DNA from: Paraphysomonas bandaiensis
Taxonomy: Eukaryota; Protista; Chrysophyceae
Assembly (NCBI GenBank): GCA_965644295.1
Contig: CBFFRP010000398.1
Span: 1 to 64,000 of the forward strand
Length of the DNA stretch: 64,000 nt
Reading direction: 5' to 3'
Every line of letters begins with the position of its first letter. The stretch's first letter is position 1. This document shows positions 1-64,000 of this stretch, one piece after another. Below the pieces are notes generated by a model, which was not told the DNA's origin, did not search any database, and saw only the letters and a program-made list of their open reading frames with translations. The translations under genes and the position numbers were made by a program.

Positions 1-180
1 AAAACTCTAAAAGTGCTGATTTATAGTAATTAGAAATATTGATTCTGAGAGTAAAATCGAGAGTTTTCTTTAGGTCAAGAGGCTGTTGACAATACACACG
101 AATAGGATGTTGACACACAATTGAAACCCACCACAGCACACTAACAATTAATAAAGATATCTGATTTCAATTAAACGATC

Positions 181-1901
181 ATGTATAATGATAATGTACC
201 AGTTGCGCAAGTAGTAGGAGTGGAATGGGAGTCCACTGCCCCCCCTCCTCCCCCCAATGCACCAGGTCCAGGAGACTATCATCAGGGACCTCAACAGACT
301 TTTCATCAGAAGACCTCATATCATGAGCAAGAGCTTCCACAGGAAGATTACACGGCGACTAGGCAGTACTTATCTCAGCATGGGTGGCCGGCTGGTCTGC
401 AGAACTCACTCATAAACAGCTGCAGCAAGTTTCCCATCCGATATTTTATCGTTGATGATTCAGGTAATGTGCATGTCCTGAAACAGTTTGAAGGGTTGGT
501 GTACTAACAAGTCGCTGTTTAGGGTCAATGATTCAATGTGATGGTAAACGTTTGGTGTCAAACCAAGGGAGTTTTGTGTGAGTGGTGGTGCTATATTTTT
601 CTTATCGTGTTTGATGTTTACTATTACAGTGCTGTAGAGTGCTCGAGGTGGAAGGAGTTAACAGATGCACTAAAGTTCCATGCCCAGCTTGCGGATATTG
701 CTCAGGCTCCAACAGAGTTCAGGCTACTCAATGGTGCGCCTCCAATAGTTGTCGGTCGTGGTAATGACGGTGGTGAGAATCTTCGTTTGTTGAACACGAT
801 ATTCGACCAGGTAGGATATTATAAATTATGTATACGATATAGCAGTTTGTTGATGTGTGGGTACAAAATGAATGTAATGTGAGAATTTAGCGTAAGCAGC
901 CTTGCGTTGCATATGTTGTAATAACATGTTCTTGTGTCAGCCACCTGGAGGCGGGACTCCGTTATGCCGCCACATCCGCGAGGTAGTAGCACAGATTACT
1001 CCAATGGCTCAGACTCTTCGGGCAAATGCTCAGAAGGCTGTTATAGTAGTTGCCACAGATGGAGAGTCAAGTGACGGAGATATTGCCGCTGCCATGCGTC
1101 CCCTTCAGGTATTGTGATGTATAAGTATGGCATAAAAACTACTCTGTGAGCATATAGTACATGGGATACTGTAACTGAAAATATTCTACGCAAAGAAGTT
1201 ATTGTATCAAGTATATTTGTATATTACTTATGAATGTTTTTGCCTGTTAGGATCTCCCTGTTTGGGTAGTTGTACGCCTCTGCACGGACGATGATAAAGT
1301 TGTGGAATACTGGAATAACATCGATGGTCAATTAGAACTCGATATGGACGTTCTTGACGATTTGTTTGGTGAGGCTGCAGAAGTTACGAAAGAGGTATGT
1401 AGCGATTGTCTTATTGTATACGCTTGTGGCGTGTTTATATACTTATGTGATGTACAGAACAGCTGGCTAACGTATGGTGAGCCACTTCACCGCCTGCGTG
1501 AATGGGGAGTACACATTCGGGAGATGGATCTCATTGACGAGTCAAAGCTTTCACTGGAACAGATGAGAGTTGTGTGTACCATGGTGTAAGTTCATTGGAA
1601 GTCGCCATTTCGGAGTGTATTCTTGCTATAGTACTCAGTGTTTTTTGTATATTTCACCGTGTGCTATATATCATTCTGCGCTCAGTTTTTCCACTCTCAT
1701 ATATATTTGTGTAGCTTGTCCATTGATATCAATGAGTTGCCACACCCTGCTGGCAGCTGGGCGGAATTTTATCGCACTGTATCGAATGCCACTGCTGCTG
1801 CTCCTTTAGTTTGGTGCCCTAATACGAAGCGAATGCAGCGTTGGATTCGACTCAAACAACTTTCAAGCAAGTATCAAAAGGGCTCGTGTTCTATTATGTA
1901 A
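181..1901 (+). CDS. Multi-exon von Willebrand factor A (vWA) domain protein with Pro-rich N-terminus and C-terminal CaaX motif
   Basis: Removing the GT-AG intron 464-522 restores a MIDAS motif (FIVDDSGSM). Later exons give PGGGTPL and VIVVATDGE. The last exon ends GSCSIM-stop (TAA at 1899-1901). Several ORF-track fragments join across short introns. Confidence 0.8.
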
Positions 1902-2446
1902 CTATTTTCGGCCTTGTGTGGGGCTATGTATAACACGATTCTCGATATTTTTTAACTATATATGAATAGAACAACTTGCAAGAAATTATTTCGTTCTTGT
2001 TAGTTAATTTTTTTATCGTAATGGTTGTTGTACGTGATGATAAGTATATTTGACATATAGTTCTCTATTTAGTAACGAAGTTGTAATTGCTATTTCAAAT
2101 TGTTTCTTCTCTTTTCTTGTTCTCAACAGATACGCTGTGCTTTTTATATCGAGGATATCGTTTACTTTGAGTTTTTTAATGAAATGTACAATGGGGAAAC
2201 ACTTAAAAATTCAATATCACACATTAAATTTAAGTGATGCAACTACCACTACGTAAAGATAATAATAAGTTCATAGTAGTGAGAAGCCTACTCTCTCATA
2301 TCAACACAAGTACTTGTTTCAAATAAGATTTAAGGTTAGTCTTGATATTTAGTAAGGATATACTTGATATTATTAGAGATAATTAACGATAAGGCCTAAT
2401 AGTATAATAGCAAGACACGTTTGAGCAGGGCGTTAGCACCACACAT

Positions 2447-2701
2447 AAACAGCCGTTTAACCCCCGTCTATCGAAAAAGCAAAAGCACAACGGGCAGCGA
2501 AATCCAACAAAGCACAAGAAATTCAACAAGTCCAGCAGAGCTACAAGTGCAAAGCTAGATCCATTGCATCTGAAACACTTAACTTCGCGTTGACTTTGCA
2601 CTTGTAGCTCTGCTGGACTTGTTGAATTTCTTGTGTTTTGTTGGATTTCGCTGCCCGTTGTGCTTTTGCTTTTTCGATAGACGGGGGTTAAACGGCTGTT
2701 T
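2447..2701. repeat. Near-perfect inverted repeat: 108-bp arms (2447-2554 and 2594-2701) with a 39-nt loop
   Basis: Direct comparison shows the arms are reverse complements with a single mismatch. Confidence 0.95.
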
Positions 2702-3445
2702 GCCTGTTGAGCAGTAGTTTGCGCTATCCCGTTTGGTTTTCGTATTTTGTGATAATAGGGAGTCTACAGTGGAATGCTCGAATGCTCTCAATCTTCTTAT
2801 CAGCGTTTTATAATCATCAATTGGGTTCATTTGGAGGTTGATTGCCAGATCCTTATAGGTCTGGTTTTCATTTGAGACCATCCCTTGTCGTATTCTTGAA
2901 ATGAGGTCTTGTTCAGAGACTTTGTGGCCGTGTGTAGCGAACTTTAATCGCAATTTTTCGACTTCGTCCAGGAATTGATTGATTGTTTGAGCTTGCTTGA
3001 TTTTGATTGATTGCAGTTGGCCAATGATGTCGGTTATCGTATCATTTGAGGTCTTGTCTTTGAAATGCTTTTCGATCTCTGACCATGCCCTTTTTCCATC
3101 TCCTTCAGGGGCTGTTTCGATAATACCCTCTGCTCCCTCGTTTTGGCCAATCACCGCGCTGGATAGAAGTGACCATAGGTAATTGTTGCCCTCCTCGAAA
3201 TACTGCATATTTTCGTCGTTGGCGTTTTTCCTGTATAGGTAGTCCTCTTCTGTTTCTTCCTCTTGACGTATAGGCTCCTCTGGCGCATCGTTTCTTAGGA
3301 TGTATACTATTTTGGGCTTACGAAAGAACCAGGCTCTACTTTTCTTCTTCCATTTTGAGAAGTTCTTGGCGTCGAAGGGTGGCATGGAATCCTTCCTCTT
3401 GTCCGATGAGTCGGAGTTATCGTAACTGTTAGTCTTAGAACTCAT
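2579..3445 (-). CDS. gag: Copia-type Gag protein (288 aa), truncated before the zinc knuckle
   Basis: PPFDAKNFSKWKKK resembles the Copia gag N-terminal motif. DGKRAWSEIEKHF and the following helices fit the UBN2/Retrotran_gag_2 pattern. A partial zinc knuckle (KCFRCNG) lies in an adjacent frame. Confidence 0.8.
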   Translation of the reverse strand: MSSKTNSYDNSDSSDKRKDSMPPFDAKNFSKWKKKSRAWFFRKPKIVYILRNDAPEEPIRQEEETEEDYLYRKNANDENMQYFEEGNNYLWSLLSSAVIGQNEGAEGIIETAPEGDGKRAWSEIEKHFKDKTSNDTITDIIGQLQSIKIKQAQTINQFLDEVEKLRLKFATHGHKVSEQDLISRIRQGMVSNENQTYKDLAINLQMNPIDDYKTLIRRLRAFEHSTVDSLLSQNTKTKRDSANYCSTGKQPFNPRLSKKQKHNGQRNPTKHKKFNKSSRATSAKSTRS

Positions 3446-4542
3446 CCGCTGCCAAAATAAGATTTAAGGTTAGTCTTGATATTTAGTAAGGATATACTTG
3501 ATATTATTAGAGATAAAGATTTTAACGATAAGACCTAATAGTATAATAGCAAGACACGTTTGAGCAGGGCGTTAGCACCACACATGTGCGTATCTTGTAC
3601 AGTCGCGTATAATGTATAGTTTGGTAATTATTCAGTCTATTTGGTATTTCATTGTATACGTGTGTTGTATTCACGCGTTAAGGGGTATACGTGAATCAAT
3701 GACTCCTCATAGTTTCGAAGCAACCAGAGGTGAAGCTTCATCTTGTCTAATATCGACAGCACTAACCTCGTCTTTCATGTACATAGGCACTACTAATTTT
3801 AGAGTAACACAAAATTATATCACTACTTCTACAATTAATAATACCACCAGTTATTTCGTCTAATGTCCATGCAACACACAAAAACAAAACTCATTTCCTT
3901 GACTACCTTGTGTTCGCGTGGTATACATACGTCATACTTGCTGAAGTTTATTAAATGTTAGACAATTTAACGACAAGTTTAAGCGGTTTAGTTTATAACC
4001 GCTTATCCGAGCCTGAATTCGTCTTATGCGCGTTCAGAGATGCTGTATGATCGCAGATGAGAGGGAGCACATTCCTATTATTACCCATGTCTTGTTTGCA
4101 ATATAGTCATACAGGGTGCAGAGACCCCTTCCTCATCCTCCTTATGGTGATGGTTGGGGTTATCTATTAATTGATACGATAGCTCCAATGTTTATGCTTT
4201 AAGGATACTGTGCATAGCTACGTAAGAGCAGGAGTATGAGGAAATCCAGCCCAATTAGAAGAGTACATAGAAAGTGGCACTTTCTAGGGAAATTACATAT
4301 ATATCCCTGATATTTGAAATACTGGGCTTAAAAGATGGTTATTTTATAGGAATCGAACTCTTATATTGTCTGTATCTCATATCTGGTATTGACAATGCAT
4401 GTTGTCTGATGGACTCTTATATACTATACTCACTCACCATACAGAACACATTACTTGATACATTCACAATTTGTACAACATACTGTGTCCTGTTAGTAAT
4501 TTGTTTCAACTCCTTCATTAGTTCATCAACATAGTGGTGATT

Positions 4543-6561
4543 ATGTGGATATCAGCCACTATAGCTGCCACTCTATTGCCCACATTATGTACATCATACT
4601 CTAAAGATGCTTTAAAAGATTTAGTTACTTCACTTCCTGGATCTGAGCTACTTGATGTGAGCTTCAAACACTTTTCTGGTTATCTAAAAGGTTACTTATT
4701 TAAATAATCGACACGTACTCTCCACCCTCACTTACAACATCAGTGGGAACACAATTCATGCACTACGAGTTTGTTGAATCAATGAGCGACCCAGAAAATG
4801 ACCCTCTTTCTTTTTGGACGAATGGTATATGCGGATGATGTTACTCGGATGTGTTAATACCTATTTGTATTAGGAGGTCCGGGGTGTTCTGGATTACTCG
4901 GATTTTTTGGAGAGCAGGGACCGTTTCGGCCAAATTCAGACCTTACTCTCAGTTTGAATCCTTATGCATGGAATAAGGTCTTATATTCTTTATGTGGTAA
5001 TATGTCGTCTAACGGTATGATGAATTTAGGTTGCGAACATGGTGTTCATGGAATCTCCCTGTGGAGTCGGATATTCGTACTCGGATGTTGACAGTGATTA
5101 TGTTGCGGGGGATAAGTCAACAGCATTAACAAACTACATGTTTATTCAGCAGTTTCTTGATCGATTTCCTGAATATTCTTCAAATGAAGTCTATCTTTCG
5201 TCGGAATCTTATGGAGGGCACTGTACGTTTCGGCATTTTGCCTTATGAAATGACCATTATTGTGTTGCACAGACCTTCCCACCCTTGCCAAGGAGATCGT
5301 TGAACGCAATCCAGTCGCTCAGAAGAATGGTCTACGTGAACTTAACTTTCAAGGATTTGCTGTGGGGAACCCATACACCACTGTTTACTCTGGTTAGTAC
5401 CGAGTCAATAGATTTCTTGATGCAAGTGAAATAACTGCCAATGGTACGTCGTGCTTAGGTCTACCCGCTATGATTGAAACTGCTTGGGGTCACCAGCTTA
5501 TTGCACAACCAACAATGAAACTCTATCGAGAGAACCAGTGTGAAAACAACCTCAGAGCTGGGTATCCTCTGGAGTTGTGTGAGGCCTTGCTCAATGAGAT
5601 GTTTCTTCAAATCGGGAATCTGAATCCTTATGGTATCTAATGAATATGTAGTTCTTATACTGATAACTTTGAGTTTTATGTAAATCGATTATCGCTTTAT
5701 CGAGTGTTGTGCTCATACTACTGTTTGCCAGCTCTGGATTTTCCTGTTTGTACTGTTCCGAATAAAGCTGTGATGGGAAGCGGGGAGGTCATGGAGCGAT
5801 ACTGGATGTTGGATCATATTCTTTCTGAACAGTCTGATAATATACGCGTCGCAGCAGGTTTAAAGGTGGATATTTACTCGCTATATCAAATAGAATGCGT
5901 TTTGTATTATGCGTACTTTATATTTGAATGGTTCATCTGATATGATTACAGGCCCACAGAGCTGTTGATGTGCGTAGCCCACTGGGCGCTGGGTATGAGC
6001 CGTGCGAGGAAGACTATATGACCGCTTATGCGAATCGCTTGGATGTTAAGAAAGCACTTCATGTCAACCCTAGTGTCAACTGGAAAAAATGTAGTTCTAC
6101 TGTACGCTACAACAGAATAGATGGTCAGATATCAATGGTGCCATTGTACAAGTACTTGATAGATGGCAATCACAATCTTCGTATACTTGTGTACTCTGGT
6201 GATGATGATGGTGTATGTGGGACTGTAGGAACTCAACAGTGGATATGGAAACTGGGATACGAGGTGACTCCACCCCTTTATTCGCTATTACTTCAGGTGT
6301 AATTGTAACTCTCACAGGTTAAGAATGCTAGTGACCAATGGCAGGTTTATAAAGTAGCAGGACAAACAGCTGGATACTACACACGGTGGCGAGATGCTAA
6401 ATTGGCTTTCGTGACTATACATGGTGCGGGTCATGAGGTATGTTCGTTGACTAGTTGAACCTTATTTAGAAGTAACTGCTCGTAATAAGGTACCTACGTA
6501 TAAACCGGCAGTTTCGTTAGATATGTGGGCTAGATACTTAAAGGGTGAATGGACAGGTTGA
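4543..6561 (+). CDS. Secreted serine carboxypeptidase (peptidase S10), about 10 exons
   Basis: Signal-like start [13 protein letters not shown]. Spliced motifs [27 protein letters not shown], catalytic [23 protein letters not shown] and [10 protein letters not shown]. Stop TGA at 6559-6561. Confidence 0.9.
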
Positions 6562-7000
6562 TGCATCTCCATTGTTGGAGTATACTTGATGTGATATATC
6601 CGACTTATGTATATAGCTTTTCGTACCTTCGATAATATAAGAAAGAATTAAGGGTATGACAGTGCGATTGTGGGTATCGCTTTTCTGATATTTAGTCCAC
6701 AAAGCACTACGAGTAGCTTTCATTAGTTTTAGTTCAATTCTTTCTTCATAATAGGAAGCTTTTATTTCATGGTTAAATTACTCCCTTATATACTCATATT
6801 TATTATCTTTGGGCGTACACCACTTATATTTTCTCTTATCACAAACATTGGATTGTATATAGAAATGATTGGTAGTTGAGACAATATGAACTTGGTGATT
6901 GACAAGTGATATTGGTTATAAGTTTATTATATACTGCTATAGGTTTATAACTTATAAAGTGTTTTTCAGTTATGCCGTTTTCTAACAACTTTTTAGTTAC

Positions 7001-7668
7001 CAGGGCTGCGTATCAATTAATTGTCAATTAATTGACGCAGGTTGTAGTCAATTATAATTGCAATTATTACTTGCTGTCTCAATTTCAACTATTGCAATTA
7101 ACTATTGAGAAATGCTCATATCTTGAACGATCAAACTATTTCAGTTTCTCAATATCATCACAGCATTTGTACATCACTATATTTCACTGTATTCTCGTAC
7201 ATTGTCTTGAAGTGACATACTGAATATACTAGAATAAGATCCATATTCTAATATTAACTGCATTTTAGGTAGCAAGTAAAATACACTAGCTGCGAATATA
7301 GCTACCTCAACTGTTATTATCATCATTTACTTTCTCAAATAACACTCATGCAATGACTTCTGGTGCCAATTTGTCGCTCCTATCGCTAATTAATTAAATG
7401 AATTACTATGTGAGATAATCCTTTGGATATTATAGTCTTTCACCAATCTTCGATTTTTATCCTAAAAATTGGATTTTTTTCTAAAAATGCCGTTTTTTAA
7501 CAACTTTTCAGCATAAAAAGGTGGTTTTTTTTATCAATTAATTGAAGCTAGTTGGTGTCAATTATAATTGCAATTATGAATCGATGTCCCAATTTCAACA
7601 ATTGCAATTTCAATAATTGACAATTAATTGCAATTAATTGAAAATCAATTAATTGATACGCAGCCCTG
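7001..7668. mobile_element. Non-autonomous hAT-type MITE (668 bp)
   Basis: Perfect 23-bp TIR CAGGGCTGCGTATCAATTAATTG. 8-bp TSD TTAGTTAC at 6993-7000 and 7669-7676. Repeated CAATTAATTG/TGCAATT subterminal motifs. Confidence 0.92.
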
Positions 7669-8073
7669 TTAGTTACAGTATTAGTCTTAGGTCTTAGCTA
7701 AACGACGCTTCTATGAAAATTATGTCTAAATTTCAAAAAAGAAGTAAGTCATATATAAAAGTGTAGTTCGTAGTAGCTTGCTACACATCTCATGTTCAAC
7801 AAACTATATAATTCATATTACAGATATAGGGTGATCAAGTTTAGTGGAAACAACCCTAAAAATTTTATCATCTCTCCACTCTCTAATGCACCTATTAAAC
7901 TAGGTGTCTACTTTACTACTTTACATTATCATCATTTATTTATGTAGAACCAATTCACAATAACTGTGCCATGTCGTCTATATAAGTATCATGTCTACTG
8001 TAACCATCGGCGTAGACCATCTCACATCCGAAATGTGGTAATAGTGAGTTATCAACTCACACATTCAACTTGG

Positions 8074-9158
8074 TTATATCAATTGAGAGGAAAACTTTGG
8101 GTATACTGAGTGCGGCAACACTTTCCCTTTCAGGACTGAGAGAGCATATATTGAAAGAACTCTTTGGGCCTCATGTTTCAGCTAACACGCATAACCGTGT
8201 GGTAATTAACGGACAGCATAAACAGAAATCTATATTTACCTGTTCACACTCCTCTGTTGCGGACGCAAGGCTCTCAATGGCGCTATACGGTGACCATTTC
8301 TTTTCGGTAACGTGTACCCGGGGTTCTCCATCAGGCGATTCTGTAACCATGAGATATTAAGACAGTGCTATTGAAGCAGTTTCATACAGTGTTACAAAAC
8401 GCACCGTTGGATCGTGTGAAGTTAATAGGGATGCGTGTTACAGTTTCATGTACTTCAATCACTGCGCTCTGTGGATACGCCTATTGCACGATTATTTTAT
8501 AAATTTAATGTAAGTAATCGTATTTCATAGTACATCGCTGTCATGATATACATACCCGGAGAAGCATTGACACACAGCTAGGGGCAGGGGGTGTCACTCT
8601 GTCACTCTGAAGTAAGACATGAATAGGAAGCTTTCCAGTATTAGTGAAGGACCGAACCGCGACCGAGTCTGTGTCTGCACGTAAGATTGTTGCGATTAAA
8701 TGTTCATCAGGATGCTCATTCTTTACAGCAAGATGCAAGCAATTTTCTCCAAAATAATTGCGTGCAGAAAGAGCCGAAGGATAAGCCGAAATCAGCTTAC
8801 TAATTATTTTAATATCAGGAGTATAGCTCATAACCGCGGTATGCAGGGGAAGACAGCCTTCGCTATCTTCTGCTCGCAACGTGGACGGTTTCTGTTCAAT
8901 CAAATAGTCGATGAGCTCGCTACAAATAACCCGTTGTACTAACGCAAGTCGAAGGATATAACCAAAAAGCTCTTCATCTTTGTATTCCATTGGAACTTTA
9001 TTAATCAAATTCAAGAGTACGCTCCATTCTCCCGACGAACTCCTGATTTCATTTGTGATGCTGGCAAACAGTGATCTCACATAATGCTTTGATCTATCAC
9101 GTAAATGAGGAGGAATAGGTAATTCAGGGCACACGGGATCTTTCGTTAACTCAGTCAT
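8074..9158 (-). CDS. Ankyrin-repeat protein, multi-exon
   Basis: Ankyrin cores GCLPLHTAV, GENCLHLAV and GKLPIHVLL in the 8541-9158 ORF. Downstream AG-flanked exons (AYPQSA..., ...LKHEAQRVL...SSQLI-stop at 8074) were inferred by eye, so the 3' structure is less certain. Confidence 0.7.
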
Positions 9159-9938
9159 GGAATATATTGTGAGAAATCTGCTTAATGTGATTACTTTTCT
9201 TAGTTGTTGATTTTACTGTAACAGTCAGTCTCAACTGCCAACTACTTCGTACTATCGTAGTGCGTAAGTACTCTGTACGCTCGCTTTGTACATATAGAGA
9301 GTGTTGTACACAGCAGAGTACGTACACCACACGCCCACTCAAAAAATTGTGGCCACAAATACAAGATGATGCCCGAATATAAAAAAACAACAGAAAATGA
9401 CGATGCAAGAATAGAAAAACATATGTTTTTCATTTTTCGGGAATATTTTGGATAAAATACAGTAAAATTCTGAGAAATCAGTGATAGATATCCCCACTTT
9501 CGTATTTATTTACTAAGAATTCCTATAGGAATACATCAGCAACTATATCTTTTTTGTGCACTGTATATACATATATACTGCTGTATTTGAGGACCGTATA
9601 ATACGAATCCATGGGAACATTTGGCGGTTTTTTTTATGATCCAAAACACTGAGAATCGCCATATACAACTATATATATGTATACTGCTGTAGCTACATAG
9701 CTGGATACACGTACTGCTGCTCAAGTATTGTATGTACTTCTGTGTACAGATATATGATAAAAATCAGGTGTGATGTGCAGAATTCTCCTCTATAAACAAC
9801 TGTAAAATATCATCACATCAGACTTGATTATTAAAGACCTTCACACACATTAGAGAATTATATCATCTACTCTTATCATTTATACACTTGTTATCTTTAT
9901 ATAAACAGAAGATTGTTGTTGAGATCTAACTGTCGTCA

Positions 9939-11271
9939 ATGTCAACTGTCGACAATCATCTCCCAGCTATTAACAAGAGCGGTACAACTGGATCCACTTC
10001 AAATAAAGTCAATCATATTCTATCTCCTGGTAAAACTTCTACAGAAGTACAAATATTTGAAGGGCATAAGTTTTTTTGGAAACAAAGATTGAATGTGGAC
10101 TTGAATTTTATTTATCACAGTGATGCAGGATATTACGAGATCATACCATACGATAGTGATGCATGTGTTGAACTAAAAAGAATTTATCTATCAGAAGAAC
10201 TTCTTAAGGAAGCTGTCAAAAATGATCTTATGGAGAAAATCGCAGAAATTAAGAAGGACTTGTCGCGAGATCGATTCAAGAAGATGCCCCCCGAAGAGGA
10301 GCTGATCGCGAAAGCAACAAGGAATTTAATCAGAGATTTCATAAATAATCGATTAGTAGCTTTTGTGGAGAACGATGTCAAAGGCGTTAAACTTAATAAG
10401 CTGTCAGGTAAGATTAACTTTAGATTTAGAGTGGTAACCCGTAACATGCTTCGATTCAGTGGATACAATTGATTTCGACAAGCTGCATGTGGTCGTGGAG
10501 GAGCCATCTGACCCTGATTCAGCAACGCCTCCTCAAACTGACGCATCTGAAGCACCTACAGGTGGAGACCCCGCCACCATGGCCGTGCCCCCTGAGGCCA
10601 CCTCAAAAACTACTCCGAAGCAAACCCAAATCCGACGGAGGCGGAAAACGACATCGGGAGACTTTGAAAATGCTTTGAAGGATCTTCGAATGAATTCGAG
10701 AGAGCTCGACAAAGCTTGTAACCAGGCTGCCCGACTTACTGCCCTGTCCCGCAAAAGTGTTGATGCATTCAAAGATGCCTTGGCAGGAAATCTGGTGGGG
10801 TCCAACAAAGAAGTATTCGATAAGTCAACACCATTGGGTATGTTCAAGTGGGCTGCCCGGCGTATTATCCTTCAGAACACAGTCGAAAAAGTGCGCGCCG
10901 AATTGGAATCTCGGGACAAAAAGGGGGGCGCAATCAAGGTGAATGCAACGTTTCCCAGTCCGGACGGAGAACTGATGGTAAACCCAGCAGTACAAAAGGC
11001 CCAAATGGAGCGCGCCCCCCATTTGGCGGCACTGGCAGAGAATTTTTCACGTGAAGGATCGCCAGTTTCGTCTCCCCGAGATATGGAAGGACTTTCATCT
11101 AATCGTGCTCTCACAGGCTCAAGAGGCAAGGCTGCTGGGAGCTCCCCTGCGGCAGGAGCCACCAACGGAAAGGTACTGAAACATGCCACATCTGCACCTG
11201 TCCACTTGCCGGATGTCAACAGTAAACCCGGTTCGGCTTCAACCCCTAAGAAATCCACACCAAAAAAGTAA
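9939..11271 (+). CDS. Hypothetical protein, two exons, low-complexity C-terminus
   Basis: The 177-aa and 270-aa ORFs join in frame across GT-AG intron 10408-10459. No recognisable domain. Confidence 0.7.
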
Positions 11272-11791
11272 TTCCAAGGAAGTTTTAATTGTATTTACTA
11301 TTTGCTGGCAGATGATGTGTCACAGAATTGGCTCTTACAGGATTCGTATGAATGTGTTGCACATTGTATGCCATAACAACAATATTGAAATGTAATTCGT
11401 TTCATTATGAGTCGGGAGATGGAATGTTTCCAGTCATTGAAGTGCGTTCTAGCGCTGTAGTTATTGTTGTTATCAAATATATATCTGCCTATTAAACTAT
11501 TATTCGCCTTATGTCATCATGTTCACATCCGTATATGTCTTGTTCAGGAGTGCACGTGTGGGCCGTATCTCATCTATTTACTTATTACATATTGCAGTGA
11601 AGCTAATAATATTCTATATCTAAATCCCTTCATTACTACTAGTTTATTACTATGGACAGTGATTGTTTTTTGTATTACGTAGTAGCTACAACCTGTTGGA
11701 AATTGTTCATTCTAACTAGCTCTCAGACAAGATAGCTTAATTAATATCGTTTACAATATGTGAACCTCTCGTTACTCGTTACTAAACATAT

Positions 11792-11886
11792 ATATCTTGA
11801 AAGATCAAACTATTTCAGTTTCTCAATATAATCACAGCATTTGTACATCACCATACTCCACTGCTTCACTGTATTGTCGTACATTG
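11792..11886. repeat. Dispersed repeat, homologous to the interior (7118-7204) of the hAT MITE
   Basis: Both copies share ATATCTTGAA.GATCAAACTATTTCAGTTTCTCAATAT.ATCACAGCATTTGTACATCAC...CGTACATTG. Confidence 0.8.
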
Positions 11887-11910
11887 CCTATAAGTGGGAA
11901 ATATTATTCA

Positions 11911-12016
11911 ACCTAGTCAAATTGGTTGAATTACCTAGTCACGCTATTTTTGGTGGAATAACCTAGTCAAAGTAATACATGACTCAACCTAGTCAACTTT
12001 GGTATTCAACCTAGTC
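11911..12016. repeat. Five spaced copies of ACCTAGTC
   Basis: Copies start at 11911, 11933, 11961, 11987 and 12009. Confidence 0.85.
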
Positions 12017-12371
12017 GTTCTTATATCCATTGATTACACACTGTGACTGTCTAAGATACCATCTCACACCACACAATATATTAGTGGCTTACAGAGCATC
12101 AAAACAAACACTCAAACATAACAATAAGCTCATATATACATATCTACATAACACAGATGTACGTGTATGTCTATCTAGCCTATCTGTAGCATGTATGTAT
12201 ATAGCAATGGGTCCCTGTGAGTGTTATGGGGAGGAGGGTCCATGAAGCTGTGGGCATAACTCACTCTATGATCCGCAGGACATCTTGAGATCTTCATATG
12301 CTGGGAGTGATGGCGAAAACATAGGCAGCAGATTGTTTTCTGCCCACTCATAGCCGAATGATTGTGTGGTA

Positions 12372-13683
12372 AAGTCGATGTGATGCCCAAACCTGGTAAA
12401 GTGATTTTACCAGGTTTTGTTGGTGGATAGTAGATACTAAAAGTAACGTTGTTATGTTTAAACAATTACAAGTGTGTGTTGTCAACACAATTATTATTAA
12501 CTTAAACTGCTATAAGTGTTAAATTTCTACAGAAGTAGATAAAAAGAGCAGTACAAGTTAATAATAAGCGACGAGAGTAGAAGAAACGACGACTGGATGT
12601 TCATGTAGAATTTCAGCTGGTGGAAGAGGTGCAGATGGTGCAAGTGCAGGCGGATTCGGTTTATTCTCTTCATCTCCTCCTGCATAGCCATACACATCAC
12701 CCGTGATTCCTCTTGTTTCATTTAAAGTGCATGATGCATCCAGTATGGGCTCACTGGAAGCAGAAGTGACAACACATAATAAATAGATACTATATTACTT
12801 TAAATATATTACTATAAATAAAACGCAGTTATGTTTTTCTAGCTACTTACGGCAGGTTAAATGCTTACATGAAATGCCTTTGAAGTAAAGCTTTCGTAGT
12901 GGCAGTCCTTTCTTCTGCAGCATGCAATCTACACAATCAATCATTCTGATATTGTACTGTACACATATATATACATATAAAAGAAGTGGAATATATGAGA
13001 TCGTGTATCGTGATACATACCAGCAGTAGGTGTATTGTTGGCAACCCCAAGGAGAGTGACCGAAGGTGCAGATGGCTCCGATCGGCAACATCAAGAAGTA
13101 CTACCGAAGGCGCAGGAGAATCGATCACACCAGGAGGAGCGGTTGAATGTTGAGGTGGGATCAAATATTGTATCATGAGATAGTATGTGTGGCGTGAATT
13201 GGTTTTGTGATGACTATATATTGTACACAGTTATACTGCTGCAATGTGTTATATCTCGTTGAGCGGTGTGAATACATTATAAATATTGTTATATACAACG
13301 TGTGTCTCACGATGAGCTGAGTGAAGACTCAGTATGCTCATGTTGTACCGCTGGGAGATAGTGTATGACGTGTGTTGATTGAGTATGTATATGTTGAACT
13401 GACTGAATACTTTAGTAATAGATATGTGTGACCATTGGTTATGTGATGGCTATATGTTGTGTTAGGGTATAGATACCACTACTATGTATAATGTAACCGC
13501 TGCATTCTCACTTTTTTGACCTGTAACTAATATAAAATTTATTAAATGTCTCTAAAAACATGTTCTCTTTACACCTACTACATTATTAATTGCAAAACGC
13601 AACAAAACATCAACTAAAATCAACATTTTCAAAATTTCACCAGGTTTCGACCGCTTTACCAGGTTTGGGCATCACATCGACTT
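12372..13683. mobile_element. Non-autonomous TIR DNA transposon, AAGTCGA family, copy A (1312 bp)
   Basis: Perfect 30-bp TIR AAGTCGATGTGATGCCCAAACCTGGTAAAG. 3-bp TSD GTA. An empty-site paralog at 34756 has a single GTA. Confidence 0.9.
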
Positions 13684-13970
13684 GTACAAGGGACACCAAT
13701 AAGTGTCACTTGTGTAGACGTCTTTGTGCCCTGACGAATAAACAATAAACAGGCATCCGGGACAGGGCGCACCTGGAGGGTAGCCGGGGTATTGGGCTGC
13801 CTGCTGAAGTCAAGCATCCGGGATGCTCACCTCTTAAGGACTCAAAATCAAGCAACCCGTAGATGTCAGGTACATCAACATTCTGCTTGCTCACGACGTT
13901 TGCTTTTTGGTGGTTGCACCTTATTACTTGCGGCGATATGCACAAGCAGCTTCCGTAGCGTTAAATAGTA
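13684..13970. repeat. GC-richer dispersed repeat (possible solo LTR), copy 1, interrupted by TIR element A
   Basis: Aligns with 34756-34998 (GTACAAGGGACAC, CCGGGGTATTGGGCTGCCTGCTGAAG, ATCAACATTCTGCTTGCTCACG, CACAAGCAGCTT.CGTAGCGTT). Confidence 0.75.
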
Positions 13971-13998
13971 TAATAATAGAGTTTGTAAATGTGTACTA

Positions 13999-14138
13999 TA
14001 GTCGATGTAATCGAAAAACTCAACTAAAAATTGTAATTAACATTAACATAGTTCTCGAAGTAGTACTTATATGTGACACTTTTCGATATATGAAACCTGG
14101 TGAAATCACTTTCCCAGGTTTGTTGATCACATCGACTT
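13999..14138. mobile_element. Internally deleted AAGTCGA-family element, copy C (140 bp)
   Basis: Degenerate left TIR TAGTCGATGTAATCGAAAAAC versus right TIR (reverse complement) AAGTCGATGTGATCAACAAAC. 3-bp TSD CTA at 13996-13998 and 14139-14141. Confidence 0.7.
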
Positions 14139-14174
14139 CTAGTTAGTTATTAGTTACAGGTAGACGTCTACCTT

Positions 14175-15055
14175 AAGTCGAGGTAATACCAAAACCTGGG
14201 TTTTGATGTAAAACCTGGTGAAATTTTTGATGATGGTTGGAAAAGGGTATAACTATGCACAATAAGTAACTATGAAGATAATAACAGTATGAAAAGTATT
14301 ATTTATAATATTTTTTACTAATTTCTTCCATATTACTTCAGTTTTACAGCAATAAAAGTCACCGACTACACATATATATTACATACAGTTCACAAGTATG
14401 AATTATAACCATCTCACTATACACCACTTTACCATCTCACTAAACATCACTATACCATCTCAGAATACACCCACATACCATCTCACTATACACCCATATA
14501 CCATCTCACACCCATATACCATCTCACTATTATAATACACCCATACCATATTACTATGCATCACTATACCATCCCACTATATTATACCACTATACCATCT
14601 ACTGTATACCACTATACCACCTAACTATACATCACTACACTATCTCACTATACACCCATATACCATCTCACACCCATATACCATCTCACTATACACCCAT
14701 CCCATATTACTAATACTGCTTCGTTTCCGAGCATAGGTACTAATACTACTGTAAGTAGTAGTGGTAAAGATAGCTATATGCGTATGCAATGTATCCGAAA
14801 TCAGGCTATTCGGTTGGAGCGTTTGCAGTCTCAAGCGAAGCAGATGTAGCTATATGAGAATATGATATTACAAAACACAAGTAATAATAGCAGGGCCAAC
14901 TTTTAACGCAATAAATACTGCTAATAACAACTATACTTGCGACTTTTTCTTTATCTTTAACCTCGCAGATACAAATTACAGTAAAATAATAACTCAATAC
15001 TTATATATGAAACCTGGTGAAATTGCTTTACCAGGTTTTGGTATTACCTCGACTT
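14175..15055. mobile_element. Non-autonomous TIR DNA transposon, AAGTCGA family, copy B (881 bp)
   Basis: Perfect 25-bp TIR AAGTCGAGGTAATACCAAAACCTGG. 3-bp TSD CTT at 14172-14174 and 15056-15058. Confidence 0.9.
14408..14706. repeat. Degenerate minisatellite, unit of about 20-24 bp (TATACCATCTCACTATACACCCA), inside element B
   Basis: A dozen or more imperfect tandem copies of ACCATCTCAC(TATAC) on an almost G-free strand. Confidence 0.9.
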
Positions 15056-15321
15056 CTTGCTCGACTAGGGAACTATATATTGTAAAATAAAAAATATTTT
15101 ATTGATTGGTGCATCGGCCAAAAGTTAAAACTAAGTGTAGTATATGTCAACATTTTCGTTGACATTATATCAACATATTTACTTAGAAAGAGAAACACGC
15201 ACTGACAGTTGTCAACTTGATACTTGATAATATTATATCACATTGCACAATGTATATATAACGTACACAGCCAAATATTATGGCATTACATCCCTAATTG
15301 CATTACTTACACTTCACAGTT

Positions 15322-16848
15322 TTATTTGAAAGGAATTAACTTCAAAAAGTTACGTTTCATCCACTGTCCGGCAGTAATTTGAGTGTCACCATCCTTTTTC
15401 GTCGTAGCCACATTATGACCACCCCGTCGTACTTTCCCAAGCATATCCATCCAACCCTTACTCACAAATATATAGATACACACAAAAACGCACACCGCAC
15501 AAGATCCCCAAAACCAATTAGTCCCATTCTTCTGCTTCAACATGTACACCAACACACCACCATTCTCAAAATTCATACCAAATATTCCCGCTATGAAAGT
15601 CAGCGGCAAAAAAACCGTAGCTACAAGAGACAGTACGATATTGATTTGTTCATTTCTCCGGTTGATGATACCGTTTATGTTTTCCGTTATTCGCACCAAT
15701 TCCACATCCATATCGGTAATAACATCCAGCGCGTGCTCATAACTGCTAATAACATCACTCACCCACTCTTCAGGTAATAACGCTGCTAACTTCTCTTTAT
15801 TTTCCACAAGGCACTTAGTAGACCGATCTGTTAAATTTTCCATCAGTTTGAATCCGCTCTGAATAAAATCTACTCTATCCAGTATGGCATTTCCTTCCAC
15901 ATGATTCGGTGGGCGCTCGCGGACGTATACCATATCGTGCAAACGTAACTGACGCTGGGAATAGAACGATATAACAGGCGCTGTCATCTCTAGCATTACA
16001 TAGCATGCTTCGTATAGGAAGTACGCAGGTCCGGTCCGTTCGATCTCTTGAATTACCGGTGCAGAATTGATTCGACTGCATAAGTCTTGATAGGTTCGAC
16101 CAGTGTACGCCCCAGTTGTGCCAGCAGTGTGATGCTGCTCCTTACTTTCCTCCTCACGGACGTTGGAAGCCTTCAGAGTGTGCAAAACATTACGCAAACT
16201 CATCGCATTAGAGCGGTGGTGTTTCAAGGAAAGTTTTGCATCATCTGTGATAATGCTACCCGCACCACTACCAGAGTCGTCGGTGTACACTTCTTTCATA
16301 GCGGCATAAGTTCGGCGCTCTTGTGTAATTACAACGCTCTCGCACATATACATAAAAAGCTTAACTGCACAGATGATACCGTCTTCGTGTTGACAGTATG
16401 ATGTAATTGTAGCCAGCATGGTGTCATCCCCGAAGAAATTAAAAGTCGTTCGTGGCAAAGTATCGAGGAAAGATCTCATTGCTATTGGTTTCATAGAGAA
16501 ATGAGACGCAACGAGCTGCAAACATCTCTTATCAATCACATGAATCCAAGTAAACAGTCCTGTCATAGATGTAAGAAAAGATGTCACCTCTGACATAGTA
16601 ACTATTCGCTCTACTGTTTTATGGTTCTCAATAGTGTTTACGATTATCGCCGTTTTGTTTTCTTCCACTTTCGTATATCCGAATGGCTGTATAGGCCGTG
16701 GCATGAAACTGATATCTCGATAGAGTATACAGTGATTAAGCATCATACCACTTTGTAATATTTGTTCTTCTGAACATTGTATGATATGTTTATGTTGTTC
16801 ATAATCATCTGTTGTTAATAGTGCTGATAGTCTCCTCTTCTGTACCAT
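15322..16848 (-). CDS. corA: CorA-family Mg2+/divalent cation transporter (508 aa, intronless)
   Basis: LSLVATVFLPLTFIAGIFGMNF carries the GMN signature at the end of TM1, followed by a second TM helix. FTWIHV occurs in the N-terminal funnel region. Confidence 0.9.
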   Translation of the reverse strand: MVQKRRLSALLTTDDYEQHKHIIQCSEEQILQSGMMLNHCILYRDISFMPRPIQPFGYTKVEENKTAIIVNTIENHKTVERIVTMSEVTSFLTSMTGLFTWIHVIDKRCLQLVASHFSMKPIAMRSFLDTLPRTTFNFFGDDTMLATITSYCQHEDGIICAVKLFMYMCESVVITQERRTYAAMKEVYTDDSGSGAGSIITDDAKLSLKHHRSNAMSLRNVLHTLKASNVREEESKEQHHTAGTTGAYTGRTYQDLCSRINSAPVIQEIERTGPAYFLYEACYVMLEMTAPVISFYSQRQLRLHDMVYVRERPPNHVEGNAILDRVDFIQSGFKLMENLTDRSTKCLVENKEKLAALLPEEWVSDVISSYEHALDVITDMDVELVRITENINGIINRRNEQINIVLSLVATVFLPLTFIAGIFGMNFENGGVLVYMLKQKNGTNWFWGSCAVCVFVCIYIFVSKGWMDMLGKVRRGGHNVATTKKDGDTQITAGQWMKRNFLKLIPFK

Positions 16849-17360
16849 TATATATGAGGGATATCCTACCTATAGATAGATTATACTAGACCACTCATAT
16901 ATAGATATAGGGATTGGTTACCCTTCAATGATGCTGTGATGTATGTAATGGTGGTTTGTTTATATTGGAGTTGAGTTGTAGCTAGCTATACTCTGTATGA
17001 ATAAGAGTAGGCATATAAGATAACGATCTCGATGCATGTACAGAGCAAGTACAGCATATCTGGACAGTGTATACGTTGTTTCCCTATATATATATATAAT
17101 ATATACGGTATACAGTACAGGTATGAATAGATTCAATAGTCATATATCTACTCAGAATACGACAGAGTACAGAGTGTATACCTGACAGCACCAGCAGTAC
17201 ACATGTTCTAGAATAGAGATGTATATATATATGAGAATGTCAAGAATTTTATAGCCACACCTGTAGCATATAGTCCTTCTATAGTACACTGATACCTGCA
17301 GAGGTCCATTCTTCACATACTTTACCATTTATAAGAGTAATTAAATTTATTCAAAGAATT

Positions 17361-18401
17361 ATGAGTTATCCTCAGTGGCTTGGATTATTGAAATGGAGTT
17401 TAGCACAGACAGATGGTACATCTGAATCTGATTTCTCTCAAATGACAGAAGAAAACAAGAAGTGGCTCGAAGAGGTTATGAAGGAAATGGTCAAAGATGA
17501 ACCTCATAGACTTTCTGAAATACTAACAACATTTTCGGAAATTGTAGACAGAGGTATCAAATCTGAGGATGAAGGACAAATCGTTGATTTATTGGAAGAA
17601 GCTCATGACATGATTGACCAGATAGACATGGCTAATATATTTGTCAAATTTGGAGGCATTAAGGCCCTATTAGGTTTTTTAAATTGTGGAACACTATCGG
17701 ATAACGCGAAGTGTATCGTATGCGTAATATGTGGTGAATTGTCCCAGAACAATCCTTCAGTCCAGGAAGCTATGTTGATGCAAGGTGTATTGGACCAGTT
17801 GTGCGTTGTCTGTGCATCAGATGTATCACCGAAGTTGTGTGATAAAACCTTATATGCCATATCTTGTGTTATTCGTGGCTATAGTCCGGGAGAGGCTCGC
17901 TTTTGCACTGAATTAACTGGTCACGTGTTACTAAATCGCATTTTATTGCGCGGAGACATGGCCTGCAGCAAAAGAGTTTTCTTTTTGTCAAATGCACTCG
18001 TAATGTCAGATTTCACTTCCCCAACTCGGATTGAGCACATTAGTAATGCTGTATTGAGTTTCTGTATTAGTATGTTACATCGTGGGGAATGTAATAGTGA
18101 TACGTGTGACATATGCTTGCAACTACTTATGACGCTTTCTGAGTCCTCTTCTGGACATAATATGTTAGTAACATACAAAGCACAGTTAGAAGATTGCCTC
18201 AACTATATGGAAGCTAATCCTGTTGAGTTGGATTCAGATGACACAGAATGGATATCTAGTGAGAGGCAGAGGGTAGCTGGTGTGATTAGTACTCTTAGGG
18301 AGAGAATAAAGAAGGGACCTCCTCCAGTCACACATGGAAGTGGTGAAATGACATCTCCAACCGAAGCTGCTCCGTCTTCCAATTTGATGATGCTTACCTA
18401 A
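17361..18401 (+). CDS. FES1: Hsp70 nucleotide exchange factor Fes1/HspBP1
   Basis: WLGLLKWSLAQTDGT N-terminus, IDQIDMANIFVKFGG, SQNNPSVQ and LYAISCVIRG armadillo-like motifs. Confidence 0.88.
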   Translation: MSYPQWLGLLKWSLAQTDGTSESDFSQMTEENKKWLEEVMKEMVKDEPHRLSEILTTFSEIVDRGIKSEDEGQIVDLLEEAHDMIDQIDMANIFVKFGGIKALLGFLNCGTLSDNAKCIVCVICGELSQNNPSVQEAMLMQGVLDQLCVVCASDVSPKLCDKTLYAISCVIRGYSPGEARFCTELTGHVLLNRILLRGDMACSKRVFFLSNALVMSDFTSPTRIEHISNAVLSFCISMLHRGECNSDTCDICLQLLMTLSESSSGHNMLVTYKAQLEDCLNYMEANPVELDSDDTEWISSERQRVAGVISTLRERIKKGPPPVTHGSGEMTSPTEAAPSSNLMMLT

Positions 18402-18889
18402 TTGAAGAATACTATGTAGCTAGTTTAAATTTGACACTTTCATGATATAAATTGAAATTATAACTTCTCTATATTCTGCTGGCCCCGACCCGACATGCTG
18501 TATTGAGCAGTGGATATACTGAACTGCTATTAGCCTGAGTGCTTAATCTTATCTTCTAGAATGTGAAATTAGATACCCAAGAATTATTCTCCGAGGTACC
18601 ACGTAGGTAGTAAGTAGATAAGAACCGAATGGTGAACTGATTTCAGAAATTGAAAACTATTGGAAAATGGTTAAGAGCTTTATACTCTAAACAACTTCAT
18701 CACACCCGGATGAAGAAGCACTGCAACTACACCGTTCAATCTATCTCTAGATATTGAAGCAAGTTGTACACTACATAATTATCCTAATATCACACCCATC
18801 ACTGGCATAAATAACACACTCTTCCTCTACCATAGTTTCAAAATAACAAAACTGTTAGCTTTCTTGGTTTTACATGTAACCTAGCTGTG

Positions 18890-20111
18890 TCATTTTCCGT
18901 CCTCCTCGTCATCTTTCTCATCCTCGTCCCTAATTTTCTGTTTTCATAGTTGTCAACACACATAACCATGACATATAATACAAAATATAATATAATACGT
19001 ATTGTGTATGTATGAATAGAAAACTGGGTGCAAATTAGCTACGAGCATATAATACACACGGCACCATACCGAGTCCGCCAGCAGCTCTAGCATATCTGAC
19101 AGGACATCACCCCCTCCACACTTGAATCGCTTGGCTTCCATCACTGCACTCTGGAATACCTGCACGATCATAGACCACACTAAGAATTACGTGATGAATT
19201 CCAGCTGCCTGACACACCTTGACAACATTCGTGCCATCAGCAGCAGATACGAAAAAGAATGGGAGATTATTCTTGGCTGCAAATTTAAAATTCTTGCGTG
19301 TCACCTGTACAAGGCCATGGTGTAATTCAGTAAAGCGTTTGCTAGCTCAAAACAATATACATCTACATTGATATTTAAATAGGCTTACATTATAATCAAC
19401 ATCAATTTTGTTGGCCACAAGGACGCACGGTATAGATGGGCAATACTCTCGAAGCTCTTTGTACCAATCAGAAAGATGTTGATACGTAATTTTCCGCGTC
19501 ACGTCAAATACCAGTATACAGCAATGTGCCCTGAAAAACATTGACACACAACACGCTTTAGATCTACGCAAGTGACTAGACATTGATGACTACACATGCA
19601 TACCTGTAATAGTACGAGGGGTGCATTCTGTTGAATGTTTCCTGGCCAGCTGTGTCCCAGAAATCTGCAAACGAACAATTATATGAAACACCAATTCACA
19701 TAGTAACGCAGTCATGCATCAATTATAATATGAAGGATATGTTGCCGTTTAGGGGAGATACTACTGCACATCACCGTTATCCATACCTACTGTTGATATG
19801 TTTTTGTCGTCCCCAATGGATATCTCCTTTCGATATAACGTCAATGCATATGTGGACAGCTATAACATCAAGTTGTTTCTATTAACCCCACGCTTACGTA
19901 TGGCAGCGAATAATAGCACCTGTCTTGGATTGTAATCATCCATCAAATATCGTTCCACTAATTTCGATTTGCCAACTGCAGAGTCTCCCAACAATATAAT
20001 CTAATGGCATTATCAACAATAAGTACACTTGAAGACTATTTGGCTGTTACGAGCCCATACCTTAAAATCAGGATCAGGTAGTGAGTCTTCACCATTCTTT
20101 TCGTCTGCCAT
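18890..20111 (-). CDS. RABL2: Rab-like small GTPase RABL2 (ciliary/IFT-associated), about 8 exons
   Basis: Spliced translation: KIILLGDSAVGKSKLVERYLMDDYNPRQLSTYALTLYRK, DFWDTAGQETF, AHCCILVFDVTRKITYQHL, VANKID and FVSAADGTNVVK. Acidic tail without a prenylation motif. Confidence 0.9.
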
Positions 20112-20796
20112 ATTTGACTATTCTCTTAAATTCAATTAATATAAAATCAACAGCTCTGTATGATGATGTGGCTTGGCTGGCTTCTGAAAGAATTGCACAG
20201 TCAATGATGCAATCGTTTATCGAGAACGCCGATAAACCCAAAGAGTAGTATATAGTCTTTTATATCAAAGCAAGCCCTTCATATAAATGTAATCTAGACC
20301 TTTTGAAACACACCACACTGTACATACTGCCTATATAGCTACCTGCTGTACGTCTACTGCTATGTATATGTATGAACTGTATTTCCAATACTGTGATACG
20401 CTTTTGTTGCTGCATCTCGAAAGAATCAATACAGTTTTTAAAGTGACATATGTATTTGGTTATAATTATAGGGTATTTTGATGATATTTTTCAGGTTTTT
20501 TCTTAATTTTAGTGTTTTTTATAGATTCTATTTGATGAAACGCCTATACGATATAAAGTATAGGGTACATCTACTGTACATATATCTGTATATGCATGTA
20601 CGATAGTTCAGGGATGTAATGAAGAAACTAGAGATGTGGCTACAATGAGAAGTAGTCATTAATCCATAGATATTATAATCAATTACAGTGTTATTATTGT
20701 ATCTTGGATTCAAACTATTCAGGTCATCAACCCAACCAGTGCTCTTTATAATCTAATAATCATGATTGAATCCATACGAAGCTGTGCATTAGATTA

Positions 20797-23700
20797 ATGG
20801 GAAATCGGCTATCAACAATCAACCATGAAGACTGTAAAGGTCCCACCCTTAATGTAGAATTCTTTAAGACAGTACGTGCAAAGTGGGTGGAATATTTTGT
20901 ATCTCGTTTAAATGAAAATGCACTGTCTGATTTGGAGATTTCAAATACAAATCAAATGCTTCAATGGAGGGATTACTTTAAGATCTTGTCAGAAGTAAAG
21001 GAATACTCAGAGAGGGATGCAGATATCAAAAAGAGATTGACATGGCATCCTACAACCTGTGGATATATGATGCAGCCCGAAATTGTTGTACCAGATACTC
21101 CACCAAGTCCGGTGAAAGGTCTGCCGGACGATTACACAGAAGATGAAGCGTCGGATATGAGTGAGTCTGAAGTATATTCCAGTGATGAAAATGATGTACA
21201 TATTCAAAAATCTAACACGCACTCCACTGATCCCGATAACAATAACAACGGCATTGCTGACGAAGGTGACACTGAGGAAGCGGAATCTTCTGAGGGTGAC
21301 ATTTCCTCAACTGAATTTGTTCCTCCTAGACACTGGGATGCTACAAAGCTCAGCCCCATATTTTTTGGATATAATAATATGACTGTTCAAGAATACCGAC
21401 AGACTATTGAAGAAACTAAAGAAATGACTAAACGAGCTGAGCAGAGAGCTGTCCAGAAGGCCTTGGACTCACGTTTGTCTGCTCTGCAAGAATACGAGTC
21501 AAGTACTAAAAATAGAGAGAGACTCCGCTTAGAGAAGATTAAAGAGCTGGAGGAGGCATATGACACGGAGAGGAAAAGGAGAGATGAAGATCTTGCGAGG
21601 AAGAAGAGCAGCCTCCCGGAGATGGGATTTAAAATGTATAAGGTATGACGCTGTTTCCATTGCAGAAATCGGACTAATGTATGCGCTGTTTCTGCACCAT
21701 AGGTTCAATGGGATAAAGAGTATAACGCCGCAGAAGAGGCTTTTGAAGCCGAGATTACAGAAATGCGTCGAGTAAGTATGGGATGTCACTACGCTATACA
21801 TGATAAGTATTTGACAGTACGCCTTATTATGTTTGTTTGAATTACACTATGACTGTATTGTATAAAAGTATATTACAGAGAACTGAAGTGTCTGATGTTT
21901 GGATAATTACGTGATATTAATAAATTAGGTTCATATCATGAAAACTGCTGATGACCAAGTGGCTTGCCGCACTCGTAAGGAAGATGTCGAAGCTTTCAAA
22001 GATGCAGAGAACCAAGACCTTCCAGCGGCTGAAAGACTGGAAGAGATTTCTAAAGCTGAAATGGCTCTGTGGATAGAGGAGGTTGAAGTAAGAACAGAAG
22101 CAATGGAAGCTGCGAGACAAGAGTACAATGTAAGCACTTGTGTTTGGGGCCTATGCAAGTTTCATTCGCTATATATATATATATACAGTGAACACAACTG
22201 CATATGTAATATTTGTGCACAGAAACTTCGTGAAGAATTTGCAAAAGTACAGACTAATAAACGCAAGGCTATGGAAATGAAGTCGACGTTGAACGTGACT
22301 GAGACAAAGGTTGATAAGTGCATTATTTAGCTACATCCTCGTGTGTCTGATCCTGATATTTTGAACTTCGTATATATTATCCTGTCTACATATTTATGGT
22401 ATTGTATTTTATAGGTACGAACGATGCAGCGCCGATTAGAAGAAGCCCTCAACAACCTATCTGATGCCGAAACACTCTTAGACCGATCTATACGCATCAA
22501 GGATCAGCAGGATAAGTTACTACCACTTTTCCAAATTGTTTCTGGTGAAGCTCGGTCTAAGGAATGCCGTCTTGATGTAATGTTGTGTTGTCTTGTCGTC
22601 CTTTGCTCTGGCACTTTCGACCAAAAATTGGCACAGGTGATTCAAGCTTATGATGCCGATCGTACAGGTTATTTTAATTTTAAATTTTTGGTTCACATTC
22701 AAATGGTGTTTCACACGGCTTTTCATGTCCTAAACTATCTTCCGTTTCCTCCAGTCGAGGAGGAGGTTACATATATCACTGAGCGAGCTTTCTTAGATCG
22801 TGGGATGCATGATTTTTCAAAGGCAGAACTGAACCAATACGAGCTGAAGCAGTTTCTAGTGACGTGTTTAGGAACGTGTAAACCTTTGTGCTCTCTTCTC
22901 GGCATAGCCCCGCGGGAGTTGTACGGTTCTTATCAAAGAAATAAAATGTCTGTCATCATGTTGAATCAAAAAGGACTTGTCAATATGTCGACATGTCGCT
23001 ACAGATATCATTACAGTCTTATCCAATACAAACCCTTACTTCATCCAGAGCATGTGGCTTCTATACATGATCTTGCGCTTGGCATGGGTGCAAACGACCC
23101 TCTCAGGAGTGATTACACGAAATTTACTAAGAAAGCAAAGAAAGCGAGTGACTCTTACGTAGTTCCTCTGGATACCGGTCACCTAACGAATCTCATGTAT
23201 CATAGCAATAAAATACGACAAGAAAGCGCTATTGTTATTCAAACTATGGCGAGGGCGTACATACAACGCCGTCAGGCAGAATTCGAAGCCAAGCGCAGAG
23301 CGTTCAGCTCTGCGAAGCAATTGGCCATGCAGGAAATGAAGGAAAAAGTGCTGAACGAATTCAAACGCCGGGAGGCGTCTGAAGGGACAGCTAAAATGAA
23401 ATGGGATGCCCAGGTGTGTATAGATATTCAGGGATATTGTGCGTATGTGTTACGCTAGAATACTTTGTAGATTTATTGGTTGCGCAGTGTTGTTAATTCT
23501 ATTATATCATAAGTAAATGTAATCATTGCCTTTATGTGTACAGGTGAGAATGCGTCAAGCGAAACTAAGATCTAGCGGCACGAATCTTAGCCGTGCAGAT
23601 GTCGTGATGGTGATGATGGAGGAGGCAATTACTCGGTCACGTGAAGAGATTGAGGCACGGTTTCGTAAGCTTGAAGAAGAGGAAGGATTAGACCCGGTGG

Positions 23701-26700
23701 TTGAAGAAGATGAAGTTTCTGAGACTCCTGAGGAAGATACTACAGGCGACATGACCTTCAGTCTTTTCGGTCTTATCAAAAAAAAAGCTGGAACGGAAGA
23801 TATTTTGAAGGTGGCTCATTGTATATCGTTTTGTTTAGCATTGGTTACCGTACTTCTCATATTCATATGTTCCGTATATTTCGACAAGACATGCGCTACT
23901 CGTATTGCAATAAATACCATGTATAGGAGGATGCGGAAGACGTCGGTACACCAAGGGAGGACGATGATGACGCGCCGCCAGCGGAGGACGTGTATCGCAA
24001 TGAAGCGGAGATAGAGCAGCTTAAGTTGGAGCAAAATCGTTCCCGCCAAATGATACTTGGAAAGTATATTTACGATCCTGAAGCGAAGGGAGAAACATTC
24101 AATGAAACGATCTTTCGATTTGCTATGATGAACCCAGAGCCTACGTATGAACATTTATGGATTCGGCTGAAGTCGGTTGACAAAAACATGACCGATGTAA
24201 AATTGCGGGAATTATTGTCCGAAGTGCCATCTAAGAGATTATTAATGCTCTACCTTAAACAAATAGCTCGTCCTGAGTTAGAGGAGGAGCTACGTAGCCA
24301 CTATCGTATTGCTCGTAATCAATCATACATTGCGGATGTGCTGAAGTGTATATGCGAGACAGATTTGGAGACTGGATATCTGAAGAAGTTTTTGGATAGT
24401 TATACTGATGTCGCGGAAGGCGGACTAAGAGCTTTGGTGAGCGATGATATCAGCAAGAGCATTAGTGAAATTGAGTATATGGTGGAGAAGCGATTCCATG
24501 GTGCTGAAGGGCGTATACCAGAGCTTGATATTGTGAAAGCAGAGCTAGATCGTGTGTCGGCGCACTATAAGCGATTTCGGACATCGTCTATTGAAATTGA
24601 GCGTACTATCAGTCAGCTTCGTTTACGTTATAAGAAAATATCTCTTTCTGTTGGGGAAATGGCGAAGAAGCAGTTTGTGGTGCAAAGCATATACGATTCC
24701 AAATTAGGTGTGCCGCAAGCTAGAATTCCTATAACGAGTGAGCATAGGCATAATTGGATGCGCCGCGTTAACACCGCACTCCGACGACCCGCCAATACTC
24801 TTCAAGAAGCTGAAATTAAATTCGGTGAAATTCGATGTGTGTGCAAGGAGTTTCTAGAATATGCCACACATGATGCCATGGTTATCATACAAGAACATTT
24901 TCAACCGAAAGAATTTCGATCTACCCCAATTCTTTCTGAAAAATATGTTCGTGGGCGATCTAGTGCGCTGGGACGTGGAGTGGACGGAAAGTCCTACACC
25001 TATGAGGCACACAACATAATATACACCGTTTGCTTGGACTATAACGGAGTGTTTGACGGCAGTGATGAATTTTCTCTCAAAGCTGGTGGTTTTGAGCGTC
25101 TCGGGTCAGTAGAGTATTTTAAGTGTCACACACCTAGGTTAAACATCCCCATTGTTGCCACGATTGACTACTTCGGGTTCCGCGTAATCGCCGTTTCAAA
25201 GCTTCCTACAGAAACTATCCTGTTTACGGATGAAGGGGAGGTTAAAAAAATTAAGGAAGAGCAACTGCATGGAATGAAAGATGATGGAGATAGATTTGTA
25301 AACAAAAGCAAAACTGTGTTTAATCTATTGCGTCAAACAGCCCAAAAGTTAAATCTCGCAGAGCATGGATGTCGTGGTATGCAGGATATGTCAGGCACCA
25401 AGACGTATTGCTCTAGTGAGATAAAAATATACAAAGCATCAGATGATGAGTTTTACATGAAAGACTTTTGGAGAGCGTTTCCTGCAGAGGACCCGGGTGA
25501 GACGCCCTATTTCACACCTACCCCTAGAGGTCAAAGTGTTTTTTGGCGGCAACTCCGCCCAGAGTTTGTAAGGCGGTATGAGAAACCATTAAGCCCTGAC
25601 GCAATTTGTGCCGCTGCCTACGGTCAACCTGATGAGAAAGAGCACTATGATAATGCAAAGGATGCAACGAAATACTTGGTACAACATGTTATACCAAGGT
25701 ACACTGAGACTTTATGCAACAGAGAGTATACGCAGGCTTTAGCGGATGGTCTTGGAGTTGATCTTACAACGGAGCTGCATGACCAAGGTATTGGTATCCG
25801 ACATTTAGGGTATATTCGGGGACTTATGTGGAGAAAACTTCCCGGAACATTTAATATATTTTTTAATGAAAGATTTATCAGAACGTCAGTAGATTTAAGA
25901 GGGGAGGTAACAAATGGAATGTTTATCCGGTTAGCTGGAGTGATGTACACTGTAACTGAAACTGACAAGCGTAAAGTGACTCATAACCGTATTCCTATTG
26001 GAACCCTATTTACTGGACTCTCTCTACGAAATCAAGAAGCTTTTGCTGGACACATGAAGACTGAAAAGAACTGTGATGATATCCGCAGTGTACTTTTAGC
26101 GGAGATGGTTGCGCGTACGCTCAAGAATCTACTCCGCATGCAGCTTCGTGAATACGCCAAGGTCGAAAAAGGAATTTCAACTGATTTCAAGCGAAGTCTT
26201 CTCTGCAAAATGTTTAATGTAGCCACTGGGTCTGATCCTGAATCCAATGAACTCCTCATGACGCCAGTATATGAGGGTATTCGTTCGCGATTTGGAGTCA
26301 TGTCGGTACTACCTAGTGAAAGAGATTTGCTACAGAAGGCTATTGTGCCGTGTTGCATATATATCATTCGACGACTCCAGAAGATGACAGGCTCTCAGCT
26401 CAGTGCTCAGTGCATCACTGAATTTCACGAACATCCTGAATCTTTTCATTTTGTACCCATGGATTTTCTGTCGGTAGCACCCATAGTGAAGCACAATATG
26501 CCTGCCTTGTCTTTTGCAGACGCAATGCTTGCTTCCATGTATGCGTCTGAGGGAGAAAAACACACATACACTGCAGAAGTGTTGGCAGATCAGCCTCCAT
26601 TGTTCTTTCTTCTTAATGAACGCAATGGCACTCGCACTGCAGAAAATAAAGGTGTGCTAGGACAAGAGTACAATGCCAAGTACAGTAGTGGGTGTGTATT

Positions 26701-29700
26701 TGAACAGCCTGGACCCGTTTACCCTGACCCCTACATTCGTGCTGTTGCTTTTGAGCCAGAAAGGTTAAGTCGTGTTGAGACACGCTATCATTCATCGGCA
26801 GTGCCCAGGCACAGTAGTACACACTTCACAGTGGAAGCGTTTGCCAAATGCACTGGAGGGGAGAGCTACAACAGAGTTGTATGTATGAATGGGCGGTATG
26901 GGATATCTGTTACAAGAGAGAACGATTGGTCGTTTATAATGAGGGAAGGAGGTCTTCATGAGATAAGCATCAAGATTGCACCAGTGGAAATGAATAAATG
27001 GACTCATATTGTGGGAACATACGACGGAACCAGTCTGAGATGCTACGTGAATTCTTGGCTCACAACGCAAGTTGAGGTGGAAGTGCCATTGAGAGAACGA
27101 ATGGATGAGTATTTCGAAACTTTTGAGAAGAAACGAAAGGAACTCAAAAATCTTGAAGTGGCAGAACGAGAATCGATTAAAGCGACAGCGAAAAAGCAAT
27201 GCGAGGATTATTTTGTGACGAAAGATGGGATTTCAGCAATGAAAACTGCTGCGCGCCATTTAATGAACAGCAAAGAATTCCAAGCTGAGGCCATCGGAGA
27301 GCAGTCTGGTAGTCGTGATGCTGCTATAAATAAGAAGAAAGCGGAGGCTTTAAAGAGAGTCAAACACAAATATGCGACGGATGTATATGTTAATGCTGTA
27401 CAACAGTGTACAGAGAGGTTCAAAGAGATGTATGATGAACTTGAGGACAGGAAAAAACGCGAAATTGAGGAGAGTGAACACAATGGCAAGAAACCACTGA
27501 GGATTGGGGCCAGTGTTACAACTCTTGCATCAAAGCACGGCAAGAGCTATTTTTACGGTCATATTTCCTGTGTAGCTGTATATAACAAGTGCCTTTCATT
27601 GGACCGAATTCGTGCCCATTTTGTGGCTTCTCAAGCGAACGCCGCGAAGGATGCGCCAAGATTACACGCGGTGGCAGCCCGGCTGTATGAACAGGCATTA
27701 CTGTTTGCGGGAGATGACCCCATGCTTCTTAGAAATTATGCAAAGTCCTTGTGTCAATATCTTCGAGTGGAGAACACAACTACAACGGAATTTGCGATAG
27801 CACGCGGAAAAGCGAAGATCAAAAATGCCATTGACGATTTTAAGAACCGCATGTTGCCTCTCGGTATTGCTGAGATTATTATGGCGTTGCCGGTGGAGTA
27901 CAGATTTGCGGACCTCGTCTGTCATGGATTCCTGGCCATTCGGCAGATTGATAGCCAGTTCTTTGCATCTAGTGTGGGGGTTACGCGAAAAGATCTTGTA
28001 CAATTGCCCCGAAAGTTTGGTTTGGAGATTCCTGATAGCCCTGAGGTGTATACAGAGGCCGCAGCGGGTATATATAAGGAAGTAACAAAGGATTATGATT
28101 GCGCTGAAGTGTATGGTGACATCAATATGTCATGGATAAACGACTTAAAGTCTCATCACCTCACAACTGCATTAGTTTCGCAGTTAGCGGAAGATAGTGA
28201 ATGTCGGAGTGTTGTCATAAGTCAACTATATCAAGCTTGTCCAAAGAATATACCAACACTGCACGATGATGATGTTAAGGTAGATATATACTAATCTCAG
28301 TTGAACACCATCCATACATCACACTTTGGTATCGCTGTGACTAATGTGTTCATCATTGACACATATAAATTATATTTTATAATGTATCTGTATAGGTGAT
28401 GTGCAGCAACATGAGGCTTTTGGTTGTGGTAGATCTTAGTAGATGCACAAGAATTACAGACGCATCAATAGCAGCTTTGGCTACGCTGAGGTATGTTGTG
28501 TACACTAGTAGCAACGTTGTCGTATTGTGAAATATGTGTGGCTAGTGTGTGATGTATGTTTTGTGCTCCAATCCTTATACGTTGGTGTCCTCACCTACAT
28601 GGAGGTGGCATTATTACAATAGATATATAAGTTCGCGTGAATTTTGATGTATAATTTCAAGTATCTTGGTTCCTGATTTTGATTGACACTTGGTTTCATA
28701 CACAGATCCCTGCGTGTACTGACACTGGATGGATGTGAGCATATCAGTGACGACGGCATGGAGGAGCTAGTGGCATGTAAAGAATCTTTAGAGGTTCTTT
28801 CGATTGCTGGAGTGCAGTCAATAACAGATGAGGGGCTAGGATATATTGGTCGGCAGTGCCGGCTCCTGACATCTATAAATGTGAATAACTGCTCGCAAGT
28901 TAGCGCGGAGGGGCTTGTGTCTATTGCTAGAGGTTGTAAAAAGTTGATCTGCATGCTGGCATCTGCAACGCACATAAATGATGCTGGCATTGCTGCCATC
29001 AGTGCCTTATTATCAAAGAAATACATGGACACGATAGATATTAGCTTCTGCAGAGATATTAGCGACCATGGCATAGGTAATAATTTTTGTGTTAGTTTTT
29101 CATCTCACCCAGTATTGTAGTTACCCTTGTCGATCAGTGCCCTAACTTATCTACCTTAAATATATGCGGTTTAAATCGCGTTACCGAAATTGGAACAAAT
29201 GCCATTTGTTCTAACTGCTGGAAGATCGCGCACCTTAATATGGAGGATGTTTTTTTGCTGGACGACGACTCGTTTTACTTCGATCATATACAAGACGGGC
29301 GCAAAGCCGCAGATGAGAATATGCTAAAGGCTTTGGTGACGTTGAACCTGAAAGACTGTGTACATATCACCGACAGAACATTGCAGGGGCTTCAACAGCG
29401 TTGCGCCCATATTGAGACATTGATCCTTCAAGGATGTCATAAACTCACGGATGTGTCACTCGCTGCCATGTACGAGGCTGTAAATGATACATGCAATAAT
29501 TTGTTTCCCATGTGTGACTCTTTCCGTTCCTTGAATTTAGCCTCGTGCTTGCACTTTACGGCACCAGCACTTACCAAGTTGTTCTCAAAATGTGGTATGC
29601 TTGAAAATCTTGATTTGTCGGGAGTTAATGCCGTGAATGATGCGTTAATCGAAGAGCTATGCCAGCTGTGCCCAACCATCCAATCGCTTAGTCTTTCGCG

Positions 29701-30004
29701 CTGTACGTTTATATCAGACAACTGTTTATGTTGCATTGCGAGTAACCTGTGGCTGGAGCACTTGGATATTTCGTACTGCAACAAGATCACTGACTGTGGT
29801 ATAGAAGTACTTTCGACGGCATGCAATGGGTTGGTCACATTAGCGTGTAAGCGCCTCCGTCGTTTAACAAATAGATCTGTCAATATATTACTACGCAATT
29901 GCAAGTTGATGAAACGGTTAGACATTAGTGAATGTGGGAACGTGAATTTAGAGGCATTCGAGGAATTCACCAAAGGATATCAAAATGTACATGTTATCAC
30001 TTAA
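20797..30004 (+). CDS. Very large multi-exon protein: coiled coil, EF-hand-like region, IQ motif, CLU (clustered mitochondria/eIF3 p135-like) domain, LamG-like domain and cysteine-containing LRRs
   Basis: Consecutive + strand ORFs separated by GT-AG introns. Motifs: YDADRTGYF; SAIVIQTMARAYIQRR (IQ); IPIVATIDYFGFRVIAVSKLP, LRPEFVRRY and ELHDQGIGIRHLG (CLU); WTHIVGTYDG..YVN and LRIGA..FYGHISCVAVYN (LamG); repeated LxxLxLxxCxxITD units. The single-gene model is inferred. Confidence 0.72.
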
Positions 30005-30312
30005 GATACGAAAAATGAATCGTCATCTGAACATGTTCGACCTTAAGTACGCTTATTTACATATAAATAAGTACTGCTTTTGCCTGCTGTAAATAAGAAT
30101 ACATCATACTTATATAGGCCTCAACATACCTGTTAAATGCATGTGAACAGTGTAAACCAATGACAAATCTGATGAAATTACTAAGCCACAATCTATCAAT
30201 GAGTACTGAACCTACCACGTCGAGCATTGAAATGTAGAGTATTCACCTTAAACTTTATCACGGCTAATATAGCTAGCAAAATTAGACGGCCTGATTATTT
30301 ATATACTTAAAT

Positions 30313-30408
30313 TATATCAAGGCTAGGGAATAATATATTGCAATACTATTGTTAGCGTTCCATTAATACTATTGATGGAGGTTTGAACGTTTAAACAGGC
30401 CCAACAAT
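30313..30408. repeat. Tiny palindromic repeat (MITE-like); inverted homolog at 44205-44297
   Basis: The reverse complement aligns with 44205-44297 (GGGCC.GTTTAAA, CCATCAATA.TATT.ATGGAACGCTA, ACAATAGTATTGCAATAT, TTCCCTA.CC.TGATATA). Confidence 0.7.
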
Positions 30409-30920
30409 CAACAACACAATTACAATATATTACAATGGAGATGTAGTACAGATTAAAATAAGAATATAAGTGGCATTGTAGTGATACAAGATTGAATAAC
30501 GTTAAAGTGATGAACACATAGGTTACGTTATATGGTTATTTATTATAAAAAGTCAGCTAAGCTTCAAATGAACTTATTAACTCTACTGCTATCAGGTATG
30601 TGTCATGTCGTTTGATATATACTGCGCTATAGAGTTTATCTCTGTTTCTACTGTTGTTAGTGGTAGTATTAGCCCCGCATAATAGGGCGCTCACTCCAAA
30701 TTAGGCGTTACTTAAATGCATGCAAAGTTTTGAAGCTGTGGCTCGAAACTGTTATAGGCTACATAAAAGCATAGGCTCCAGGCAGAATGCAGGACAATTT
30801 CATTAAGGACATCATCTACATCATATTAGCGTTATGAGTGGGATGCCTTGAGATCATGACATCAGTCATAATCCTCAAAGCCCAAAGTTATCTCTTAGAG
30901 TTAAAATGGTTTGACTGGTG

Positions 30921-30998
30921 GACAAGCATAACACAAAAATAGTAAAGTAATGGTGTGATGATCAAGACCTTATCTGTATCGATTGGCCTGGTGTATCA
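30921..30998 (+). pseudogene. Degenerate Tc1/mariner (DDE) transposase fragment
   Basis: Translates DKHNTKIVK*WCDDQDLICIDWPGVS, resembling the Tc1 pattern D-x-K-H-T-S-K...W...WP-x-x-SPDL. Contains an in-frame stop. Confidence 0.45.
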
Positions 30999-32130
30999 AA
31001 GTTTGACATTATATGAGAAGTATTAACCTAACAAAAGAAGGTAAACTTATACACAATGCTGAGAATTATAAATTATAATCAATATCTCTTATCATTCACC
31101 AATTTCATGTTGTCTCTACTATCACTCATTTCTCGTATGGTCTTACTTCGTCACTACATCTTGCATCGTTACTATATTCCGTTAAACTACTATATACTTA
31201 TCGTCATTCATTCTCGTAGTACGATTAATAAGAATACAACTGTATACTATTGTAATTTAAATGCCTTATAACTGCAGCTTGCAATTGCTCTCATATAGCA
31301 GAACTCAACATGGTGAGCTCCAGAATTGAACCCGTTCGTGAACTTTCGGTAGAAATAGATGGTTTAACGTGTATCCTTATCTACATCACATTCTCATATC
31401 AGAATATAGGGATAATACTGCATTGTTAGCTACTTACTTCAGTGGAGTGATGCTAACATATCAGTCTCTCCACTGAATGGACGTATCGGTCAGCTGTGTC
31501 CGGACTGTGTGGATATCATCTTCATAAGGTCTTTGCTTTATGGTATATAGCTATTGGACATATTTTCACAATAATATCTAATCATATTGCTTGAATGTCG
31601 TGTGATGGTATATGACAGTTATGATCACTGAATCAACACTGCTATCACTGTCTTTAACAACCAGTAGCATGTGGTATGAAAGAAATATGAGCTCATGTAT
31701 TCACAGTGAGGTTATGATCATATCACAGCCTGCGTTCCTCTTACTACTACTAGAAGTACCGCATAGTATCCTGTGTGTGAAATATCTGTCTGTTTACGAC
31801 GTGTTTTCTTGAGAATGTGTGGTTTTGTGGCACTTTTGTTTCAAAAACAGGGAATTTTGTTTCAAAATTTAGTTCTTCAAGCTCTACGACACATTTTAAA
31901 AGTATTTTACACAACTCTGAAACTGTCAAAACCCATCTTTTCACATTTTTATAAACATCTACTTGTATATATGAAAATTTGAGGTAAAAGATTTCAGTTT
32001 CTTGTTGCCGAATATTTGAGGCGAGGGTAGAGGAGGGTCAAAGGGGGGTGTATGTGTTTGGCCATATTTTCATCACCCTAGCCCATATATTTTCATATAT
32101 ATATACATTGAAGGTGAATTTATTAGAGAA

Positions 32131-32592
32131 ATGAAAGTGTTTTATTTATTTGCATGTGTGTTGGCTGTTGCTGCCGCTACTTCGGACTTTACGGCGAGTT
32201 CTGCCAAGCCCAAGCCTAAGCCTAAACCCAAGCCCAAGCCCTCACCAGTTGAATACACTGCCTACCCCACAGCCTACCCCACTGCCTATGTTACAGCAAG
32301 TGAAGAAATATCACTTTCTGCTAATCGTTTTGGTTTTGCCAGTGAGGCTACATCTGAGGATATGTTCATATTCGGCAGCGTAATTGCTCTTACCGCTTTG
32401 GTTGCGTTTGTCGTAGTCAGAAAGGTTGTTTTCCGTCCTACCAACGAGCACACACCTCTTGCTGACTGCAGTGAGAGAGCGGCTCCTACATCTTCTATTG
32501 AGATGGCTGAAGAAACTCCCGCAGCTCAAGTCGCTGAATTAGAAAGCGAAAGTCTTTCCCCAGCAATGAAGAACGCTCACTTACGACTTTAA
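32131..32592 (+). CDS. Small type I membrane protein with signal peptide, (KP)6 tract, YPTAYPTAY repeat and one TM helix
   Basis: Signal MKVFYLFACVLAVAAA, then AKPKPKPKPKPKPSP, and hydrophobic MFIFGSVIALTALVAFVVV followed by RK. Confidence 0.8.
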   Translation: MKVFYLFACVLAVAAATSDFTASSAKPKPKPKPKPKPSPVEYTAYPTAYPTAYVTASEEISLSANRFGFASEATSEDMFIFGSVIALTALVAFVVVRKVVFRPTNEHTPLADCSERAAPTSSIEMAEETPAAQVAELESESLSPAMKNAHLRL

Positions 32593-32925
32593 GTGGTTCT
32601 ACCTCGGGCATATTGCTCTTCTTGCTATGATAACGCACATTTAATGCTATGTCATATAATGATATGAAGCTGTTTTTCCCGGAAAGATTCCCTTAGTTTA
32701 ATGCCCCCTTTTATATACCAAAACAATAATAATATAGTGACATGAGGTTGGACGGAAGAAGAGTTGTAAATGATTCACAAGTCATATATATTAAAATAAA
32801 AGATTAATATATTATAATAGTAATCTAGCTTACGACAATACCATTTTAATTTACGTATTGTCAAGTTATACATTGCTCTATAAAAAGCAGCATAATAGAG
32901 CGACAGCTGTGTACTTGTGCCCTAG

Positions 32926-33938
32926 CAGGCAATTATTATTAATTGGCAATTTGCTAAATTTTAGAATAACCTTCTGAACTATAATCTCATCCCAAAGATG
33001 CCGATTTGCACGCAAAAACTTCAACATTTCAAGGTGTCTAGGTGTCATTCGCTTGCGAAAATCAGTCAACAGTCTTAGCTCTGCTAAGCAACCTCTCACA
33101 AACATTGGTAGATTGGTAGTGCTATACAAATGCTTTATGCAACGATATCGTGTTGGCAGTTTGATGCGTGCTTTTTTGCGCTTTCGGTTTCTTTCTCCTC
33201 CTCCTCATCTTTCTCTTCATCGAGTTCTCCTTCGTGTGCAGGTACATCATTTATTAAAAAGCGTCGCACCTGTGCTTTTTCAGCGCGGTTCAGTTCTTCT
33301 TTTTCTTCCCTACCACTACTGCTCTGATCCTTCCAGACTGGACATACTCTGCATTGCCATTTACAAACCCCAATTTGGTAGTTCCTCTATTAGTTCAAAA
33401 AATACTCGTGATGCGATCCTGTTCAATAAATAATAATGATAATCATCCTAGTCTATTACTGTTGTACACACGCACTACTGATCTTCTGTATGAGTGTATT
33501 CTTGCACACACATACTTCTTCTCTTCCTCAGATACTGGTACACTTCTAACGTCATTTACACTACTATTCTTCAATATTTCGAAGCCGTTGAATCTGCAAT
33601 CACCTTTAATATGCTATGTATCTAGACGATCGTTGTTGAAGTGCTCAGTTTTTGTTCTTTGCCAACGATATTTGACATGCTATATATTGCTCTCTTATGA
33701 TAGAGTGTATAGTAACCCTTATATTGACTGCCACACACAATTATGATTAATAAAATGATAACATGACTGTGTGCACATACATCCGAACTTCTGATAATGG
33801 GTTTGTATCTTAAGATGCTATATATAATTTAGTCAAATTGGCAACAATTACCAATAATAATAATTGGAATTATCACTATTAAAACCAATTGAATTAATTG
33901 GCAATCATTGCCAATAAATAAATTGTTGCGCAAGCCTG
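32926..33938 (-). mobile_element. Internally deleted hAT transposon retaining a C-terminal dimerisation-domain remnant
   Basis: 8-bp TSD TGCCCTAG at 32918-32925 and 33939-33946. Termini CAGGC...GCCTG with ATTGGCAAT subterminal repeats. Remnant FRKRMTPRHLEMLKFLRANRHLW, preceded out of frame by NVCERLLSRAK. Confidence 0.85.
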
Positions 33939-34014
33939 TGCCCTAGTATGCATAGTGTTGATTAAACTCAGCAATGCATAGATCATTTTTAAAGCCCGGT
34001 GTATTCTTAGTGTG

Positions 34015-34609
34015 CAGGGCCAGCAGGTAAAAATATATTGGATTGCAATATAAATATTGCAATTTTTTATTTTTGCTTGCTACAATATAATAATTATTAT
34101 TTTAGCAATATTTGGCCTCGCGTCAATAATATTATATTCATCATGCTTGTGTTGTTTACGTTTGCTCGGCCTATACAATAATCAATAATTAACGTTGGGG
34201 AGCGTTTCTTCAGTAGAGCCAAGATAATCATGACACACTTGAGACAAGGAATGACCCCACGACACCTCGAATTGCTGCTGTTCCTTCGCTTCAACAAGCA
34301 CTTCTGGACCGCAAAGACAGTGCAACAGGTCATCGATGATAGACCGTCTGATCATGACGAGAATGAGGACGACAGTGTTGGAATACTTAGAGACTTCAAT
34401 ACTTGCTGCTGCTTTGGCATTGGGTTTTCATCATCATGTTGTTGTACTATGCTAACTACTAATTAGTTACTACCAATCGAACTATATTTTCTTCTTAGCG
34501 CCCAATGTGTATCAATATAATATTGGAACATATTAATTACTTATTATTGGTCTTTAAAATGATATTATTATTTTGGCTGGCAATATATTGTTATCGCCAG
34601 TGGCGCCAG
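34015..34609 (+). mobile_element. Second degenerate hAT derivative with dimerisation-domain remnant
   Basis: GERFFSRAKIIMTHLRQGMTPRHLELLLFLRFNKHFW. Begins CAGGGCC and has AATATATTG subterminal motifs at both ends. TIR and TSD are degenerate, so the boundaries are approximate. Confidence 0.7.
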
Positions 34610-34755
34610 TTAGATGTAAACTATACTACTTCTGCAGTAGATATATGTGAATTCTTGTGTTCGTTCTTAAGGAGATTGACTAAATATTTGTTACTAACTC
34701 ACTTATATATAATTTTGTATACTATTTTCTACCCATACCTAGCCATAATATGCTC

Positions 34756-34998
34756 GTGTGGTACAAGGGACACTAATAAGCGCCTTTGGGCCTTGACGAA
34801 TAAGTGAGCATCCGGGGTATTGGGCTGCCTGCTGAAGACAACAATCCGGGATGCTCACCTCAAGGACTCCAGACACCAGAAGTCAGATATATCAACATTC
34901 TGCTTGCTCACGGCGTTTGCTTTGAGTGATAGAGCGGAGGTGGTTGCACTTTGGTGCTTGCGGTGACACACAAGCAGCTTTCGTAGCGTTCAATAGTA
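34756..34998. repeat. GC-richer dispersed repeat (possible solo LTR), copy 2
   Basis: Homologous to 12364-12371 plus 13687-13970. Starts TGTGGTACA and contains the 10-bp stem GTGAGCATCC...GGATGCTCAC (34804-34858). Confidence 0.75.
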
Positions 34999-35137
34999 GG
35001 ATATCCGAGTTAATCACTAGATAGTTAAATTATTTTGTAACATTAGTTCTGCCCTCAACAAAGTCGGACTCGCACCTTTTCGTGGTGTTCTGGGGGATAA
35101 GTACCGGAGATATTTCTCGGGGAAACTAACGTGAGCC

Positions 35138-35454
35138 TGTGGGCTTGCATACATATGTGTATGTGTGCAAAGCAATACCCAAGTACAGAAGTACAAAATA
35201 ATGATTATTATCGTATAATGAATCATGAATAATACTGTCTACAATATCAACGGCTAATAATACTGTCTACAATATCAACGGCTAATAATACTGTCTACAA
35301 TATCAACGGCTATTGCTAATCCCAACAATCACATTCCCTACAGTTTGTATTCCTAACTACATGGTACACGTATACAATACAGTACTGTACTACTAATCAT
35401 ATAATACAGGACATGTACACGTATATATTCTATATGTAAGTGGATAGTCCTACA
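35138..35454 (-). repeat. 3' LTR of the Gypsy element, with three tandem 28-bp units (AATAATACTGTCTACAATATCAACGGCT)
   Basis: Direct repeat of 40402-40718. Confidence 0.95.
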
Positions 35455-35519
35455 CTACCTCCCCTTATAATTGATGTGTTAATGTGTTATATTGACACTC
35501 AATTCTGTAAACTTTGTTA

Positions 35520-38500
35520 TTAATCTTCTTCATCAGAAGAATAAACCACATTTCGAGGTAGTAAATTTCTTACATTTTCATCAGGATGTTGAGTTAGGAA
35601 ATTTTGTAGAGCATACGTTTTTCTAACGTTAGCCCATGGTTCCCATGTAGGTTTTTCATACCCTATCCAATGTACTAGAAATTTTATTTGACTTTTCGGA
35701 CCTTTAGCTCGACCTTTTATTTTTGAAATATGGTCAATAGCATAAAAGTTTCCACCATCTTTACATGCCACTTGTAAGGGGTCAATAGTAGAGGGATCGT
35801 AATTAAATTCCCTTAATTTCTTTATATGATAGTCTTTATTACGTTTAGTAACAATATCTTGAAGAGTATATTTGTCTCCAATAACATTGACTACTCGCAT
35901 TGGACCTTTAAGATATGGTAATAACTTACTTGCCGGTCCAGGACGTAAAGCATTTTGTCTATGCTCAACTAACACATAAGAATTTATTGGAAATTCTTTT
36001 GTTTGTATATTTGGTGCAGTTGCCATGTGGATTTCATCATGTTTGCGAAGATTTCGTCTTGCAACATCCATAATAGTGGACTGAACCTTTTGTATTCTAT
36101 CTATCCAATGTGATAGCTTTTGTTCGTTCCCGTCCAAGTTCTCATTGTGTTCAATGAATAAACTCTTATCTAAATCTACTGCATTCCCAAATAGAATACT
36201 AGCGGGAGTAACGCCGGTGCTTCTATGTTTAGAAGAATTCATAATTCTTTGTACTAAAGGTAGATACATTGACCAATTATTTAGTACATTTTTATCAAAT
36301 ATAATATTTCTTAAGTGCCTTAAAATTTCTTTATTAGCACGTTCCACTATAGCATTTTCTTCTTTAGAATACGCCATCGAAAATGATTGATTACTTCCAA
36401 CCATTTCTATCAATGATTTTGTTAAATCATCCACAAATGCTGGTCCAAGATCCGAATGAATCTCAATAGGTGCTCCATATCTACCCAGGTGTTGAAGCAA
36501 TCCCTTTGCCGCCGCCATGGCAGTGAGATTCTTAGTAGGGATTAATTCTACCCACCTAGAAAAAGAATCGATAATCACTAATATATTAGTGTATCCATCC
36601 TCATCTGGATGCAGACTCTGAATAAAATCCACTGCTATTCTTTGCATCGGGCCATATGTTGAGACAGTAAAGGGATGAGCATTAATTATTGGTTTAATTC
36701 TACTCATCTTTTGACAACAAGGACAAGTTTTAATAAATTTTGTCACATGTGCCCCTTGCTTTGACCATTTATGACCATTGTCTCGTAATTTTTGTATTGT
36801 ACGATCAATACCATGATGACCTGTAACATTGTTATGAAATCTTTTAATAATTTCCCATTCCTTGTTTGGAACTTTAATATCGGGAATTAGGGAAGCACAT
36901 TTTGTTTCCATTTTAGATTCTAATGCACATAGTCTACTAAATGCATCAGCAACAACATTATCAGATCCTTTAATATCACATAGATCATAATCATATGCTT
37001 GGAAACATTTCAACCATCGCTGAACTTTCTTATCCTTAGCGTAATCAGTTCTCAACTGAGTAATATTTTTATGATCTGTTTTGATCGTAAAGTATCTATA
37101 CCTTAATAGGTAGTCCCATTTATCTAAGGCATAGTATTTAGCATATCCTTCTTTCTGAGGTGTATCCCAATTCATCATTCTTTCATCGAATGTTTTACTG
37201 AGAAATCCTATTGGACGTTCTACACCATCTACTACTTGGTAGAGGTATGCTCCTATTCCATAATCAGATGCATCGGTCAATAAATATATTGGTGACTCGT
37301 CATCAATGAAAAATAATGTTGGACATTCATGGATCATCAATTTGATCTTTTCAAATGCTTCATTGGCATCCTCTGTCCATTGTAGACGTTTACGTCTATG
37401 ATAGTTGAGAAGCATTTTATTTAACGGTCTCACCACTAAGGAGTGGTTGTGCACGTGATCCCGAAAATAATTTGCCAATCCGAGGAAAGATTTTAGACCC
37501 TTCATAGTTTCAGGCTTTGGGAAATTTAATACACTATCCAGACGTTCTCTAGTAAAGTGTAACCCTTCCTCATTTAGAGTATGTCCTACATATTGTACTT
37601 CGGACTCTCCTATTTTCACTTTCTCAGGATTAATGTAAACATTGTATTTCCTGAAGCGTTCTAGAACTTTAACGTAATTTTCAATTAGTTCATCTTCTGT
37701 AGAAGCATATATAATCAGGTCATCTAGATATAATTCACATATGAACATAATCAACCCGGCAAGCACAATTGTTGTTAATACTCGTTGAAAGTATGATGGA
37801 GCACCACTCAAACCCATGGGTAGTCGGAGCCATTCGAATACTCCCCAGAAGGTTATAAATGCCGTCCACTTTCTCGAGTACTCTGAAATTTTAGCCTGGT
37901 AATAACCAGATACTAAATCCAGAATTATGAAGTATTTGGGTTTCTTAGACCCAATACGTTCTAACATTTCTTTGATGTTAGGTATTGGCCAACGTTCCCT
38001 CTGTGTGTGCTTGTTTAGACCTTTATAGTCTACACAGAATCGCCATTTATCATTTGGTTTGGGAACTAATAATACCTGGCTATAATAAGGAGCCGTACTT
38101 GGTTGTATTATTCCATGCTCCACAAATGTATCGATTTGCTTTTTACAAGCATACTGTCGTACTCGATCCATCTTTCGTGGCGGACCACAATGTTTTGGTT
38201 GTTCCCAAGCATCCCTATCTACCTCTAATTCAAAAGGTGGAACATCCATTGGCATATCCGACACTGTGGTTCTAAATCTATCCTTATAGATTTCATGGAT
38301 TTCTCTCACCCTCCTTTGTAAAGATTCGGGACCAGAGATTTTAGTTGGTAACGTAGTACCTTCTACTTTTTCCTGAGTATTTGTAACTATTTCTTCTGGG
38401 ATTGACTCCAGATAGTTATCTCTAATCTCGCCTATATCTTCCTTTTCATATGCACTTATACGCATGGATGATATTGGAGGTGAATACATAGTACTAACCA

Positions 38501-40352
38501 AGCTATTACTTGTAAGTAAATTATTATTATAACTAAGGTGTTCCTTAGCTTGGCGCCTTAATGTTTCCATGTTATTATAACATGTGGCTCTCTCACTAAT
38601 ATGTTCCGAGAGAAGCTGAGTCTTCTCAGCATGGCCCGCGGCCGTAGCTAGCATTTTCCCTGCTAACTCTCTTTCCATAAAGTGAGATGGAAAATGATCA
38701 ACTAATCTATATTTCTTGATAGTTTCTCTACCAATTATGATATCAAAGGTGCTATCTATTATCAAACATTGCAACTCAATATCAAGAGTATTGTTATACT
38801 CATCAGTTAATCTTATAGTTATTATCATATATTGCTTGCTACTACAACAAGCATTATCAAGCGCACTACAAATTTTAATGTTACACTCGTGCAATGGAAT
38901 ATTATACCTAGCAACTAACATATCAGCAAGTTCTTGGTTAATGAAATTATTCCCAGTAGCCCCCGTGTCCAATAAGGCTTTAGCCCTTAGATTTTCCTTT
39001 ACCTGTTGTACATTGACATCAGCTTTAGGATATACAAAGACATCGAGCATATCATTATTCATGTCAATAGCATTTATATATAAACACTTAGGGCATGATA
39101 ACTTACTTGTTTTCGATCTTGGAGGACCATCAGGATTCTCCACATAAGGGCAGGTACTCCAACCCATAACCGCATATTTTTTGCCCTGTGTGGAATCTTT
39201 CCATGGCTTCTTTTCATGGTTAGCCCATGCACAGGTTTTGCGGGTGCAGTCACCTTTATGAAGATTACCGCATATCCAACATGCTTCCTTAGTATCAGTT
39301 GTTGCTTTAGTACTTGAGGATGAGCTGGAGGATGAAGTTTTTGTATTCTTAGTCTTGTTAGACTTAGATGTTTCTTTGGAATCCAATTTAGTTTCCATCC
39401 TCTTTACTTTTCTCACAGCTTGACTATAGTCATTGTTAAGCTCTCGCACCTTTCTACAGAATGCTCCGAAATCTTTTGGTGCAGATTGACCTTGGCCTAT
39501 ATCCGCTATAAATTTCTCTTTGGCATCCTTTCTGAAGGAATGTCCGCCCACAAGTTTAATGTTTTTCTTGAGGGTTTTGACTATGGTATCCGAGGCTACC
39601 TCTGTGAGACTTGCCTCCGGAATGAGCTTATAAAGCTCATTCAGACGTCCATATTCTTTTAAGAATACTTTAGGAACATGAATATCCACCTTAACCTTTG
39701 GTCCAATGATATTATCTATGAACCTAGGAAGAGGCTCCAATGTATCAGAGTATCGCTCCTCTTCCTCTAGAAAGGCTTGCTTTAACCACTGAATCAATTC
39801 CTCAGTAGTTACAATGTTTGGATCTAGCCAGTCCTCGTCAGACTCATCTCCAAAATCCTGCTGTCGCTGAAACTGAAGCATATCACGCACTGTTGGTGCC
39901 ATGATTTCTGACCTTATGAATTTTGTCCCTTTAGGATCTCTTTTCGAGAGATTTTCACAAAATTCGATGATATCCTCATCTTGCACACTACCTAAGTAGG
40001 GAATAGAGTCGGTATTGATTACTTCATGTGGAGTGGATTCCGTCGCAATGACTTCATTCAAGTCAATGCGCTCACTCCTGTTGGGGTGCGGATCTCCACT
40101 CCTTTGCTTCTTTCTCTTTGGTTGAGAAGAAGAGAGCTCACGAAATGATACTCCACTCAATTCTCCTTCAGCCTCTACTGATGTCTCAGTTTGAGGAGAA
40201 GATTGCATTTGAGATGATGTTGTTGCATCTCTTGCTCGTTTTCGAGAGGATTCTCTCTCTCTTTTCGTCTTTTTAGACGAAGAACCCGAAGCAGCTAACA
40301 ATTCCTCTATTTGAGGAGCTGCTTTTATTTTGCTTCTCTTACTTTCCCCCAT
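35520..40352 (-). CDS. gag-pol: Gag-Pol polyprotein (1610 aa): Gag with Zn knuckle, protease, RT, RNase H, integrase, chromodomain
   Basis: CWICGNLHKGDC; ALLDTGA; WRFCVDYKGLN and YLDD; TDASDYGIGA; HHGIDRT..CPCCQ, IAVDF, IHSDLG and VERANK; chromodomain KFLVHWIGYEKPTWEP. Domain order PR-RT-RH-IN. Confidence 0.97.
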   Translation of the reverse strand: MGESKRSKIKAAPQIEELLAASGSSSKKTKRERESSRKRARDATTSSQMQSSPQTETSVEAEGELSGVSFRELSSSQPKRKKQRSGDPHPNRSERIDLNEVIATESTPHEVINTDSIPYLGSVQDEDIIEFCENLSKRDPKGTKFIRSEIMAPTVRDMLQFQRQQDFGDESDEDWLDPNIVTTEELIQWLKQAFLEEEERYSDTLEPLPRFIDNIIGPKVKVDIHVPKVFLKEYGRLNELYKLIPEASLTEVASDTIVKTLKKNIKLVGGHSFRKDAKEKFIADIGQGQSAPKDFGAFCRKVRELNNDYSQAVRKVKRMETKLDSKETSKSNKTKNTKTSSSSSSSSTKATTDTKEACWICGNLHKGDCTRKTCAWANHEKKPWKDSTQGKKYAVMGWSTCPYVENPDGPPRSKTSKLSCPKCLYINAIDMNNDMLDVFVYPKADVNVQQVKENLRAKALLDTGATGNNFINQELADMLVARYNIPLHECNIKICSALDNACCSSKQYMIITIRLTDEYNNTLDIELQCLIIDSTFDIIIGRETIKKYRLVDHFPSHFMERELAGKMLATAAGHAEKTQLLSEHISERATCYNNMETLRRQAKEHLSYNNNLLTSNSLVSTMYSPPISSMRISAYEKEDIGEIRDNYLESIPEEIVTNTQEKVEGTTLPTKISGPESLQRRVREIHEIYKDRFRTTVSDMPMDVPPFELEVDRDAWEQPKHCGPPRKMDRVRQYACKKQIDTFVEHGIIQPSTAPYYSQVLLVPKPNDKWRFCVDYKGLNKHTQRERWPIPNIKEMLERIGSKKPKYFIILDLVSGYYQAKISEYSRKWTAFITFWGVFEWLRLPMGLSGAPSYFQRVLTTIVLAGLIMFICELYLDDLIIYASTEDELIENYVKVLERFRKYNVYINPEKVKIGESEVQYVGHTLNEEGLHFTRERLDSVLNFPKPETMKGLKSFLGLANYFRDHVHNHSLVVRPLNKMLLNYHRRKRLQWTEDANEAFEKIKLMIHECPTLFFIDDESPIYLLTDASDYGIGAYLYQVVDGVERPIGFLSKTFDERMMNWDTPQKEGYAKYYALDKWDYLLRYRYFTIKTDHKNITQLRTDYAKDKKVQRWLKCFQAYDYDLCDIKGSDNVVADAFSRLCALESKMETKCASLIPDIKVPNKEWEIIKRFHNNVTGHHGIDRTIQKLRDNGHKWSKQGAHVTKFIKTCPCCQKMSRIKPIINAHPFTVSTYGPMQRIAVDFIQSLHPDEDGYTNILVIIDSFSRWVELIPTKNLTAMAAAKGLLQHLGRYGAPIEIHSDLGPAFVDDLTKSLIEMVGSNQSFSMAYSKEENAIVERANKEILRHLRNIIFDKNVLNNWSMYLPLVQRIMNSSKHRSTGVTPASILFGNAVDLDKSLFIEHNENLDGNEQKLSHWIDRIQKVQSTIMDVARRNLRKHDEIHMATAPNIQTKEFPINSYVLVEHRQNALRPGPASKLLPYLKGPMRVVNVIGDKYTLQDIVTKRNKDYHIKKLREFNYDPSTIDPLQVACKDGGNFYAIDHISKIKGRAKGPKSQIKFLVHWIGYEKPTWEPWANVRKTYALQNFLTQHPDENVRNLLPRNVVYSSDEED

Positions 40353-40401
40353 AATATTGTTATATCACAGAGATTGAGTACTACTTATTAAGTAATATTA
40401 C

Positions 40402-40718
40402 TGTGGGCTTGCATACATATGTGTATGTGTGCAAAGCAATACCCAAGTACAGAAGTACAAAATAATGATTATTATCGTATAATGAATCATGAATAATACT
40501 GTCTACAATATCAACGGCTAATAATACTGTCTACAATATCAACGGCTAATAATACTGTCTACAATATCAACGGCTATTGCTAATCCCAACAATCACATTC
40601 CCTACAGTTTGTATTCCTAACTACATGGTACACGTATACAATACAGTACTGTACTACTAATCATATAATACAGGACATGTACACGTATATATTCTATATG
40701 TAAGTGGATAGTCCTACA
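40402..40718 (-). repeat. 5' LTR of the Gypsy element
   Basis: Direct repeat of 35138-35454, lying 49 nt upstream of the gag ATG. Confidence 0.95.
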
Positions 40719-41590
40719 ATATGGACTGATAGAAGATAACACTTGAATTGGACTGAGTGTATATGTGCCTTGTGCCTTGTGCCTTGTATTGACCTACGAC
40801 AAAGTGTGTGTATGTATATATATCTATATGTATGTACGTCGTGTTAGTGTAGTGTATGGAGTATACATATGTGTACTCTGCTGTATATATGGTAGAGTGT
40901 GAGACAGTGTGAAATCAAGTAATCGAAATGTTGGAGTAGGAAGATTCATTTTTTTACGTATTTCACGGTATTACTGGTATTACGTTTCCAGGTCAGATTC
41001 CATTCCCTGGTTTCCTGTACGCCACCCATTCTGCCTGTACATGTCGAGGAGGGAGTATCTGGATATACAGGAACTCGAACTGCTACAGGCATCTTCATAG
41101 ACTTACACACATTGTATAGACAACAGACTGATATACCCATTAGTTCGTAATGACTGTAACTGTTTCCATTCAGTACTGCGGGAGCTGAGGCTTTCAGAAG
41201 TATGCAGATGAGCTGCATGACTTTCTCATAGCTGAGTTTGACTCTGCTATTGAGGTGCTGCTAATTAGAGGTACTTCAGTGCAATGGAAATATATATACG
41301 CATATGTTCATAATGGCTGGTGCAGATGAGGATTATACGAAGAATTTTGAAGTTGTGATAGTGAACAATGACTCTCTTATCCACTCTAAAAATGGCAAGG
41401 TAGTATTCAGCTTAATTGTGTAGCTAAATGCATGCGTTAAATGATTTTGTTTAAGGGCACATGTGATCAGTTTGTTTGCGCTACAGACGAAGAAAAATCT
41501 TGCGTAGCTCACAAGATCAGAGATTTTTTATGCACTTATAACAGCTAAACTACGTTACCGTAAGTATGTCAGACCTACAGGATGACGCAC

Positions 41591-42941
41591 TAAAATGTTA
41601 CTGGCTGAATAGCTAGGTCTGACATACCGACAATCAGTGTATAACTGGCTGTAGTAATAATTCTTTCGGTGATATTGGTTGTACCAAATGTACACATTAT
41701 TTTGTCATGGTGTCAATATTTCTATTAGAATGGACAATTTCCCGCCATGGTACTTACAGTATTTTTGTTTTACAGCTAGTATCAACATGTCGAGAAATGT
41801 AATAGCAGAAACGCTCATATGTGAACTTAGGATGTTGCAACATAAATAATGTAGTGTGGCAATGTCTATTACTATCTGTTTCGAATTGTGCTCCCATTTA
41901 CATTTTATAATAGTATAATAGTTAACATAGAACCTGTATGCAGACAATATCAAATTACTACTTCCTGTATGAAAAATACAAAATACCATTGTGGAAATAA
42001 AATTAAGATTGGAGCTGATGTTGTGAGAAATGAGATGTAGTATAGTACCTAACCTGTAATATTAGTTTGCTGTATTGTAGTATTAGGATTCAGCTTAATA
42101 GAAGATATATCTGTGAGTTATAATGTTCAATGAAATATATCATGAGCTGAATTAGAGAGAGTATCTGTGAAAGGTACATGATCGTCATTAACAGATACAC
42201 TTCTAACTATTCCGTTGTGCATGATAGTTATGTATTATATTGTTATTCATACTTCTCACTTTTACTGTGTTTATCACTTACGTTCTAATAATCACAATAT
42301 TGTTTTACTATGGCTAAGATCAATTCTTTAATCGTATTCTGTAAACAAGCATTATAAATATATATTAATACTAAACTAAATAATATAACGTCAGTAACCA
42401 TCATACCAGATACACAACCGGTTTCTCTAAACCGCTAACCTATAATACCATGTGAAACAACTGCACACCAGAAAAGTCTAATAATTTTCAAAAGTAGCAT
42501 AATATCAATAGTTGTTGGAGTATCCAAGAGAAGTATATGTCACTGCTAATTTGTTCTTTAGTATAGTAGATTGCTTGAACAGTATACTGACAACATCTTG
42601 TCATACTATGAGTCTATGAGTTAGTTTAAGCGTTTAAGTTGTATTGATATTCAAGCCCCCTTGAAATATGGACAAATACGTCTGCCTTCCTGCAATATCT
42701 TAAGTTCACGTATATGAGCGTTTCTGCTATTACATTTCTCAACATGTTGATACTAGCTGTAAAACAAAAATACTGTAAGTAACATGGCGGGAAATTGCCC
42801 ATTCTAATAGAAATATTGACACCATGACAAAATAATGTGTACATTTGGTATAACCAATATCACCGAAAGAATTATTACTACAGCCAGTTACACACTGATT
42901 GTCGGTATGTCAGACCTAGCTATTCAGCCATTAACATTTTA
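41591..42941. repeat. Long inverted repeat: arms of about 250 bp (41591-41839 and 42691-42941) around a spacer of about 850 bp; foldback or long-TIR element candidate
   Basis: The arms are reverse complements with few substitutions and a 2-bp indel. No TSD found. Confidence 0.85.
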
Positions 42942-44622
42942 TTGTATCACTGAAGTCTTAAGTATTACTGAATAAACTACTACTATAATATTTAATATAT
43001 AAATCTGCTCTGGCCAGAAGTCAGGACCTGTTATATCTCAGGGATAGGCTAGGCCTCGTTCGTATTACGGATTGTTAATACTAACCAAACCAGGAAAAAT
43101 AAACCAATAAATTGACTCTATTATTTACAGTCAGTACAACAATATACGCACGCTTCACGTACTCAGTATAACTTCTATGTTGATTACAAAATAGCTCCTG
43201 TTTCTAATATATCCAATCAACGAACCATTCTAAATTAATTTGAAGGGAAAGGTTGGTGTTCCAGATTGCAGATAAAGGCATCTACCTTTCTCTATTCGTG
43301 GGTGCAACGTAGAGCAGTATACATATTATCAATTGCTAATAATACTGTCACGGTACTTAACCCCTACATCTCACGTAAATAGGGTATAGCACAATGCATA
43401 TAGTACATGCACGCATCCATGGTGTATGCATAGCATCATCCCAGCAGTACTTCCACCAGCATTTCAATATAAAGAAAGTATATTATCGCCATAACAGGAG
43501 ACACCAACAATGTACAGGGTATCATTTGAAGTGATATGCAAGCGGTTGGTTCGATAGGTAGCACGGAATGATATGACTGTACACACTATTAGCATTCAAC
43601 AGACTCTGCTATGCATCTACCACCACTACGATAGAGCGTTTGCAGTGCTAGCTATACTGAAAACTGTACTTTTTACATAAAAATCTGTGTTTTTGTGTGG
43701 ATTTCTGATTTATAGCTACTGAAAGTGTTGATCATGTGAGTGTGGAGCAGGACTGTATGACTGAGCCACCTCAAGCTGTCTAGAGTTGCAGCTCTGCTGT
43801 CTCGTTCCAAGTGGATATATTTCGTATATATCTCGTGTACCTCCCACATATCTGTATAAGCACCAACAAGTCTCTCTGTTCCTATCCTCGCAGTTGATCA
43901 CTCTCAGAATGAGACTCTTCTTCAATTTTGAGAGTGATTACCTCGAAATGTGTGTGGAGTTATTGTATCACATAGAGTAGTGCTGATGTAACTGTGCATA
44001 TCGAATATTGCTGATATAAGAATCATGAAAATCATTGCTGGTTAAACTGTGCTAATTTACAGGTCGGGATATAGCGGCTTAAGAGTAGTGGGTTTGATTA
44101 TCAAGTGATTTAGACCTTATAATGGCAAGTACTAAAAATGGAAACTACGGATGTGCTTACTTACTGATTAGTCATACTAATATATTGCTATATATTGAAA
44201 TAGTATTGTAGGGCCGGTTTAAAAAATCCATCAATACTATTGATGGAACGCTATCTAACAATAGTATTGCAATATTTTGTTCCCTATCCCTGATATAGCC
44301 CTGGGTAGAAATCTATATATCCGACATGGCATCTATATGATAACATTATACCTATCATGTTCTCATTCCTATGTAATTATAGCTTGTAATAAGCAAAGGA
44401 CATCACTCTATGCTATGCTTCATGATATGCTGACAACATTCTCGTTGAACTTTCTTCAGATAGCTATTACAGCTAAAATAGTCAGTTTCCTAATCAATTC
44501 TCTATTATTAACCATCGGTAAATACACACGATATACTATAGCACCTTCCTACAAACGACATAAGCAAGAGGGAGATAGCACACAATACAGCGTAAAAATA
44601 CAATGGCTCAAACTAGAGTCCT

Positions 44623-45766
44623 TTAAGTGCTACTCGTTCCCACTGCTGATTCATGTTTGCGCCAAATAACCTCCTCTTTGCCTTCTCGCATAGCTGCAGC
44701 GCGGCCAGCAACAAACAAAAAGTCACTCAACCTAGGAAACGACTTTACATTCCACGAATTCGCATATTACATAACAAAAGTGTCCCATATTTTCAAAATA
44801 TGCGAACAAAATACGTGTAAAGATTACCTGTTCAGATATCTAGCTACTTCTGCATCCACAGCATGCACCTCCATCAATCTCACCACAGATCTCTCGGCTC
44901 GGCGACAGACGGTTCTTGCTAAATTCAAGTGAGTGCTACTTAGTCCGCCGGACTACAACACGTGATTAAAACGGAGGCACCGGTCATGAATTTATTGTAG
45001 AATGTACTACAGGCATATGATATTCAGACAACTAGTACCGGAATAATAAAGTTTCTCAGGGGTGGAAGCGATGCATCCAGTTCGTCAATCCATTATTCTA
45101 GCTGAGTGGTATGAGACGCCGGAAACTGTCACAGCATAGTAAGTGAATATGCTGATCGAGATTATACGGTACACAGTCCACGACCATAAAGACACTTAAA
45201 TGACATGCTTTTCAAATATAAGCTGTGACGAACATTTGTATACTGCTTCTTTGTAGACGAACTTGTAGGAGGAGTAGCTACACATGCACCCAGATCAAAA
45301 ACTCGGCACTGAATCTCAACTATCCTGAAAAAAGTTTACATATGGGCAGCTAGAGGGAGGCATGCTACTACATTTCACTCAATCCGTTCCCACTGGCTAA
45401 GCAGTGCTCTTTCGCAATACCGAGTACCGCATTCAACTCATCTTGGTGTCCTAGTGCCTCGAATATATCGTCTGTTTTCCGTCTCCGTTCTCCGTTATAT
45501 AGCTATAAGAGTATGTTAGAATCGTCCATATCATTGCTATCAATCATTGCAAATAACTCACCCCAGACTCTCCTCCGTCTCCTGTGCGCGTGTATATCGA
45601 TGACTTCATTACAGCGGGTGCAGCAATTGTAACAGAGAGGCTTGTCGGTAGATGCAGAGGATTCTATGGCGTGGATCAATGCATGTGAGAGCGAGAGATA
45701 TGACGAGAGGGGTATGCCACAGACGATGTATTCTCTGTATACAGCCCATGTATTCCAGGCTCTCAT
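44623..45766 (-). pseudogene. MMAB: Cob(I)alamin adenosyltransferase (PduO/MMAB type), multi-exon, with an in-frame TAA at 45095-45093
   Basis: Spliced translation: KSSIYTRTGDGGESG/LYNGERRRKTDDIFEALGHQDELNAVLG...EIQCRVFDLGACVATP...QLE*WIDELDASLPPLRNFIIP/SGG...ARTVCRRAER...YLNR/LSDFLFV. Stop at 44625-44623. The start is at 45766 or 45609. Gene identity is secure; pseudogene status is not. Confidence 0.85.
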
Positions 45767-46076
45767 ATCGGTATATTTTTGTTGAAAGATGCCTCTAATA
45801 TTGAGACAACAATTATCTGTATTCCAGCCGTAGTTGTATTGCAGTATTATAGAGAAATTTCGCTTCAATACATTTCCGAAAAAGAAGACGCTGACTGCCG
45901 ATACGCATATACCTGTATACAGGTATACATACATATATATACATACATATACATACATACATATACAGCACAGCTCGTTAATGCTCATGCGCAGCACAGT
46001 GTAGTATACATAACATATAGCGCTATATCGCTCTCATTAGTGTTCCATACTCACTGCCTCTCAATATATATCCTTA

Positions 46077-47557
46077 ATGCAACAACGCGACTGGACCCTC
46101 CCGTCCTGCAGTGAGCTCCGCTGTGAGGTGAAGGAGCGCGAGAGCCTCTCTCTGTGTCTGCTTAAAGGCTCATGTGAGATATTCGGTATAGAGCTAGCCG
46201 TTAACAAGAAATACTCGTTTATCAACGAGAATATAGCGGTGTTCACATGGGATGGGTGCACTATACGCACTGAGGGGACATGTCAGGCGATATACACATC
46301 CAATGAGACCCCTATGGCGACGATAGTTAACATAAATGCACAGCTAGAGGCTAGGCGAGAGGTCGCTATGGCTAATGGAGACTCTGGGCCAAGGGTGAGA
46401 GAATCTGTGTAAGGATTCGACATCGTAACTTCTTCGTGCGGCAGGTGTTGATTGCTGGACCTCATGACAGTGGGAAGTCTACTACTGCTCGAATATTGTC
46501 AGCATATGCCACCCGACTGGACCGTAACCCAGTGCTTGTGGATATTGATGTTGGACATGGTATGCTGAGTGTACCTGGTTGTATTGGAGCGGTTCCATTG
46601 GAGAAGTCAAGCTTAGCTGTTGAGGTGTTTGTGTAGCCTGCATTGCATTTTACTTATACATTAACGGGTATGATATCGATGCAGGGAGATTTCCAAAATT
46701 CGACACCTCTAGTTTACTTTTTTGGGGATACTACTCCGAAAGATAATATTCCGTTATTTAAGCATATGGTGTCGAACCTTTCTGAGAAAGTTGCGAGTAG
46801 ACAAGAGTACGATGCTGCATCGAAAGCGTCAGGACTTATCGTCACTTCTTTTGGATGGATTGATGGCGATGGATTTGACCTCCTACTTCACACTATCACT
46901 ACCTTCTCGATTGATATTGTAATTGTTATTGGACAAGATCGTCTGTATTCCTCTCTTCAGTCTGCTAGTGCGGGCCTGTCTGCGAGTAAAGGCGAAAATA
47001 AAGATCTCGTAGTAGTGAAACTTGCTCGTTCCGGTGGAGTTGTGCAACGATCGGACTCCGACCGTAGACATTTGCGCAAAGCAAAGATTCACGAATATTT
47101 TTATGGATACCGATCCCCACAACAGATGGACATTGCGTTGAGTGTCAGTGGTGAAGGTGGGTCTCGTGCGTTCTCTCCGGCAAGAATGGAGCTAGCATTG
47201 CACAAATACACCCTTCTCCGAGCAGGTGGAGTGCAGTTGTCATCATCAATGATGCCAATAGGCCGATCAGCTGATCCTTCCAGGGTAAATGAAGCTATTA
47301 AACTGATTCCCACGCAACCCTCACAGGAAATGGAGAATTCGCTGTTGGCTGTACTTCACCCTCCAACCAAGCAGACACAAGCCGAGAACACCACTGAGGC
47401 TGATTCTATACAAACTCTTCTTAACACTAACGTAGCTGGATTTTTGTTTGTTGTGAAAGTAGATATTGATCAAAACACATTAACTGTTTTATCTCCATGT
47501 CCGGGTGCCCTCCCAAGTAACAATCTTGTTGTGGGATCCATTAAATGGGTGGAGTGA
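46077..47557 (+). CDS. CLP1: CLP1 polyribonucleotide 5'-kinase / pre-mRNA cleavage factor subunit, 3 exons
   Basis: ELRCEV..GSCEIFGIELA N-terminal domain, P-loop GPHDSGKST, DIDVGHG..SVPGCIGA, PLVYFFG, SGGVVQR, IHEYFYG and VLSPCPG. Confidence 0.93.
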
Positions 47558-48208
47558 TATGCCATAACGTTAAGTATCGTTTAGCTATGATTTGCACTGT
47601 CGGTACTTTATACCAGAAAATTAAAGTTCTCTTACTCAGTGGGAAAGTTCCGATTGTACGGAGAACAAAAGATAAAGATAGGAATATCCCTTACAGAGTC
47701 CAGAGTCAGGAAATAATATAACAACATTTGTCACAGTTTTACAGAGTTACATTACCGCTTAATTATTCAGTTCAGGAAAGTGAAAGAAAGTTAGTACAAC
47801 GATATTGATTTATAACATATTTGAACGATATACGATATACATATTCGTACCAAGCAAAAAAATGTAGACAGAACGAAGGCTAACGTGTGACGTGACTGTA
47901 TACTCTATACTGTCAGTCCTAGGCCTACTCGTAATTACAGTAGTGTAGATGAAACGCAATCTATCGTAAGCGCATGTGTAAATGTGTACGTATATCTACA
48001 TAGTAAAATATAGTTTTATTGAATTACGGGTTATCATCCCGCAATCGAAATTTTGAGAAAATAATAATCTTGAAGTATATTGCGAAGCCCTGGCATCACT
48101 TGCATTGACATCATTCTGGTCTTCTACAAACGGAATACAACTTGCGGGAATGTTTTATTGTCTGCTTTCGAATGACGACTTATCATCGTGGTTTCCCTAA
48201 ATAATGAA

Positions 48209-48556
48209 TAAAGAATTGATCTTAGTAATAGTAAAACAATGTTGTGATTATTAGGGTGTAAATCAGGGCCTGATAACCATTAATGGCCCATTAATGGTAG
48301 TCCAGTTCCCGGCAATTATAATGGCCATTAATGGACTCTGTAATGTAATGAACACGATAGAGTGAGAATTATGAATAACAACACATAACTGTTATGCACA
48401 ACGGAATAGTTAGAAGTGTAACTGATAATGACGACGTTATGATGACGATCATGTATCTTCAACTTCAACAGATACTCTCTCCAATTCAGTTCATGACATA
48501 TTTCATTGAACATTATAACTCACAGATACAATCTTGTATTAAGCTGAATCCTAATA
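48209..48556. repeat. Dispersed repeat (inverted homolog of 42081-42330) with a 77-bp CAGGG...CTCTG insertion at 48264-48340
   Basis: The reverse complement matches 42081-42330 except for the insertion, which holds three CCATTAATGG palindromes. Confidence 0.75.
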
Positions 48557-48626
48557 TAATGGTGTAATATAATGAAGTCACTTTCTAATTACTGTCAATA
48601 CCAGAACTAAGATGGATGTTAGTTGC

Positions 48627-48722
48627 TGTTCGAACCGAATAAAAAAGTAGAATGTCTACACTTGCCCGTTCTGTTGAACCCAATTCAGGTGAAGAAAACA
48701 CGTTTTGAGACTAAATGGGGAT
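48627..48722. repeat. Dispersed repeat, homologous to 52918-53030 (probable transposon end)
   Basis: Both copies share AACCGAATA..AAGT.GAATGTCTA...TTGCCCG...CTGTTGA.CCCAA.TCAGGT...GAGAC.AAATGGGGAT. Confidence 0.6.
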
Positions 48723-49036
48723 GAAGAAAAATTGATAGTCATCCAGATTCTCTCTAGATGCGTACAAGTATTTTCAGTAATTTTATTATTACTGCCTATG
48801 ATGAACCATACTCCCTTGTATGTATACATCGTCGACATGGATGTTGCTTCTTAACTTCTAGTACTCAATATGGAGCACTCTACTACTTCTACTACGCGCA
48901 CTACCCATAACCAAAAGTAGTGTATATATGACATTTATATTTCGGAAAAGTCTAATTCGTGAAAATGGTGCACACGGTTGAAAAACGCATGTCAGTCTAT
49001 ATACATCAGTTCTGCGCTGTCTCTAACATAAGCCAC

Positions 49037-49967
49037 TCAAAAGTCCGAAATCTGGTCCACCCATTCCGGGTAGTCAATAAACGGATTACGGTTATGCTGC
49101 CACTCTGCATAAATGTCTTCGTTGCGAGCAATTTCACTCTCATCCACAGGGTCGTTTGCGTGCCAAGTTCTTAGCTCTTTCTCCATCCACGGCTTGATAT
49201 CACTGCCATTCACAGCATCAGTATCACAGCAGTCCCACTCGTTCCAATAAGCTGTCGCCAAGTAAAAATATGACCTGGCGAAGTCACCTTTGAACAAATC
49301 GGTCGGCTCAAAGCACTTTCCACTATAGTCAGGGCTGCTGCAGGTGCCGATGCGGCAACCGTTTGAGGACTCATACGTAACAGTGTCCGGGTCCACATTG
49401 CCAAAAGGAAGGCTGCTACGAAGCCCATTCACATACCCATCAGAAGGCCAAAGCTCAAACAAGTCCGTTTGTGCATTCTTGCCCTGATCGAAACCTACAC
49501 AGCTCATTAGGCGACCCCTCACAGTATGACACACCACAACACACCTCCAAACCACGACTTCGGCCACAGATGCTCTCTGTTGAAGCAGTCCCCTTCTTGC
49601 TTGTAGTTACCACACTCCCCACCAGATACCTTTTCAGTAGACCAGCAGTATGTTGAGTAGACGTCTGGTATATGAGAGGCGTTCGCGTCGCACGGATACT
49701 GCGGTAAGTTCTTGTCAACGGTCTCAAAGCAATCCCACACCTCATCGTATGAGTAAACCGTATGAGGGTTTATGAGATCATGTAGTTGACCTGATTATAC
49801 AGCACTCTGTTACAATATACTGCCATTAGCATGTGCATTACTGTACCTTTCAGGTCATCATCAGTGGCTGACTTATCTATAGACGCATAGTACTCATCAG
49901 CAGACAGGAGACTCGCTGCAAGCACAGCACTGCTCAGGAATGCACCGAGTGTCCCTTCAAGGTGCAT
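49037..49967 (-). CDS. Secreted endonuclease I family nuclease (EndA/Bsn-like), 3 exons
   Basis: Signal MHLEGTLGAFLSSAVLAASLLSA. Motifs FNREHLWPKSWF, TDLFELWPSDGYVNGLRS, FEP..KGDFARSYFY and WHANDPVD..E..RN...QHNRNPFIDYPEWV. Confidence 0.9.
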
Positions 49968-50422
49968 TGGTATAAGTATACGTATAGGTATAGGAGAAGT
50001 GAAGTGAAGTGATAGTGGCGATAATATGCATATGGTGTACTCCGTACTGCTTGGGGTATACTTCATCTTGTGTTTGCTGCACAAACTTTAGGCCACAATT
50101 TCGTTTTTGGTGTAACATGACATCATCATCACCACTGAATGGTAGTCTCGTTGTACTACACCATTCTACCAACGTATTCTGATGGTTGTTGTATTTTTCA
50201 GGGACTGTATTCTGTCGTATTACTGTGTATTCATCAGTTGGAGGATTTGAATTCTCTCTCTATACGTGTGTATATGTATACATATGTGAAGTGGAAGTGA
50301 GCGAAGTGACTATGAAGAGAGCCGTATGTGAATATATATATATATATATATGTGTGTATGTATGTACAGTGATATTGCTTATAGCGGTTAGTCTGATTGA
50401 GTAAAGCAGAGACCGTATCGTC

Positions 50423-52288
50423 ATGTCAGAGAAACAAGTAGATGACAAACCTCCCAATCGAAGACCGAGAAGAACCGCACGATCTTCTCGTCGACGGCAG
50501 GAGACATCAGAGGATGTATCTGTTGATGTAGATAGAGAGGAGAGATCACAGAGACGACAACAACAGCAACAACAGACATCTACATCCACATCTGCAGCCG
50601 CAAAGAAACGACAGGCTGTTTCCTCTACTGTGCTGCAGGAAGATATGGAGGAGGACGGATTGAGCCTGTATGAGCTGCAGGAGTTTGTGAATGTATCGTT
50701 TGGAGATGCGTGTGATGGGCGGATCGATGCTTCTAAGATAGGATGGGAGTATACGAGCGATAGACGCGGTGGACATGTACTGTTTGTTGAGAATCCGAAG
50801 ACTGGATTGTTAGTAGAAACTCCGATAGAGGGTCAAGCTCCGACGCCAGGTGTGGAAGATGAAGAAGATGACGAAGAGGTGGGCACAAGAGATACATGTA
50901 GTTTGTATTGACAGCTATACCTTGAGTAGACTCCATTGGTTCCGGGAGTAGCACCGCGGGGAGGTGTTGATGCAGCTCTACAACAGGCTACGGGTCCTAC
51001 TACACCCATGCAGGCTGTGTATATGTTCATGCAGGTGTGTTTGTCGTTAGTCATGACTTTTATATGTATACTACGTACGTTTAGTATGTCGTAGCTAGAT
51101 TTTAGGTACACATATGAGAATGTTTAATGCAGGGTGTGTTGGCGGGTTTCTCTCTAGCCTTAGTGTACACAATTTCTGAGGTACCGCTGATATATTAAAA
51201 AAACATTCTTACCACTGATAATACTGCAGGCTTCCAATGACAGGGATTTACTACTTGACTATCAGCCCTCAGCCAGTGAGAGCAGGTAATTCATGGACTG
51301 TACTTCATGCAATTACGGTGGTGTTATAAGTGTCATGTAGACGGTTTTTCTTCATAATTAGTTGCGCCTCCCTGGTGGGGGCTTTGGATGCCCTTATCCA
51401 TTCATTCTATCTCCAGCGTACACTCTCTTTGTACGCATCTCAGGCTGATGGTGGAACTAGCAGTCGTAGCAAGCTTTCATCAATGCGGGATCTATACTCG
51501 CGCCAGCAGCAGGATAGAGGGCTAGTTGCGTGGGAAACATTGATGTTCCCGTTAGCAGCGTGGACTTTCTTGTGTTTCTCGTTGTGCTTCCTTGCGGTGC
51601 TTATTATGGGCGCAGCGGTACGAATATTTGACCGCGCAGCTCTTTCTCTATTTCATTTTTGGGGTATTAGGAAGTCCTTATCGCCAATAAGAACGGATAT
51701 TCACCTCCTGATGACTCTACAGAAGATGCAGATGCGTGGGTGGAGGATGCCCTAGATGACAGCCTTTTCAGCGATAGATTTGAGCTTTGGAAAGATTTAG
51801 CTTCTGTAAGAGTCTGTTTTGCTCTCCTGGGGTGGATGGGGTGGGTTTTTATTTGATCTATTATGTTGCGTTCTGATAGATATACAGGAGCTGTCTCGTG
51901 GTGCTCATACAGCACTTTCTCGGGGGAAAGAGAGAAGATGACATCAAGAGGTATGTTGAGTGTATGTTGAATATACTATTTTTAAAAGCTCCCTGCAGGC
52001 TGTACGACCATATATCAGGCCTCAAACAACGGATTTCAGGTTTCTACTTCAATCACTTTTTGTTTCCTTTAACCTGCTTGTTGCCAGCTTTACAAGGTGA
52101 TAAATTTGAGTCTAGTATATCTCCATCTGACCTTAGGCGACTTCTCGCTATACAAAAGGTACTAATACGCGAGATCGCAATATCAGTCATATTTTAAATG
52201 GTATATACTTTTGTAGTTGGGGGTTCAGAGGACGGAATCTGCCTTGGCTACGTTACAGCAGGCAGATGATGATTCCCAGAAATCGTAG
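50423..52288 (+). CDS. Multi-exon polytopic membrane protein, possibly TMEM237-like (ciliary transition zone)
   Basis: Long charged, disordered N-terminus with LFVE, then about 4 TM segments: FMQGVLAGFSL, LLLDY..FFFIISCASLVGALD, FPLAAWTFLCFSLCFLAVL and WKDLASVRVCFALLGW. Stop TAG at 52286-52288. The family call rests on pattern resemblance only. Confidence 0.55.
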
Positions 52289-53396
52289 TTGTTGCGTTAT
52301 ATATGTATAATCGTGTACTGTTTATGTCTAGGAAATCTTATGGCCTCTTAAGTTGTATTGTAGATTAAATGTAAACGCATATTATTATTATTGTCTGTAC
52401 CCTTTTGCTATTAATGGTTATTACAAGATGATTGTAATAGAAATATGGAAAATATTCCCCGTTTGCATTGAAATATACTCTTATGCTAACCGCTATATAT
52501 GAAATTGACGTTGTCGAAAAAATTGATGACAGAAACTCGTGGATTGAACTTTCAATCATTATAGCTGCGCATTACAGTGATGAGAGCAATCGAAAGCAAA
52601 GTATTTGAAATATAACGTTATGACTGTTACATGAAGAATACAGTAGTGACACAACATACAACTCGGCCTCCTTAAAGGTTTATTTGCTAAAGAAATATAG
52701 CACTTTTTCGAGAACTACAACCCTTATATGAAGACAGATCACTTGCACTGACCTCATTATGCTCTTCTACAGCAGTCGAAGGATGGAATATAACTTGGAG
52801 TTAGATGATCTGCCCTTGATATTTGGCTCATGATTGTGGTTTCTCTATAACTGTGTACTATAATGAAATCACGTACATTCGACTGTCATTATCATAATAG
52901 GGATAGAAGTGAGCTTCTGTTCAACCGAATATTGAAGTTGAATGTCTATATTTGCCCGGTGGTGATATGAGCGCCCTGTTGAGCCCAAATCAGGTCAAAA
53001 AAACGCATTTTTCGAGACAAAATGGGGATATATCTCATAGTACAATTATCTTGTATTCGTTTCCTAAATCTAATTCTTTATCTGATTTTGAGGGTGAATC
53101 CCACTACATATCAAAAATACTGCGAGTCAATTAAAAAAGCTACATTGTATTGACAAAAACAAGGTCAATGATGTTCAGTAAAATTCTATACGGGACGATA
53201 GCTTTTTAATTAACATATTTTTTTAAAAGCATACGCTAAAGCTGTCCAATGGTCAAATTCGTTCGCTTTATACAATACTGATTATATATCATGCTTATCA
53301 CATTGTGATTTTCCTTTAAAAAGAATCAAGTAAATAAAACAGTTTGAGGTCTAATTGCAATCAAATACACCGTAGAGCATGCAGACATGGGAGTTA

Positions 53397-54999
53397 TTAG
53401 AGCTCATCCTCACTTTCACTAAGCTGGACCGGAATCAAAGTGCTATTTCCCTCTATTTTGTCGTCCGTCTCCCGCAGCTGCTGCTGCTTTTCAGCTACCT
53501 TCCTATCAGACTTTCCCCTGCTCTTCGCCTTCCGTGAAAACACCTCAGCATCGATGGGCTCTGTCTCTGTGCTGCTCCTGCCTCTTTCTCGCCTGGCTTG
53601 AGCTCTTCTATCCGGCATTCCCTTGTGATCGTAAAAAGACGCCTCGGCCACTGCTATCTTAGAATCTGCGGTCCCATAATAGAGCAGCCATTTGCCACGG
53701 AAGAACACTAGGCCTTCCAAAAAGCAAACATTTCCCACCTGCCCCGTTATCTCAAAATCCTCAGAGGGCTTGAAAAAAGTTTCTTCCGACCTGCAGCAGC
53801 ACCGACTCATCATCAGCGGCAAAAGTCGGAAGAATGGGTCACATTACCTCATCAACACCTTTGAAGGGTCATCCAAAGAAAACAGAACCTGTCCCGCCGA
53901 GTAGGTCCCCGGTGCCAAGTTTGGGTCTGCCTCGCCATTCACGCACCGATAACCTGGCAGAGACTCACATGCAGTATTCTTAGAATTGTATATAAACAAA
54001 ATGCCGTCTGGTCGCACGATTGCAGGCGGACCAGGCTCCACTAGATTCGAATCAAACTTTCCTCGCCTAGGGGAGAGGACAGATAGGGGTTTCTTGGCTG
54101 CGGTTGGAAGGTCCATATGGTCTGGTCGACCCCTATACACAGCGTCTGCATGTTCTGCCATAACAGGCGTCCAGTTGATGAGATCCTGGGATGTAGCGAG
54201 ATGGAGATCATTTTCCCCCCAGTACATCCAAAAGCTTCCGTTCAGTTTGGCTGCCACAAGCCGTCCATCTGGCATGGGGTGCGAAACTATGGAACCCGAT
54301 TTAGTCCAAGCATTCAAGTAAGAGCCCCCAAATGCTTTTCCAAATGCTGGCCCATGCTTTGTCCAGTGGAATAAATCACTACTGGTTGCAACACACAATC
54401 GGGCTGTACCATCATATGAGGTATACGTCATCACGTACCCTCCATCTGGAGATTCCACCACTCTCGGATCCTCACACCCACCATCCCATTCAAATTTGTC
54501 ATTGCGATCCTTCGCGGGGTACAGTACAGGTGATGGGAGGCGATTATTGAAGCTGACTCCATCCTCGCTCCACGCTATACCGATACGTGAAGTACCAGCA
54601 TAGCTACCAAGCTATCGGTTCGTAAGATACACTAATCACACACACATCTCATAACATCACCTTATCCTCTGCCCTATACAGCAAATAAACTTTGTTGTCC
54701 TTCACAACAGCCGCAGGATTAAAGACATCCTTCTCCTCCCATCTGACATTTTTTCTTCTAACAGGACACTTAAAGACAGACGATGCATTCGGACCCAGCA
54801 CAGGGTTCACTGCACCCATCTTTGAGAACTCCATCTGCCATGAGTGATTTGGGGTCTCTGATTGTATCCTGTGAGTCATTTCAGGGGATAGTATGGTGTT
54901 ACCTGTGCTAGATGCATACGTACACACGCATCCGTATATAAATAGAAGAGTAATGACATGAGAGGATTGGAGGGGGGTTGAGAGGACAGATAGGGCCAT
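53397..54999 (-). CDS. Glycoside hydrolase family 130 (beta-mannosidase/mannoside phosphorylase family), 3 exons, signal-like N-terminus
   Basis: WEEKDVFNPAAVV..VYLLYRAED, TSRIGIAWSEDG, GGCEDPRVV, YVMTYTSYDG, WTKSG, FDSNLVEPGPP and VCFLEGLV..WLLYYGTADS. Confidence 0.9.
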
Positions 55000-55620
55000 A
55001 ATAGGGAGGTGATTGAGGGTAAAGTGGTGGGGTAGTGGGTTTATTGTATGAGAGGGTGATATGCCTATATATGCATATATATATACAGCGATGTGCTCAG
55101 TACATACACCGCTGGGACTGTACATACTATGCGGATACAGAGTATACGAGTGATGCGTGTATGCATTGATGTATAGTATATAGATCGATATACAGTACAG
55201 GTGAAATACCAACAGTATTATATATATATACTGTATATACAGAGAATACGACCAGCAGCGTAATACATCAAAGTACAGCAAAATACACAGTTAGAGTACA
55301 GAGTACAGTGTACTCCTGTATCAGATTGGATAATGTACATCCGCACCTGTCCTCCAGTACATCTATCTAAATACACATACGTATCCTTCCCTTTCATACA
55401 TACGCACTTCACCCGCAGTCTCAACTCACCTACTCCAATTAGACGTATGGACATGTCCACATACGCCCATTCACTCCTCAAATTTTCAGCAGTGTGTTAA
55501 TATCCACATACCCAAATATTAAAATATTAAAAAATTCAATCCATGCAAATCTTTCAAGAAATCCACTCAGTTCATCTCTCATTATTTCACCCTCCTCAAG
55601 GATAGAAGAACTCTATTGCA

Positions 55621-57174
55621 ATGAGTACTGAAGCAGCAGGCAGTACAGATCAAGTGGATAAGTACTCCACACCTCCTCAGAAGACTCCTCTCGATATCTT
55701 CTTTACATACTTGAAGTACATCGTATCCTCTGGGCTCACTTTGACTTATGTCGTCTACATCTTATGGGGCATATGGACCAATCAGGCGGTGTTGCCTGGC
55801 CCGCCTATCGCCCACTTCTTGATCTTTTTGTTCTGTATGACTCTTGTGGCGTATCTTGAGGGATTACAAGTGGCTATCTTAGCCGTTGAACACACTGATC
55901 CAGAGAAGTATCGGGAAACTCATCCACGTGCCTACGAGCTCATTACATCAGTCAAGAGGGGTAATAATGTTGAAAAGTTTCTGGTTGGACGTCAGTTCTT
56001 CACAGTATTTGTTATGACTCTCATGGCACAAGTGACCAGTTTCCCTAATATCTCTTCTCTTGGAATCCCACCAGTGATTTGGTTTATCTTCATTCAGACT
56101 GGTCTGCCTGGTGCAATGGTAGTTACCACTATTGGCTCACTTCAGCCCCAGCTGTTGGCTGCCAAGGACCCTTGGAAGTTTATGAATCTGTACGGGTCAT
56201 GCGCGACTCTCTACCTTTGCTATGGTTTGGAGTTCACTGGTATCTGCACACACTTCGCCTGGATGCTCATTACGATCCTACGCAACACCGTCTTCATCAC
56301 GGATCAGAAACCCAAGAAGCACCAGAGGGAAGTCACTCTTCAAAGCCAACTCATTGAGGCTGCTAAGTATGTGGTTTCCACATGCGTTATCCTAACTTAC
56401 ATGACCTACCTCATGTGGGGTATCTGGACTGGCCAGGCTGTGCTCCCTGTTCCTCACATTGCTGTCTTTATTGTCTTCTGCTGTTGTATTCTCTTTCTTG
56501 CTCACCTGGAGGGACTGCAGGTGGCGATATTGGTTGCAGAGGCAAAGGACCCTGAGCCGTATGCTCAGAGTTATCCTCGCGCATACTCGCTCATGAAGAG
56601 AGCCACTTACGAAAAAAATGTCCGCCGATTCTTAATTGGAAGACAGTTTTTTGTCATCTTCGTAGTCTTTCTTATCAATCAGTGTACTATTTTCCCAGAA
56701 ATTTCTAAATTGGGAATCAACAACGGTGTCTGGTTTGTGTTCGTCCAGCTGGGATTCCCAACCGCCCTCAACATCCTCTGTTTTGCTCAGCTTCCCGCTC
56801 AACTGCTCGGTAATCAGGATCCTTGGTTGTTTATGAACCGATATGGTCCCCGCTTCACTTTAGAGGTATGTCTTTTTACCGAGATGACTGGTTTGGCCCA
56901 TTTCAGTTGGGTTGCTACATCTTTCTCCAAGGCTACTTGGTTCCCTATTACTGTCAGCGCAATCTCTGAGATTGAGCAATACAAAGACCTAGAAAGCATT
57001 AAGACACCTAATGCAGCCACAGATGAGGTCACCTCAGCAGCTCCAACTTCAACTGTCCAGGATTACAACAGCGTTCCTGAGGCAGATCTTGCTACCGAGG
57101 AACTCGATATGGAAATGCATTCCAACCTTGGGCGATTTTTAAAGTCATTTAGGCTTCCTACAGCCAGGAACTAA
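55621..57174 (+). CDS. SIT: Silicon transporter (full-length two-repeat SIT, 517 aa, intronless)
   Basis: Two LEGLQVAIL (EGxQ) and two FLxGRQFF (GRQ) motifs in a duplicated hydrophobic multi-TM unit. Confidence 0.95.
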   Translation: MSTEAAGSTDQVDKYSTPPQKTPLDIFFTYLKYIVSSGLTLTYVVYILWGIWTNQAVLPGPPIAHFLIFLFCMTLVAYLEGLQVAILAVEHTDPEKYRETHPRAYELITSVKRGNNVEKFLVGRQFFTVFVMTLMAQVTSFPNISSLGIPPVIWFIFIQTGLPGAMVVTTIGSLQPQLLAAKDPWKFMNLYGSCATLYLCYGLEFTGICTHFAWMLITILRNTVFITDQKPKKHQREVTLQSQLIEAAKYVVSTCVILTYMTYLMWGIWTGQAVLPVPHIAVFIVFCCCILFLAHLEGLQVAILVAEAKDPEPYAQSYPRAYSLMKRATYEKNVRRFLIGRQFFVIFVVFLINQCTIFPEISKLGINNGVWFVFVQLGFPTALNILCFAQLPAQLLGNQDPWLFMNRYGPRFTLEVCLFTEMTGLAHFSWVATSFSKATWFPITVSAISEIEQYKDLESIKTPNAATDEVTSAAPTSTVQDYNSVPEADLATEELDMEMHSNLGRFLKSFRLPTARN

Positions 57175-58406
57175 TGTGGTACACATGAGTACTATTTGTT
57201 GTGCAAGTTTATTACAAATTCACTGGTAATTTGCTTTACGTAGAGCAGAATTCGATGTCATTCCGATATTGTCTGAAGTTTTGTTGATTGCGTGAAATAA
57301 GAATAACAATCTATACATATTCCATAAAGTCATTTCATTCTTTCGATTTTAATAAACCTGACGGATAAAGCACTTGGGACATAATCTGCAATATAACTTT
57401 GTACCAAAAGAGGACTTAGGTCGTTTTAGTTCTTAGGTTTTACCACAAAGTTAAAACGCTACTAAGATGAGCATTTACCGTATCCGTATTGTGCTATATA
57501 TGTAAAATGTATTTTCATGATCAATAATTGCTATTACCATAGCATATATCTCCACCTTAATTGTAAATAAAATTTTAAACACTTTACGTTTTATAAAGTA
57601 ACAATATATACGAAATACCTATCATGTATTAGTTTCCTTCCTAGAAGTGGACGTCGAAGCCGCGAAATCGCATTAGAATTTGACAAAAGAGCGAAAAGAG
57701 TTATTTTAGTGAAAGTATCCAAGAGTTATATATATTAATAAATAATAATAAGTATTAAATATGCTGTCAGTCAAGAATTATTCATCAGAAGCATGTACTG
57801 ATAATGCAATAAAATAACAGGCAATCATGAATCCACTGTTTACTGTTTAAAAGGGGCCCAATTTACTAACGCCAATACAGTTTCTTTTTTTCCTTGCTAT
57901 CATGTGTACATGTGTGAATTGATGACATCCTAGTGTAGTGCATAGTGTACAAGATTTTGTCAGTGGAAATCACTGCTAAAATGATTTCTAATAAACATTT
58001 AGCATCATTTAATTCCTCTGATGAAGTAGAAAGTATTATACATTCATTTATATTATACTATACAATTTCCTTAGCCAGTTCATCAGGAATAATCTGCTGA
58101 ACAGTATACTCAACTTGCCCTTTTCTTTTACCAATAATTAGATGTGTGAAAATATACTGAATGAGAATCATAATGTTTAAATGGGTTGGATACTACTGTT
58201 CTGGGTAGTAAACTGGCAATGCATGTATTTCTAAGCAAGGTAGAGATAATTTTAACGTGCAAGCAGAGCGACCATTGTGCCATGAAAAACTGTCATTATA
58301 TGAATTTATGTATCAATTGTGAGGTAAACGAATGCAAAATAACTAGCTACATCACTTCTAATGGAGGTTCTAAGCATCATTACAGCTAGTCGGAGCAACA
58401 CTAAAA

Positions 58407-61400
58407 TCAGTCTACTTGATTGAGTGATTGCTGCACACTAGTGTGTTTGCTCGGTGTGTTAGATTTGGCGTGAGCCATAACTTGCTGGAGCTCAACTGGT
58501 GTCAAGTGATCCAACTTGCCAGGTGCCCATCGGCTGACAAACCCTTGCGTATCTCCGACTAGGAGCTCATACATGTTCTCCCCTTCGTACACTCGTGGCA
58601 ATAGAGGTTTAGACTTGTTAAATACAGCTGGAGATAGCTTCAAGGAGCATATGTTGACACGGTGTATCTTTGTGAGAGCGTAGGACACAAGCTCTCGGAC
58701 AACCCTTCTTTCACCATTCTCCCGTTCAACTGTGTTGACCTTTAGCTTCCAGAGGTACACATACCCGTTGTCATGCCCAGTGACAGCCACTACGCCATCT
58801 TGCCAGTCTCCAGACGGAGGACACAATACCACCCTCGCTCGGTGCTTCACTGCTGACTCCTCAATCATGCTTGCAGACGATAAGAGCTCTCCGTTGAGGG
58901 AGTACAGCCGTAATTCCCCAGCAGTGAGTGTAACAATGTTTCCACTAATGCTGTTCACACCAACAGATATGACAGGCCCAGAATGATGGCCAAGTACACG
59001 AAGCAACTTCGAGCCACGAAGGTCCCATACCATAGCAGTCCTATCTTCCGAACCAGAAACAACCACAGAGAAATTTACACATATTGTGACACATAAAATA
59101 GAGCCATCATGTCCACATAAGGTCATCTGTAATATGAACACAGACATAATTACAAGAATATGTATGACATCGGAAGCACACACACCAGATGCTCTAATCT
59201 TCTATTTCCAGAAAGCTTTTGAAACTTCCACACCCTGATGGATCTATCTTCTCCTCCTACGAAATATTGCTGAGTGTGACCATCAATACATACTTGTGCC
59301 CTACCGGTTACAATGGTTTCTCCGTCAGCGCAAACGTCTACACACGAAACAGGTCGGAAGTGAAGCTGCTCATGTGTGGATACTTCCCTGTCCACCTCCA
59401 GGTGCCTACGTTATCGCAATGTTATTCAGAAGTTGTTAAAATATTGATAAACCTTGGTGAGCTCTGAGCAATATGAATCGACACTCCTCCCACAGTCTTT
59501 CCGAACCTAATAAATTTAACAAACTTTGGTGGAATCAGTGCACACCCCTCTGGAACTGCTATTAATCGGTCTCGTGATACAATACGCACGTCGCCAACAG
59601 GAAAACACTCCCCTGAGATGGAAGGGCTCAAAACCTGAGCGTAGGACACCCTGTTCAGCCACACCATAGACGGGGCACCGACTACACATAGAGGGGGTGT
59701 CATTCTCTCGTGCCATTGTGAGCCGGCCGAGTCTACCACACATCCTGCGTCCGTTCGTTTCACCACATCGGGAACAGTTTTCTTGGGATGGGGTTTCATA
59801 AACAATCGGGCAGGAGTTTGCCCGAAGTTATTGATTTGAGCGAGTGTAGCTTCTCGCAACATGGGGTCTGTAATTGCATCGATATTCACTTCCCCCTCAT
59901 ATGTCAGAGGAATAAATACATTCATTGCATTCTCAGCGGCTTGTCCACGCTGCTTGTACCCGAATATCAAATCTATCCAATTGTGAAGGTTCTCACTGAC
60001 GTGTTTGCTCTCTAGCGCCTGTCGGTGGCGACGAATGAATTCAATTGCATCACCCGCAGCCCAGGCAGGAAGCTGAACATCATCAACTTTCTCACCCTTC
60101 TGAGTTTCTCCGAATTCAAACCTGTTAGCATTTATCAGGAATTCCGGCAAGAAATAAAACTCAGGGATTAGTTCGCGCACATCTTGCAAATTATCCTGAG
60201 ATGCACTCAACCAACTGTGCTCTAAAGCCTTAAAGAGTCTATCAGGCTTATCGAACTGACCACCTTGAAGAGAAATCGCCATTCGAGCGTATGGCTGGAT
60301 TCGCATTAGATAGTAAAGCACATACCCCGCACATGAGTAGTGTGTGCCATAAAAGAAGGGTGGCGTACATCCCTCTACTCCCTCCTTGTAGAAGTCGTCC
60401 ATAGTTCGGAATCTCTCAGCGTACTGCTGGGCTCGTTTGTCTCCCAAGGCCCCCATAGGCCGAGATAAGTCTCTATACGAAGCAGGGTTGTTTAAATTTA
60501 GTGTTTGGCTCTCATAGTCAGCCAAAACCCAAGGGAAAACAGGGTACTGGGTAAGATCCTGGAAAGACCGACCAGCGGCGTAGTTCAGATGCATTAGATA
60601 CTCCAGGTTACTGATACATCCTTTCTGCCAGAGCTTGGTCACATTCGATAAAAAATAAGCCATCAGTCGTTTGTACATGAATAGCCCGCCTGCAATCTGT
60701 AAATTTTTCATTCCTACTTTGTAAAATATACTCTGCGGCATATTCATCTCCAGCAACCTTTTAAGAGTTGATTCACATTCCTAAATGACGTGTCATAAAC
60801 GAAGTAGCGTAAACATAGACGTAGACATACCACTACACTATCGCAGGCAAATAGCAAGCTGCTGCCATAGATATCCGTCACCTCCATCGCGACATTCTGT
60901 AACTGATACCTCCTCTTAAAAATAGTGTACACCTATGTTATCACATTATATATAACCACAGCATACAATGGGTTAAAACCTGATCCAAGGGCATCCTGTA
61001 ATACCCATAGTCCACATGCAGCAGTTGATACCACACTTTAGTCAGCCATTGGTTCTCCTTCTCCAAACTAGCGTCGCTATCACTGGGACACGCTTTATTT
61101 TTGCTTGCTCGGCTTTCAGTACTTTCTTTTACAGGCAAGTCGATGGTCCCTGACACACTGGCTACGACTTCTGCTGGGGAGAGGATCACCTTCTCCACAG
61201 CTTTATATTGACTGACTACCTCTGTCCATTCCAGTCTCCTGGATGAACCCTCGCCATACACTTTAAATCCATCTAGGACATGTACATTTGATGGTGTAAG
61301 TACCAGCATGGCCCCTCGAGCTTCTAGTCCACACACCCTAAACAGAATATAAAGTTCACACGACATAAAAAAATGTACCTATACCTAGATATATTTATGC

Positions 61401-64000
61401 AATGGCCACTATCCCATTCCTCAACTCCAATTATTCCACGAACTATTTCAATTAGCATTATATTTATCCGAGAGGACCTCTCGTCAGCAACGGATGGTTT
61501 GTACAGAGCAGGTACAGAATACCCAGACTGTTTGCTCATATGCAAGGGTGCCTCCTCGGCAAACGCATGAGAACCACCAGGTGGAGACCCAGACGTCTCA
61601 CCCGTGTGCGAGTTACTATCCTCTCCATCTTTGTATACAACAGACCGAACTGCATCGGGAAAAGCCATCGCCGCAGAAAATAGCTTTCCCGATATTCTCT
61701 TCTTGAAGGGAGACGGTGCTGGACTGCGGTCATGAGTAATTTCATCAGACGCTGAGGCACTAATAGATGTGGCGTCGCGCTTTTCTGGTGCATCCAACAT
61801 ATCGGTAACACGGTCATCGTATTCTGCGTCATCTATGTCTTCGTCTTCGTCATCGTTGCCGTCATCCTCCTGCATTAATTCCTCGATATCCGCAAACTGG
61901 GAGCTATACTGTACATCGACTTCGTCAGCATTCGAATTGCTGCTTTTACGCAGATACTTGTTTTGAGACATACGCTTGAACAACTCCTCCATATCTACCT
62001 CTTCTTTCAAGTGCACCTGCTCAGCCTCCTTTTCATATTCAACCCCACTAGAAATTTCATTTTGTGTATCAGTTGGATCTCCATGGCCGACTACGTTCTC
62101 GTCCACGTTGACATCATTTCCACTACTCATCACCTCATCGTCGTAGTCTTGCTCCAAACGCTTTCGTATCTTCTCCGGTCCTTCCCCGAAATCAAGTCGC
62201 CAGGAAACCTTTACGTCATCCAGGCACTTCTTCTGGTCAATCGGGGTACAGGTGAGACCAGAACTATGCTCTCGCAAGCCAGATTCCTTTGACACTGCAC
62301 TTTCAGCGACAGAGTAGTTTTCCGGCTTTATACCCCACACCGGGCTCGATTGTAGAGACCCCCATACCTGCTTCCAAGAAATACACCCCCTCGCGATAAG
62401 GGCAACACCATAAACTAACCAGCGGTGCGTGTTACTGATAATGCCATTTACTTGTGACGAAAATTCTGCATTCCAGTGGGGCAGCGCAGGCTCATCAGAT
62501 GAGTGTGCATCAAACTTTATCTTTTCATGAATGAGTTCCCTCACTGAAGATGTCGCAGACATAATGGACGGCATGGCGACTGCTGTGTTCGTATCAATTG
62601 ACGTTATCAACTCAGCACATAGTGAGCGATTGTCAGTCAACCAGTACGAAAATTCAGCAATCCTGGCCTCCTCTCCGTCATAGTCCACATTTGCATTTCG
62701 AAGTAGTTTCGCATACATCGATGTTCCTCCGACCGTATCAGGAATGAGTTTAGCAAACCCGTTGTAAAGAACTAACTCTTGGTTATCTGGAACGTCAGAT
62801 GTGTCGGTTCCTTTTTTTGTACGTACTGGAGATAACACTTCTAGCATAAACTGTCTTCTGTGAATCAATAGTGCGGCACAGACTCGCATTGCTTCCGTTC
62901 TCATTTTCTGGTCATCATCCAAAAAAAGAGTGTAGGAATTGATCAGCATCAAAAGGGAGAACATTTGACTAATTCGACATTTATCCGAATTTGCTACGAC
63001 CAAAGAAGCTTCAACAGTGTTCGTAGAGCGCTTAGCACCGAGACTACCACTTACAGATATTCCTGTGGAAACGCCTGAATCAAATCCAGGCACAACAGTC
63101 ATGCCATATGCCTCTAACATCAGTAATGGTCCTTTTCTATCATCAACTTCACGCCTGGATTTCAGCAAAGAGGGGTCTGATACCTCATCAAACACTGGCA
63201 AACAAAGCACATGCAAGTTTGCTCGAATAGTTTCGAGTGTGTGTAGACGATTATTCCACCCTTCAGCAGTGTTCAGTGCCGAATGAATATTCAACAGAGC
63301 GAAGAAGCGTGCGGAAGAACCGATATCTTTCACGAATTGCGAGTGCTTGTCCAGGAGCCAGTTAGAAGCTTCTGTACTCGCTATGGTTTCTAACGCAAAT
63401 AGAGAGACTTCCAAGACATCAAAAAGTACAGTATCATGCAGAAGGCGCGCCCGTGCTATGGGAACCAAAAACGTAAATACATTACACGCAGTCTGTAAGG
63501 TTCCCATATCTCTTGGAATACGATCTTCAACATCACATGATGCGAATACCATATCTTCAAATACACATTTCAATACTCGCTTTATTTTTTTAAAAAGCAG
63601 GACGTGATAGCCACATACGAAAGCCTCTGTTATATGTTTGGGGAAGGCCAAGAAAAAATTTGCCACAGTTTGAGGGTTCCCATATTTTGTCACTGCACTG
63701 TGCAGCACCTTGAACATGATGTCCTCCAAGCTGGTCCCGTCAGGGCTAAATAAAATAACTTCTGACCACGAAGACGGTGCTGGCGGTTCAGACAACAGAC
63801 GAACACGAGGGTTGTCTGATACTGGCTTCATATCAACATGGGTACAAGTCTCGCCGGATTTATCTGTGACCTCCCCGTAGTCGATGGAGATATAGTCTTC
63901 CTGGATACTCGCACTCAGGTCCGTATCATCGCCACTGTATATGTGAGAGCCGTAGTCATCACAAGCGTTGGAGCACATCAAGAGTGTCTTCACCAGAACT
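58407..64000 (-). CDS. BEACH-domain protein (PH-BEACH-WD40 C-terminus; neurobeachin/Lvs-like); 5' end lies outside the window
   Basis: WQKGCISNLEYLMHLN..GRSFQDLTQYPVFPWVL, YGTHYS, DVRELIPEF, WIDLIFGYKQRG and NFGQTP. WD40 repeats (VVSGSEDRTAMVWD). Upstream WRLDFGEGPEKIRKRL. Confidence 0.93.

Follow-up and report, generated by a model that had tools for sequence, protein, structure and literature searches.

Silicon transporters (SITs) are the textbook example of active silicon import, and their origin from half-size SIT-like proteins (SIT-Ls) is a model case for pseudo-symmetric transporters. Chrysophytes of the Paraphysomonas kind are makers of siliceous scales. The closest described relatives of the gene reported here are the SITs with ten transmembrane domains (TMDs) found in Paraphysomonas, Ochromonas and Dinobryon by Marron et al. 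2016 (Mol Biol Evol 33:3226, PMC5100055). When these Group 2 SITs were cut into halves, the N and C halves proved to be mutually closest, and an independent duplication and fusion of SIT-Ls was inferred (PMC5100055, Fig. 5). Table S2 of that paper includes SIT1 and SIT2 from MMETSP1103 (P. bandaiensis) and from MMETSP0103 (P. imperforata) (PMC5100055). The core result, that the halves of Paraphysomonas SIT1 and of the Ochromonas SITs were fused independently, has thus been known since 2016.

Two other types of protein are relevant for comparison. The Group 1 SITs of diatoms, haptophytes and choanoflagellates, such as those of Cylindrotheca and Thalassiosira, belong to the same family and have the same motif pairs and two-unit plan as the protein described below, but they come from a separate fusion. 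The diatom SITs work as Na+/Si(OH)4 symporters and depend on conserved glutamines both for binding and for transport (PMC4912633); symport of this kind is presumably common to both groups. The SIT-Ls of Coccolithus braarudii, dinoflagellates and pelagophytes are half-size proteins with a single five-helix unit and one motif pair. The C. braarudii protein, CbSITL, is a proven Na+-dependent silicon transporter; it gives dimer-sized bands and seems to dimerise (PMC10098502).

The window analysed here is a stretch of 64,000 nucleotides of P. bandaiensis DNA (contig CBFFRP010000398.1 of assembly GCA_965644295.1). Positions 55621-57174 of its forward strand hold a complete, intronless coding sequence of 517 codons plus a stop, which encodes a Group 2 (SIT1-type) silicon transporter. 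An in-frame stop lies 21 nt upstream of the ATG, and nothing interrupts the frame. The DNA is from the same genus as the published Group 2 SITs and apparently from the same strain as MMETSP1103, and the 'SIT1' of the 2016 paper (CAMPEP_0185024078) is either this copy or one of its 90% identical paralogues. The protein has the common Group 2 architecture of two EGXQ-GRQ pairs and ten predicted helices, its nearest named protein is an Ochromonas silicon transporter (A0A1D8RAF8, 67-69% identity), and its halves are sisters as in Fig. 5 of PMC5100055, so that we see no essential difference from the described members. A public collection contains a 100% identical protein whose 90% cluster includes MMETSP1103 transcripts (taxid 36769, Paraphysomonas), and two MMETSP transcripts, P0122 and P0124, are 99.6% identical to it.

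The gene is transcribed. Contigs from four RNA-type runs are colinear with the window at 55566-57311, 55522-57307, 55613-57328 and 55647-57322, have neither gaps nor joints, and end at the gene borders. Together they define a transcribed region at 55522-57328 (forward strand), and they fit an unspliced mRNA of about 1.75-1.8 kb that carries both units on one transcript. The gene stretch is present in 20 runs from 10 studies (11 of the runs are recorded as RNA). A marine polyA metatranscriptome and one from a hydrothermal vent are among the four runs that gave the colinear contigs. Since near-identical transcripts occur in such marine and vent samples and the stretch recurs across ten studies, this Paraphysomonas lineage is widespread and its SIT is expressed in the field. 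Just upstream of the gene, at 54649-55481, there are long microsatellites of the ATGT/ATGC type with alternating purines and pyrimidines. Similar microsatellites adjoin several of the SIT paralogues described below (L007:533-1250; L012:3763-4404), and they appear in lists of open reading frames as 'MYVCMYVC' or 'YIYIY' pseudo-ORFs.

The protein belongs to the SIT family by its domain content, as it scores 162.2 bits against the Pfam family Silic_transp (PF03842; gathering cut-off 26.8 bits) over two stretches, and its halves score 88 and 84 bits when taken singly. According to the boundaries given by a hidden Markov model (HMM) of the unit and by an AlphaFold2 model, the N-terminal repeat unit comprises residues 25-234 (55693-56322) and contains five long helices, at residues 23-52, 62-89, 116-138, 151-182 and 193-223. 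The EGLQ form of the EGXQ motif stands at the end of helix 2 (EGLQ80, 55858-55869) and a GRQ motif at the start of helix 3 (GRQ123, 55987-55995). A short linker of residues 235-242 (56323-56346), which is part of a connector rich in lysine and arginine, leads to the C-terminal repeat unit, residues 243-452 (56347-56976), with five long helices of its own and a second pair of motifs, EGLQ297 (56509-56520) and GRQ340 (56638-56646). The remaining residues 453-517 (56977-57171) form an acidic tail that is modelled with low confidence (pLDDT below 50 from residue 463) and is not conserved across the family alignment. The polypeptide therefore has the two EGXQ-GRQ pairs by which Marron et al. 2016 recognise a full SIT, and single transcripts span both pairs. 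Unlike a SIT-L, it joins two units in one open reading frame and one transcript. No CMLD motif was found anywhere in the 517 residues, and the first-pass annotation was correct in reporting that this diatom motif is missing.

That annotation had also noticed that the two halves are about 50% identical (roughly 93 identities in 183 positions with one 1-residue gap), a likeness that holds and is far beyond chance. When residues 1-245 were compared with residues 246-517 by BLASTP, 95 of the 194 aligned positions were identical (49%) and 65% scored as positives, with one 1-residue gap and E = 4e-67, and the strings that had been picked out by eye (WGIWT.QAVLP, LEGLQVAIL, PRAY.L, GRQFF and DPW.FMN.YG) all fall within this alignment. 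However, the high identity is no peculiarity of the gene, as the halves are 40-50% identical in all 62 of the two-unit relatives that are 58-75% identical to the query. In a second chrysophyte-type clade with altered motifs (EALH/EGLM) the range is 29-35%. For the statement that diatom SIT halves are more diverged we can speak of one example, the diatom-type protein P0181, in which the halves are 23-33% identical as against 49% in the query. P0181 has the CMLD motif, which the query lacks, scores 829 bits to PF03842 and has a Corethron sequence in its cluster; in a word search with an 18-sequence alignment it was the sole diatom-type protein among the best 120 of 310 matches. Both halves of the query resemble the N half of the diatom proteins, and in the diatom-based Pfam model it is the N half that they match, one at positions 5-200 and the other at 39-198.

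P0181 is itself unusual. With 1036 amino acids it is a tandem of two complete SITs, and hence of four units, in a single open reading frame; the identity is 44% between the N units and also 44% between the C units. The Corethron member of its cluster is a transcript of Corethron pennatum.

To place the halves, the homologues were split into units with the unit HMM, and trees were built with FastTree (280 units) and with IQ-TREE under LG+C20+F+G4 (83 units). The trees are unrooted, and Group 1 is represented in them by P0181 alone, on long branches. As a bacterial SIT-L outgroup, no relative was found in the genome contigs scanned with P0172 and with the unit alignment. In the IQ-TREE analysis the SIT1-type N halves form a clade (support 100/98), the SIT1-type C halves form another (100/100), and the two clades are sisters (100/98); the free SIT-Ls fall outside, both of the diatom halves lie far off, and the FastTree tree gives the same picture. 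The N and C halves are thus mutually closest in the free tree, as expected of Group 2. Forcing the SIT1 N halves onto the diatom N halves costs 26.8 lnL units and is rejected (p-AU 0.030), which, together with the missing CMLD motif, speaks against placing each half with the corresponding half of Group 1. These results support a fusion in the chrysophyte SIT1 lineage that was independent of the one that gave rise to the diatom transporters.

The fused clade takes in both Ochromonas and Paraphysomonas. Since its N and C halves are reciprocally monophyletic, the fusion is old and clade-wide, a single event that preceded the radiation of the SIT1/Ochromonas-type clade. The first-pass annotation had offered three thoughts on the origin of the repeat, an independent fusion, a more recent one (a 'snapshot' of the step from SIT-L to SIT) or concerted evolution of the halves, and had proposed a tree of the separate halves. 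In that tree the N and C halves of the query group together and not with the corresponding diatom halves, so the first thought is borne out. The second is contradicted by the reciprocal monophyly and by the 62 relatives, all of which have the same range of identity between their halves, and the third fares no better, as discussed below.

We are therefore left with a preferred reading in which we have considerable confidence: the gene is an expressed SIT1-type silicon transporter whose units would go back to a half-size Group 2 SIT-L-like gene, duplicated and fused on a single occasion and independently of Group 1, with the C unit diverging faster afterwards and with silicic acid as the likely substrate for uptake. 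The ancestral gene would have given two homologous units, each with its own EGXQ...GRQ pair, by one duplication and one fusion before the SIT1/Ochromonas-type clade radiated and apart from the fusion behind the diatom, haptophyte and choanoflagellate proteins.

The main rival is that two SIT-L paralogues that were already diverged were joined, or that the N unit split off secondarily to give the nearest free SIT-Ls. The N unit is indeed 54% identical to the SIT-L P0094 and 50% to the SIT-L P0118, but 49% to its own C unit. Furthermore, a clade of the N halves with P0094, P0118 and the third SIT-L P0119 that excludes the C halves is disfavoured (delta lnL 27.3) but not formally rejected (p-AU 0.0975). 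Against this, the free tree joins the N and C clades and leaves the SIT-Ls outside them, as noted above, and the gap in raw identity can be accounted for by the stems of the unit tree, 0.64 for the C unit and 0.25 for the N unit. By these stem lengths, the C unit diverged faster than the N unit after the fusion, and this faster stem explains why the N unit is slightly closer to P0094 than to its own partner. We consider this rival improbable, though it deserves to be kept in mind.

A second rival is gene conversion between the halves, which after an old fusion, possibly one in common with the diatoms, would have kept them alike. It would account for an identity of 49% where the diatom example has 23-33%. 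However, concerted evolution should make the two halves within a protein or lineage cluster together, and what is found instead is an N clade and a C clade, separate and fully supported, whose internal branching patterns broadly match (16 proteins sampled, about 65 in total). The identity between the halves is also uniform, at 40-50%, and the version with a fusion common to the diatoms conflicts with the rejection of N halves joined to diatom N halves (p 0.030). This explanation is very unlikely. Finally, an artefact, with adjacent SIT-L genes or an assembly join read as one open reading frame, has nothing in its favour beyond the repeat structure itself and can hardly be credited, given one uninterrupted frame, RNA contigs from four independent runs that each span both units, some 60 full-length two-unit homologues in other data sets and three more two-unit paralogues in the same genome.

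The fusion of the SIT1 type is not the only one in Group 2, as the same tree shows at least two more. One is in the EALH/EGLM clade together with the C298a- and C149-type genes of the Paraphysomonas genome (99/95), and the other is in a metagenomic clade of P0108, P0185 and P0186 (100/99), where the halves are 47-50% identical. The latter fusion is not obviously covered by the 2016 sampling. Marron et al. 2016 had likewise inferred more than one fusion in Group 2. P0108, P0185 and P0186 have 757-819 amino acids with a long C-terminal extension and form a two-unit clade nested among free SIT-Ls.

The free Group 2 SIT-Ls have about 360-390 amino acids and are 38-54% identical to the units of the query, which differs from them in having a covalent linker of about 8-16 residues between its units and in the asymmetric divergence of these two. 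One of the free Group 2 SIT-Ls clusters with a Durinskia transcript. Another record, P0064 (CAE7570794.1, 'SIT, partial [Symbiodinium microadriaticum]'), is 76-79% identical to chrysophyte SIT1, far closer than any dinoflagellate SIT-L is, and because of this identity it is more likely to be a chrysophyte contamination or transfer than a dinoflagellate gene.

The genome (G000; 62.6 Mb in 669 contigs) has eight SIT-family loci, studied as L001, L002, L007 and L009-L013. Besides the query on contig C398, they are C348:104563-106224, C406, C150, two loci on C298 (C298a and C298b), C149 and C405. Four of the eight are of the SIT1 type and lie on different contigs: the query, C348 and C406, which are about 90% identical, and C150, at 75%. 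Three others are divergent two-unit genes of 481-516 amino acids, including C298b, which has no canonical EGXQ motif and a single GRQ and resembles the published 'SIT2' in this respect. Three paralogues, C406 (P0121), C150 (P0127) and C298a (P0104), are 100% identical to transcripts from MMETSP1103 or other MMETSP data sets. All seven two-unit SIT genes are single uninterrupted open reading frames, the exception among the eight loci being C405 (L013:2971-3981, reverse strand). At the start of its 337-codon frame stands the final helix of one unit (HMM positions 170-204), followed by a complete second unit, which rules C405 out as a free SIT-L. The rest of the first unit could not be detected within 3 kb upstream, and C405 is a two-unit SIT gene whose N unit is missing, separated by an intron or decayed.

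The predicted fold of the protein displays a pattern that is more difficult to reconcile with the literature, in which SITs are 5+5 inverted repeats that arose by 'duplication-inversion-fusion' (PMC5100055, PMC10098502). The full-length AlphaFold2 model, based on an 86-sequence alignment, has a pLDDT of 85.8 and a pTM of 0.82 and contains two sets of five long hydrophobic helices. When the N unit was modelled on its own (pLDDT 89.7), it had just two strong neighbors in the PDB: the transmembrane domain of CorC (7cfg; Z 12.1, rmsd 2.9 A over 150 of 156 residues) and MtCorB (7m1u; Z 11.9, 146 residues); the next match has a Z of 6.4. All of the top six Foldseek matches are CorB or CorC, with a probability of 1.00, and in the ESM Atlas the two SIT clusters that rank first are followed by an unnamed bacterial protein and then by four rows, all of them CNNM clusters. 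The superposition takes in helices 2-5 of the SIT unit and the entire DUF21 domain of the CNNM/CorB/CorC proteins, which are Mg2+ transporters, and the SIT unit differs from them in its extra N-terminal helix, its substrate and its lack of CBS and CorC domains, neither of which was found in the query. A search of the PDB by sequence, with the protein or with the unit profile, returned nothing relevant. The full model also resembles proteins of the major facilitator superfamily with Z of 10-11 but with an rmsd of 4-6 A, which we set aside as a generic match between helical bundles.

At the sequence level, 43 of the 86 family members have sub-threshold matches to the CNNM/DUF21 family PF01595 (best E 3.2e-7), and the query scores 17.9 bits against a gathering cut-off of 28.4, so it falls outside that family. 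The models thus indicate a strong fold resemblance, and we would call the SIT unit 'shaped like' CNNM/DUF21, not a 'member of' it.

This resemblance bears on the topology. In the CorB domain three helices span the membrane, a helix-turn-helix lies in the cytosol and a juxtamembrane helix is re-entrant; the protein is a parallel homodimer (PMC8242095). Although the SIT model has two sets of five long helices, as the 5+5 TMD scheme requires, helix 5/10 superposes on the juxtamembrane helix of CorB/CorC, which does not span the membrane, and the distribution of lysine and arginine argues against a crossing at this point as well. Among the 86 sequences the K+R counts are alike in both halves, with about 5 each in loops 2-3 and 7-8, about 4 in the linker and 0.1-0.3 in loops 1-2, 3-4, 6-7 and 8-9. 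By the positive-inside rule, the motif loops and the linker would therefore be cytosolic, and hence 'TM5/TM10' would not cross and the halves would be parallel. We suggest tentatively, as a possibility somewhat less probable than its opposite, that the SIT unit may consist of an extra N-terminal helix plus a DUF21 fold with both unit ends in the cytosol, and that a full SIT may be a parallel pseudo-dimer like CorB/CorC, with its EGXQ-GRQ pairs facing the cytosol. If this is true, an 'inversion' step would become unnecessary, and this would explain how a tandem duplication and fusion could succeed on at least three or four separate occasions. It would also tie Na+-coupled silicon uptake to Na+-linked Mg2+ transporters and alter both the placement of the substrate-binding motifs and the choice of solved structures that guide mutagenesis. 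Knight and co-workers are said to have modelled SITs and SIT-L dimers with AlphaFold in 2022. A parallel or CNNM-like SIT topology may already be in that study (Knight et al. 2022, BBA Biomembr 1865:184056), and in the literature searched, outside of which it lies, we found no published link between SITs and CNNM, DUF21, CorB or CorC.

As to function, the query is most likely a silicic-acid importer that feeds scale formation. We infer the substrate and the Na+ coupling of Group 2 SITs from the diatom SITs and CbSITL. By this homology, uptake would proceed by Na+-coupled alternating access, and the conserved Gln, Glu and Arg residues in the motifs of both units would line one central site.

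In conclusion, the locus confirms, at the level of the genome and from a much larger set of sequences, the independent chrysophyte full-length SIT that was published in 2016. What it adds to that account (PMC5100055) is an intronless genomic locus, a genome with eight SIT-family loci that include three SIT1 copies of about 90% identity, and trees in which the fusion predates a metagenomic clade much larger than the sampling available at the time. The SIT1 fusion is an old event that has been stably inherited.
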